A stretch of 63,879 nucleotides of DNA, counting the filler, from Thraustochytrium aureum (lineage: Eukaryota), in the NCBI GenBank assembly GCA_012862495.1. It is 6 parts of 4 records of this genome, joined end to end, with 100 filler letters (N's around TTAATTAATTAA, not from the genome) between each part and the next. Parts side by side here need not be neighbours in the genome. Positions count along the whole stretch, not along the records: positions 1 to 28,370 come from BLSG01000062.1; 5 more parts are not named here. One strand, given 5' to 3'. Below are positions 1 through 63,879 of the stretch, piece by piece. The notes under the pieces were generated by a model that was not told where the DNA came from, searched no databases, and saw only the letters and a list, made by a program, of their open reading frames with translations. The position numbers and the translations under genes were made by a program. Numbering within the stretch: the stretch's first letter is position 1; each line of letters opens with the position of its first letter.

Positions 1-1536
1 GCAGCTACTCCACTCACGGACTTGAACAAAGCAGGAAGGCGGCCTGCTTACGACTCTGCTCTGCCTGCCGCCTGCCAGCCCCGCTCACCTTGCCGCCCTA
101 TGACCCGCCGCCGCACCACCTTGCGCCTATCTGCGCCGCTCTGCCCGCCAGGCTCACCTTGGCCAGGCAAATAGGTTTTTGCCCCGCCACGGGGGGCCCC
201 GGGTGACGACCGATGCGCAGCCGCGGTGGGGCAGGGGCCTCGTTGTGGCGCGTGTGCGGATCATAAAGGCGCAGGGTATGCGGGGCGCTTTGGCGCAACG
301 GGGGGGCCAACGTGCGCGCGGGCGAACGGGGGCCGCGGCGTTGCGGAAAAGACGAAGATATGCGGGAGCCTGCGCGAGTCCCGTATAGTGTTGAATCGGT
401 TGAAGGTTGCAAAGATATCTATTAAAAACGAGGAGATTGGCCGGCGCTCATGCGTGCTGCGGGGGGTGGTCAACGTTGTGGCTGTTTCAGATTGCGCTGC
501 CGTTCCAACGTGACGTTTCCCGCGGGGGGCACCTCGCGAGTCTCGCCCGTTTGGGAGCGGAACGCAATTTAAACGTGCCAGTAAATAGGTGGGATGGGAA
601 AATCGCTCGCGGTTGTATCCACGCCGCGTGCCGCCCTTCAGGGCGGCCCTCCCTCGTTCGTTACTCGGGTGGTGCGGCTGGATCTGCGACAGCGCCAAAC
701 CGCCGCGGCGGTCTTTGCGCCTGCACGGCTCCTTGCCATTGAATGCGCGGAATCAGAGCCCCTACGACGCCAAGGTGTATGCTGGACCGAGTGCTTCTGA
801 GACTTCAAACTGTGCGAATCACCAGGTCGTGTACAGCCTCACGATGCTGGAGACGCAGGATTTTCCACGGCTCCTACACGGTGTATGACCTGGCCTGAAG
901 GTTTCACTGCGACGTCAGTTGTTCGTGAAGCTCTTCGCGTTCGCTGGCGCTTCCCTCACTGAAAACCGAACCAACGGCGTACCACTCGGCCACTCGGCCA
1001 GTGCGTTTCACGTCGTTCCACATTCTCCCTCCTACCCAGTAGGTAGTACCCATTGGATTTCACCGTTTTTTTGTTTTTCACATCTCAGATCCTCGCGCAT
1101 TGCGCCTCTCTCGCAGGCACGGCAAGCACTAACTTGACACAGCAACAGCACAAGCACAAGCACACGCACGCCCCCTCCACAGCCTCCCTCCTTGCAGAGC
1201 CAGTGCTCGTTACGCACAGGCCTACTCTTGACTCCACTGTGAAAAAAGGCCATTCCCCCTCGACGCACCACCTTTGTGCCGCTCCCTCCCCAAAACAGAC
1301 TCTCGGCAGCACTCGCACCTCATCCCTCGCAGCAAACCAAAGATAATACGTAAAAAAAAGGCAAAGGTAATCTCCCTCTCTCCCTCACTCAACTCCTCCC
1401 TCCCTCCCTTCAGAGAGAGGGCACCTCCCCAAGCCGTTTGTGAGGCGCGCGGCGGTCCCCTCACAGGCGGTAGAGAGAGCGAGCAGGATTCAGCCCAGAT
1501 CCTGGGGCGTACAACTCCTACTCACATACTACTCAC

Positions 1537-1591
1537 ATAGATAGACAGACAGACAGACAGAGAGACAGAGAGCAGAGAGACAGAGAGACAG
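1537..1591. repeat. (AGAC)n/(AG)n microsatellite running into an assembly gap
   Basis: atagatagacagacagacagacagagagacagagagc... directly before the N run. Confidence 0.85.
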
Positions 1592-2026
1592 NNNNNNNNN
1601 NNNNNNNNNNNNNNNNNNNNNNNNNNNNNNNNNNNNNNNNNNNNNNNNNNNNNNNNNNNNNNNNNNNNNNNNNNNNNNNNNNNNNNNNNNNNNNNNNNNN
1701 NNNNNNNNNNNNNNNNNNNNNNNNNNNNNNNNNNNNNNNNNNNNNNNNNNNNNNNNNNNNNNNNNNNNNNNNNNNNNNNNNNNNNNNNNNNNNNNNNNNN
1801 NNNNNNNNNNNNNNNNNNNNNNNNNNNNNNNNNNNNNNNNNNNNNNNNNNNNNNNNNNNNNNNNNNNNNNNNNNNNNNNNNNNNNNNNNNNNNNNNNNNN
1901 NNNNNNNNNNNNNNNNNNNNNNNNNNNNNNNNNNNNNNNNNNNNNNNNNNNNNNNNNNNNNNNNNNNNNNNNNNNNNNNNNNNNNNNNNNNNNNNNNNNN
2001 NNNNNNNNNNNNNNNNNNNNNNNNCT

Positions 2027-3250
2027 GACGCTGCAAGCCTCAAGCGCTCACGGTCCGGCGACGACGACGAGCGCAAACAGCGCCTGATGGAGCGCAAGCG
2101 ACGCAACCGCGAGTCGGCCGAGCGCAGCCGGCAGCGCAAGCTCCAGTTCTACAAGCAGCTCGAGCACGACAACGCCGCGCTCAAGGCCGAGAACGACCGG
2201 CTCAAGACCAAGGTTGACGCGCTGGCCACGGCAAAGACCGCCGCACCCGCTCTGGCTCGCCCCGCCGACGAGGAGTTCACCAAAGAGAACGAGTCTTTGA
2301 AGACTAGAATTGCAAAGCTCGAACTCGAACTCCGCGCCGCACGGGAGCAGCTCAAGGCCAAGCCAGCCGCGGCCACCGTCCCAGCCCCCCTGCCCGCCGC
2401 GCCGCGCAGCGAGTGCGCCTGCGGCGGCTCCGTTTCCAGCCGAGCCCTCAAGCAGCTGAGAAAGAGCGCAAGCGCCGCGCACCAGGTGGACGTCCTTGCT
2501 GACCTGGACGCGATCCTCGACGGCGAGAGCGACGCGCTGGACGCCAAGACAGAGGACAAGTGTGCTTCGAGCGACTCGCTCAACAACCTCCTCGAGGACT
2601 TGATGGCCATGAACGCCATCAAGGAGGAGACCCCCGTTTTCGGTGACGTCGAGCATGAGCTGTTCGGCCTCTCGCTCTTCGCAGGGGACAGCCAAGATGA
2701 CCTGGATATTCATGGAACAGCAGTTTCCGTATGGCCTGCCTCGATGTCGGCTCGAAAGCTCGACACGTTGGCAAAGGCTTTTTTCCGCAGCTGGAATTAT
2801 CTAGGTCGTCGTCCTGTCGCCCTGCCGACGAGCGTTTCCCGTACGGCGGCGCGCTCGCGCGCCCCGCTCATGCCACCCTACACTTGCTTGAAACATTTGC
2901 GCGTGCTTTTGCCTCTCTTTCTGTTGATCCTCTCGCGCCCACGTGTCGTGCATCTTGCGAGCACCGAGACCAACTTGAAGTCCACGTGCGAGGCGCCGCG
3001 CGGTTGCGGGTGCGGCGCCTCGGGCCATCGCTGGCGAGTGTTCCTTTTCACATCATTCTCATGCTTTGCTTTTCATCACTCAATTGAAATTGATCACTCC
3101 AACAAGCTCCTCGCGCAGACCCTGGCTTCGGGCTTCTCTACCAGCGCAGCTCCACAGCTCCGCAACTCCGCTGTCCCTTGCCGCGCATGCACTCTGCAGC
3201 TCGCCGCGCAGAACAGGTTGACCAGAACAAACGCGCCTCCACAAGCCTAG
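2027..3250 (+). CDS. bZIP transcription factor, HAC1/XBP1/bZIP60-like. The 5' end lies in the gap. The unspliced frame ends at 3250; the predicted spliced form ends at TAG 2802-2804
   Basis: Basic region [24 protein letters not shown], then a leucine zipper ([19 protein letters not shown]), a second coiled coil and an acidic/hydrophobic activation-like region ([11 protein letters not shown]...LLEDLMAM). Confidence 0.9.
2721..2787 (+). other. Candidate IRE1-cleaved unconventional intron (67 nt)
   Basis: 5' hairpin ATGGAA-[CAG|CAGT]-TTCCGT (2712-2730); 3' site CCG|CAGC (2785-2791); flanking exons are complementary (2696-2711 with 2794-2810; 2681-2691 with 2814-2825). Confidence 0.7.
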
Positions 3251-4490
3251 TCCTGGTGCGGTGGCGGCAACTCTGCTGCGCCCTCGCAGAGCGCCCAGCG
3301 GCCTGCGCCGCGCTCCTGCGCACGGCCCTCCTTGAGCAGCTTGAGCAAATGTTGGCGCACCGACCGCTTTGCCCCGCGCCGCAGGATCCACGACAAGTGT
3401 TGGTCCGCGTAAATGTGGTCGACGATCTCGTCTTCGGGGCGCGCATCCGTGCAGCCCGCGTGCTTGGCCAAGTACTGAACGATCTGTTCCTCGCGCAGCT
3501 GGCGGTGCGCGAGGTACTCGCGCACGCGCTCTGCGCCGCGCTCGACGACAAGCCCGTGGCCGGGGTAAATGCGACCCGGTCGCGGGGCACGCTGCAGGCC
3601 AGCCTGGGGGGGCCTCCTCCTCTAGTCCCGACTCATCCGCCCCCTCGACGCGGCCGACGGCGGCGGCCGCTTCCAGCTCGCGCAACAAGATGCGCAGGCT
3701 GCCCACGTACTGATGCAGGTCCTCGAAAACAGCTGTCCCCGATCCGAGCACGCAGTCACCGCTAAACACGGCGCCCTCCTCCTCAAGGACCAGAGCGACG
3801 TGGTCGCTCGTGTGGCCTGGCGTCTGCACCGCGCGCAGCGTGGCGCCCGTCTCGGCAATCANNNNNNNNNNNNNNNNNNNNNNNNNNNNNNNNNNNNNNN
3901 NNNNNNNNNNNNNNNNNNNNNNNNNNNNNNNNNNNNNNNNNNNNNNNNNNNNNNNNNNNNNNNNNNNNNNNNNNNNNNNNNNNNNNNNNNNNNNNNNNNN
4001 NNNNNNNNNNNNNNNNNNNNNNNNNNNNNNNNNNNNNNNNGCTTTCGCAGCTGCGGGATGCCGCCGACGTGATCCTCGTGCTCGTGCGTGATCACAATGT
4101 GGCTCAGGGTCGCCTTCTCGTCCGCCAGGACCTGCGTCAGCAACGACACGTATGTCGCGAGCCCGTCCCCCGCGTCCACCAGGATGCGGCGAGGCCCTGT
4201 GCCCACGACGTACGTGTTGGTTCCCTGCATCGTGAACGGGCCCGGATTGAGCGCCAGCACCCGGATCACGCGCTGGGAGACGTGGCTCACCGAGGGCACG
4301 CTGGGGAGCCCCTTGGCCGCACCGCCAAAGTTGGCCACCAAATACGCGAGTCTGTGCCGCCTTCGGCCCGCGCCAGGCAGCAAGAACAGCCGGAGCGCCT
4401 GACGCCGCAGGCTCCAACCGCAAAGTACCCGAGCTGCTGCAGCAGCGCCTTGGCCCAGGCCGCGGCCTGGCTCAGCACGCTCGCCTCCAT
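3247..4490 (-). CDS. LACTB2: LACTB2-like metallo-beta-lactamase-fold protein, copy A (gap and frameshifts)
   Basis: [23 protein letters not shown] (HxHxDH), [16 protein letters not shown], and a C-terminal [13 protein letters not shown] winged-helix segment; split over several frames. Confidence 0.88.
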
Positions 4491-4967
4491 CGCGCGACAG
4501 CGAGCGCGTTGGTCGACGCCAGCCCAGGCCCGATCCACCAAGCCGCGCCCCGACGCAGAGCTGCGCTCGCGGCGCTGCTTCGTCCGTCCGTACTGCAGCT
4601 ACGCAGGGCCGCTCCGTCTGCGGGAGCTTGGAGCTCGCTTTCTGCCCGCGCGGCCCGAGGAGGGCGGGAGAGAGGTGTATCTTTGCAAAAGAGTGGCGTG
4701 GACTTGGTACCTGTCGAGACGTGCCCCGAGCTCGTTGACGTGCCGACTCTGCTCTTCGCGTATGCATCCTGTCGTGCCCGGTCCATGAAGGCAGTCACGC
4801 AGGCCGATGCCCTCGAGCAAGCGTCACGAACAACAAGCTGGGCCGTGGAGGGAACGGGCGCAAGCGGGGACCGAGGCGCGCAAGGGGTGCGAGGAGAGAG
4901 CATGACGGTGGACGCAAGCTACAGAAAAACTGTGGTGGTATTCCAGGGAGGCACCGAACCTCGGGCT

Positions 4968-6058
4968 CTACGGGGTGTTGAAGTTGCTTCGCGAAGCATG
5001 GTCCTTGTCCGCCAGGAGCGACTCAAGCGAGAGCTCGTCGCCGACGCTTTCTTTCCCGCCTTTGCTCGATGCCTGGTCTGCCGCAGCCTGCTTGACGCCC
5101 TGGCCGCTTTTGGCGCCGCCGACGCCTTGCGCCAGGTTGGGCGACAGCTTCTGAGTCTCCAGGTAGCTGTATCGCAAGATGCCGGCCACGCTGATCACGT
5201 AGCCGACGAGCTGCATCGAGTTGACCACCTCGCCATACAGCACGACGCCGGAGAGGACGACGAGCGCGTTGCGGAGCTGCGACAGGACCTTGACCGCGAT
5301 CGAGCTCGTCAGCTTGATCACGCTGCTTGTAAGCATTTGCACGCCAAAGCCGAGCCCCCCGCGACTGCAAACTGCAACGGGTGCTCCACGATCTTGCCGA
5401 GGTCCCCCCGCTCAACGATGGTCTGCCACTCAAACACCACCCCGAGGCCCAGGAGGCAAAAGGCGCCCGCGGGCGCGAGAAAGTACTGCCCTTCCAGCAG
5501 GGAAAACTTGCAGTCCTGAAGTGCAAACTGTGTCAACACCAACCGGATCGCCTCGGTGCAGCTGCTCCCGACGGCGAGCAACAGACCAAACAGCTGTATG
5601 CTCATGTCGCCGGCGGCCGTCAAGCTCGTCCCAAAGCAAGCAACGATCAGCGCGACCCAGATATGGAACGAGACTGTCTTCTTGAGCAGCACGAAGGAAA
5701 ACAGCGTCACCACCATGGGCGTGAACGCCTTGAGGAACTGGATCAGAGCCACGCCCATATACAGGTACTGCGCGTTCCCGAACGCGAGGGTGGCGGCGTG
5801 GCAGGCCCCGACGGGCAAGATGTTCCGCATCCAGAACTTGCGGTCTACCAAATGCGCCTGCTGGAGCTCGAGGTTTCCCGAGAGGTGCAATACGCGAGTC
5901 ACGACCGTGGTAAATATCAGCCCAAGTGAGGAAAGCGTGAACGGGTACGCGAATCCAACACCGTTGGCGTCCATGATGTTCTTGTTCACGAGCATCAGCG
6001 TTGGCCCCACGATCATAAACACCGTGCAGACCGCCACGGTCTTGGCCAGGTCGGCCAT
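4968..6058 (-). CDS. Triose-phosphate/nucleotide-sugar transporter family protein (TPT/SLC35)
   Basis: LMLVNKNIM...FAYPFTL, GNAQYLYMGVALIQFLKAFTP, EAIRLVLTQ, VIKLTSSIAVKVLSQLRN; multiple TM helices; one frameshift near the C-run at about 5355. Confidence 0.88.
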
Positions 6059-7280
6059 CCCGTCTTCACGCCGTCGTTCAGGCGTGCTTTGGGGTTCGCT
6101 GCGAGCGATGCCACCCCGTCTTTTCAGCCCTCCGTCCAGTTTGCCAACAACGTGCGCCAGTACCAACCGTCACAACACGGCCAGCGCGTCCCTCCGCCGC
6201 CTCGACGGCGAGCGAGCTAGCGAGCGAGCCCTGTGCGCTCCCGCACCCGGGCCTGGTTGCGATGGTGGCCGAGTTGAAAGAGCAAGCTGCCGCAGCGTAC
6301 TTCGATGGCTCCTTTGGACGACGGACAGCTCGAGCTAGTGAATCTTGTCACGGAAAAGCTAAAGTCGTGCCGCAAATCGCTGCGAAGAGCGCCGCCGCCT
6401 GCACCCGCGGCGACCACGAATCGTATCCTTGCACAACGAGCAACGGCGTGCTCGTTCGCTGCCTGGACGCGTACTTGAAAGTCAGTACTCCACGCGCCGT
6501 GTGCACTGACGAAGTATCGACTACCTACCTACCTACAACAAGGGTGAAGGGTGGAAGCTCCAGCGAGTTCCTGGCATTGCTGAGCCAGCGATCGCAGGCG
6601 GATGTGGAGCGCTCCTCGTCGAGCCAAGCGCACACCACTCGCCAATTTGTTCGCTTTGCTGGGGCAGGCGCTGGTCCTCTCTACCTCCGAGCTCCGAGTC
6701 TTTACACGCACGCCGTGTAAAAGAAAGCGGCCGCTGTGCACAAAACGAAACACACGGCGCAGCCGGCACTCACAGAAGTGCATGCTGGCTGCAAAAACGC
6801 GCGAGCAGAGCAAGGCTGTCGTTCGAGGCCTGCCCTTCAAGTTGGCAGCTCGAAAGGAAGCTTTGCCCGGCCGAGTTGAGTTGAAGTCCTGGAAGGACGT
6901 GGACGTGCGCCTGCCTCCGTGCAACGATTCCGGCGGATTCTGCCAAGATCGTTGCGGCAAGCTTGGTTGCGGTTTGCCAACTCTCGGCAAGTGCACCCAC
7001 GGCGCGGCAGGATGCTTCCAAATCGTTGTTCCAAGGAGACCAACTCACAGCGAGCGGCCCTGAAGTTGACAAAAAAGAAAACACAGACGGACTCGCCGCC
7101 CTCCACCGCGAGAGTGGCGGAGAAGCTCGACTCGGAGTCCAGTTGTCGTGCAAAATGGCAGACCCCCAACACGCGAAAGCGAAGCCGAGCGCCAGCCTCT
7201 CCGCGGCGAAGAGCAAGCGCGGTGGCAAACGCTCGCTCGCTCTCTCGCTCGCTCGCTCGAGCAGCCGCAGCCCGGTGAAA

Positions 7281-8465
7281 ATGGGCAATAATGGTTCGCG
7301 CGGCACGCCGCTCGACGCTTGGCTGGCGCAGCACGACGAGCCAGTCGTCGACCCCGAGCGGGTCATAGTGGACCCGCACCACCACCTGTTCGACCCAACA
7401 AACGAGCCACGCGGCGACATCTCGGTGGCAGCAAAGCTGGTCGGTTGGATGAGCCCCGCATGGCGCATCCGCACCCTTCGGCTACTCTTGCCAAAGGCCG
7501 GCCTGGACGCCTTCGGGGTGCACTCGCCCGTGGTGGACCGGTTTATGGCCGACACGCTCCAGCATGACTTTGGCGGACACAATGTGGTCAACTCGGTGGT
7601 CGTCGAAGCCCAGTGGGTGGACAAGTCGCGCAAGGCCAAGGAGCTCCAGCAGGTGAGCGAGTCGAAAAAGTACTTTGAGGACTCGCAAAAGGACCCCAAG
7701 GGTTTCCCCCACGCGTGCGTCGGGTTCATCGACCTCACGGTTGGCAAAGAGCGCGCGACGGCCGCGATCAAGGAGCACAAGGCTGCCAACCCGAACCTTC
7801 GCGGCCTGCGGCACCAGCTGGCCTGGCACAGCTCGCCTGCCGTATTTTCGGCTCGGCACGCGCACGCAGAGATGTCGCGGTCCCCCGCGTTCCGCGGCGG
7901 CATCGAAGCCATGCAAGAGGCCGGCCTCTCGTTTGACATTTACGTGTACCACACGCAGCTTGCTGAGGCCGCCGAGCTGGCCGCCGCCTTCCCGGGCATG
8001 CAGTTCATCCTCGACCACGTCGGCACGCCGCTCGGCGTCGGCCCGTACAAGGGCGACAAGGGCCGCGACAAGGCGCGCAAAGAGTGGGAGGCCGGCCTCG
8101 CTCTGGTCGCGCAGCAGCCCAACGTGGTTGTCAAGCTCTCTGGCCTGCTTATGCCGGTCTGCGGGTTTGGGCTCGAGAAGCGCAGCAAGCCGCCCAGCTC
8201 GGACGAGCTCGTCGAGCTCACCGAGACGTACTACCGCTACGTGGTCGAGCTCTTCGGCGTGGACCGCTGCATGTTTGCCAGCAACTTCCCCGTGGACCGC
8301 GTCTCGGCCTCGTACACAGTGCTGTACAACTCGTTCAAAAAGATCTGCGACCGCCTCGAGCTCTCGGAGGAGGACAAAGACAAGCTCTTCCGCCGCAACG
8401 CGCGCCGCGTGTACCGGCTGGACGACGTCAAGGCGCCCGTCTCGGCGGCCGAGGAGGACAATTAG
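7281..8465 (+). CDS. Amidohydrolase_2 family TIM-barrel hydrolase (sugar-lactonase-like)
   Basis: IVDPHHHLFD, GLSFDIYVYHTQL, FILDHVGTP, NVVVKLSGL, FGVDRCMFASNFPVD, NARRVYRL. Confidence 0.9.
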   Translation: MGNNGSRGTPLDAWLAQHDEPVVDPERVIVDPHHHLFDPTNEPRGDISVAAKLVGWMSPAWRIRTLRLLLPKAGLDAFGVHSPVVDRFMADTLQHDFGGHNVVNSVVVEAQWVDKSRKAKELQQVSESKKYFEDSQKDPKGFPHACVGFIDLTVGKERATAAIKEHKAANPNLRGLRHQLAWHSSPAVFSARHAHAEMSRSPAFRGGIEAMQEAGLSFDIYVYHTQLAEAAELAAAFPGMQFILDHVGTPLGVGPYKGDKGRDKARKEWEAGLALVAQQPNVVVKLSGLLMPVCGFGLEKRSKPPSSDELVELTETYYRYVVELFGVDRCMFASNFPVDRVSASYTVLYNSFKKICDRLELSEEDKDKLFRRNARRVYRLDDVKAPVSAAEEDN

Positions 8466-8820
8466 TTGCCGCGCCGGAGCTCTGCGCAGCTGCTTTCTGC
8501 GCGTGGCGAGGGAGCTGCGCGCGCTCGAGGCCCAGGGGCGGCGTTTGCTTTTGACTACCTACAACCTTCTTCTCAACCTCCAAGTCTGCTTTGCTTTGCT
8601 TTGCTTTGTTTCCATGTTGTCGAGCGCAAGGCCGCCTCGCTCAGCTCGCCCCGGTGCGTGGAGCCCCGGCCTGGCCCGCTCCGCGACCGTTCTTGCGCGA
8701 CTTTTTTTCGGGCCATGCCCGAAGCCAGAAGGGTCGGAATCGGGTCGACCTTGCCGCGCACGGAGGCCGCGCTCAGAGCGCTTCCCTCCGCGCGGCGCGC
8801 GCGAGTGCGGCCGAGCAGCG

Positions 8821-8891
8821 CTCTCTTCCCCCGGCGCGCAGCAGCAGAGCAGGCGGCCTCTCCCCCCGGCGCGCAGCAGCAGAGCAGGCGG
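8821..8891. repeat. Tandem duplication of about 36 bp
   Basis: ctct(c)..cccccggcgcgcagcagcagagcaggcgg occurs twice just upstream of the second LACTB2-like start. Confidence 0.8.
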
Positions 8892-8917
8892 TCGCGGGCG
8901 GGCTGCCGGCGGCGCTG

Positions 8918-9874
8918 ATGTCGAGCCTTACGGCGCACCTGCGGCTGGGCAAGCAGGCCCTGGAGGCCGTGGAGGACTTTACGGTGCTGAGCCCGGTCGT
9001 GACGCGCGTGATGGGCTGCAACCCGGGCCCGTACACGCTCGGAGGGACGAACACGTACTTGATTGGGAGCGGGCCGCGGAGGATCCTGTTCGACACGGGC
9101 GAGGGCAAGCCCGAGTACCTCGGCAACCTCGAGCGAGCCATGACAGCGGTAGGTTGCGCCGCGCTGCAGGCTATCGTGGTGTCGCACTGGCACTTTGATC
9201 ACCTCGGCGGCGTCCCCTCGGTGATCCAGCGCTTTGGCGCAGACATCCCCGTTCTCAAGTACATACCCGAGGTGCTCGAGGCCGCGTACGGCGGCGAAGG
9301 CGCCAAAACCCCCTACGAGATCTGGCCCAAAGAGCGGTTTCAGGCCGTCTGCCACGGTGACGTGCTGCGCACGGAAGGGGCCACGCTCAAGCTGCTGCAC
9401 ACCCCAGGGCATGCCAACGACCACGTCGTGGCGGTGCTCGAGGAAGAGGGCGCGATGTTTTCGGCCGACAATGTGCTTGGCACGGGGACCGGGGTGTTTC
9501 GCGACTTTACGCAGTACATCGCGTCGCTGCAAGCCATGCGGGACTGCCGTCCCGGGCGCTTGTACCCCGCGCACGGGCCTGTGATTGAGGAGGGCGTCGA
9601 GCGCATCGACGAGTATGTCGCCCACCGTATGGAGCGCGTGCGCCAAGTGGAGGCCGCCCTTGCCGCGGCCGAGGGCGGCCGGGCTACGGTGGAGGCGATC
9701 ACGCGCCACGTGTACCCGGCCGACCTGCCAGAGCAGCTGTTCGCGCCTGCGATGAAGAACACGCTCAACGTGCTCGAGTACCTGGAGACGCTGGAGGTGG
9801 TGCAGAACGACGAGGGGGCCGGCGCGGAGCGGCGCTTCCGGCTCTGCGGGGCCCCGCGGGCGTCGCCCATGTAG
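8918..9874 (+). CDS. LACTB2: LACTB2-like metallo-beta-lactamase-fold protein, copy B
   Basis: NPGPYTLGGTNTYLIG, SHWHFDHLGG, HTPGHANDH, FSADNVLG, LYPAHGP, EYVAHRMERVRQV; intact ORF. Confidence 0.92.
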   Translation: MSSLTAHLRLGKQALEAVEDFTVLSPVVTRVMGCNPGPYTLGGTNTYLIGSGPRRILFDTGEGKPEYLGNLERAMTAVGCAALQAIVVSHWHFDHLGGVPSVIQRFGADIPVLKYIPEVLEAAYGGEGAKTPYEIWPKERFQAVCHGDVLRTEGATLKLLHTPGHANDHVVAVLEEEGAMFSADNVLGTGTGVFRDFTQYIASLQAMRDCRPGRLYPAHGPVIEEGVERIDEYVAHRMERVRQVEAALAAAEGGRATVEAITRHVYPADLPEQLFAPAMKNTLNVLEYLETLEVVQNDEGAGAERRFRLCGAPRASPM

Positions 9875-10033
9875 CTTGGAGCGCGGGTCTCCGAGAAGGG
9901 ACCAGAGCAGCAAGATGTGGCTTGGAGCGTGGCAAGGGCCAGAGCAGCAAGATGTGGCTTGGAGCGTGGCAAGGGCCAGAGCAGCAAGATGTGGCTTGGA
10001 GCGTGGCTCTCCGACAAGGGCCAGAGCGCCAAG
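9869..10033. repeat. 37-bp minisatellite (about 4 units)
   Basis: cagagcagcaagatgtggcttggagcgtggcaagggc at 9903, 9940 and 9977, plus degenerate flanking copies. Confidence 0.9.
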
Positions 10034-10253
10034 CAGGTCGCCAGCCCAAACGAACAAAGTTATTAGAGTGTTGGATAGTTGGTAACGTAATTCCGCGGTG
10101 AATGAGTGTTCAGACAAAATACGCGCGCAGCCATCTCTGTGCGCGCGCGGAAGACAGAGGGGTGAAAAGGGACAGCAACGCGGCGACTGATCGCCGCCCG
10201 CGCGGTGGCGACTGATCGCCCGCTCGGAGGGCGACGACTGATCGCCCGCTCAT

Positions 10254-11472
10254 CTAAATTTTCTCGTCGATGTTGAACGAGGCAGCCTTGGACTTTTTCC
10301 GCGACATCTTCTTTCCTTGCTCGCCTTGTTGCAGCTGCTGTTGCTGCTGCTGCTGCTGCTGCACCTTGGGGCCTGCGGTCGCGCGACACCCGGCTCGGGG
10401 GCGCGGAGGGCATCGGGGGTGGGTTCTTGGGCTCGTCGCGCTTCGGAGGCACCGGCGGGCCCAGCCCAGGCGGTGCCTTGACTTGCGAGGAAGAGCGCCG
10501 GTTCGCGCCTTGGTCCTTGTCCTTGGAGCCGCGGCGGCCAAAGCTAAAGGTCTTGCTCAGGCTGAAGGCCTTCTTGGAGCTCCGGCGCTTGCCGTCCTTG
10601 TCACCGCCCATGCCGGGCGGCGGCGGAACGATGCCCTTGGGCTTGTGTTTGGTGTTGTTCTTGATCTGCTCCTTTGGCGGGAGGTAGAGAGCGCGTTCGC
10701 TTCGGATAAGCACCACCAGCACGCCGATCGCGGCGGACATGTCCATGAGGGCTTGCTCGGGCGGCACGTCGTCGGGGGCGCGGAGGAGCGACGGCGCAAA
10801 GCAGGTTGCGAGGTTGACTGCCGTCATCTTGTTGTACTTTTCAAACTGGGCCACCTCGCGCAGGAACTGGATCAGCATGCTCAGGCACTCCTTGTTGGGG
10901 CTCTGCACCTTGCCCAGTGCAGAGAACACGGCGTTCTCGAGCTCTTGCTTGGACGAGTGCGTCGTGCGGCACGCGTTCAGCAGCACGTCGTAGCTGCTCT
11001 TGGGCACGACTGGCTCGGGTAGCCACCGGAAGAACGACTTGAGAAGCGTGGCCACGTCGTGGACCTCGCATGGGATGCTGTTGAGCACGTCGGCCTCCTT
11101 CTCCTCGCAGTACTTGTGTTTGAGCGCGTCCACAATGTCTTGTTGTCCCGGGATGCGAAACACACCCTCCGTGTACATGCCCTGCGCGCGCAAAAAGGCG
11201 ATGCAATCGCAGACAACGACTGGGGTCTCCGTGTTGAGCAAGACGCCGAACACGCCTTTCACCTTTTGCAATGCCTTGAGGCGCTTGGACTCTTGCAGTT
11301 CGGCGTTGAACGCGTCGGGTCCCGCCTTGAGGATCGCGCGCAGGCTCAGGTGCTTCATCGCCTCGTTCCCGGCATCGGGGTCGGGCGTGCCCTTGGGCTT
11401 GCCGCACAGATTGCACGAATGGATATTGTCATCGGCGTTGATCAGCGTGCAAACCTCGCACTTCCACGGCAT
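10254..11472 (-). CDS. RhoGAP with N-terminal RanBP2-type zinc finger
   Basis: WKCEVCTLIN...CNLCGKPK; RhoGAP motifs EGVFRIPG, VHDVATLLKSFFRWLPEP, NKMTAVNLATCFAPSLL; Pro-rich/polyQ tail with a probable frameshift at about 10400. Confidence 0.88.
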
Positions 11473-11836
11473 CCTTGCCGCCGCCTCTGCTCCTTGCAGG
11501 CCTTGCCGCCCGCGGGGTCGCCTGGTACCTCCCTCGCTCCGCGTCACCGGCCACGCCGACCGTGATCCCCTAGCTCCTCCTCCCCTTCCTGCCGCCCGCC
11601 CTCCCCCGCCGCGACAGGCAGGCCGGCAGGCAGGCACGCGGCGTCCTTTCAGACAGACGCTTGCGCCCGCCTCCGCGGGTGCAATTCACCTGACCTCCAA
11701 CTCCTCCTCCTCCTCCGCCGCCGGTCGACCGAGCGAGCGAGCGAGCGAGCCTGTCGACCTGTCGAACGCCCTCGACCAAACGCGCCGCGCCCTCGGCCGC
11801 TCACGCGCGCGCCTGCGTGCTCGCCGGTGGTCCAGG

Positions 11837-12240
11837 AGCTGCTCCTGCCGCTGCTCCTGCTCCTGCCGCTGCTCCTGCTCCTGCCGCTCCTGCTCCTGCC
11901 GCTGCTGCTGCCGCTGCCGCTGCTGCTGGGATGTCTGCTCAGGCCGCTGGGCGTGAGCGCGAGAATGAGTGAGTGGGCGGCTGAGTGGATGGAGAGGCGA
12001 GTGAGTGAGTGAGTGAGTGAGTGGGTGAGTGGATGGATCAGTGAGTGCGTGCGTGCGTGAGAGAGTGAGCGGCTGGGTGAGCGGCTGGGTGAGTGGGTGA
12101 GTGAGTGAGTGAGCAGCGTGTGTGCGTGTGTGCGTGTGTATGCTTGCCCTCCTGCCGTCCTGCTTGCCTTGCTTGCCTCGTGCCTGCCTTCCTGCTTGCC
12201 GTGCCTGCTTGCGTTGCTTGCTTGCCTGGCTTGCCTGGGC
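11837..12240. repeat. Compound low-complexity block: (CTGCTC/CTGCCG)n, (GAGT)n, (GT)n, (GCTT/GCCT)n
   Basis: Direct reading of the simple repeats. Confidence 0.85.
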
Positions 12241-12570
12241 GGAGACGCCGGCGAGCGTGGCCGCTATCGCAGCGGAGGCAGCTGTCGCAGCGGAGGCCGC
12301 TTGTGCGCCCGCGCCGCTCTTGGCGGCTTTGCTGGCGAGCGCCTTCAAGCAAGCCGCCTTGCTTCAAGTTGCGGAGTGATATGAGTCAGCTTGGCTGGGG
12401 TGGCTTGCTTGACAAGGTCGACTGACTGTGCCTGCCTTGAAGGCGCGCTCGGCCGGAAGGTGGCGCTCCGGCCGGGGGCCAACAAGCAACAACGCAGAGT
12501 CTGCCTGTCTGCGATGGACGTGGATCCTGCAGCGCCTGCCCACGGCTTCCGCCACCTGCTCGGAAAAAGC

Positions 12571-12626
12571 GCCACGGCTTCCGCGTCAGCCACGGCTTCC
12601 GCGTCAACCACGGCTTCCGCGTCAAC
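12571..12626. repeat. 18-bp tandem repeat x3
   Basis: (g/a)ccacggcttccgcgtca repeated; one further partial copy at about 12540. Confidence 0.85.
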
Positions 12627-14109
12627 CAGACCAGCGAGCGGTCGGTGCACTGGCAGATACATCGATCGTTTCTGCTGGCCGTGTGCTGTGAGGCCATCAT
12701 AGATTGATGCATGGACCGCCTGCCTGCCTACTAGCACTGTACCTGCTTGCTGTGAACACCTTGTGTGCATTCCTCCTGCCCTTACAGCGTCGCCAAAGTT
12801 GAACCATGATGGAGAACAGCAAAAAACTTGCGCAAAAGCGATTGACTTGGTGGCCCTCTCACGCTGTCTTTCGCGCCTCTGTCCACGACAGCGCAATTTC
12901 AAAAACGAATTCTTTTTTTGATTGATCGAACAACTTTAGGAAAAAACAAAAAACTCTGGGAACAAGGCGCCAGAGGGGGCCGCAAACAAGACCCCGCGTC
13001 GAGGCGGTTGAGCCCCCATTCCCGCGCCTGTATCTGGTATCTCAGGCCTCCTTCAAGGAATAGNNNNNNNNNNNNNNNNNNNNNNNNNNNNNNNNNNNNN
13101 NNNNNNNNNNNNNNNNNNNNNNNNNNNNNNNNNNNNNNNNNNNNNNNNNNNNNNNNNNNNNNNNNNNNNNNNNNNNNNNNNNNNNNNNNNNNNNNNNNNN
13201 NNNNNNNNNNNNNNNNNNNNNNNNNNNNNNNNNNNNNNNNNNNNNNNNNNNNNNNNNNNNNNNNNNNNNNNNNNNNNNNNNNNNNNNNNNNNNNNNNNNN
13301 NNNNNNNNNNNNNNNNNNNNNNNNNNNNNNNNNNNNNNNNNNNNNNNNNNNNNNNNNNNNNNNNNNNNNNNNNNNNNNNNNNNNNNNNNNNNNNNNNNNN
13401 NNNNNNNNNNNNNNNNNNNNNNNNNNNNNNNNNNNNNNNNNNNNNNNNNNNNNNNNNNNNNNNNNNNNNNNNNNNNNNNNNNNNNNNNNNNNNNNNNNNN
13501 NNNNNNNNNNNNNNNNNNNNNNNNNNNNNNNNNNNNNNNNNNNNNNNNNNNNNNNNNNNNNNNNNNNNNNNNNNNNNNNNNNNNNNNNNNNNNNNNNNNN
13601 NNNNNNNNNNNNNNNNNNNNNNNNNNNNNNNNNNATGTCACTTGGCCGGGAATGAAAGCATGCCAATGGCTTCATTTCCAGGGTCCTTGAAACGGGTACC
13701 GGTACTGGCGCTGTTGTTTCTGTTGGCTGGGAGGCGTTGCCATGTTCAGATCAGGTCGCTTCGTCACGCAGGCGTTGGCCCGCGCGGCCACCCGCGACAT
13801 TAGTAACTAACCTTCGGCCACCGCACCCTTCACAGCCTTGCTTCGCATGCACGCGCTGTTGGGAAATCAAGCCAGCGAGTCGCCCATGGCCGCGCGGGCC
13901 GGTGTGAAAGTGGACCGTGGCAAGAGCGAGCCAAACTGCGTGGCAGATGGAGGTGGCCCTTGCATAGACTGCATGCCCGGCCTGTGCGGCGCGGCCAGCT
14001 GCCGCCCTGCAGCAAACACCAAACACCGAACAACAAACAAGCAAACAGCGAGCACACAGCGAGCACACCGCGAGCACACCGCGAGTAGCACTGCACCCAG
14101 GAGCTGACG

Positions 14110-15160
14110 ATGAGGTTCCTCACCTTTGCGCACTGACGGCCGGGCCATCCACGTAGCCCAAGGCGCAGACCTCCACGAGGCTGGCCACGAAGACATCCAG
14201 GACACGAGCGAAGCTGTCCCGCGAATGCTCCGCGCGCCCAAACCTGCCATGTGTGGCAAGCCGCAACAGCCGTGCCGAAAACGGGGCGGCAAGTGCATGT
14301 CCTTCGAGGATTGCAAGACTGCGTTTGGGCTCCGCGCGAGATTCACCCGCGCCAAGGGGTTTTGCGCAGTCAAACCCAGCTTCACGGGCGAGTGCGGCTG
14401 CTGCATTCAAGCCCCAGAGATCTCCAGCTCGGGCACTGCAACAGGCGACGACGTGCCCCTCGTGCTCGCAGCCGTCGGCATGGCGCGCGCCGCGGGCAGC
14501 AGCAAGGAGCAAGAGAGCGGCACCGCGATGCCGCAAACGTGGGCCAGCATCCAACTAACCGGCGAAGCGCTGCGCGGCCTGGCCCTCCACTTTCAGGACT
14601 CAGCTGGCGTGCTCTGGTCCTTCAACGGGTATGCGCAGAGCGCGGCCAAACTGGACTGCAGCTCGTCGACCTGCGTTGCTGAGGTGCGCGGCAATGCTCA
14701 CAGCCAGCTCGTGGACGAGAAAATGCCGCAATCGCGCGTCCAAGACCCCGCCAAGACGCGCCGCGCCCTCATCAACACCGACCCGATCTTGGTCTCCAAC
14801 GACGCCGTCTTCGTGAGCCAGCTCGTGCCCGCTCTCGTCAAGCTCGAGTTCGCCAACACCTTCGAGGACAGCCGCCTCAAGGCGCTCCTCGCCTCGCGAG
14901 ACGGGGCGCAGGTCGTGGAACAGATCGGCGCGGTGCGGGCGCGTGTCGAGCTGCGCCCAACCGACGAGCAGGCCAAGGCCGGCATCAAGGGCTCTGCCAC
15001 GGACATGGCCCTCGAAGTGAACTTGCAGTGGCGCCTCACGCCCGAGCTCAAGATCGACGACATCGTGTTTGAGCCCATCCCGTTTTTCGAACCGAAGAAG
15101 AGCCTGTGCTTGCAGCCTGTGCGCACGCGCTACCGCACGTGCAACTTTAGCTTCTTCGGC
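14110..15160 (+). CDS. Probable secreted protein with an N-terminal Cys-rich (defensin-like) module; continues into a gap
   Basis: Long GC3-rich ORF; CRKRGGKCMSFEDC...GFC...CGCC; ATG 14110 (MRFLTFA) is out of frame, suggesting a frameshifted signal peptide. Confidence 0.6.
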
Positions 15161-16068
15161 NNNNNNNNNNNNNNNNNNNNNNNNNNNNNNNNNNNNNNNN
15201 NNNNNNNNNNNNNNNNNNNNNNNNNNNNNNNNNNNNNNNNNNNNNNNNNNNNNNNNNNNNNNNNNNNNNNNNNNNNNNNNNNNNNNNNNNNNNNNNNNNN
15301 NNNNNNNNNNNNNNNNNNNNNNNNNNNNNNNNNNNNNNNNNNNNNNNNNNNNNNNNNNNNNNNNNNNNNNNNNNNNNNNNNNNNNNNNNNNNNNNNNNNN
15401 NNNNNNNNNNNNNNNNNNNNNNNNNNNNNNNNNNNNNNNNNNNNNNNNNNNNNNNNNNNNNNNNNNNNNNNNNNNNNNNNNNNNNNNNNNNNNNNNNNNN
15501 NNNNNNNNNNNNNNNNNNNNNNNNNNNNNNNNNNNNNNNNNNNNNNNNNNNNNNNNNNNNNNNNNNNNNNNNNNNNNNNNNNNNNNNNNNNNNNNNNNNN
15601 NNNNNNNNNNNNNNNNNNNNNNNNNNNNNNNNNNNNNNNNNNNNNNNNNNNNNNNNNNNNNNNNNNNNNNNNNNNNNNNNNNNNNNNNNNNNNNNNNNNN
15701 NNNNNNNNNNNNNNNNNNNNNNNNNGGCCGACTCGTGGCCGTTCAACGCGTCAGCAAAACAAAACGGTGTGCGAGGTCCAAAACGCGGTGCAAGTCTGCG
15801 AGTTTGGTTTGGCAGACCGTCAACGCGCTGCGGCCCTGAGACGGGACGAGGGGCAGAGGGCGGCCGGTCGGGCTCGAACACAGGAGCCAGTCGGGCTTGA
15901 TCGAGCTCAGCTCGGCGCGAGACGGGCGAGGGGAAGAGCGCGACCGGCCAGCCCGCCAGCCGGGCTTGAGCCTCAAAGGGGCTCGATCGCGGGCAATCGC
16001 AGTGTCGCCGAGCGACCTCTCCAACGAGCTACCTGAGCCGCGGCGCAAGGCAAGCTCGGCACGACAAG

Positions 16069-17124
16069 ATGGATGGCGAGAGCAGCTCGTGCTTGCTGAG
16101 GCGCTGGAGACAGGTTCTGGTCGCGCTCGTGCTGGTTGGCGTGGTCACGTGGGCTGTCACCGACGCGGTCACCAAGCCGTGCATGGCGAAAGAGAGCGAA
16201 GGCGACCGCGTGCAAAGGCTCTATTGCGCCGACTCTATCAAAGTCGACCAAGACAACAAGGTCAAGCCAGGGCAGCCCTTCGAGTGCGGGGTGAACGGTT
16301 CCACGGTGGACGCTGCGGATGGGTGGTATTCTGACGCAATGTCGCCGCCAACGTGCGTCCGGGCCTCCTCCTGCCTCTCGGTTGGGTTCGATGCCATCCT
16401 CGAGTGGATCTCCGACAACCCGGGCACCGGGTGGGTCGCGACCGTGGTTATCTACGCCCTGCTGACGGCGTTGCTGATCCCGGGCAGCATTCTCACGATT
16501 GGGTCTGGCGTGGCGTTCGGGACGGCACTCGGCCTTGGCCTTGGCACTCTGGTGGGCGGCACAGCGGTGCTCGTGGGCGCCACGACAGGCGCCATGCTTG
16601 CGTTCCTCATCGGTCGATTTCTTCTGCGCGAGCATGTCGAGCGCTGGGCGTCGCAGTTTCCGATCATCAAGGCACTCGACAAGGCCCTGCACGTCAAGGG
16701 GTTTCAGCTGGTGGTCTTGCTTCGGCTCACGCCGGTGGTGCCCTTCAACGTGTTCAACTTTATCATGGGCAGCACGCATTGCTCGTTGAAGGACTATTTT
16801 TGGGGCACTGTCGTTGGCGTGCCTCCGGGCACCTTTGCCTTCGTGTTCATCGGCGCGCTTGTGGGGAGTGCCGCCTTTGAGGCCCCGACAACACTCGACG
16901 GCCAGACAGTTTTTCCGGAGATCTGCGTGGAGGACCCCAAAGAAGCGACCATCCGGCTTGTGCTGATTATCGCCGGCGGGATCGCGACGGTGCTTGCTGT
17001 TGTGCTCATCACTGTCTACGCGCGGCGCCAGTTCGCCAAGATCAAGCTCGAGCTGGCCATTAGCGACGGCGACGACGCAGCGGCCGAGGAGAGCGCGGCA
17101 GGCCCCCCACCTGGGGCTGCATAG
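16069..17124 (+). CDS. TVP38/TMEM64 (VTT/DedA superfamily) membrane protein, copy A
   Basis: LLIPGSILTIGSGVAFG, GAMLAFLIGRFLLR, LLRLTPVVPFNVFNF, PGTFAFVFIG. Confidence 0.92.
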   Translation: MDGESSSCLLRRWRQVLVALVLVGVVTWAVTDAVTKPCMAKESEGDRVQRLYCADSIKVDQDNKVKPGQPFECGVNGSTVDAADGWYSDAMSPPTCVRASSCLSVGFDAILEWISDNPGTGWVATVVIYALLTALLIPGSILTIGSGVAFGTALGLGLGTLVGGTAVLVGATTGAMLAFLIGRFLLREHVERWASQFPIIKALDKALHVKGFQLVVLLRLTPVVPFNVFNFIMGSTHCSLKDYFWGTVVGVPPGTFAFVFIGALVGSAAFEAPTTLDGQTVFPEICVEDPKEATIRLVLIIAGGIATVLAVVLITVYARRQFAKIKLELAISDGDDAAAEESAAGPPPGAA

Positions 17125-17713
17125 CCCGCCTCGTTTAGTAAACTCAGCTAAAGACCTGGACCTGTGCAACCCACGAGCAGTAACGCTTCGCCCAGCATCG
17201 CTGCCGACCGCGTTGCACGTTGTGGCCCGGAGACGGCCCAACGCGGAGCGCGCGGCCCAACGCGCCGCAGCCGTCAGCTCGCTCGTTCTCGGCGCTTATC
17301 CACAGCTCATCCACCCCGGAGACATGAAAAACCCTCGAGGCCACGCCGCCTTCGCACGAAGAGCCTCGCGGCGTGAAGCAGCAGCAACTCGGCCAGGCGC
17401 CCAGCGCGTCCAGGCGCCTGCGCCGCAGCGGTGAAAATCGACCACCAAAGCCGACAGAGTGGTGGTCCCAGCACAAGTCAGTTTCTACGACGCGCGCTCG
17501 CAGCAGGCAAGCAAAGCCCTTCGCAGCCGCGCACTTCGCACGCAGCGGGCAGGCAGGCAGGCGGGCAGGCAGGCAGGCAGGCCTTCAGGCAGGAGAGCGC
17601 GGCGTGCGGGCAGCGAGAGAGACGCCTGCGGCAGGGCGGCAAGAGTCTGCGCATCAGGGAGCGGCGCTCGGTTTTTGGTGGTCGGCGGCCTCGACGCGCA
17701 CGGCGGCTCCAGG

Positions 17714-18028
17714 ATGTCGGCGTTTGGGCTCGGTGGCGGCGGGTATGGAGGGTACCGGGAGGATCCGCAGATGAAGGCGGCCAAGATGGAGATCGAGCTG
17801 GTGCAGGACATGTTCTCGCGCATGTCAGAGACCTGCTTCGCCAAGTGCGTCAGCACCAAGTACAAGGAGCGCGACCTCAACCTCGGCGAGATGACCTGCA
17901 CGGACAGGTGCGCCTCAAAGTTTATGCAGGCGCAGAAGAAGATTGAGGCAGCATTCACGCAGTTTAACGAGGCCGAGCAGGCGCGCATGCAGGCGCAGCA
18001 GCCTGGCGCGGGCATGGGTGGTCAGTAA
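17714..18028 (+). CDS. TIM10: Mitochondrial small Tim chaperone Tim10
   Basis: Twin CX3C: DMFSRMSETCFAKC...DLNLGEMTCTDRCASKF. Confidence 0.9.
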   Translation: MSAFGLGGGGYGGYREDPQMKAAKMEIELVQDMFSRMSETCFAKCVSTKYKERDLNLGEMTCTDRCASKFMQAQKKIEAAFTQFNEAEQARMQAQQPGAGMGGQ

Positions 18029-18219
18029 ACGAACGAGCGTCCGCGTTGGGCATTCGTGTTCTATGAACGACCGAGCGTCCGCGGTGGGCGCTGGCCCAGC
18101 AAGCGCGGGCGGCGTGCGCTCGCGGTGTTGGGATCGCAAGTGTGGTGCGAGCGAGGCCCTCTATTTCGTTTGAGGGACCTGGGTCGATGTAGAGTTGTTG
18201 TAACCCTTTCGATGCTAGA

Positions 18220-18335
18220 AAACTCGTTCGTTGCTACGAAACTCGTTCGTTGCAAGGAAATTCGTTCGCTGCAAGCAAACTCGTTCGTTGCAAGCAAACT
18301 CGTTCGCTGCAAGCAAACTCGTTCGTTGCAAGGAA
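18220..18335. repeat. 19-bp minisatellite x6
   Basis: aaactcgttcg(t/c)tgcaagc repeated head-to-tail without spacers. Confidence 0.92.
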
Positions 18336-18532
18336 CCGCGGGCTGCTTGCCCCGAGGGACGGGCCAGGACGAGACGTAGAAATCGAACAGAAATCCAATT
18401 CCCCCCACACGATACAGCACCTGGCAAGACTGTCCTCAGGTCGACTCTGCCCGCCGGAAATGCGGCACCCCCGCCTTCCCCCGAATGAAACACGAAACAC
18501 AAAACTGCTTGGCGCACCAGCTAAAATATCTC

Positions 18533-20252
18533 TCAGAGACAGTCAAAAGCGTTGGCAAACCGCAGCTTCTTGGGGACCTCCTTGTCGAACGCCATAGTCT
18601 CACTAAAGAGTTTGTCAAACTCGGTCTTCCAGTGGCGCGCCACGTCGGCGGCGTCGCCGAGCGATCGATCCATGCAAATGCAGGCCGACACCTGACCGTT
18701 GTACGAAAGCAGCCCCGTGTAGAGACCGGCGCCGCCATAGAGGGCGAAGCTCAGGTCCTCGACCTTGTGGCCAGCGATGTGAACAGCACTCTGCGGGCCG
18801 GCCACGTTGGAGAGCATCGCGGTGCTCTGCGCCCCAATCTTTTGGAACAGGTCGACGGCAGCCTTCTTCTTCAAGACTTTTACCAGAAAGTTGGCCAGGC
18901 TCTGCTGCACAAAGGGGCGCGGCGAGAGCTTGACGCGGTCGAGCGTGCGCTTCACGCGCCACACGAGGTCGGTGCGCGACTTGTAGGTAAAGTCAAAACT
19001 TGAGGTCGCCCAACGCGATGTTGTTGTGGGGCGAGCCGTCTCGAAACTGGTCTTTGCCCGGCTTGCGCGCGTTGATTGGGAAGGACGACCTCACTTTGCC
19101 CTTGCCTGCCAATACGCGTTTGGCGCCAGCGACTTGCTCGGGCGTTCCAGTCTCGGCCAGCTCTTCGAGGTACCCGCGCAAGGTCATGGTGAGCAGCGCG
19201 ACAAGCACGTCGTTGAGCGTGGCACCGGGAAAGCGGTTCTTGACCGCCTTGATCTGCTCGAGCGGAATGTGCTCTGTAAACGCGGTGGTTTTGGTCACGC
19301 TCGGGGCGAGGACGTCGCGGCGCATGAGCGGCGAGGGCGAGTCGGGCGATCCGAACGCGCCGGAAATCGGGGCAAAGATCCCGCCGACAAAGATCTTGGC
19401 TTTGTTCAGCGGCCCGAAACCGTTCTTGGCCTTGCGGCGGCGCGCTGGCGGCCGGAGTGCGGCAGCGTCGGCGATCGCCGGCAGGTTTGGTGCACTGGCA
19501 GCGGCTGCGACCTCCTCCTGTGGCTTGCCATCTTTTCCGCCTTCCTTTCGCTTGCCTTGCTCGCCTCCATTCCCCTCCCCCTCCCTTTCCCCGTCCTCCT
19601 CCTGATCCTCCTGCTCCTCCTCCTCGTCGTCCTCGTCTCCTTCTTCTTCTTCTCCTTCTCCTTCTTCTTCTTCTTGGGCGACGAGCTCGTCGTCCAGCTT
19701 TTCTGGGTCTGCGACGTGAACGGTGGGATGGTTGCCCTTCACGGCTTGGTCGTCCGAGTCCATGAGGCGGTACAAGACCTCGACAATGGATATTCCGTCG
19801 CCGACGGCATGGTGCACGGTGACCATGATCATCGTGCGGCCCTCTACGTTGGTGAAATAAACAAACCGCCACAGCGGCTTTTCAAAGTCGAAGGGGAACG
19901 ACTTGTACACCTCCGAGATGTAGTTGGCGTAGATCTCGGTGGGCGACAATGGCTCGTCTACCTGCTTGAAGTGGTAGTCCATGTCGAGGTCCTCCACCGC
20001 GAGCTCGACGAAATACTCTTTGCCCCGCTTGAGAGTCAGCTTGGACCGGAACCTGGGCATGGTCAAGAGCTTTTCGAACGCGATTTTCTTGATCGCTTCC
20101 ATGCCGACTGCCTCCTTGAACCAGAGCATGCCGAACACCCAGGTGCCTTGGTTCTGGTCCACGCGCAGCACGTTCGCGTGCAGCCTGGAGATCACCGACA
20201 GCTTGCGAACCTTGCCGGGCTTGACGGCGGTCTCCTTGGCTTTCGGCGCCAT
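18533..20252 (-). CDS. Wax ester synthase/diacylglycerol acyltransferase (WS/DGAT)
   Basis: PFDFEKPLWRF, catalytic HHAVGDG, ATLNDVLVA, C-terminal LSNVAGP and LLSYNGQV; frameshift at about 18990. Confidence 0.9.
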
Positions 20253-21244
20253 CTTGGCCTCTTCCGCAACTGTCGTCGCGCCGGGGGCCGAGCCTGTCAA
20301 GGCGGCTGCCGAGTGCGCTCGCTCGCTCGCTCGCTCGATCGATCAATGATCGATCGCCGTACGGGGCTTGCGCGGTCTGCAACCACGGCTTTCTGGGTCT
20401 GTTGCGGCATGGGCCGACCGAGTTTCGGCCTGGTGCACCCACTCTTCCTTCGACCGCATCGAAGGACTGACAAAGATGTGGCTGCAGGCCAGCTCGTCCT
20501 GGTCGGGGCGATCGTTGGATCGATCAACCGCACTTGCGCGTGCTGGCAGGGAAACGACTCGGACTCGCCTGAGAACTCTGCATGTGCACCCACCTTTTCA
20601 AGGGCTGCACGGGTCATTACACCTCTTGCCCGTCCCAGCTCCTCGGCAACGAGCACGGGAGGTACCTACATGCTCAGGCTGAGTACTCTACTACCAAGCC
20701 AAGAGCCAAGCAAGCAGGCGGTGGCATCTCCGAAGGGTGGAAACGCGCGTGTCGTGGGCGCCTGGAGACGCTGTCAAACGAGTCGCTGGCTGCGCGGTTT
20801 TCGTCACGCCAAGTAGCACACTGTAGTCCACTGCAGTCGAAGAGTATGTTCGTTTTGGGTTAGGCTAGTCTAGGAGGTGGGTTAGGTTAGCATAAAGTCA
20901 ATTGACAACACCAAACGCATGTTTCTCCCGGGGAACAAAGCACAGCGCGCTAAAGAGAATAGTTCTCTGATCGTTACAAGGTGTGAGAGAGTAGTTCTCT
21001 GATCGCTGCAGAGCTGGAAAAAAGCAGGCTTCGCGAGCAGCACAGCAGCAGACGCGGCGCTCGTGGCAGCGCGAGTGCCGGAGCGCTTGCGGTCGGCCGT
21101 GCGCGCAGGCGCCCCTCCCTCCCTGCCCTCCCTCTCTCCACCTGCTGGCTGGCTGGCTGGCTGGCTGGCTGACTCGCTGGCTGGCTCGCTGGCTTGCTTG
21201 TTGCGCACGGTCGCAGCAGTGGTTGTTGCTCCCCGCGGCGCGCG

Positions 21245-22601
21245 ATGGAGGTCGTCAGCGAGGAGAGCGTGCTGGTGGTCGCCGAGGAGATCGGGGTTGA
21301 CACGGAGGGCGTGCTGGCGCAGGTGGCCGCGGAGGTCGAGTTGAAACTGAGGCTCGTGGTGCAGGACGCCGTCAAGTTCATGCGGCGGTCAAGGCGGCAG
21401 CGCCTTTGCACAAAGGATGTTGACCACGCGCTACGCGTGCGCGGCTGGCCCTCGATCCACGGGTTCGGGTTCGCCGACCCGGACAAGTTTCGCTTCCTGC
21501 AGCACCAAAACGTGTTTTTCCTCGAGGAGGAGGACATTGACCTCACCAAGGTGATGGAGGACAGCCAAAAGGTCTTTCTGCCGCACAAGGTCCCGATCAA
21601 ACCGACGTTTGGTATCCACTGGCTCGCCGTGGACGGCGTGCAGCCGACGATCGCGGAAAACCCCCCAAATCCACCAGCCCCAAAACGTCGACCCGCGCAC
21701 GGCCGACGCGCTGCGCAACCCAGGCAGCGGGGCCAAGGCGCCAGCAGCCGGCACGGGGGGCACTACCGGGATCGCCTCGGTGTCCAAGCACCTCCTCTCG
21801 CGCGAGCTTTTGATCTACTACGACAAGGTAGTGTTCGCGGTCGTGGACTCTGCGCTCGGCAATCGCGGTGCCGCCGAATCGGTGTACGCCAGTCTGTCCA
21901 AAGACCCCGGGCTGCAGCAGCTGATGCCCTACCTGTCCAAGTTTATTTTCGACCAGGTGAACCGCAGCCTGTCCAACTTGGCGCTGCTGCAAGCCGTGAT
22001 GCGGTTGACGCGCTGCATCCTCGTCAACCCCCACCTGAACAAGGAGCTGTATTTGCACCAGATGATGCCGCCCATTCTGACCTGCATGGTGCACCGCAAG
22101 CTTTGCGCGTCGCCCTTTATGGATCACTGGGCGCTCCGCGACTTTGCAGCCACGCTCATCCCGCTCGTGTACTCGCAGTATGGCGAGATGTACAAGGACA
22201 TCAAGCCCCGCGTGACCAAGACCTTGCGCGACGCGCTGCTCGCCAAAGACCGACCCATGACAACGCAGTACGGCGCGATCGTCGGAATCGCAGTCATGGG
22301 GCCGCTCGCTGTTCAGGCGGTCTTGCTCCCGGTGATGCGCGACCTCTTCCGGCGGTTCAACAAGGCCATGCTTGAGACCTCGAGCGTGCTCAAGCGCCAC
22401 GAGGCGCAGCACTGCGTGGGGGCATTGCAGGCCGCGTTTGGAACCTATTTGCGTGCGTGCTCGTCCTCTGCTCTTTCGAAGGCGATTCTCCTCGAGGCGC
22501 ACGTCAAACCGGCGAGGTTGGTGGTTTCGGCGGCGGGCGAGTCTACACTGCCGTGGACCGCGCCGGCGGCAGCCAACTCGCACCTGCAGCTGTTCCTCTA
22601 G
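21245..22601 (+). CDS. TAF6: TFIID subunit TAF6
   Basis: Histone fold (QDAVKFMRRSRRQRLCTKDVDHAL), HWLAVDGVQPTIAENP, KHLLSRELLIYY, DPGLQQLMPY, HWALRDFAA; one frameshift at about 21680. Confidence 0.93.
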
Positions 22602-24030
22602 GCCGCCGAGCCTTCTCTGCCTCCTTTGCCTTTGCTTGTCTTTCGAACGAGAGGAAGGCCCGATGTCTGCGGGGAAGGGGCGATGGCGTTCGATCTTCAA
22701 GACGCGCTCGCAAGAGCCGGGCGTCAGCAAGTGCCGGCCAGCGATCCAGGCATGCTCCAACAAATCCGCGAGGTCTGGGTTGGAGATATCTCTACTAGTA
22801 GAGAGGACTAGCTCTGGAGCTCTGCGAGGGTAGTCACTCCGGTANNNNNNNNNNNNNNNNNNNNNNNNNNNNNNNNNNNNNNNNNNNNNNNNNNNNNNNN
22901 NNNNNNNNNNNNNNNNNNNNNNNNNNNNNNNNNNNNNNNNNNNNNNNNNNNNNNNNNNNNNNNNNNNNNNNNNNNNNNNNNNNNNNNNNNNNNNNNNNNN
23001 NNNNNNNNNNNNNNNNNNNNNNNNNNNNNNNNNNNNNNNNNNNNNNNNNNNNNNNNNNNNNNNNNNNNNNNNNNNNNNNNNNNNNNNNNNNNNNNNNNNN
23101 NNNNNNNNNNNNNNNNNNNNNNNNNNNNNNNNNNNNNNNNNNNNNNNNNNNNNNNNNNNNNNNNNNNNNNNNNNNNNNNNNNNNNNNNNNNNNNNNNNNN
23201 NNNNNNNNNNNNNNNNNNNNNNNNNNNNNNNNNNNNNNNNNNNNNNNNNNNNNNNNNNNNNNNNNNNNNNNNNNNNNNNNNNNNNNNNNNNNNNNNNNNN
23301 NNNNNNNNNNNNNNNNNNNNNNNNNNNNNNNNNNNNNNNNNNNNNNNNNNNNNNNNNNNNNNNNNNNNNNNNNNNNNNNNNNNNNNNNNTCCTGCTGCTG
23401 CTGCTGCTGCGGCGGCGGCGGCGGCGACAGCGTGCGTACGTGAATGCGCGCTCGCTTGCCCGGTGGAAGGCTGCCTGGACGGATGGAAGGAAGGTCTGTC
23501 AGGTTGCGGGACTCGGGGTTGACTTTCAACGGTCGCATCGAGATGTTTCGACCTCCAAGATGTGCCTCGAAGGACGATTTTTGTCACGCGGCGGAGCCCC
23601 AATGGCGAGTACGCAACACTGAATCAACGACCAAGCCAGCCGGCAGCGCGCGGGAGGAGCGGCTGTTGGCGCGGTTGATCAGCAGAGCGCGCAACTGCAG
23701 TGCGGCGTTGGTCCTTGTGCTGGTGTTGGGCTGCGAAGCCGGTTTTTTTTGCAGGCGTCAGCGGCGACGACGCGGCCGAGTTGCCACAGCAGGGCGAGAG
23801 AAGCGGGGTCTGCGGCTGCGGCGGCTGCGGCACTTGCTGAGTGGAGAGGACGCTGCTGTGCTGCTCAAGCACAGGTCGTTGCAGACCGTCGCGTTGGATC
23901 AAACCGTCACGCCTTGAGCTGCAGCGAGGCCGAGTTGCCGTGAACAACAAACAGGCTAGGAAAGTGCGCGACGAGCGCAGATCTGTCGCCACGGGCCTTG
24001 GTCTGGCCTGGAGCTGTACGGTCGCGGAGA

Positions 24031-24520
24031 ATGAACTCGGACGGATTCCATGGCGGAATGAGCCACGAAGAGGTCTTGTCCTGGTTTTCAGCCAAGCTGA
24101 ACCGCAAGCCGACGTCGGCTGACATTTATGCGGTGAGTAGCTCGGCTCGCATCGGCGCGCGAGCGAACGTGCACGGTTGCTGACGGTTTGTGCACGCTAG
24201 TTTGCGAAAGACTTTTATCATGCAGGCCAGTACGAAGAGGCGGCTCGGGCACTGGAGGTATACGCGTCTGTGCCAGGCAAGCAGCTGTCGGGCGTGCACC
24301 TTCTGGGATACGCGTACTATATGGCAGGAGACCTGTCCCGAGCCGTGGACGCCTTCAAGCAGTGCGTCAACGGTAAGTATCTGCTGCTCGCGACGGGTTG
24401 CAGGTTTGCAACGCTGACCGTGACCCTTCTTGCTGCTGTTTCTCAGACGGGTTTGACGCCGACTGGCAGCTTCTGATAGAGATCACGCACGAGCAGCTTG
24501 ACGGCCCACCTGGTGCCTGA
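24031..24520 (+). CDS. Small TPR-like protein, 3 exons (24031-24132, 24201-24372, 24447-24520), about 115 aa
   Basis: GTGAGT..GCTGAC..TAG and GTAAGT..GCTGAC..CAG introns join in frame: MNSDGFHGGMSHEEVLSWF...AKDFYHAGQYEEAARAL...HLLGYAYYMAGDLSRAVDAFKQCVNDGFDADWQLLIEI. Confidence 0.8.
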
Positions 24521-24630
24521 ACATCCTGCCATGGCTGCGCGTCTCAGGGCATTTGCGGAACCGCAGTCCGAGCGCACGGCAGGGACAAGTGCCTTGGCAA
24601 GTTCTGTTTCCATGTTTAGGCCTAGAAATA

Positions 24631-25677
24631 TCATGTGGACGGGCGCACGGCGGCGTCCCCTTCCTCGGCGCCATCGCCCTCCTCGAGCGCCAGCTCCTGC
24701 TTGATCTTGGCAAACTGGCGCCGTGCGTAGATGGTCACCAGCACGACGGCCACCACCGTTGCAACCCCGCCAGCAATGAAAAGCACGAGGCGGATAGTCG
24801 CTTCCTTGGGGTCCTCCTCGCAGAGCTCCGGGAAAACGGTGAGCCCGTTGGATGACATTGCCGTTTCGAAGGCGGCGCTCCCGACGAGAGCGCCGATAAA
24901 GACAAACGCAAAGGTCCCCGGGAGGATGCCGATGAGCGATCCCCAGAAGTAATCGCTGAAGGAACAGAGTGTGCTGCCCATGATAAAGTTGAACACGTTG
25001 AAGGGCACGATAGGGGAGAGCCGCAGCAAGAGCACAAGCTGAAACCCCTTGACTTGCAACGCCTTATCCAGCGCCTTTATCGTCGGAAACCGCTTCGCCC
25101 AGTGCTCGATGTGCTCGCGCAGCAAAAACCGACCCATGAGAAACGCGAGCACTGCGCCTGCTGTGGCGCCGACAATGACCGCGGTGCCGCCCACGACCGT
25201 GCCTACGCCAAGACCGAGCGCCGTCCCGAAGGCAACCCCGGACCCGATCGTCAGGACACTTCCCGGGATGAGCAAAACGGTCAAGACAGCGTAGATGATC
25301 GCTGTCGCGATCCACCCCGTGCCCGGGTTGTCGGCGATCCACTCGAGCATGGTGCTAAAGCCCACTGCGAGGCAGGACGACTCTCGGATGCAGGTTGGTG
25401 GCGAGTTCCCGTCAGAGTACCAGCCCTCTGCGGCGTCCACCTCTGTGCCGTTGACCCCGCACATGAACATTTGCCCTGGAGCGACCATGTTCTCCTCGAT
25501 GATATCAATCGAGCCTGCGCAAAAAAGTCTTTGAATGCGGTCCCCCTCGCCTTCGCTCGCCATGCAGGTTTGCGTCACGGCGTCAACAACCACCCACGAG
25601 ATCACGCCGACAAGAACGATTGCAACAGTGACTTGCTTCCACCTCCGCCGCAGGCACGACCTCTCATCGCCCTCCAT
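24631..25677 (-). CDS. TVP38/TMEM64 membrane protein, copy B
   Basis: Colinear with copy A along its whole length (CLRRRWKQV, GWYSD..SPPTC, LLRLSPIVPFNVFNF, EDPKEATIRLVL). Confidence 0.92.
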   Translation of the reverse strand: MEGDERSCLRRRWKQVTVAIVLVGVISWVVVDAVTQTCMASEGEGDRIQRLFCAGSIDIIEENMVAPGQMFMCGVNGTEVDAAEGWYSDGNSPPTCIRESSCLAVGFSTMLEWIADNPGTGWIATAIIYAVLTVLLIPGSVLTIGSGVAFGTALGLGVGTVVGGTAVIVGATAGAVLAFLMGRFLLREHIEHWAKRFPTIKALDKALQVKGFQLVLLLRLSPIVPFNVFNFIMGSTLCSFSDYFWGSLIGILPGTFAFVFIGALVGSAAFETAMSSNGLTVFPELCEEDPKEATIRLVLFIAGGVATVVAVVLVTIYARRQFAKIKQELALEEGDGAEEGDAAVRPST

Positions 25678-26829
25678 CTTGCCGTCCTGCTCGTCTCGCA
25701 CGACCGCGCTCATCGACGTCACCGGCGCCCGTGTCGCAACGGTCTCGGCCGCGCCTTGGAGCATACGTCGGCCTACTCCAAGCCCCGTGATCCGTGCGGT
25801 GCGCAGGCCCGCCGGTCTCCGATCGACAATGCTCCGGCTTTGCTCGTGTCGACCTCCAGCGGCGCGTTGGCGCTCTTGGCGCGTTGAGGGATTGATTGCA
25901 CGTCTTCGCATCGAGCACCCACTGCATACCGCTGCACACACTCACTCTACATCACGCCACATCCATCCGGCCGCGACGGAAGACCGACCGAGCGAGCAGG
26001 AGGCCGAGCACAGCCTCAACAGGCTACTCCAGTACCCAACGCAGAGTCCAGCAGGGCACCAGCAGCAGAGCACCAGCAGCTGCGCAGCACGAGCGAGCGC
26101 CCACGTGGTGGAGGCAAGCGTCAAGCCATCTCGAGACCATCGATAGATTCTCGGGACGAGCCACGACCTCCGACCTCGCAGACATCGCACACCCGCCGCC
26201 CATCAAGGCGCTCGCTCGGCTGCCTCCACGACGCCAACGGCACGGCAGTTTACGGCTGGCTGCTGGTTGCCGTTGGCCACGCGTCAACCATCAATCGGCC
26301 GCTGCGGCGTTCGTCCCTGGCGATCGACGTCCATGGCCTGCCGCGACAGGCTGGACCTGCGCGGGCGGCGTGAGTCGCGTTGGCCGTGGGCGCACTGAGA
26401 GTGGTACTCTTTGAGTTCGCACGAGGTACTCTGCTCAGCTGCTGGGCGCCTGGGCGCCTGCGCGCCTGAGCGCGAGCGCCTGCGGCGAATTGCGCGCCGC
26501 CCGAGATGGCTTGCGCCCATGTCGCCTGGCGGCCTCGGCCCTCGGTCGATCAGCCCACCGGCGAGCCCGGCGTCGGCGGCCTCGGCCGGCGCNNNNNNNN
26601 NNNNNNNNNNNNNNNNNNNNNNNNNNNNNNNNNNNNNNNNNNNNNNNNNNNNNNNNNNNNNNNNNNNNNNNNNNNNNNNNNNNNNNNNNNNNNNNNNNNN
26701 NNNNNNNNNNNNNNNNNNNNNNNNNNNNNNNNNNNNNNNNNNNNNNNNNNNNNNNNNNNNNNNNNNNNNNNNNNNNNNNNNNNNNNNNNNNNNNNNNNNN
26801 NNNNNNNNNNNNNNNNNNNNNNNNNNNGG

Positions 26830-27754
26830 AGCCTCGTGCCGTTCAGCTACGCGAGCCCGTTCCACAACCCGAAGGAGCTGCGGGAGAGGCGGTTCACGCT
26901 GGCAGGGTAAGGGCGCGCGTGCAAGGGCCAGCGCGTTTTTGGGCCGTGGCATGGCGGCTGACAACTCGCGCGCATGGCCTAGCGCCGACCTCGTTGTGCA
27001 GCAAAACTGGCGCGCGGACGGCAAGGGCGGGACCGAGCTGGGGTTCGGCGCTGCCGTGTATGAGGCCGCCTTCCTTCTCTCCGACTACTTGCAAATCCAC
27101 GACAGCATCGTGCGTGGCAAGCGCGTTCTCGAGCTCGGTTGCGGCGTGGGCCTCGTGTCCATCGTGAGCGCCTTGCTTGGGGCGCGAGCCCCTGTTCTGG
27201 CTACCGACGGAGATGAGGCCTCCGTTGCGTTGGCCCGTGCCAATGCTTCGCGCAACGGTCTCGAGAGCCAGGTCGCCTCTGCCTCGCTCCGTTGGGGTTC
27301 GGCGTCTGCCGCGTCTGCAGTAGCGCAGAGCGGTGGGGCATTCGATGTCGTGCTTGGTGAGTGACTGAGTGACTGAGCGGCGCTTGCCGGGTTGGATCTC
27401 GGGGTGTCGGGTTGGGGCTGACAGCGTCCCGGCCCAATCAGGCGCCGACATCGTTTGCTTTCCGTACAAGCGCTCCTTTGACGCCCTCCTAGAAACCCTC
27501 GTGGAAGTGAGCCGCCCAGGCACCGCAGGTACGTCTTGCCGCTTGAGGGGCGGCGCGTGGTGCCTTCCTGCTGACGCCAGCGCTCCAACCTACTAGTGTG
27601 GATCGCCCACAAGCCGCGAGACCCCTCCGAGCGGGCCTTCTTCGCGCGCCTCGGCAAGCGCGGCTTCGAGCTTCGCGACCGGATTGGGCCAGAGGCGCTA
27701 CACGGCGACTTTCTGCACGAGGGCATCTCCCTGCTCCACTTTGTGCGCCAATGA
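26830..27754 (+). CDS. METTL21/Methyltransf_16 family protein-lysine methyltransferase; introns 26907-26982, 27357-27441 and 27529-27596; 5' end in gap
   Basis: GFGAAVYEAAFLL, RVLELGCGVG, LATDGD, LRWG, FDVVLGADIV; three GT-AG introns with CTGAC branch points splice in frame. Confidence 0.88.
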
Positions 27755-28305
27755 TCGGCACGCAGGAGCAAGATTGTGGTATACTCTACTCTAAGTAGAG
27801 TACATCTGTATGTCAGACCTGAGGTTTGAGCAAAACCACACCGGCAGAGTTGCACGCAATGCCGGCGGCACGAGCTTGTCTTGCAACAACTTCCGAGAAC
27901 AGTCCCCTGTCAGCGCGAGTGATCATGTGTGACGTAGCTACGTACAGTCCCCTGTCAGCGCGAGCGATCATGCGTTGGTCGAGTGTCTCCTGCACGTCGG
28001 CGAGAACGTCGTTGACACTGATGAACCCACCACCCGGCGCACAAAACCGCACCGCAGCGACCTACCAACGTACATACATACGCCGACGTCCCCATCCCCG
28101 ACTCGCTCGCCAGTGGCGCCAGGCCTCCTTGATTGCGCCAAACCAAGGCGGCTCTCGAGGTACTCCTGTACAACAATAAACAAGTACTTGGGAGTACTCA
28201 AACCACTCCGGGAGGCCGGCGCCTTCATCCCCACCATCTCGAAACCACCTGGTTTCGCCCTGTGTTCCTGGCGCACTCGCAGACCCGCAACGGCAAAGGT
28301 CGCCC

Positions 28306-28370
<65 letters not shown>
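28306..28370. repeat. (CAG)n microsatellite at a scaffold end
   Basis: About 21 CAG units. Confidence 0.95.
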
Positions 28371-28470
28371 NNNNNNNNNNNNNNNNNNNNNNNNNNNNNN
28401 NNNNNNNNNNNNNNTTAATTAATTAANNNNNNNNNNNNNNNNNNNNNNNNNNNNNNNNNNNNNNNNNNNN
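28371..28470. other. Artificial scaffold spacer N44-TTAATTAATTAA-N44 (also at about 48118-48217, 56169-56268, 58891-58990 and 62344-62443)
   Basis: Identical 12-mer with stops in all six frames, centred in a 100-nt N block, five times. Confidence 0.97.
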
Positions 28471-28920
28471 CGGCACCGTTCGCCCCACATGCGGCGGCGA
28501 TTCATGGTGTTTCTCTTGCTGAGCGGGTGACGCAGGCCCAGGCCCGTGCTCGAGGTGTGTCATTGCGGAGTCCATGTCATCAACGCCTGTACTTGCTTCG
28601 ATGGCAGGTCGCGGATGGGCTCTGGAGGCTCCCAGCCGGGCCAGTTTATCCGGCACGGCGAGCGAGGCGACGAGAGCAACAGCTGCGAACATCGCAATCA
28701 CCAAGACCACAACCCGCGATGTGACTAGCGACCTTGGCGCCGCGGCCCGCTCATCGGAATCGATATGGCCAACAAAGGCCTTTCGCTCCTGGCTCTTGAC
28801 TTCGTCTCCTGGCCGGGCGGGCACCTCGCTCGGCGCAGCATCTCTGGCCTCCACATCCTCCTCATCCGAGGCACTAACTCTCCTCCACCCCTCCGCAAGC
28901 CTCGTCCTTTCAGAGAGCAT
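28471..28920 (-). CDS. N-terminus of a type II single-pass membrane protein, truncated by the scaffold end
   Basis: MLSERTRL... acidic cytosolic part, then TM segment VVVLVIAMFAAVALVASLAV. Confidence 0.5.
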
Positions 28921-30382
28921 CGCGTCGCCCAGCCAGCTCGCCGGTCGTACGTTGTGCCCCGCACGTTTTACACCCAAGCGTGCGTGGTCGTACACCGTGC
29001 AACCGACGCAGCCAGCGCGCCCAGCCCAAGGCAGTCCACAGCCTCGGGAGCGTGGTCGCCGCCGCTATTCTAGAGCAAGGTACCGTCTGCTTCGCCGTCA
29101 GCCAGCTGTTGCCAGCTTCACGTGCACGCGCGTTGGCTGCCTGGGCGAGCCTTCGCTGATTGGAGTCTGCATGGAGCGAGCGAGCGAGCGATGGTCGAGT
29201 CTCGCCACAATCGTTGCAACCCTGCGCCTCTCCTCACGGCCAGCAGCGAACAGACAACAGTCAGGACTCTACTACATTGCCGATGTAGTAGAGGCGCTCT
29301 CTCCGCCCGCTCCCTGGGCTCTTGGCGGGCGCGATGGGAGGCAGGGGAGGGAGCATGTGCCCTGCGGCACTCGTCAGCTTGGCCAACAACAACGACGACG
29401 AGAGCGCTCTTCAGCTGGCGCTGGCACTCGTGCAGGTTGCCCGACGTGCTGTGCACGATTGGCTCGGTGGCCAGGCTGCTACTCCGACCAACTGTCGCCT
29501 CCTGTGAAGCCGGCTGATTGAGCGACCGCTCACGCGGCACGCTGGAAGCAGTACTTCAAGAGCGTCAAGAGTTTGAGATGTAATTTTACATTTGCTTGGG
29601 CTGGCGGGTCGCCGTTGCTCTGGTCTGCGGCGCGCGTTGACGCGATGAGGCGGATGCAGTGCGAGGCCCGAGGATCGCTCGCCGTGCGGTGGGAGGGCGG
29701 GCGTCCCTTCTCTGCTGGCAGGAACGCGTCGTTGCTGGACCAACGGAAGGCATGGCTTCAAGTTGTCCGCGGTTTGCAGACCGCGAATCCTTCTGGCAGC
29801 CAACCGTCTACACCCCACTCTACCTGCCCTCCCAGGCTACTCTAATGCTCAAGAACGTGGAGCACTCGCTCCACAGGCCGAGGAGGATGATGAGGCAGAC
29901 GAAGTTGGTGCGCAGGCCGGAAGGCTAGCGCGCCAGGCCCAGCAGAGCTGTGCACAAACCGCCGCAACGGAATTCCATGTTAGAGTACTCTACCCTACTC
30001 TACCCCAAGAAGCCGAAGCCGAGCCGCCCCGCTATCGGTGCCGTCTGTGGCATCGTGCCTCGCCGCTCGCTCGCTCGCTCGAAGCCGTTGCTACCTACCG
30101 GTCGCCCGCCCGCGAATAAGTCCCACGAACAATCAAGTCCCGAGTGATCACGGCCAGGTCCGAGCTGTTCTGTGTTCTTCGGGACAACGATCAATTCCCT
30201 GTGGATGACCGTTACGGTTTGGCCGATTTGGCGCTGTCCGAAATGCTCGAGCGCCCGATTTGTGGCGCGGCAGAGGCCGAACCAGCGACTGCAGCAGGCG
30301 CAGCAGGCGCAGCTGGAGCACAAGAACAAGTGCGTTGAGCTGTAGAGCGTGTTGGTTTCGGCCCTTGGCGCGGTTTGCCAGC

Positions 30383-30934
30383 ATGTCGGCCAAGGTTTTG
30401 GTCGTTGGCCCGGAGCAGTCTGGCAAGACGTCCGTGACCAATGCGCTCGCCGGCGTGATGGCCAGGCCTGAGGATGGCAACGAGTCGCTGAGGGATTTGC
30501 CGTACAGGCCGACGGCTGCGGTGCGCGTGGTTGAGTTTGAGGTGGCGCTGTCTGGGAACCAGGCGAGGCGCTGGAACGGGGAGCGCAGAGTCGAGGTAGA
30601 GCTCTGGGATTGCTCGGGCAACACAAAGTTCGAGTCGTGCTGGCCGGCGATTCAAAAAGACGTGGACGGTGTGCTGTTGGTCTACAACCCGGAGAACGCT
30701 GCGCAGAGCTCGGAGGTGCAAACCTGGTACGAATGGTTCGTGCAGAAGGCTGGCTTGCGGCCAGAACAGTGCTTGATCTTCGCGAACGACCGGAACAGCG
30801 GGCACGACGACCCGCGTGGCAAACCGCCGCCTGCCCTTGACGACTGTGAGCTGCTGTACACGGACGCGGACGACGTGGAGAAGATGCGCGACGCGTTCAA
30901 GGACCTCGTTGGCGCCATCGGCGCGTTCAAGTAG
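30383..30934 (+). CDS. IFT22: Intraflagellar transport protein 22 (Rab-like 5)
   Basis: KVLVVGPEQSGKT, YRPTAAVRVVEFE, VELWDCSGNTKFESCWPAI, GVLLVYNP; no G4/G5 motifs. Confidence 0.92.
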   Translation: MSAKVLVVGPEQSGKTSVTNALAGVMARPEDGNESLRDLPYRPTAAVRVVEFEVALSGNQARRWNGERRVEVELWDCSGNTKFESCWPAIQKDVDGVLLVYNPENAAQSSEVQTWYEWFVQKAGLRPEQCLIFANDRNSGHDDPRGKPPPALDDCELLYTDADDVEKMRDAFKDLVGAIGAFK

Positions 30935-31363
30935 CTGCATCGCGGGAGCGGTGACTCCGCGCAGGCCCCTCCAACCAGCCAGTTGTTTTTCACCAACCGG
31001 CTGTTTTTATCAAAGGGCTGCTCGGGGCGTGCCGGCACACGCTGCATCCCTTCTTTCTCCCTCAAGCGCCAGCTAGAGCTGGCTCTACTAGAGCTGTAGA
31101 GAGAACACGGGCGCTGCGGTATGCCTTTCGAGCCAGAGCTTCTATTAGCCCGCTTTGCACGAGAGAAGAGCGTCGAAAGCGGCTTTTGGCACAATGCGAA
31201 CGGAGCGGCCAAGCGTGCCAGGCGCCTCGAGCGTCAGCGACAAGCCCCCCGCATCCACCAACGTCCCCCGAGATTTTTGGATTGAATCATTTCGCTCGTT
31301 ATGATCTGATTCCCTACGGCCCAGGTGCCTCGTTGGCAACCGCGCAAAGCCGACGAGAAGCCC

Positions 31364-32446
31364 TTAGTTGTTGTTGTTGCCGCCGGATTTCAGCTTGCAT
31401 GGGACCAAGCAACCGCAGCAGTAGATCTCGTACAGAAGGCAAGACATGCCCCCATTCGGCTCCTGCTGGCACAGCGAGCCGTTCTCAAAGAACATGTAGT
31501 CAAGCAGTATTGCGCTCGCCAGCAGGCTCGCGCGCTTTTCCATGTCAACGTCACCAGGGACCTCCACCGTGAAGACATCTGCCTCCGTAAACAACTGGTC
31601 AAACCCCCCGCCAAAGCCTTCCGGCATCTTCTTGACGACCTGTCCGAACGGCTTGTTCTCGTTGGCCGGCTCGAGCAAAGAAAAGTGCGTATCGACACAC
31701 AGCTCGCTGCAGCCTCCGATGCAGCAGGTCGGCCCTTCAATGCGCGCAAACATCGCGTCATTCCGGTCCATCACCTCGAGTTGCGGCGTGAACGAGCACC
31801 CCGAGGCCTCCAACGTGTTGCCGACAACCTCGCCTCCCGGACCGTGCGTGATGACTTGCCCGGCACACGAATCAGAGAGGGTGAAGCAGTGAAAGCACTT
31901 GAAAGGCTTGTGGGCAGAGAACGCAACTGTGCCCTGAGGCACACCTACGCGTGCGTCGAAAAAGACTATGTTTGCTTCATGCATGGGCTGGAGGCAGGCG
32001 CGCGAGCACATCTCGCTGTCTTCCTCGGCAACCAGCAGGTGCTGCTGTGTGGCGAGATCATAAATGTCGTATTTGTTGCGAAACTCGGCGCACGGGACGC
32101 AAAGCTGCACGAGGGCCTCCATGTGCTCACGACGCTGGCGAATCACAAACGTGTTGCTGCCCTCGATGGCAGCCCAGCCTCCAATCTTGGTTGTCGTTGT
32201 CACAAACTGCTCCCCATTCTGGCCCTGGTGCATCTGCATGCCAGGCGTCGGGAATGCCCCTGCATTCATCGTTTGCACCATCGGCGCAGCCACGAGACCG
32301 ACAACATTCGCCTCAGGGACAGCAGTTGGCACACGCAATGGCTCGGTCTCAACAAGGTGCGCCTCGGCCACAACAGCTTCCCCGGCCTCAAACTTCGCCT
32401 TCGCCTTTGCGATATCATCTTCAGGCACGACTTTGGCGGGGGACAT
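31364..32446 (-). CDS. Phospholipid scramblase (PLSCR/tubby-like) family protein
   Basis: EFRNKY, AEEDSEMCSRAC, IEGPTCC, FTEADVFTVEVPGDVDMEKRASLLASAILLDYMFFE. Confidence 0.88.
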   Translation of the reverse strand: MSPAKVVPEDDIAKAKAKFEAGEAVVAEAHLVETEPLRVPTAVPEANVVGLVAAPMVQTMNAGAFPTPGMQMHQGQNGEQFVTTTTKIGGWAAIEGSNTFVIRQRREHMEALVQLCVPCAEFRNKYDIYDLATQQHLLVAEEDSEMCSRACLQPMHEANIVFFDARVGVPQGTVAFSAHKPFKCFHCFTLSDSCAGQVITHGPGGEVVGNTLEASGCSFTPQLEVMDRNDAMFARIEGPTCCIGGCSELCVDTHFSLLEPANENKPFGQVVKKMPEGFGGGFDQLFTEADVFTVEVPGDVDMEKRASLLASAILLDYMFFENGSLCQQEPNGGMSCLLYEIYCCGCLVPCKLKSGGNNNN

Positions 32447-32672
32447 TCTCCAGCAACGGTTGGCCGCGCGTTGTTCCCTGGCTTTGCAATCTAGCACCTA
32501 TGGCCCTTTGCGCGCGCTCGCCGAGCACGTCACGCTCTCCTTGGTGGCGATGGTGCTGCTGGTGCTGCTGCTGGTGGACTGCTGGCACCGGCCAGTCCGG
32601 CAGCTGCGCAGTCCAGAAAAACACCGTTTCTACATGGTAGATCAACGGATAGAGTTGACCGTTAAGACCCGC

Positions 32673-35573
32673 TCAAGGTGAGTGCACAGCAATCGTCCGC
32701 TTCAGATCGCGAATCTTGTCAGGGAGGGACGCAGTCGGCGACCCGAGCCCTGCGTTGCGCGGCGAGCCAGGGCGGTGCGTCCCAGGAGTTTCCGCCGACG
32801 TCGCGACGCTGATGTTTGGTGCAAACGCATGCATTTTCGTCGCGAAGGACGACCGCGCAGACTGAGCGAGGTCGACGCGGACTTGGCCGTCGCTGTCCAT
32901 TGACGCACTTGCGTTCCTGGCGCGGGCGCGGTTCCAGTGCCCACCGGAGACGATGCTGCGTGCGGGAGAAAGTGGCGGCGACCGCGCGCCGGGCGTTCCT
33001 GGCCGCGAGCCGTATCGCGCACTCGCTCGCGACCGCTGCCCCTCCTCCGTCTGCTCATACAGGGCCAGAGCCTCGCCCTCGAGGCTCATGCACGATTCGA
33101 GTAGGAGGCCAAGCTTGCCGACGTCGTGGTCGTACCTCGAAGCCCATGCCTGCTCCCGGAGCTCGAGCTCGCGGCGCATCGCATCGACTTGGCCGACGAG
33201 AAAGAGTATCTTGGCGTCCTTCTCTGCAACAGCGCGAGNNNNNNNNNNNNNNNNNNNNNNNNNNNNNNNNNNNNNNNNNNNNNNNNNNNNNNNNNNNNNN
33301 NNNNNNNNNNNNNNNNNNNNNNNNNNNNNNNNNNNNNNNNNNNNNNNNNNNNNNNNNNNNNNNNNNNNNNNNNNNNNNNNNNNNNNNNNNNNNNNNNNNN
33401 NNNNNNNNNNNNNNNNNNNNNNNNNNNNNNNNNNNNNNNNNNNNNNNNNNNNNNNNNNNNNNNNNNNNNNNNNNNNNNNNNNNNNNNNNNNNNNNNNNNN
33501 NNNNNNNNNNNNNNNNNNNNNNNNNNNNNNNNNNNNNNNNNNNNNNNNNNNNNNNNNNNNNNNNNNNNNNNNNNNNNNNNNNNNNNNNNNNNNNNNNNNN
33601 NNNNNNNNNNNNNNNNNNNNNNNNNNNNNNNNNNNNNNNNNNNNNNNNNNNNNNNNNNNNNNNNNNNNNNNNNNNNNNNNNNNNNNNNNNNNNNNNNNNN
33701 NNNNNNNNNNNNNNNNNNNNNNNNNNNNNNNNNNNNNNNNNNCGCTCGTTGCTGCGCGAATGCGTCTGCACCACGTCTTGGAGGCGCCTGCCAGGGCTGG
33801 ACTTGCCCAAACCTCGGCAAGCTGGTCCGCGACGGCCTGGAACTCGGCCTCGGACGCGTCGAGCGTCGCCACGACGCGCGCTGCTGCGTCGAGGCCCGCC
33901 ACGACGTTGGCCTGCGCTCTCTCTTGCTCGCGGGCCGCGTCCGCGGCAGCCTGGACTGCTTGATCGAGGTCGCGCTGCAGGCTTGCGGCGAGCTGCTGCG
34001 CTTCGCCGAGAGCGCCCTCGGCCGCGCGCGCGCGGGTGCGATATCGCTCAGCGTCCCCTTGCAGCGCGGCGGACTGGTGCGCGGCTTGCTCCAGGCGGTC
34101 CTCGAGGCCCGCGCAGCGCTCTCGGGCGGCGGCGAGCTCGCCGAGGGTCTGCTCGTTTTCGGCGGCCTGTGCGCGGTGGAACCGTTCCCGCTCGCGAGCT
34201 TCTGCCTCGAGGCGCGCCACTCTGTCCTGGAGCTCCGCCGCGCCGTCCGAGTGCCCGAGGACGCTCTCCGGCTCGGCAAGCTTGGCGAGAACGCCTTCGA
34301 GGGCTTCCCGCACCCTGCGCGGCGCTTGCGAGTCGGAGGCCTTCTCCAGGAGCGCTTGCACGCGGGCAGAGAGTTGGGACCTGCGACGCCCTTGGTCGGG
34401 GCTGGCGCCCGCGGCCTGGATGGAGGCGAGCTCTGCTTTGATGGCGCGGAGCTCGACGAGGAGGCCTTGCGCTTGTCCGCCTCGCTGCGCAGCACGGCTA
34501 GCGACGCCGTCGATTTGGGCGAAGCGAACCTCTTGCTTGAGTTCAGCGACCTCGTTCGCCACGTCCGCAGCAAACTTGGCCTTATTCTCCAATAGCTGTT
34601 CGGTGGTGTCGAGGCGCGAAGTCGCGGCCTCCCTTGCCGAGTCGGCGGCCTGCGCGCGCGCGGCCAGGGCGGCATTTTCCTCCTCAAGTTGAGCTGACCG
34701 AGTCGCCTCCTCCTCGAGGCGCTGCTCGAGTTTGAGGCGCTCGCGCTCTGCGTGTCGCAGTCTTCCGGCGAGCATTTGTGCCTCGGACCGCTCGTACCTC
34801 ATACGTGCAGCCGTGCGCATCTCTAGTGTGACGGCTTGGCCGTCGAGCACGTCGAGCGACTTGAGGTGGAACACGGCGTACTCTGTTGCATGGTCGTCGC
34901 GCGCAATAGGGTTGCCCATTATAGTCAGGCTTGTGAGCGCTTGCAGGGGCTCGAGGTTGTCGAGGTCCTGCGTCTCAGCGATACGGTTCCGTGCAAGCCG
35001 CAGCACTTTGAGAGCGCGGAGTGGCGCGCCGCCGCGAGCCGTTTCTGGCAGCGGGGGTATGCGCGATATTTGGTTCCCGGAGAGGTTGAGGTGCTCTAGT
35101 TTGGCCAGCCACTCGAGCCCGTCCCAGTCGAGGTGCCTGACCCGATTCTCCGCCAGGTTCAGGGCCCGGAGCTCTGTCAAGGCCCCGAGGCCCTCGATGC
35201 GCTCAATGAGGTTGTAGCTCAGGTCGAGCTCCTCGAGCTTGGACAGCTTGTCGAGATGCTCGATGCGTCGGATCTTCGCGCTGCCGCGCGGCAGGTGCAA
35301 GCTGAGGACGCGGATCCGCGACAAGCTCGCGCCGGGGCCAAGGCGTGCGTGCTTTCGCACAAGTGCCTCGCTAAGGAACCTGACGCCGGCCTGGTGCCTC
35401 GACGAAGTGGGCGACCATGCCGAGGATGATGATACGGACGATACCTCTGACGACGCGTCCCTGGCGGCACCTTGACCACTCGCTTCTCGCGGCTGCGTCC
35501 CCGCGCGGTCAGTTTTGGCCTCGTCAGCATCCGCCCCGCTTCCGCTGCTCGCGCGAGGACCCCTGGCCGCCGC

Positions 35574-35600
<27 letters not shown>
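32673..35600 (-). CDS. CNTRL: Centriolin-like LRR plus coiled-coil centriolar protein (start uncertain; internal gap)
   Basis: GVRFLSEALVRK..., SDS22-like LRRs (LEELDLSYNLIERIEGL), LRR cap GNP...AVFHLKSLDVLDGQAVT, then a long coiled coil; resembles the centriolin N-terminus as I recall it. Confidence 0.7.
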
Positions 35601-35604
<4 letters not shown>

Positions 35605-36169
35605 ACTTCTCGCGTGCTGCTGGCGGCGCCGGGACTCGCTTCGCGCGGCGATCATCGTTGCGCGGCTGTGAGGCCGCCAGCAGGCCGCAGGTGGGGGGCC
35701 GCGACCAAGTTTTTCAAAACCAGCGGGATGGCCGCTCGAAATGTCGCGGCGACACACCCTCGCGCTGCTGCTGCGCGGCGAGGCCCGCTGCGCTGGCGTG
35801 CTGGCTTGGCCGGCCAGCGATTCAACTTGCGACCGCAGCCAAGTCGGCCTCGCTCGCTGCTCCGACGAGGCTGACGGACTGGGCGGCATTGACGCGACCA
35901 TGACAGGCCAACTCAACGACACTTCAAACATTCCCGGCGCCTGTGCGTCCAGGCGCTGCTGAGCATGTCGCGGAGGGCGGCGAGGCGGGCCTGGAGCGCA
36001 TTGATCTGTCAAAAATAATTGCTTTGTGCAAGGGGTTGAAAAAGGCGCCAGCCGACTCGGTGTACCGGAGCGGCAGTGCGGAGGGCGTGGACACGTTCGG
36101 CTTCTCGAGGTGGCGGCCGAGGCTGCAACGCCCTGCCGACGCCCGGCTCTCCCACTACTAACTCTAGAG

Positions 36170-37265
36170 CTAGTAGTGGGCCGAGGCTAGAGTAAGGAGG
36201 ACGGCGCTGAACAGGCCGACGAGGGTCGACGATGATGCGTTCTTGCTGCCGTTGTCGGAGAAGGTGATGGTCCCGTCCTGCTTGACCGAGTTGTCCTCCA
36301 GGCGGCGGCGGCTGCCCGAGCCGGCGGCCGCCTCTGCGAAGATCATGGCGCCCAAGTTGAGCTCGTACTCGAGCGACGCGGAGAGGCCAAGCAGAGTGCG
36401 GACTGCGATCATCTCAGTTTTGGCGCTGGCGTCCACTTTCGCTTCGCTGAAGGCGGAGAACTTGATGACAGCTTTCATCTCGCCCGTTTTGGCGTCCGCG
36501 TCGATCTTGAGGAGCGGGGCGCCAGCGCACACGTCGACGCCGGCTTTGCCAGCAATGTTCGCCATGGCTCTAGCGCTCGTCAACACGCTGGCGTCGCCCT
36601 GCGCGCTGGCGTAGCCCTCGAGGCTGCCCCGGACGCAAACGTTGTTCAAAAGCTCGGCCTGGTCGATCACAAAGCCAAAGACCTTGCCTGCGCTGGGGAA
36701 CACGGCGGCGTCCACGTCGAGGGAGGCGGTGAGGCCGCTGAAGACGATGCTGGGCGTGCTCGCAGCAAAGTTGACGTCGATCTCTGTAGCGGTGTCGTTC
36801 AGTGCGGCGGCGTCAATTGTGGCGTCAAAGGTCACTTTCCAGCTCAGGTTGGCGAAGTTTGTCTTGTCCAGGTCGACGATGAGCTCGAGGCTGCAAGCCA
36901 GCGTCCAGGGCAGCTCGGTGTTCTGGAGCGAGCAGGACGAGCCTGAAGCAAATGTGATGGTCTNNNNNNNNNNNNNNNNNNNNNNNNNNNNNNNNNNNNN
37001 NNNNNNNNNNNNNNNNNNNNNNNNNNNNNNNNNNNNNNNNNNNNNNNNNNNNNNNNNNNNNNNNNNNNNNNNNNNNNNNNNNNNNNNNNNNNNNNNNNNN
37101 NNNNNNNNNNNNNNNNNNNNNNNNNNNNNNNNNNNNNNNNNNNNNNNNNNNNNNNNNNNNNNNNNNNNNNNNNNNNNNNNNNNNNNNNNNNNNNNNNNNN
37201 NNNNNNNNNNNNNNNNNNNNNNNNNNNNNNNNGATCGCGAGGGTGGCTTGGGCCTTGGTCATCAT
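36170..37265 (-). CDS. Probable GPI-anchored or cell-surface protein (internal gap)
   Basis: Signal-like start MMTKAQATLAI; beta-rich body; RRRL motif; C-terminal small residues plus hydrophobic tail NASSSTLVGLFSAVLLTLASAHY. Confidence 0.65.
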
Positions 37266-39026
37266 GGGTGGTTGGGGTTTTCTTGGTCTGCGGGGGCGGG
37301 ATTTGCTGCTTGGCTTTGTCGCGCTGCTCGCGTTTGGGGTCTGCTTGCTCCCGCCGGACTCGTCGCAGTGCAATGCCGTCCGACGGGTCCACCTTGTGAG
37401 TAAGTTGTGGAGTATGCCAATCACCAACGTGAGAGGCATGCGTGCCTCCGCGGTCGGCACTGGCGCCTGGCTCTTCAAGTTGGCTCCAGGGTCTGGACAG
37501 AGTGGATCCAAAATCCGCCCACTGCACTTGTGACAAGGCCGTCCACTTACCACGCTCGCCCATTCTATTGCGCCTCATGAGCCCCTGCCGCTGGCTCTGC
37601 CGCGAGATTTCTGCCGCGGCGACTGATTTCACTGGTCTCCCTTTCAAGAGGGGAGGGGGTCTGTCGTTGGCAGCAGCGAGTTTGCCCCAACGAGCAGCCG
37701 ATTCTGCTTGTGAAATGGCAGTATGCGCTCAGCGCACGCGTGCGGCGCTGGCGAGCAAGCCAGACCAAAGCGGACCGATCCTCCTGCCAGCCGCGACATG
37801 CAGCACTCGCGATGTTGAACCGCCTTCCCCAAGGAGGATCCTGCTTGCCTGCTCACTTGTTGCATCTCCGAGCAGGCATGTGGCTTCGCAGGTCCAGTTC
37901 GGTTCGTGCCTCTGAAACCCATGTCGGCCACTCGCGCAATCGGCGCACGACGAGAGAGCGGGCGTCCGGTACATCGCGCGGCGCCTCGCGCGCTCNNNNN
38001 NNNNNNNNNNNNNNNNNNNNNNNNNNNNNNNNNNNNNNNNNNNNNNNNNNNNNNNNNNNNNNNNNNNNNNNNNNNNNNNNNNNNNNNNNNNNNNNNNNNN
38101 NNNNNNNNNNNNNNNNNNNNNNNNNNNNNNNNNNNNNNNNNNNNNNNNNNNNNNNNNNNNNNNNNNNNNNNNNNNNNNNNNNNNNNNNNNNNNNNNNNNN
38201 NNNNNNNNNNNNNNNNNNNNNNNNNNNNNNNNNNNNNNNNNNNNNNNNNNNNNNNNNNNNNNNNNNNNNNNNNNNNNNNNNNNNNNNNNNNNNNNNNNNN
38301 NNNNNNNNNNNNNNNNNNNNNNNNNNNNNNNNNNNNNNNNNNNNNNNNNNNNNNNNNNNNNNNNNNNNNNNNNNNNNNNNNNNNNNNNNNNNNNNNNNNN
38401 NNNNNNNNNNNNNNNNNNNNNNNNNNNNNNNNNNNNNNNNNNNNNNNNNNNNNNNNNNNNNNNNNNNNNNNNNNNNNNNNNNNNNNNNNNNNNNNNNNNN
38501 NNNNNNNNNNNNNNNNNNNNNNNNNNNNNNNNNNNNNNNNNNNNNNNNNNNNNNNNNNNNNNNNNNNNNNNNNNNNNNNNNNNNNNNNNNNNNNNNNNNN
38601 NNNNNNNNNNNNNNNNNNNNNNNNNNNNNNNNNNNNNNNNNNNNNNNNNNNNNNNNNNNNNNNNNNNNNNNNNNNNNNNNNNNNNNNNNNNNNNNNNNNN
38701 NNNNNNNNNNNNNNNNNNNNNNNNNNNNNNNNNNNNNNNNNNNNNNNNNNNNNNNNNNNNNNNNNNNNNNNNNNNNNNNNNNNNNNNNNNNNNNNNNNNN
38801 NNNNNNNNNNNNNNNNNNNNNNNNNNNNNNNNNNNNNNNNNNNNNNNNNNNNNNNNNNNNNNNNNNNNNNNNNNNNNNNNNNNNNNNNNNNNNNNNNNCG
38901 GCGGCAAGTCGCCCGGGGCGCACTTGGACGCGCGACGGCTGCTGGCGCGACGCGCGAAGTCGCTGCGCTGGCTGCGCGCTCGGCGGGGCTTTCGCGGGCG
39001 GGCGCCTGTGGTCGCGAGGCGGTTGG

Positions 39027-41378
39027 ATGCGAGCGGAGGACCTGGCTAGGGCGGCGGCGGGGGCCAGCCCACCGGAGTATGAGGCGGCGCAAAAGGTGGT
39101 GGCCGGTCGACGCGAGCTGAGGCGGTCAGGGTCCGGGTGGGAACTGCGCGGCGCGAGGCTGAGCCCGGGGGCGAAAGGGTCTGCGTCGGACGGCGAGAGT
39201 ACCGACGAAAATGACAGGCGCTGCGCGAACGGAGCGCTGCCGTCCCGCACGGCGAGCAGCGCCTGCGTGAAAAAGCAGAGCGGCCTGCGCGTCGCAACCA
39301 CGACGCCCAACCCTGTGACGGCGCAGTTGCAGCAACAGCAAGACAGCCCCGGGACTCCGACGAGCGTCACGGGAACGCCAGGGCAGGTGCGCGGCCTTGC
39401 AGGGACGTCCAACCTTGCCAGGCAGTTGTTCGCGGCGAGAGAGGACTCTGCCGAGCACGCGGGAGCCTGCACAGCGACTCGGTTCGCTTCTGCCTCGAGA
39501 ACCGACCGGGGCCCGCCGCGCGCCGCGAACCGCGGCACAGCCGCCAGGACCGGAGGGCACTCGGTGAGGTTCCAGCGCTGGGTTCCGTTTCAAGCCTGGG
39601 AGCGCGGACAGCGCCGAAGCAATTACCGACTTTCACGACGGCTTGCTCTCTGTGCACAAGCCGCCATGTCGAGCTCGCCGCAAAGCTGACGCGGACCAAC
39701 TTTAAGCGGCTGCAACGCGAGCTCGAGGTCCAGCAGGCCAAGCTGATCGAGCTGAGCGAGCAGGGCATCCTGCGCGCCAAAGACAAGAACCTTCGCAAGG
39801 TGATCCACACGGTCTCGAGCTTTGTGTTTGTGGTGCTCCTGGGCGCCATAATGTTCTGCAACTACGTGATGCTGGCCCCGCACCTGAACGCGGTGGCAAC
39901 CGCCTGCCTCCTGGCACTCGTGCTCAGCTCGTTGCGCGAACGCCTAACCAGATATGTGCGTGCCGGGCGCAGCCGCCTCGTGCACCGCCTCTTCGGGCTG
40001 CGCGATTCGCCAGCAAGCCCAGCAAGGCTTGGGCTTGTGGCGGCGGCCTTCGCGGCGGCTGCGTGCGCTGTGGCTGTCCTCGCGGCCGCCCCGAGCGAGC
40101 CGCGCTTCCCAGAGCAGACCACCGAGTTTGCCGCGCGGGTCGTCGTCTGGCGGGTCGCTGCTGGCGCTGCCTGGCTCACGGTTGCTGGGGCAGCGGCCGC
40201 CGTCGCGCTCCTCGTGGTGGATCCGCGAGCGCTAACAGCTGGCTCCCTCACCGTCGTTGTGCTGCTCGCGATCTGCGTCCCGTTGCTCTACGCGCTCAAG
40301 CAGTGCGCGCGCGAGGCTGAGGTTGTTGCCAAGTTTTTCATGGGCATCATTGAGAGCGACGAAACGCTTCGAAGCACGGTGGACGCCATCCTGGCCTCGG
40401 GCTGGTTTCGCGCCGCGCACCGGCAGGCGACCAACCTGCTTGGGCCTGAGGTAGTCCCGAGCGAGGTGAACGGCGTTGCCGTCAAGGACACTCTCCGGAA
40501 CAGCCTCCGCCAGGTAGCAGAGGTGGCGGGGTCCAACATGCAGGCCTTTTCTGGCAACGTGCTCAGCGTGGTGAGCAATCTCTCCAACATCGGTGAGTTG
40601 TTGGCGCTGCAGGCCGTGGGGTGCGGGCGTGTTTTTCGGTAGCGTTGTGCGGGCGCCAATGAGTGGGTGCGGAGCTGACGCGGGCGGGCCGGGCGGGCCT
40701 GGTTTGTTGCGTGACAGTCTGGGCTTTCACGACCTTTTCGACGACTCTGTTTTACCTGCTGAACAACGAGAGCCCTTGGGAGTACTTTGACGCGCTCTCG
40801 CCGCTCTCGCCGCAAGACAACGCAGAGCTGTACGAGAGTATCAAGACGTCCACCTCGAGCATCCTCAAGTGCTCGGTCTGCATCCTCACGTGCCACTTTA
40901 GCGTCATGTATGGCTTGCTGAGCTTTTGCGACTTTCAGATTGTGGCCATCCCCTCGTTTGCGTGCGGGTTGTTCGCGGTCATGCCTCTCTGGGGTACTAC
41001 GTCGTGTTCGTGCCGGTGGCGTGCGTCATGTGGGCGAGCGGCCAGCCTGTGTCGGCCGTCGCCGTGGTCGCCATCGAGCTCGTCATGGTCCTGTACACCG
41101 ATCCTAAGCTGACGTCCTTCATTCCGGGCGACTCGCACTTTGTTGCGCTGTCGATCGCCGCTGGTTTGTATTCGTTCGGCGCGCTTGGCGTCTTGTACGG
41201 TCCGCTTTTGGTCTGTCTGCTGGGGTCTGTGTTTCAAATCTACATCCGGTACCTCAAGAAGCCGCTCAACAACGACATGTACTCGCCAACCCCGCCGCAA
41301 GCTCTTTGGGGGTCGCGTTGCAGGTGCGGCTTTGCAGTGAGACTTGTGGCGATCAAGCGCTCGCTGCAAATGGCGTGA
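39027..41378 (+). CDS. AI-2E/TMEM245-like multipass membrane protein; intron 40593-40717, probable intron about 39564-39660
   Basis: MLAPHLNAVATACLLALVL, TTLFYLL, GLFAVMPLWG, LSIAAGLYSFGALGVLYGPLLVCL; frameshift at about 40995. Confidence 0.72.
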
Positions 41379-43105
41379 TGAGTGAGTCAGGGGGGAGGGT
41401 TCCGACGCGATCTGAGGCCGAGGCACCCTCAGTCGCTCACGCCAGAAGCGCTGGACCGACCAGGTCCGCCGCTGGTCTCGAGCTACTTCACTAGCTCTCT
41501 AGCTCTAGCTAGCTAGAGAGAGAGCGCAGAGAGCGTGGGGTGGAGCCATTTCTTTGCCGAAGCGCAGCGCTGCGTGGCCCGTTCTTTCGCGCAGCGCCCC
41601 CGCAGCAGGTCCGCAAAGCCAACATCGTATGTAGAGACGAGCACTCCACCCAGAAAACATCCCAACACTGTATACATACTCCACAGCCTCTCGCCGCGCG
41701 ACCTCAACCCAGCGCATGACAACCTCCACAACCACAGCCGACCCCACCCCAAAACCTCCACGGACGCGGCGCTGCATCCACCCATGCAAGCATGCATCCA
41801 GGCAAGCATCCATCCATCCATCCATCCAGCCCATATCGCCCACATCGGGCCAGACCTCCAGCAGCAGCAGCAGCGGCAGCATCATCATCAGCAGGAGGAC
41901 GACGAGCACGAGCACGAGCATGATCATCGCGGGCCTCGCCGCCGCGCTCGCCACGGAGCCCGATCTGCCTCGGCGTATCCTGGGGAGAGCAGCGGGCGCG
42001 GTTGGTGAGTGGTGAACGCAGCACAGGAGCAGGAAGGAGAGCAGCAGGAGCAATAACAGCGCGGCGCGGGAGCAGCAATAGCGGCGCGAGCGGCGCGAGC
42101 GGCGTGGCGATAGCCGCAGGCGCAGGAGCCGAAGGNNNNNNNNNNNNNNNNNNNNNNNNNNNNNNNNNNNNNNNNNNNNNNNNNNNNNNNNNNNNNNNNN
42201 NNNNNNNNNNNNNNNNNNNNNNNNNNNNNNNNNNNNNNNNNNNNNNNNNNNNNNNNNNNNNNNNNNNNNNNNNNNNNNNNNNNNNNNNNNNNNNNNNNNN
42301 NNNNNNNNNNNNNNNNNNNNNNNNNNNNNNNNNNNNNNNNNNNNNNNNNNNNNNNNNNNNNNNNNNNNNNNNNNNNNNNNNNNNNNNNNNNNNNNNNNNN
42401 NNNNNNNNNNNNNNNNNNNNNNNNNNNNNNNNNNNNNNNNNNNNNNNNNNNNNNNNNNNNNNNNNNNNNNNNNNNNNNNNNNNNNNNNNNNNNNNNNNNN
42501 NNNNNNNNNNNNNNNNNNNNNNNNNNNNNNNNNNNNNNNNNNNNNNNNNNNNNNNNNNNNNNNNNNNNNNNNNNNNNNNNNNNNNNNNNNNNNNNNNNNN
42601 NNNNNNNNNNNNNNNNNNNNNNNNNNNNNNNNNNNNNNNNNNNNNNNNNNNNNNNNNNNNNNNNNNNNNNNNNNNNNNNNNNNNNNNNNNNNNNNNNNNN
42701 NNNNNNNNNNNNNNNNNNNNNNNNNNNNNNNNNNNNNNNNNNNNNNNNNNNNNNNNNNNNNNNNNNNNNNNNNNNNNNNNNNNNNNNNNNNNNNNNNNNN
42801 NNNNNNNNNNNNNNNNNNNNNNNNNNNNNNNNNNNNNNNNNNNNNNNNNNNNNNNNNNNNNNNNNNNNNNNNNNNNNNNNNNNNNNNNNNNNNNNNNNNN
42901 NNNNNNNNNNNNNNNNNNNNNNNNNNNNNNNNNNNNNNNNNNNNNNNNNNNNNNNNNNNNNNNNNNNNNNNNNNNNNNNNNNNNNNNNNNNNNNNNNNNN
43001 NNNNNNNNNNNNNNNNNNNNNNNNNNNNNNNNNNNNNNNNNNNNNNNNNNNNNNNNNNNNNNNNNNNNNNNNNNNNNNNNNNNNNNNNNNNNNNNNNNNN
43101 NNNNA

Positions 43106-43715
43106 ATCCAGCGAGAATGGTGACGTTCTCGGCGGCAGCAGCGTGCTCGAGTCTGGGATCGGGTCGAGGGTTGCCGGTGGACATGGGCCTGTAAAGTCCA
43201 AACCGCCGTCACCACCTCCAGGACTGTCCCCGGTAGGTGCAGGGATTGCTGTGCAGAGAAACCCGGTCCAGTCGGCCTTCGCCGGCAACTCTCTGGGCGA
43301 GCTTGGGGGCGTGCCTCTGGGCGAGTATCTAGCCGCCAACCCGACGCGGCCGAAGCCGACCGTTTCTGCCCCTGGCCCGCCTGGATTCCCGGCCCAGCCC
43401 GCGTACGAGCCCTTTCCGAAGCAAGGCGCCGACCAGAAGGACCTCATGCAGGCAGAAGTCGAGAAGGCGCGCGCGCAGCTGTTGTTGCAGCAGCAAGCGA
43501 ATCAGCGCTACTTGCTTCAACAGCAGCGCCTGCAGCAGCAGCATTTGCTTAGCGGCCAGTTCTCGCGCAGGTCGCCGGACTTGAAGCCGTCGGGGCCGTT
43601 GTCGTCCAGTGGGTCTGCGGCGCAGTGGGGCCTCGACCAGCAGCTCGAGGAGCAGCAGATGCTGTTGCAGCAGATGCAAATGCAGCAGCGGCAGCAGCAA
43701 GACCGGCGCTTTTAG
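43106..43715 (+). CDS. 3' end of an unknown Pro/Gln-rich protein
   Basis: Open frame emerging from the gap, with polyQ tracts, ending QQQQDRRF-stop. Confidence 0.5.
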
Positions 43716-44290
43716 TCCTCGTCGGGCCGGAGGCAGGTTGCGCACCTAGTTGACAGAAAGAACCAATAGCCGGCCGACGTTTCCGTACCCCACCTCGCCG
43801 GCAGCCCTGTGTCAGCAGACCAGCTCGCGCTCATCAGAGTAATCAAAAAGTACAACAACATTTCTACACATCTATGAAAAGCCTGCTGCCTGACTTGGGC
43901 TGCAGAGCTCGGTGCGAGCAACGGACGGACGCGCTCAGCCGTGCTGTCCCTCGAGCGTGCGCGCGAGTGGGTTGTCAGGCCGCAGCCTCCGCCGCCTGTC
44001 CGCAGCAGCAGTCGGCGAGTCGATCGCGGCAAACCCAGCGCAGACTCCGCCGAGCGCAAACGCCACCTCCGCCTCCTCCGCCTCAACAGCAAGCACAATG
44101 CGTTTGGCCTTGCACCCCCCGTCGGCGCCGAGCGCGCTCTCCATCCTCGCCTCAAACGCGTCCAGCGTCAGGCTCCGCGTCGGGTGCGAGGCCGACATTG
44201 CGCCAGCCTGCACAACGCCCTGCAACCAAGCCCACCGCCGCGCCCGCGGGCTCCAAACCTCGCAACGCCGCCGCCGCAACTACAGCAACT

Positions 44291-44322
<32 letters not shown>

Positions 44323-44998
44323 TGCTGGTTGCAGGGCTCGAGTGTCTGCCAGGAGCTCCCGCGCTCCACACTTCAATCACAAGTTGTGCTTTGGCTGGTG
44401 GCCACAGTCCAAAAACAACAANNNNNNNNNNNNNNNNNNNNNNNNNNNNNNNNNNNNNNNNNNNNNNNNNNNNNNNNNNNNNNNNNNNNNNNNNNNNNNN
44501 NNNNNNNNNNNNNNNNNNNNNNNNNNNNNNNNNNNNNNNNNNNNNNNNNNNNNNNNNNNNNNNNNNNNNNNNNNNNNNNNNNNNNNNNNNNNNNNNNNNN
44601 NNNNNNNNNNNNNNNNNNNNNNNNNNNNNNNNNNNNNNNNNNNNNNNNNNNNNNNNNNNNNNNNNNNNNNNNNNNNNNNNNNNNNNNNNNNNNNNNNNNN
44701 NNNNNNNNNNNNNNNNNNNNNNNNNNNNNNNNNNNNNNNNNNNNNNNNNNNNNNNNNNNNNNNNNNNNNNNNNNNNNNNNNNNNNNNNNNNNNNNNNNNN
44801 NNNNNNNNNNNNNNNNNNNNNNNNNNNNNNNNNNNNNNNNNNNNNNNNNNNNNNNNNNNNNNNNNNNNNNNNNNNNNNNNNNNNNNNNNNNNNNNNNNNN
44901 NNNNNNNNNNNNNNNNNNNNNNNNNNNNNNNNNNNNNNNNNNNNNNNNNNNNNNNNNNNNNNNNNNNNNNNNNNNNNNNNNNNNNNNNNNNNNNNNNN

Positions 44999-45628
44999 CT
45001 CCCGTCGGACGACGACGGTGACGAAGACCCGGACGAGGCCTGGGCGATCGAGCGCTTGGCCTCGGGCGCGGCGTTCCCGCTAAAGTACTTGTGCTCGTGG
45101 ACTGTCCCCGCTTGCGAGCTGGACTCGCACTCGGAATGGCGGTACCCTTTCACGCTGATGATCTCCTTCGTGTGGGTCGCCGCGATAAGCTTTGTGATCA
45201 GCTCGATCGTGGAGCACTGGGGGCACCTCACCAAGGTCCCGCTCGCGTTCTTTGGTTTTTTCCTGGTGTCCTTGGGGGCCGAGGTCCCAGACACGGTCCA
45301 GTCTGTCACGGTGGCGCGCCGGGGATACGGCTCGATGGCGGTCAGCAACGCGATCGGGTCTCAGATCTGCAATATTTGCATAGGGCTTGGCTTGCCGTGG
45401 ACGCTGTCCATCTTGGGCGGGCACGAGGTTCCCGTCACGGACGCGCGGCACCTCCTCTTGGCGAGCTACCTGCAGTTCGTCAACATTGCGGTGCTGGCCT
45501 CGCTGCTCTTGCTTCCGGTGCTGGTGTACGGCCAGGACAAGGCGCAGCTGACCAAGCGCAAGGGCGCCGCAATGGTCACCATGTATGTGGCTGTGGTGGT
45601 TACCTATGCGACCCAGTCTCTGCGATGA
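44999..45628 (+). CDS. C-terminal half of an NCKX-like Na+/Ca2+(K+) exchanger (5' part in gap)
   Basis: Alpha-2 repeat LVSLGAEVPDTVQSVTVARRGYGSMAVSNAIGSQICNICIGLGLPW. Confidence 0.88.
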   Translation, partial: LPSDDDGDEDPDEAWAIERLASGAAFPLKYLCSWTVPACELDSHSEWRYPFTLMISFVWVAAISFVISSIVEHWGHLTKVPLAFFGFFLVSLGAEVPDTVQSVTVARRGYGSMAVSNAIGSQICNICIGLGLPWTLSILGGHEVPVTDARHLLLASYLQFVNIAVLASLLLLPVLVYGQDKAQLTKRKGAAMVTMYVAVVVTYATQSLR

Positions 45629-45671
45629 CCGGTCGGTCGGTGAGTTGGCCGGGGGCCTCCTCAACTCCACA

Positions 45672-45777
45672 GGGTTTGCGTGTGGCGGGTTTGCGTGTGG
45701 CGGGTTTGCGTGTGGCGGGTTTGCGTGTGGCCGGCTTGCGTGTGGCGGGCTTGCGTGTGGCGGGTTCGCGTGTGGCG
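45672..45777. repeat. 15-bp minisatellite x7
   Basis: gggtttgcgtgtggc repeated, with minor variants. Confidence 0.92.
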
Positions 45778-45882
45778 AACTTGCCGAAGAGCGGCGCGAC
45801 CTCGCGGGGCGCGAGCGCGCACAGCAAGCGAAGTGGACGAAAGAAACGCCGGGGGTGGCACGGCACTGCAGCACGAGAGTCT

Positions 45883-46407
45883 TTATAAGAGTTGTTTTTT
45901 CTCGGGGATCTCAATCTCCGCGTCGTCAATCTTGCGCTGGATCTCGCTCGGGTGCTCGCCGTCGACCGTGCAGCCGACCGAGTAGCACGTGCCGAGGATC
46001 TCCTTGACGGTGCCGGTAAGCTGGCGCGCCATGGAGCGCGGGCGCATCACACGGGCGATCTCGATGACCTGTCGAGCGTCATGTTGCCGTGTGCTTGACG
46101 TTCTTGGGGCCGTTCTTGCGGTCGCGGGTGGGCTCCTTGAGCGCCTTGATCACCATCGAGGAGGCGCTCGGGACGAGCTCGACCTTGGCCTGCCTGTTCT
46201 GGATGATGAGCTTGACGGTGACCTTGAGGCCCTTCCAGTCCAGCGTGGCGTCCCTGATGTCCTCACCGACCTTCTTTGGTGAGAGACCGAGCGGGCCCAC
46301 CTTGGGGGCAAGCGAGGAAGCAGCACCAATCTCTCCGCCCACAGCGCGCATAATCACGATCTGCGTCCCGCCGCCCGGCCGTCAGTCAGTCTCCCACTCA
46401 TCCTCCT

Positions 46408-46441
<34 letters not shown>

Positions 46442-46499
46442 AACCCTCCCTCCGCCTCAGCGCACTCACCTTGACGTCATCCGACGGCGGGGGGCCCAT
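45883..46499 (-). CDS. RPL12: 60S ribosomal protein L12 (uL11); intron 46361-46469
   Basis: [31 protein letters not shown]...[17 protein letters not shown]...; exon 1 [16 protein letters not shown]; frameshifts at about 46070-46095. Confidence 0.95.
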
Positions 46500-48598
46500 T
46501 TTCCTTCACGACAANNNNNNNNNNNNNNNNNNNNNNNNNNNNNNNNNNNNNNNNNNNNNNNNNNNNNNNNNNNNNNNNNNNNNNNNNNNNNNNNNNNNNN
46601 NNNNNNNNNNNNNNNNNNNNNNNNNNNNNNNNNNNNNNNNNNNNNNNNNNNNNNNNNNNNNNNNNNNNNNNNNNNNNNNNNNNNNNNNNNNNNNNNNNNN
46701 NNNNNNNNNNNNNNNNNNNNNNNNNNNNNNNNNNNNNNNNNNNNNNNNNNNNNNNNNNNNNNNNNNNNNNNNNNNNNNNNNNNNNNNNNNNNNNNNNNNN
46801 NNNNNNNNNNNNNNNNNNNNNNNNNNNNNNNNNNNNNNNNNNNNNNNNNNNNNNNNNNNNNNNNNNNNNNNNNNNNNNNNNNNNNCGTGCTCTGCTGCTG
46901 CTCCGCTGCTGCTCTGCCACTCCTCTCCTCCCTCCTCACGCTGCAAGCCGCTCCACCGCAACAGGCGAGAGTCCGCCCTCGATACACCCCTGGGGCAGCG
47001 GGTCGACCAATGGCTCGCGCGCCGGACGACCTCTGACCGCCCTGCGCACGCCCCACCACACACGGAGGACCCTAACCCTGGGCGGTATTGCGGGCGCGGC
47101 GCGGGTTTGAGGGGCCCAGGGACGGTGCGCGGCCGGCGCGCTGCGGAGGTGTTTGTTTGTTTTTTTTCTTCGCGCGAGCGCCTTGCTCCTGCCGCGCGGG
47201 GCCATGCTGGAGCGGGCTGGATGGCCTTGGCATGCATTGCGCAGAGCGGTGGGGTCGTCGGCTGGGCGCCACGGATTGGTGGTCGAGCATGCTCGTGGGC
47301 GAGCTCTTGCTCTTGGGGCCGGGAAGTGCGGTGTGGCTGGCTGCCCGGCGCGGGGTCTGACCACGGACGTGGGTTTTGATCAAGAGCGATTGGACAGGCT
47401 TGCGGGCCAAGAAAGCGAGAGTCCTGCGCGTCTGCGAGGCCAAGGGGAACCCAGCAGGCCCGCTACAATCCCTGCAACTCCCCCCTCCTTTCCGAAAACG
47501 CCGCGAATGACCCCGGGACACGAACAAAGCAGGGTGGAAGCCGGTCCAGCGGTCCACAAGAAAGACAACGAAACTTGGCCCTTGCTGGCGCGCTCGGGGC
47601 GGCTGCGACAAAAAAAAAGGCTGATCGGGCGGCTTCAAGTTGGTGGTCCAAAACGCATTTTATCTCCGTGCACTTTTTTCTGAATGCGCTGCGCTGCGCT
47701 GCGCTGCGCTGCGCTGCGCTTGAAGAAACCACCAACTGCCTACAAACCTTATTGATGCAATAGGCCAGGCTGCGATTGCGAGCAAGAGGCGCTCTCCTTG
47801 CAGTGAGGCAGTCTGCGCCGTTCCGTCCCGGTAGGGCCGGAACTGATGCCATGTCCCCAACCCAAATCTTCATGACATGGTCGTCCAAGCGCGCGTCCCG
47901 AAACGAGTTCCCAGCACACACCGTTCGCTGCTGCTGCGCTGGGAACGCTCGTCATGTTGCAGCTTTTGGAAGGTGGCACGCACTTTATTGCTCAGCGGAG
48001 CAGCCCGGCCATTCACGGCAAGGACCTGCCCCTGCACTCTGCTCGACAAACAGTGCTGCGGCTCCGAGCCGCTTTGCCGCGCGATGCACTTGCGGGAGCA
48101 TGCGGGAGCCGCTGCGTNNNNNNNNNNNNNNNNNNNNNNNNNNNNNNNNNNNNNNNNNNNNTTAATTAATTAANNNNNNNNNNNNNNNNNNNNNNNNNNN
48201 NNNNNNNNNNNNNNNNNCTGCGTGAATGTTACCAGTGCAAGGGGAGCTTGCTGCACGGGCGCCCTGGCGTGACTGCCAGGGCGCGCAGGCGCAGCTGTTT
48301 CACATGCAAAACGCCGCGTTCCAACAGCATCTGCTACTAGCTAGTACCCCATGGCACGCACTTGCGCGAGCGGGTTCCGCTCTTCGCAGCCACCAGAGTG
48401 TGCAGGGAAGCAGCAGGTCGAAACGAGCAGTTGCTCGAGCTGCTTCGACGCCGGCCTTTCAGGCGCTCGACGCGGCGGACGCGAGCTGCTTGGCGTCTGC
48501 GAGGCGGCCTGGTTGCCGTGGACTGGCGGCCTCTGGCTGGGCAAACTGCAACGCTTGAACTGCTAGGGATCCGCTCTGCACGGCGGATTCGTCGTGGG

Positions 48599-49735
48599 AT
48601 GGTCGCGTGGAGGCAAGCCCCTGCCGGCGGTGGCTGCCATGGTGTTTCCACGTGGAGCCCCTTTAGGAAGGCCTGGGTTGGACTGGGCTTGGCTCTTGGA
48701 GCTCTCGCCGTTGGCCGGTGGGTACACCACAACGTCGAAATGGCTGCGACGCACGCCGGGCTTGTGGTGATGGTTATGAGTGCGCGGGGGCACGCGGAGG
48801 CAAGGATGGCCATCCGCGACGGCTGGGCGCATGGCTTGAAGGGCAGGGTCGTCTTTGGCATAGGAGAATTGTGGTGTGATGTACCACCAGAGTATCAGGC
48901 AAACTTTTTCCCGTGCACAGCAGACGACTCGAAGGTTGCCCAAAACCCAAACGCATTCGAGGAGAGGCGCGCCACTCACGTTGCGATGGAGCGAGCGACC
49001 CAGGAAGCGCTGCAGCTGGAGTCGGCCGAGTTTGGCGACCTTATCATGCTGCCTGTCATCGACTCGTACGGCAATTTGGCAGCCAAAGTAAAAGCTGGGC
49101 TGGTCTGGGCGGCGCAAAACCGGCCAAACCTTTGGTTTATGAAAGCAGACGACGACGTCGTTGTTCGGGTGGAGCGGTTACAACGATTTGTCGAGGGAAT
49201 ACCCCACAGGCCACTTCGTTTGATTGGCGGAATCGAGAGGGCCTCGCCAGTTCTCACGGAAGGTCGCTGGGGCGAGCCTACGTATAAGGCCACAGTTTAC
49301 CCGCCGTATGCGCAAGGCGCGACCGGCTACGTGCTTTCGCCAAGCCTTGTTGAGCGGTTCGCCGCAGCGCGGGACAGTCTGCACGACTACCGGTGCGAAG
49401 ACGCTGCGATTGGGGTGTGGATCGAAGACCTTGGTCTCACCAAACAAGTGACCTTGCAGCACTCGGACCGGATCGCGCTCGAGCCGTTGTGCCGTGTTCA
49501 CTGTTGCGTGTTGGAGCCAGATCGTAGCCGCCGCATCGTGTACGGCCACAAGCTCTCTCCATCTGACATGTGGCACTGCTCGCGGTATTTGGGCCTCGCA
49601 AATCCGACGCGAACCCTCTACCCGCCACTCGAGCTGCCGGAAATTACGAACGCGGAGGTGTGCCAGCTTACGAAGAAGTACTTGGACTTGCGCTGGGTGA
49701 AGGACGCTGGCATTGATACATCATTCGATTGTTGA
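48599..49735 (+). CDS. GT31 beta-1,3-galactosyltransferase family protein
   Basis: N-terminal TM, RMAIRDGW, ESAEFGDL..DSYGNLAAKV, FMKADDD, YPPYAQGATGYVLS, EDAAIGVW. Confidence 0.9.
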   Translation: MVAWRQAPAGGGCHGVSTWSPFRKAWVGLGLALGALAVGRWVHHNVEMAATHAGLVVMVMSARGHAEARMAIRDGWAHGLKGRVVFGIGELWCDVPPEYQANFFPCTADDSKVAQNPNAFEERRATHVAMERATQEALQLESAEFGDLIMLPVIDSYGNLAAKVKAGLVWAAQNRPNLWFMKADDDVVVRVERLQRFVEGIPHRPLRLIGGIERASPVLTEGRWGEPTYKATVYPPYAQGATGYVLSPSLVERFAAARDSLHDYRCEDAAIGVWIEDLGLTKQVTLQHSDRIALEPLCRVHCCVLEPDRSRRIVYGHKLSPSDMWHCSRYLGLANPTRTLYPPLELPEITNAEVCQLTKKYLDLRWVKDAGIDTSFDC

Positions 49736-50300
49736 AGGCACCGGACCAAGCCATGCACGTTGGGCTTCTTTTTTTGCTCTTGCTCTCGCCTTTCGTCCTT
49801 CCTTCCTTCCTTCCGTCTCATTTCGACATCGAACGGCTGGCATGATGGCATCCGTCAAATTTTGCGCCGTGGTGCTGCGCCCAATCGTTCGACTTTTGGG
49901 GGTCTGATGAGTCGCAGCGCTGCGTAGAACGGTATCTCAGCATCCACGCCGAGTAGGTCACAAAAAGGTCGGGACACTTGCAAGGATTGATTGAGGAATC
50001 GCCTTCAAGTTGACTTGGCCTTTGCGTGTCCGAGTCTGCCTGCCCATTGATGACTCAAGCCTTCTCACGACTACCTACCTGGCAGGCCTGCGTGCCTCCT
50101 CACCTCATCCCTGTGCTGCCTGTCAAGTAGGTTTGTTCTCAAGGAGGATCCTCCTTGGTTTGTCTCCGAGTCCTGCACGAGCGCACGCGAGCCTGGCAGC
50201 GTCCCACAGACCAAGTAGGTTTACAACGTGTTTGCGCTATCTGTGTCCCAGAACGAAGGAACTCGCGTCGACCCTTGAGCCTCGTTGGGGCTGGCGAGTC

Positions 50301-50389
50301 CAAAGTCACCTGCGCAGACCACGTTCTCCAAAGCAAAGGTCACCTGCGCAGACCACGCTCTCCAAAGCAAAGGTCGCCTGCGCAGACCA
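50301..50389. repeat. 34-bp tandem repeat x2.5
   Basis: gtcacctgcgcagaccacg(t/c)tctccaaagcaaag at 50305, 50339 and 50373. Confidence 0.88.
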
Positions 50390-50457
50390 AGACCGAGACG
50401 CGGCTTTTTGGGGCGCAGTGCGCTCGAAACGCGACTGCGGCCGAGGGTAGAAGAAGA

Positions 50458-51669
50458 ATGCTGAGGTTTGCCGCGCGCACTGCTGCCCTGAGCTTGTGGG
50501 TGGCTTGTGCCACGGCGAGCTTGGCGACAGGGAGCCTCGCCGCGCTGCCGCTTGTGGAAGTTGACGCTGCTGACCACTTTGAGCTCGGGCTTGCAGTGGG
50601 GCGCTCTCAACGCGACTCTCTAAGGCGCTTCTTTGACAACCCCGCAGGGGCCTTCCGCAAAACGCTAAAGCCGTTCTACGAGACCAGCGCGGGACGCGAG
50701 TTTGTGGGCGAGCTGTTCCGCACTGCCAGCAATGTTATGCCAAAGTACGTGGACGAGCTGCGCGGGATGGCTGAAGGCTCTGGAATTCACCTGGCCTACC
50801 TGTTCATCCAGAACTGCGAGTCGGAAATAGACCTGCTCGTGTCGAGCCCAGTCGCGCGCGGCGAACACTGCACTGACGTGCTCAGCGCAGGCGAGAACGG
50901 GACAGGCCTTGTTGCACACAATGAGGACTACTCGCCAGAAACCATCGGCCACGTTTTCCTCCTCAACGCCACGATCCGCTCAAGTGGCGAGTCGTTCGTC
51001 GCGTTCATGTATCCAGGCACCCTAGCTGGCTGGGCGTTTGGGTTTAACCAGCACGGCCTCATTCAGACCGCCAACGCCGTCTTCCCAAAGCAAGTGCAAG
51101 CCCGCGGCGCCGTTCCTGTGGTGTTCTCGACTCGCCTGGCGTTGAGCGCACGGTCGCCTTCAGAAGCAAGGTCGCTGCTGGCCAGTTCCGCAAGTGTCCC
51201 GTCCTCCGGAATAGGTCTCAACCTTGCGAGCGTCTCCTCCGGCGAGGTGATGAGTCTCGAGCTCGCGAGTGACGGCTCCGACACAATGCTGGTCGCCCCG
51301 AACACCTTTCTTGTTCACTTCAACCAGTACATCCACAACCCGATGCGCGCCTTTGAGATCGAGGACGCGAGTAGCGTCGCTCGGAACCGGACTGTGACAG
51401 GGCTCGTCCGAGAAAACCCAGAACTCCCATTTTCCATGGCAGGGGCGCGACGCATTCTTGGCGACACCTCAGATCCCGACTACCCGGTCTACCGAAGCGG
51501 CAACAAGGACGACGTGTACACGCTGTGCACCGCCCTGTTTGACTTGTCCAAGAAGACGCTGGACGTTCTCACGTGCAGGCCGTCTTTGAAGAGCTGCGAA
51601 GCATCGTACACGTTTGAGATCGCGAGCCCAGAGCGCTCCGCAGGAGGAATCCGCATTGAAGTTGCCTGA
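50458..51669 (+). CDS. Peptidase C45 / Ntn-hydrolase (Tan / acyl-CoA:6-APA acyltransferase-like), with signal peptide
   Basis: YVDELRGMAEGSG, autoproteolytic H|CTD, AHNED, YPGTLAGWAFGFNQHG, HFNQY, TLCTALFDL. Confidence 0.88.
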   Translation: MLRFAARTAALSLWVACATASLATGSLAALPLVEVDAADHFELGLAVGRSQRDSLRRFFDNPAGAFRKTLKPFYETSAGREFVGELFRTASNVMPKYVDELRGMAEGSGIHLAYLFIQNCESEIDLLVSSPVARGEHCTDVLSAGENGTGLVAHNEDYSPETIGHVFLLNATIRSSGESFVAFMYPGTLAGWAFGFNQHGLIQTANAVFPKQVQARGAVPVVFSTRLALSARSPSEARSLLASSASVPSSGIGLNLASVSSGEVMSLELASDGSDTMLVAPNTFLVHFNQYIHNPMRAFEIEDASSVARNRTVTGLVRENPELPFSMAGARRILGDTSDPDYPVYRSGNKDDVYTLCTALFDLSKKTLDVLTCRPSLKSCEASYTFEIASPERSAGGIRIEVA

Positions 51670-51991
51670 GGACGCAAGTTGCCGCTCGCGACACAGGCAA
51701 AATTGGAAGCGTCGCTCGCGCAACCAGGTGGAGTTCAAGGTTTGATTGAGAAAAGACAAGATCTGGGCAAAGCAATTGAGTTACGCAAGCATTCTCCGTC
51801 GCAAACGGCGACACTGGCGATACTCGCCAGAGGTCCGCCCGTCAACTGCATGGCCCGTTAATGCTGAAGCCGAACGTAATACCAATACACTGAAGCGTCC
51901 GTGACAGTCCTTGCCGCCGCTGCACTTGCTCCGACTTGAGAGTTCCGACGGTTGGGCTCTCTCGTAGCTCGCTAGCTCCAGAGAGCGAGGC

Positions 51992-52864
51992 CTATGTGGC
52001 TAGCGAAACCGACTTGCCGTCTCCTGAGAGGCTGAACTTGGACGGCTTGGAAACCAGAAATTGCTTGAGCTCCTTCTTCCCGAGCTCGCTGTGCTCCTCT
52101 CGGAGCGCCTCGAGCAGCGCTTTCACCTTGAGCGTTTTATCGCTGGCTTTCTTGAGGAGCTTCTTGGCCTGCTTGTGCCACGAGTGGGGCGCTGAGACAG
52201 TCTTGCTTTTCTTGGCATCATTCTCACCTAGCCCGCCCTCGGAAGACTCGAGAGGGCGCTTGCTCTGTTTGCCGTTTGAGGAGGGCTCGTCGAGCGGCTC
52301 GGACCCGGTCGCCTTGCGAGACCCGGAATCGCTTTCCTCGCAGGACTTGGAACCAGCCTTTGCTTTGGCCTCTGCAGCCATCTGCTGTTGCATGACCTCC
52401 TTGTCCTTGTTCCAGCCGTCTTGCAGCGTCGCCCAGAGTTCGGCTGCGGTGTCACTGTCGGGGCGGACGTGGAAGGCGCTTTTGCAATAGTTTAGAAATT
52501 TTTTCTCCTTGCGCGGCACGTTGTCGCACTCGCCCATCTTGATAAACACGTTTGCCGCTGCTGCGCTCACGCTGAGCGAGCCCGCGGCGGCCTGGGCGGC
52601 CAGTCGTCCTACCAGGTCTGTCCAGCGAAGCTGCGGGTCTTGTTTTGAGCCCGGCTTCTTCTTGGGCTCTTGATACAGCGCGCCTTGGTACTTTTCAGCC
52701 TCGGAGATGCACGAGTTGTGGGCCTGGTACTCTTCGCCAGCGAAAGAGCGCCCGCAGTCAACGCAGCTCAGCGTCCAGCACGACTTGCATTTGAACTGGT
52801 AGTGGTTTTCAACTTTGGCCTTCTTGACCGTCTCCTGGCAGGCGTCGCAGATGAAGGACACCAT
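51992..52864 (-). CDS. LYAR: Cell growth-regulating nucleolar protein LYAR
   Basis: MVSFICDACQETVKKAKVENH...C...LSCVDC...HNSCISEAEKYQG; NVPRKEKKFLNY. Confidence 0.93.
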   Translation of the reverse strand: MVSFICDACQETVKKAKVENHYQFKCKSCWTLSCVDCGRSFAGEEYQAHNSCISEAEKYQGALYQEPKKKPGSKQDPQLRWTDLVGRLAAQAAAGSLSVSAAAANVFIKMGECDNVPRKEKKFLNYCKSAFHVRPDSDTAAELWATLQDGWNKDKEVMQQQMAAEAKAKAGSKSCEESDSGSRKATGSEPLDEPSSNGKQSKRPLESSEGGLGENDAKKSKTVSAPHSWHKQAKKLLKKASDKTLKVKALLEALREEHSELGKKELKQFLVSKPSKFSLSGDGKSVSLAT

Positions 52865-53377
52865 CGCGGCCGTCCGCAGACTGGGCGCGGACCAAAGCCA
52901 CAACCAATCGGGCCCGCGCGATGCTGCCAAACGCTGCCAAGCGTGCAGCGGGGGTTGCCAGGGCCGTGCAGCGCGGTTTTTGCTCGCGCACTGCTCCTCG
53001 AAATGTGGCCCCGCCACTACTGGGTGGCCACGAAATCACGTTCCGTACACACCCCAAGCCCCTTGCAACTGAGAGGAACCCGGATGACCGTTGCGAGTTG
53101 TTGTGCAGGCCAACCAGCAGAATTCAGCTCCCAGCGGAGACAAGAGCATTCTGAATAGCCTGTGATGGCCGTGAATTCTCTCCTCAGCGAACTCCAGACC
53201 ACAGGAGCGTGGACAGCAAGCCGTTGATGAGCACAGCTGTCGCTGTCGCGGCGCGAAATGGTCGGCCTTGCCACACTCGCCCGGCTCGCAACGACGGCGG
53301 CGCTCGTCGTGGCGGACGGTCAGCAAGGCGTCCTGGCCGCGCGCCTCGGTGCAGTGCGCTTGGGATACGCGCCGCCA

Positions 53378-54400
53378 TGAGAAGCTCGTCCTGGCGACGG
53401 TGTTGCCGCTCGGAATCTTGCCCGGTTGCGCTGCGATCGGCCAGCGAATAGCAGCCAAAGCCGGCGGCGCCGAGAGCCGGCGCGCGGCGCTGCTGGAAGC
53501 GCGAAAAACGCTGCTAGCTACGTTTGTGCTCGGCCTGCTGTTCTTGAGCTACCCGACCGTGTCAAGCACGATCTTCAAGACGTTTGCCTGCGACACTTAC
53601 CAGGTGACTGCAAAGCAATCGACGCGCGCGCTAAGCGCGGACTACCGCATCAACTGCGACAGCGCCGAGCATGGGGCGTCAGTGGTGTACGCGGCTGTCA
53701 TGGTGCTTGTATTTCCAGTTGGCCTCGTCACGGTCTTTGGGTTGCTGTTGCTGCTTTGCCAGAAGGCTCGCCAGAGGAGCGCCGTTCCGTTAGGGAGCGG
53801 GCGCGGCTCCTGGAAGCTCTGGTTTCTGCACGCTCCTTACCGCTCGGAGGTTATTGGTTCGAAGCCCTAGCTAGATCTTGTGCTTAAGCTGGTACAGGTT
53901 TCGCTTTACGCCTTTGTGGCTGCTGGCCGGACGAGCGTGGAGGCCAAGTTTTGGGCCTTTTTTGTCATGAGCACGGCGCACGTGGCGATGCTGAGCTACT
54001 TGTCGCCGTATGCGATGGCAGGCGACCGGATGTTTGCGCTGTTGTCTGCGCTCGTGCGAACGGGCATTACGTGCGTGGTTCTGAAGGTCGAGTTTGACCG
54101 CCAAGCTGGTCTTTCGGTGGGATTGGCAAGCACCTCACGTCAGCGCTCCAGGCGGTTGAGTTGATCGCGCTGCCTGCGGCCATGATGATCGCTTGGGAGT
54201 TCGTATGCCGCCGATCCACAGGGGGCCCTGTCGTGCCTCTTGTTGGGGCTCGCGTGACTCCGACGCTCGCTGTTGGAGCGAAATGAAGCACACGACCAAC
54301 TCGACCAAGTTCTACGTAGACTTGTAGCACTCCGAGCAGGCCTAGCTTTGTTGATCCGAGAACTCGAGCCACATGTTGTCTTGTCGAAATGCCCCGCCGG
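53378..54400 (+). pseudogene. Degenerate or frameshifted multipass membrane domain of the kind ending many large protist surface proteins
   Basis: LFLSYPTVSSTIFKTFAC...LSADYRINCDSAEH...YAAVMVLVFPVG...FLHAPYR; broken over at least three frames; no clear ectodomain. Confidence 0.5.
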
Positions 54401-54704
54401 CGGTCTTGCCCGTGTGGCGGCCCTTCGCCGAGAGGCACCGCTGCGAGGCGACCGCGGCGTGGCACCCTCATCGAGCCAGGAGGTTGCGTATCTTGTCGTG
54501 TCAGCCAGCGTCAGTCCGACGATTCGCGATATCGCGCAACACCTCGGATCACACAGCTTGCAGCAGCCAGCAGCGAACAGCAGAGTCGAGTCTCGGGGCG
54601 CGCAGGCGACGGCGGTGCTTTGCTACGCGCCTGCAAGCTGACAAGTCGGCAGCGTCTGCGAGCGCTCGAGCGGTTTGCGGGTGAAGGTTAGGGGCGCAGT
54701 CAAC

Positions 54705-55218
54705 ATGGACGGAGTACCGCCCTTCGTGCTGGACCTGTTCCAGCGGCTTCCCGCCGGCGCCCAGGAACGGGCACAGGCGGGGATGATGAAGGCGATGCAG
54801 GACAAGTACTACCTTCCGCTGGCTACTGTGCCGGTCGTGTACCTGCTGGCGTACCTGCCGCATTCTGTTGCTGTGACGACCAAGATTATGGCCAAGGGCC
54901 CGCTCAAGTACAACAACGACACGCCACGCACGGAGCGTATGGAAGACTACCCCCAAGATCCTGGCGCGGTGCGTTGGGGCGCACAACAACGCGCTTGAGA
55001 TGTTTCCGGCGTTTGCGGCGGCGGTGCTGGTGGCGCGCCAGCTCAAGGGCGACCCGGCCGAGCTGACGCAGCTGTGTGTGCAGCACATCAAGCTGCGCCT
55101 CGTTTACACGGTCTTGTACGTTCTTGGTGTAAACAAGGTCATTAACGCGGGCCGCACGGTGGCCTGGGCAATGCTGGTTCGCAACGTCCTGAATATCTTT
55201 GCTGCGGGAATGTTTTAG
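54705..55218 (+). CDS. MAPEG family membrane protein
   Basis: YNNDTPR; after removing one C in the run at about 54950 it reads ARCVGAHNNALEMFPAFAAAVL...RLVYTVLY. Confidence 0.85.
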
Positions 55219-55458
55219 TTTTTCTTCAAGCAATAACCAGCCAGTCGCCAGCCAGCGATGAAGCCATCAGCAGCTATCCGCAGCCAGCCAGCGAGCCAGC
55301 CAGCCAGCGAAAACAAGCCTCCGCGAAACGCGAAAAAAAAAGGTCGTTGTTTTAAATGTCCTTTTTTGTCCTTCTCAGATGATGTCTTTCTGCTCGGCAA
55401 CTTGGGCGCGCACTGAAATGGCGCAAACAAAGCGCAGCGACAACAGGGAGCCCCCCGC

Positions 55459-56168
55459 TCACTCCTCTTTCGGCGCGGCAGGCGCAGGCGCCTCAAGCGA
55501 GCCAGGCTGGTTGGCTTTGCGCGGCCAGTACACGTCGCGAAGCTTGGCCGGGATCTTCTTGAGCGCCTCCTTCGGGAAAAGGCGCAGCAGGTCCCACGCA
55601 AGATCCAGGCTCTCGTGAATATTGCGCGACTGGTACGGGCCCTGGGACAGGAACTTGCGCTCAAAGTTGGAGGTGAAGTGGAGGTACTTCATGTCGTCGG
55701 CGGAGAGAGCTTCCTCGCCGACGACGGCCTTCATTGCCAGCACGTCCTTGCCGTTGGCATAGTTGGCGTAGAGCTGGTTGCAGACATCCCAGTGGTCCGC
55801 GCGGGTCATGCCCTCCCCGACAGCGCTTTTCATGAGACGAGAGAGCGAGGGGAGCAGGTTGATGGGCGGGAAGATCTGGTTGTTGTGCAGCGCACGATCG
55901 ACGTAGATCTGACCCTCCGTGATGTAGCCGGTCAAATCCGGGATCGGGTGGGTGATGTCGTCGTTAGGCATCGTAAGAATGGGTAGCTGTGTGATAGAAC
56001 CGTTGCGCCCCTCGACGCGGCCGGCTCGCTCGTACAGCGTCGCCAAGTCGGTGTACATGTAACCCGGGTAGCCGCGGCGGCCGGGCACTTCCTCGCGAGC
56101 CGCCGACACCTCGCGCAGGGCATCGGCGTAAGAGCTCATATCCGTGAGGATGACGAGTACGTGAAGGT
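55459..56168 (-). CDS. ATP6V1B: V-type ATPase subunit B, C-terminal part (truncated by the scaffold end)
   Basis: [78 protein letters not shown]. Confidence 0.97.
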
Positions 56169-56342
56169 NNNNNNNNNNNNNNNNNNNNNNNNNNNNNNNN
56201 NNNNNNNNNNNNTTAATTAATTAANNNNNNNNNNNNNNNNNNNNNNNNNNNNNNNNNNNNNNNNNNNNCAGCCCGGCAGCCAGGCAGACAGGCCAGGCAG
56301 GCAGGCAGGCAGGCAGGCAGATAGGCGGTCAGGCGGGCGAGG

Positions 56343-57538
56343 ATGGGGCTCGCGCAGATTGCGCTGCTGGGCGACTCGTTGACGCAGGAAGGCACAGCTG
56401 CCGGCGGCTGGGGACAGCTGCTGACGGACGGTGAGTCAGGCGCCCGCTCTCGACGGTGGCCCATGTGGAACAGGGCGCGCGGATGGCGAGGTGGGGGCTC
56501 TGGCCGCCGAGGCTGCGGTGGTCTTTGTGGCCCGACTCCTGGACGGGGAGTGCGGCCTGACCCCAGTTGGGCTCGACGGTGCCGCTCGCGGACGGTTGCT
56601 AGGGGCATCGCTGACTGATACCGTGCAGCGTATGTGCGAAGGGCGGATGTGGTCAACCGCGGGTTTTCCGGGTACAACTCGAGGTGGATCCTGGATATGC
56701 TCGACGGCAACCGGCTGGGCCTCGCTGACGAGGTCAAGCTGGCAACCGTCCTGCTCGGGGCGAGTAAGTTGCGGACGGTGGCTGGGCGGCCCAGGTGGAC
56801 CCGCGCAGACTGCGCGACTGACGGCTCGCGGACGAAGACGACGTGAGCACCGAGTCACAGAACGTGCCCATTGACGAATACGAGGACAACATGAGCCAGA
56901 TCGTGAGCTACCTTAAAGAGACCCACAAGTGCGACAAGGTCATCGTTATCACGCCTCCGCCGATCGACGACGAAATGTACGCCAACGATTTTCTCAAGCC
57001 GCGGGCTGAACGCGTCGGCAAGAAGCTCGAGGATATGCCCGTTGACCGGAGCGAGGCGCTCCTCGTCCCGTACGTGGAGGCATGCAAGCGCGTGGCGGCC
57101 AAACACGGCGTCCCGCTCCTCAACGCGTTCGAGCTTCTCAAGGAGGCTGCAGCGCGAGACAATGTCAAAGTGGGCGCCTTTCTTCGCGATGGCCTCCACC
57201 TCAACCTGGCGGGGAACAAGGCTTTGTTTGAGGGCTTGATGGCGGTGATCAGGGACAAGTTTCCTCGCATTTTCCCGACCCCGTGCCCGCACTCGGGAAA
57301 CCCCGCCAACTCGGGCTCCCTGTGCGACGACCTTCCCCCGCTGGGGGCCCTGGTGGGACCAGATCGATCCCGCAGCCGGCAAGGCAAGTATCTGAGCGTC
57401 GGGTTCCCTGAGGCGCCGCCCGCGAAGAGGCCCAAGACGTCTTGCGACGCGGAGACCGGGGACACCAAGGTGAGGGGCGGGCGCCGAGCGCGCGACGGGC
57501 CAGCCCGCTTGCGTCCCGCCCAGGGCCGCAACTACTAG
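56343..57538 (+). CDS. IAH1: SGNH/GDSL esterase, IAH1-like; introns 56431-56628 and 56764-56837
   Basis: LLGDSLTQ, RRADVVNRGFSGYNSRW, LGAND (spliced), ITPPPID, FLRDGLHL. Confidence 0.88.
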
Positions 57539-57603
57539 CCAGCTAAAGAAAGTCCGGTGTGCCTGCATCTACGTGCTAATAGCGCCGGCTCGCCTCGGCT
57601 CGG

Positions 57604-58747
57604 CTACGCCCGCGCGAGCGGCTCGAGGCCGGCAGCCCCAGCCTGGCCGCCGCTGCCTCCGCCGCCCGAGACGTTGCGCGCAACGTCCCCTACCAACGTA
57701 AACCCGGCGTCGTGGGCCGCGTCCCCTGAGCGCGGCATGTGGCTGTTGTACACGGCCACGCCGACGACGATGATCGCCAGCGCCGCAAAGTACAGCGCAT
57801 ACAGGCTCTCCTGGAAGATCAGGTAAGCGGCCATGACGGCCCAGACGTCCGAACTGAGCAGCGACAAGTTGAGCAGCGTCGCGTCGTAAAAACTGACAAA
57901 AAGTACGAGATGCCCGAGTACATTCCGCACAAGGCGAGCACGTAGCCGACCAAGCAGGCCGCCACCACCGGCTCGCCCAGCGCAGCTGCCGCCTGCAGCT
58001 TATCGTACTCTGTGAGCGCGACCAGCACCGCGCTATACGCAGCGCCGAACAGCCCGAGCAGAACAGGTACTCGCGGCGGTCAAAGTGCTTGACCATTACC
58101 TCCTGCGCCACGTTGGAGGACCCGTAGCACACCGCCGCGGCCACCGCGAGCGCGTCCCCCAGCAGCGCGTTTGGGGCGGACCCGGGCCCCGCGTCACGCG
58201 AGATCACGTCGCTCAGCACCACAAGCGCAAGGCCCAACAAGCTCACGGCGACGCCGACAAAGTTGCGCGTCCCGAAGTGCGTCCCGAGGAAGAGCCGGCT
58301 GAGCACCATCACCACCGGGATCGCAAAGCAGTCCAGCAGCGTCACGCTCGTAATGTTGGTAAACCGATACGCGAGGACCGCGAGGTAATTCCCAAGGACA
58401 TCCCCGAGCGCGATCGAGGCGTACACGTGCACGGGCACCTTGAACAGCGCCGCGCTCGGCTCCCCAGCCTCGCGCCCGCTAATCACGCCGCGCTCCCACG
58501 CCCACGCCGCGCCGTACGTCCACGCGAGGGCGCAGTACGCCAGCCAGTTTTGGAAGGCTGGCACACTGAGCTCGGCCCCATCATTTCCAGCCGAGCCTCT
58601 GGCAAGCAGCTGCGAGAACACCCCAGTGCAGGCCAGCATCACGCTGAGTCCTTGGCCGGCCAGCAAGCCGCCCCATCCGCGCCTGGCGCTCTTGCGAGGA
58701 CCGGGAGCGCCGTGCCGGTCCTCGAGGTCCACTCGTTGCTCGTCCAT
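57604..58747 (-). CDS. SLC35F1/F2-like (DUF914) transporter, several frameshifts
   Basis: GQGLSVMLACTGVFSQLL, DVLGNYLAVLAYRFTNITSVTLLDCFAIP, YGSSNVAQE, ATLLNLSLLSSDVWAV. Confidence 0.88.
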
Positions 58748-59708
58748 CCCGCGCCACCCGCAACCAACCCTGCGCGCGGCGCGGGCGCCCGGCGCTACGC
58801 TGCGCGCTTACGAGCAAGCGCGCAAGCCCCTGCGCGGGTTGGAGGGACGGTGCTCGCTCGGGGATGGAGCGAGAGATCCGATGGGATGAANNNNNNNNNN
58901 NNNNNNNNNNNNNNNNNNNNNNNNNNNNNNNNNNTTAATTAATTAANNNNNNNNNNNNNNNNNNNNNNNNNNNNNNNNNNNNNNNNNNNNCGCCGAGCAC
59001 TACGTGAATGAGAGCCTTTCAATTCAAAAGAAGTGACGCTGACACTCGAGCCATCCTGCCCACTTAATTAAAGAAAAAAAATCACGTAACGTCGCTGCTT
59101 GATTGACTGCTGAAGAAGCCACCAACGCCACCAACGGTCACGTGAAAAGGGCAGCGCAGACGCGGGTCATTCTGCTTTTGCCAGTCCTGCCAATCTGCGG
59201 GTAATCGTGTGCCTGTGAATTTGGAAAGCAAAAAGCGGTGCTCTTGCCATCGACTTCTTTCCCCAAGCCCCAAAGCCTCTCGTGGCAGTGCCAGGAGTGT
59301 CGCTTTCATGCTGCGCGTCTGCTGGCAGCCGTGGAGTGCAGAGTTCTATCCGTTCAGTCCGCATCCTGCGTTTCGCACTCGCGGCGGTAAAACTGTAGCT
59401 AATTCCTGAATACAAAGCGCGAGACACGTGATCCGTCGCGCTGGAAGATCTCTTTTCAATACACCACCAACCACCAACAACCACAAGTAAACAACAACGG
59501 ATACCTTCAACAGGCAAACCGCGTCCTTGCGCTTCCAAGCTCCCGAGGGTCTTGGCGGACTGTTGGACTGACTGCGAGACGAAACGGACCTTCACAGCAA
59601 CGCGCTGTTTAGAATTCTCCCAAGAATAAGGGTCATGCCGCCGACGCATCGCTGCGGCCGGCTACTCGCGACCAGCGCAAAACCCCGCAACGCAGGCGTG
59701 GCGGGGAG

Positions 59709-61902
59709 ATGGCCTCAGCAGCCGTGCACCCCGCGTGGTCATCGCAGCCTCCTGCATCGACCGCGCGCGGTTCGGGCGAGCTGGAGCGCGGCTTGGTGCT
59801 GCTCAAGCAAGGGACGATCGACTTGGCGAAGGACTACATTTATGATGACCTTGTTGAAGCGCGCGGGGACCAGGGCGACAGCGAAGGAGCGCTCGTCTAT
59901 GTGCTCGTCCCCGAACTCGAGGCCTTCCACTACGACAGCAGGGATATGGTTTGCAAGCGCTTGTTTGGTGCGCGTGCTGCCGCGGCTCTTATCACACTAC
60001 TCCGACGACCATGGGGGTTGGCAGTGTTTGTGATTCCGTTTTTAATTGCGCAAATCTCTTGGCCGCTGTCGCTTGCGCAAAAGGATGAGCAGCTGGCCAT
60101 CTTGGCGCTTTGCTTCCTTCCTGCAATCGCTGGACTTGCGCTCCTGTGGAACCCAACAGTTCTCATGCTTCTCATTCGACAGTTCGCCTTCCAGTTTGGT
60201 GCGGCCAACGCGCTCATCTTTTGGATGTCTTCGCGCGCAATCATGCCTGGCTTTACGTTTGGTTGCGGGCATGCCGTTTACTTTTTCGTGCTCCTTGCAT
60301 CGATCTTAACGGACGTCATACCGCGGACGCTGGTCAAGCGGACAAGGCTGTACTTGGCCGTGCTGGCACTGTTGTCCCACTTGGCCCTCTCGACGGCTAT
60401 CATGAGCGTGGCAATTCGCAACCTCGACGAGAACGGCGGGAGATCAAGCTTTTTGCAAGGTCGTTTTTTGGCGCAGCCTGCAATCTAACCATGACCTTCG
60501 TCACCATTCTCCGCCGGGCCTACGTGAGCCCAGACTGCTTTTCATTGCTAACCTCGCGAGCGCGGCTTGTTCGAGTGAACCCCCTAATGGCAAAGGTGCT
60601 CTCGAAGAGGCAACTCAGGGCCACANNNNNNNNNNNNNNNNNNNNNNNNNNNNNNNNNNNNNNNNNNNNNNNNNNNNNNNNNNNNNNNNNNNNNNNNNNN
60701 NNNNNNNNNNNNNNNNNNNNNNNNNNNNNNNNNNNNNNNNNNNNNNNNNNNNNNNNNNNNNNNNNNNNNNNNNNNNNNNNNNNNNNNNNNNNNNNNNNNN
60801 NNNNNNNNNNNNNNNNNNNNNNNNNNNNNNNNNNNNNNNNNNNNNNNNNNNNNNNNNNNNNNNNNNNNNNNNNNNNNNNNNNNNNNNNNNNNNNNNNNNN
60901 NNNNNNNNNNNNNNNNNNNNNNNNNNNNNNNNNNNNNNNNNNNNNNNNNNNNNNNNNNNNNNNNNNNNNNNNNNNNNNNNNNNNNNNNNNNNNNNNNNNN
61001 NNNNNNNNNNNNNNNNNNNNNNNNNNNNNNNNNNNNNNNNNNNNNNNNNNNNNNNNNNNNNNNNNNNNNNNNNNNNNNNNNNNNNNNNNNNNNNNNNNNN
61101 NNNNNNNNNNNNNNNNNNNNNNNNNNNNNNNNNNNNNNNNNNNNNNNNNNNNNNNNNNNNNNNNNNNNNNNNNNNNNNNNNNNNNNNNNNNNNNNNNNNN
61201 NNNNNNNNNNNNNNNNNNNNNNNNNNNNNNNNNNNNNNNNNNNNNNNNNNNNNNNNNNNNNNNNNNNNNNNNNNNNNNNNNNNNNNNNNNNNNNNNNNNN
61301 NNNNNNNNNNNNNNNNNNNNNNNNNNNNCTGGCATCCAAAGATGCAATCACTGGTGCGACTCACGCACTCGTTCACGGCAGTCGTAATCATCGCGCACAT
61401 TGTGTGTTGTGTCACAGGCGCCTTCGCCTTCGCCGCGAGGCGCATTTCGTTTGGCGGGACTCAGATCCCCATGGAGTCCACGCTTGTTGGCCTGCTTCTC
61501 ACCATACTTGCTTTCCTGATAAAGAGCGTCATTTCCCGTGTTAGCGACACCCACACGTTGGCGACGATGCGCTTCGCTGTAGAGTCGCGGCGGACGCTCA
61601 AGGAGACTGCACAAAAGATTGCATCCGCCTCAATTCACCACATCTTGGTGCTCTCGTCCGCAATTATTGCGGCCCAGACAGTCCCCGACCACAGGTTGAA
61701 CGATTTATCGTTCATCCAGGAAGAGATCGAGGTGGTTGATGAGGTTGCTGGCACTGGGCAACTCGTACAGCAACAACCAGGGGGTGCTGCTCCGACTGCG
61801 GGGATACCTTTAGTTAGTTCTCAACAGACGCAGTGTCAACTCGGAGGGAGCCGAACACCGGGTACGCGTTCTGCCTCCTTGGAGATTCTGCAGGATCGGT
61901 AA
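59709..61902 (+). CDS. Uncharacterised multipass membrane protein (frameshift at about 60450, gap 60626-61328); possibly two genes
   Basis: Runs of TM helices in ORFs 59709-60488 and 61342-61902 on the same strand. Confidence 0.5.
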
Positions 61903-62443
61903 TGGGGCAAATGGCCAACTCGCAAGTCTAAGCAAGTAGCCCGAAGAACAAACTTGTCGCCTGCGTCCACAATCATCGTCGCGAAAACGAGGTGCGCTAC
62001 CCAGTATGGATGCGCGACTTGCGCAAGACAGCCCAATCGTGGCATAATAGCTGTCGACGAGGCGCCTCAAGGTCGCAGAGGCGCTCGAGCGGCGTCAGTA
62101 GTCGAAGCGCGGAGGCAAAAGAGAATTCGACTGGTGCTGCCGCGCTCCGCTGCGTGGCCCGCAAACAAGACGAACCAGCTCACTGCCAGGGAGGGGCAAT
62201 GTAAAGAAAGCACGATGTGGCAGAGCCGGAGCCTGAGTTTACGATTCTGATGGGCGTCCTATGCTCATGCACTCAACGGCGCCACGGGATGCGTTGGGCC
62301 TGCTTGAGACCAAAACAAGACGGATTCACAAATATTTTTTTAANNNNNNNNNNNNNNNNNNNNNNNNNNNNNNNNNNNNNNNNNNNNTTAATTAATTAAN
62401 NNNNNNNNNNNNNNNNNNNNNNNNNNNNNNNNNNNNNNNNNNN

Positions 62444-63193
62444 GGTCAGGCTTGAACCTGTCGATCGCGGGCTTGACCACCCGCTCGAACGCCACACGGT
62501 AGGCACCATCGCCGCTGCCAGGCGGAACGGGACGTTGATGGTCGTCTCCTCTCCCTCGAGCAGTTCGCCGCGGCCAACAGGGTAGTTGTTGTCCTGGTGC
62601 AGTGAAATGAAGAGCATGTCCGAGTCGTTGCGGGCAGCCGTTTCCGTCCCGTTGCCATGGTGCACGTCAAAGTCGACAATTGCCACCCGCTTGGCGGGCC
62701 ATACAGAGCGCGCATGGAGAGCGGCCACCACAACGTTGTTAAAGATGCAAAACCCCATGCCGCGGTCGGGCTCTGCATGGTGTCCAGGCGGGCGAACCAG
62801 GCAGTACGCGTTCCTGGCTTGGCCGCCCAACACGGCGTCCACGGCAACCAAAACGCCGCCGGCTGACAGCTGGGCAATGCTGATCCCCCCGGGCCCCAGG
62901 CGAGCGAGCTCGCCGGTGTCGCCGCCTTGGCCGTCGCTCAAGGCTTGCACCCGGTCATAATAGTCTTGGGTGTGGAAGCGCGTGATCTCCTCTCGTGTCG
63001 CGAACCTCGCGCGGACGCGCAAGAGTTTGTCAGCGACTCCGCTCGAGCAGAGCAGCGAGTGCAGCCTGTGCTTGGTGTCCTTGTTTTCCCAGTGCTCGCC
63101 TGGCTGTGTCCATGGGTCGAACGAGATCGACCCGGGGTCGTGCCAGAGGTACTTTTCCTCAAACACGTACGCCGTCCTCGGCGCTGCCGCCAT
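62444..63193 (-). CDS. Zn-dependent class II HDAC-like amidohydrolase of bacterial HDAH type (truncated by the scaffold end)
   Basis: RTAYVFEEKYLWHD, HWENKDTKHRL, NAYCLVRPPGHHA, MGFCIFNN, VDFDVHHGNGT, ISLHQD. Confidence 0.92.
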
Positions 63194-63879
63194 GATGGCT
63201 TGTCGCCCTCGTCGAGCGCTTTCCGGCTGTCCAAGCTGCCAGCGAGCCGGCGGAACTTGGCGCGAACGACCTTGGGACTGTCGGCGCAAGGGCGAGAGCG
63301 AGTGCGGGAGCGTGCGGGGAGTTAGGTTATGCGGCGATAATCGATTGCGCTTGTCCCCATCAGACACACACTGTTTGTGAGAAGGTGAGTAGGCGGTCGA
63401 GTACTCTCGAGTACCGCAGGATGGAGCCGAGTAGCAGGATGGAGCTGTGATGGGGTTGCGCATCCGAGTCGCGGCGCTTCGTCGAAGCTGCTTCGGATGG
63501 CAATTTTTGCGTTCTGCCACGACGGCTTTTGCCATCGCCCCACTTTGGAAGCGCCGTCGTCGTTCATGCCATGCCGGCTCCCTGGCAAGCTGATGAGCCA
63601 GCTCGAGTCGCCCGCAGCAAACACATTTGGCTGCCCAAGTGTCAAGCCGTTGCCGAGTTGGACGGCTGCTTTTGACTCCCTTCGAGCCCCATGCCGCAGA
63701 GCAGAACAGCTTTAGGCGACCACGGCGCTTTGATGAAGAGATGCGCAACAAAGCCGCGTTACCCACCACCTCGCTGCTTCGAGAGCGAGGACGGCCCCGT
63801 TGACTTGTCGCCAGAGTTGCCGAAACGGCTCGTTGCAGGCCGTTTTCGCGCCGCGGCCCAAGGCATCGCGAGGCGAGTT

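Follow-up and report, generated by a model that had tools for sequence, protein, structure and literature searches.

A probable IRE1-type intron in a bZIP gene of Thraustochytrium aureum and its relation to HAC1, XBP1 and bZIP60

In budding yeast the HAC1 message carries a 252-nt intron that is excised by Ire1, which in this organism needs a 7-nt loop, and after joining of the exons by Trl1 the protein gains an activation domain. Measurements on the yeast enzyme define the motif CNG↓(C/A)NGN, in which the arrow denotes the cut, and loop sizes are loose for fission-yeast Ire1 (PMC8104961). The metazoan counterpart XBP1 is processed by IRE1alpha and RtcB, with a 26-nt intron in a bifurcated stem-loop (PMC4687415; PMC8674358); the mammalian motif reads CNG↓CAGN (PMC8674358), the joined exons zip up after release (PMC4687415) and splicing adds an activation domain. 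In Arabidopsis, IRE1A and IRE1B remove 23 nt from bZIP60, whose second loop measures 8 nt, and a long C-terminal tail is swapped for a shorter end (PMC3216516). The usual rule for the family prescribes two 7-nt loops (PMC4891664).

Splicing by IRE1 is reported for very few messages (PMC13149111), and for protists such as Dictyostelium a review had yet to name the factor that is spliced (PMC6025073). A literature search over mostly open-access texts, supplements aside, found no IRE1 substrate for thraustochytrids or other stramenopiles: the P. infestans kinome paper does not contain IRE as a whole word, the P. sojae GRASP paper has IRE1 only in a reference, and those IRE1 passages that were found in the thraustochytrid UPR literature concern Chlamydomonas. 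Here we describe a segment of 70 nt within a bZIP gene of Thraustochytrium aureum (assembly GCA_012862495.1) that is very probably a non-spliceosomal intron of the HAC1/XBP1/bZIP60 type cut out by IRE1. The mechanism is of a known kind; its dependence on IRE1 at this locus is what we infer. The window, that is the whole stretch of DNA analysed, comprises 63,879 nucleotides, and the features on which the argument turns lie within it as follows.

2027 to 2720, plus strand: 5' exon of the bZIP gene, as far as its coding sequence is visible (from the open frame)
2072 to 2227, plus strand: bZIP domain, spanning residues 16-67 in the visible frame (Pfam bZIP_1 E 3.8e-9, bZIP_2 E 1.5e-9)
2495 to 2719, plus strand: acidic region adjoining the splice site (D/E 20 versus K/R 3 in 75 residues)
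2673 to 2711, plus strand: 5' strand of the predicted exon-exon helix, pairing with 2794-2834 at probabilities mostly >0.9
2712 to 2730, plus strand: predicted 5' splice hairpin, with a 6-pair stem and the 7-nt loop CAG↓CAGT (2718-2724), cut after G2720
2720 to 3250, plus strand: tail of 176 residues, read only with the intron retained, with a short hydrophobic stretch at 2897-2935
2721 to 2790, plus strand: probable non-spliceosomal intron, 70 nt (3n+1); joint 2717 to 2788 with four ambiguous letters, in sequencing runs X2 and X3
2733 to 2779, plus strand: stable hairpin arm within the intron, with pair probabilities of 0.85-1.0 for 15 of 16 pairs
2783 to 2796, plus strand: predicted 3' splice hairpin, with a 4-pair stem, a 6-nt loop (2787-2792) and CAG↓CTG (2788-2793), cut after G2790
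2791 to 2804, plus strand: coding part of the 3' exon, completing Ala, then G-I-I and a stop at 2802-2804 (translation of the joined form)
2794 to 2834, plus strand: 3' strand of the exon-exon helix (from the fold)

The bZIP domain is encoded upstream of the intron, and its matches to bZIP_1 and bZIP_2 both exceed the curated Pfam cut-offs; the start codon of the gene is masked by an N gap (1592-2024), and the N-terminus is longer in the relatives. A preliminary description of this DNA, made from sequence alone, had placed an acidic, activation-like region directly before the site, and the composition of the last 75 residues bears this out; the region is likely to be an activation domain. A skip of 3n+1 shifts the frame and changes the C-terminus: removal of the intron shortens the visible protein from 407 to 235 residues and gives it a new end, TAGII-stop, straight after the acidic region. 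The stop codon foreseen earlier at 2802-2804 is the one used, and the ending foreseen with it, TAAGII-stop, gives way to TAGII-stop. A transmembrane anchor of the bZIP60 kind in the unspliced tail was considered and is not supported: the best 19-residue hydropathy value is a marginal 1.69, a contig of run X3 carries a 7-letter insertion behind 2923 that shifts the frame within the hydrophobic stretch, and neither the 176-residue tail nor this stretch is conserved among the relatives. Runs X3 and X4 also share a 24-letter in-frame insertion at 2356, in a Pro/Ala-rich linker. Upstream of the gene, seven ACGT cores lie in 1-1130 (about 3.6 expected), among them TGACGT at 511 and ACGTCA at 912; judged by their sequence, the ACGT-core elements within 500-1020 could be bZIP sites for self-regulation.

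The form lacking the intron was sought in public contigs, aligned over 2025-3400. Eight runs were found, none of them on record as RNA, and six were compared (X1 to X4, X6 and X7). X1 is a DNA-like run that covers the site, and X2 to X4 belong to one study whose organism label differs from that of the best DNA run; we guess the latter three to be RNA, on indirect support. These RNA-like runs hold 17-23 million assembled letters with longest records of 5.9-10.2 kb, and the depth is at least 55 on the bZIP coding contigs versus 3-7 on the next gene, depth being a poor basis for ranking. The 70-nt joint occurs in two of the three RNA-like runs (X2 and X3, not X4) and is absent from the single DNA-like run, and a form without the intron therefore exists in runs whose RNA status is guessed. 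Its contig depth, set against that of the unspliced form, is 22.4 versus 52.2 in X2 and 43.2 versus 138.9 in X3, equivalent by this rough measure to about 24-30% of local contig depth (about 30% in X2 and 24% in X3). Contig cover ends near 2944 in X2 and near 2811 in X4, and absence beyond these points is not counted as evidence; X6 and X7, which have a small share and identical values and presumably represent a single data set, reach no further than 2704, at a depth of 2.9. At a candidate GT-AG intron of the neighbouring gene (about 4341-4417, minus strand), chosen as a control, the contigs end short of the feature, at 4297 and 4328.

The short side of the joint measures 24 letters, under the threshold of 30-31, and the joint is known from coordinates rather than from letters. 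Its length was settled by simulating contig ends in a graph with an assumed k of 31, in which the SNP places 2812 and 2814 were fitted from the contig ends; this fit has no bearing on the contig end at 2721 or the contig start at 2788. Two alleles are carried by runs X2 to X4. The observed contigs (2613-2721 twice, 2693-2811 with 119 letters, 2788-2844 with 57 letters, and a 49-letter contig across the joint that includes the 24-letter side) are matched by the simulation only with a 70-nt skip and with both forms arising from both alleles. The preliminary description had proposed an intron of 67 nt and had named two GT-AG introns, 2723-2790 and 2729-2790, as what would speak against it. Neither these introns, 68 and 62 nt in length, nor the 67-nt skip are seen, and all three predict contig ends other than those observed; a skipped form does exist, of 70 nt instead of 67.

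Five equivalent registers, indistinguishable in the contig data, describe this skip, with the ends CA..CG, AG..GC, GC..CA, CA..AG and AG..GC. Read on either strand, all five lack GT-AG and GC-AG ends, and the spliceosomal (U2/U12) pairs GT-AG, GC-AG and AT-AC occur in none of them. We picked the register 2721-2790, which alone has G↓C at both cuts, CAG↓CAG (2720/2721) and CAG↓CTG (2790/2791), each within CNG↓(C/A)NG. Both sites match the full yeast motif CNG↓(C/A)NGN, and CNG↓CAGN, the mammalian motif, is matched at the 5' site as well. The joint is compatible with the 5' cut after G2720 that had been put forward from the sequence.

Because a 4-nt direct repeat, CAGC (2718-2721 and 2788-2791), flanks the skip, the joint could have been made by reverse transcriptase switching templates, in which case the structure described below would serve otherwise and no cellular splicing would be involved. 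Artefacts of this type have been described at direct repeats (PMC13149111), the two copies are brought close to each other by a fold of great stability, and all data on the joint are assembled contigs from one study. However, no joint is found at the longer repeats across the structure, one of 6 nt (offset 58) and two of 5 nt (offsets 79 and 89), nor at two other repeats of 4 nt; a single one of the six repeats of at least 4 nt is used, and it is the one that gives G↓C at both cuts. The share of the skipped form in local contig depth, rough as that measure is, and the relatives of about 33% identity whose proteins terminate or change frame at the matching point also count against a template switch, which we regard as improbable.

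The RNA structure predicted around the intron is exceptional for this DNA. For 2665-2845 the folding energy is -81.9 kcal/mol (z = -5.52), a value that none of 200 shuffles equals; none of 343 GC-matched stretches of 181 nt from the window folds as well, and after correction for GC only one stretch out of 1182 has a lower energy. A structured element had been claimed at 2673-2834, and it is upheld by these figures; all 13 of the motifs named with it, and the stop codon, lie at the coordinates given for them. The predicted fold is a four-way junction composed of the exon-exon helix, the 5' hairpin, the inner arm and a weak 3' hairpin. Pair probabilities are mostly >0.9 in the helices 2673-2691/2814-2834 and 2696-2708/2798-2810 and in the inner arm (2733-2779), so that a helix between the exons is predicted with high probability to span both cut halves; 2709-2711 pair with 2794-2796 in the joined form only, lengthening the exon helix by three pairs. 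By itself, the excised intron folds at -22.4 kcal/mol.

The two cleavage sites differ in how closely they follow the family. At the 5' site the 7-nt loop on a 6-bp stem that had been proposed earlier is present in the predicted ensemble, within 0.1 kcal/mol of the optimum; the lowest-energy hairpin itself contains an additional C2718-G2723 pair (probability 0.68). The 3' hairpin is predicted as 2783-2786/2793-2796, with the G at +3 in the closing pair, and an alternative register with an 8-nt loop costs 4 kcal/mol. The model accordingly departs at the 3' site from the arrangement usual in the family, an unpaired motif within a loop of 7 nt, or of 8 nt in plants. The preliminary description had expected this hairpin to be non-canonical, and had misplaced its motif: centring the loop on CCGCAGC, for a cut CCG↓CAG, costs 5.6 kcal/mol, and the cut indicated by the joint is CAG↓CTG after G2790. 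Since the predicted 3' loop departs from the 7-nt rule, we class the intron as a variant acting in the manner of the HAC1/XBP1/bZIP60 family. Of the 2035 consensus motifs in the window, 21 lie in a 7-nt loop on a stem of at least five pairs, so such a site is not rare alone; it is the whole architecture, not the single loop motif, that stands out. A scan of 2300-3200 against Rfam gave four matches, none near its gathering score and none on the element. Allele differences at 2670 and 2692 fall on unpaired positions, and are too few to count as evidence.

The 3' side of the structure also bears on a removal of the segment in vivo by a route other than IRE1, either through the spliceosome, which would combine an abnormal donor with the pyrimidine-rich AG at 2790, or through a different endonuclease. 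The stretch 2779-2790 resembles an ordinary acceptor, with a run of T followed by CAG, the 3' loop as predicted is at odds with the rule of 7 nt, and IRE1 is presumed for this organism. Set against this, the intron begins with CA in the register that ends at AG-2790 and the GT donors close by at 2723 and 2729 are left unused, the 5' site shows the consensus motif within a loop of 7 nt, and a long helix between the exons is something that spliceosomal splicing does not need; we consider such a route quite improbable. Least credible of all is the idea that the strain behind X2 to X4 has a second gene copy or a deletion allele in its genome. In its favour, no DNA run was found under the organism label of these runs, their RNA status is guessed and two alleles are visible in them; on the other side, the contigs of both alleles stop at 2721, as they would only if each allele gave both forms, the 162- and 232-letter contigs predicted by a one-allele deletion are not seen, all three one-allele scenarios fail in the k=31 simulation, and the DNA-like run X1 is without the joint.

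We return to 2721-2790 as an intron most likely excised by IRE1. In the proposed sequence of events the long exon-exon helix is predicted to hold the two splice hairpins and the intron-internal arm at one junction; IRE1 would cut at the G↓C of both motifs, the freed exon ends would zip up by the three extra pairs, and a ligase of the RtcB or Trl1 type would join them. Without its unconserved tail of 176 residues the factor would then be active, and ER stress would be the trigger; a role of the switch in ER stress seems likely to us. How the unspliced form would be kept inactive is a matter for conjecture, and our first guess is instability of the protein or of the message.

The locus shares with XBP1 (PMC4687415; PMC8674358) a bZIP message with an exon-exon stem and two hairpins, G↓C cuts in motifs of the CNG↓CAGN type (exact at the 5' site), a frame shift and a predicted zipping of the exons; unlike XBP1 it has a 70-nt intron, a third, internal arm and a predicted 6-nt 3' loop with CAG↓CTG, and its splicing shortens the protein rather than adding an activation domain. 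As in bZIP60 (PMC3216516), a long C-terminal tail is exchanged for a shorter end and the second loop is not of 7 nt, whereas the new end comprises only three residues and the tail that is lost contains no transmembrane segment that is either convincing or conserved. With HAC1 (PMC8104961) it has in common two sites that fit the yeast motif and a long intron; it differs in the 3' loop, in the absence of a gained activation domain and in the lack of intron pairing with the visible upstream region, in that each of 40 control stretches pairs more strongly than 1050-1591 does; sequence close to the start is masked by Ns. Chlamydomonas, a unicellular lipid-storing eukaryote in which CrIRE1 splices CrbZIP1 with ties to lipid remodelling (PMC13545648), offers a likeness by description, not by sequence, and unlike the present organism belongs to the green lineage.

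Relatives of the bZIP protein are few, four being found by single query and eight by profile. A search of 1.84 billion representatives returned seven family members, all already known (E <1e-23), the next match having an E of 4.8e-14. Hondaea fermentalgiana and Mucochytrium quahogii, which we take to be thraustochytrids, are the only named organisms among the close relatives. The proteins form eight clusters, three of which have several members, each with two C-terminal forms. In two of these three the forms diverge directly after ESA, short and long forms parting there (P0008/P0013 versus P0012, and P0005 versus P0002/P0006/P0007). On the A-V-G side are MMETSP transcripts (in both clusters) and one short Logan contig; A-A-F and a long tail characterise the remaining members, among them the two products of 22,915-letter contigs. 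In the switch of the P0008/P0012 type the protein ends after V-G-A-L, at a position aligned with the site in this gene, and the P0005/P0006 type adds an acidic tail of 40 residues. Judged from the protein sequences, divergence after ESA would be the pattern left by a cut after the G of an Ala codon between CNG↓CNG motifs. Among the five single-member clusters P0004, which is 33% identical, ends with the same TAGII-stop as the spliced product here, and P0010 and P0011, with an acidic region, G-A-A-V-S and a long tail, resemble the unspliced frame.

Three clusters do not fit. P0001 has Pro after T-A and a short end that cannot supply a G at +3, Hondaea P0003 ends ahead of any such site, and in the Mucochytrium cluster (P0009, P0014 and P0015) the two forms diverge beyond Leu 189 of P0014 with no fit to CNG↓CNG, which could reflect a variant site or an ordinary intron. 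The splice position is conserved at the protein level in some relatives, not in all. A metagenome scan produced 140 pattern matches at eight loci, none of them an orthologue, as by our reading their translations lack the acidic region with the splice position. The paralogues P0006 and P0012 both derive from Logan contigs, the longest of 22,915 letters, and may share one contig.

A broader reading is conceivable, and we offer it with some doubt: thraustochytrids would possess an IRE1-bZIP switch with rules of its own, including a 6-nt (or remodelled) loop set in a four-way junction, and two spliced paralogues of opposite logic, apparently in one genome, the one losing a tail (this gene and the P0008/P0012 type) and the other gaining an acidic tail (the P0005/P0006 type). 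A thraustochytrid substrate would extend the IRE1 switch to the heterotrophic branch of the stramenopiles and would provide a natural test of the loops that IRE1 accepts. It would also allow ER stress to be read out by a single RT-PCR step in organisms that industry uses as a source of omega-3 oils, and in which gene models built from genomic DNA would give these bZIP factors the wrong C-terminus.

Several other features of the window deserve mention. The gaps at 28371-28470, 48118-48217, 56169-56268, 58891-58990 and 62344-62443 each consist of 44 N, 12 letters and 44 N, and are an artefact of assembly or masking. Six proteins encoded in the window have no exact-sequence match in the protein collection. 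The neighbouring gene (3080-4490, minus strand), whose 3' end may overlap the 3' region of the bZIP gene, resembles in translation a metallo-beta-lactamase-fold protein and has an apparent frame break near 3600; a similar gene lies at 8918-9874. A member of the triose-phosphate transporter family occupies 4968-6169 on the minus strand, with an apparent frame break near 5320-5410 that is perhaps an assembly error in a run of C. The amidohydrolase (PF04909) at 7155-8465 has, after a few eukaryote-type matches, bacterial relatives at about 40% identity, and its sequence makes an old gene transfer possible. Two similar membrane-protein paralogues, at 16069-17124 and 24631-25911, lie 8.5 kb apart.
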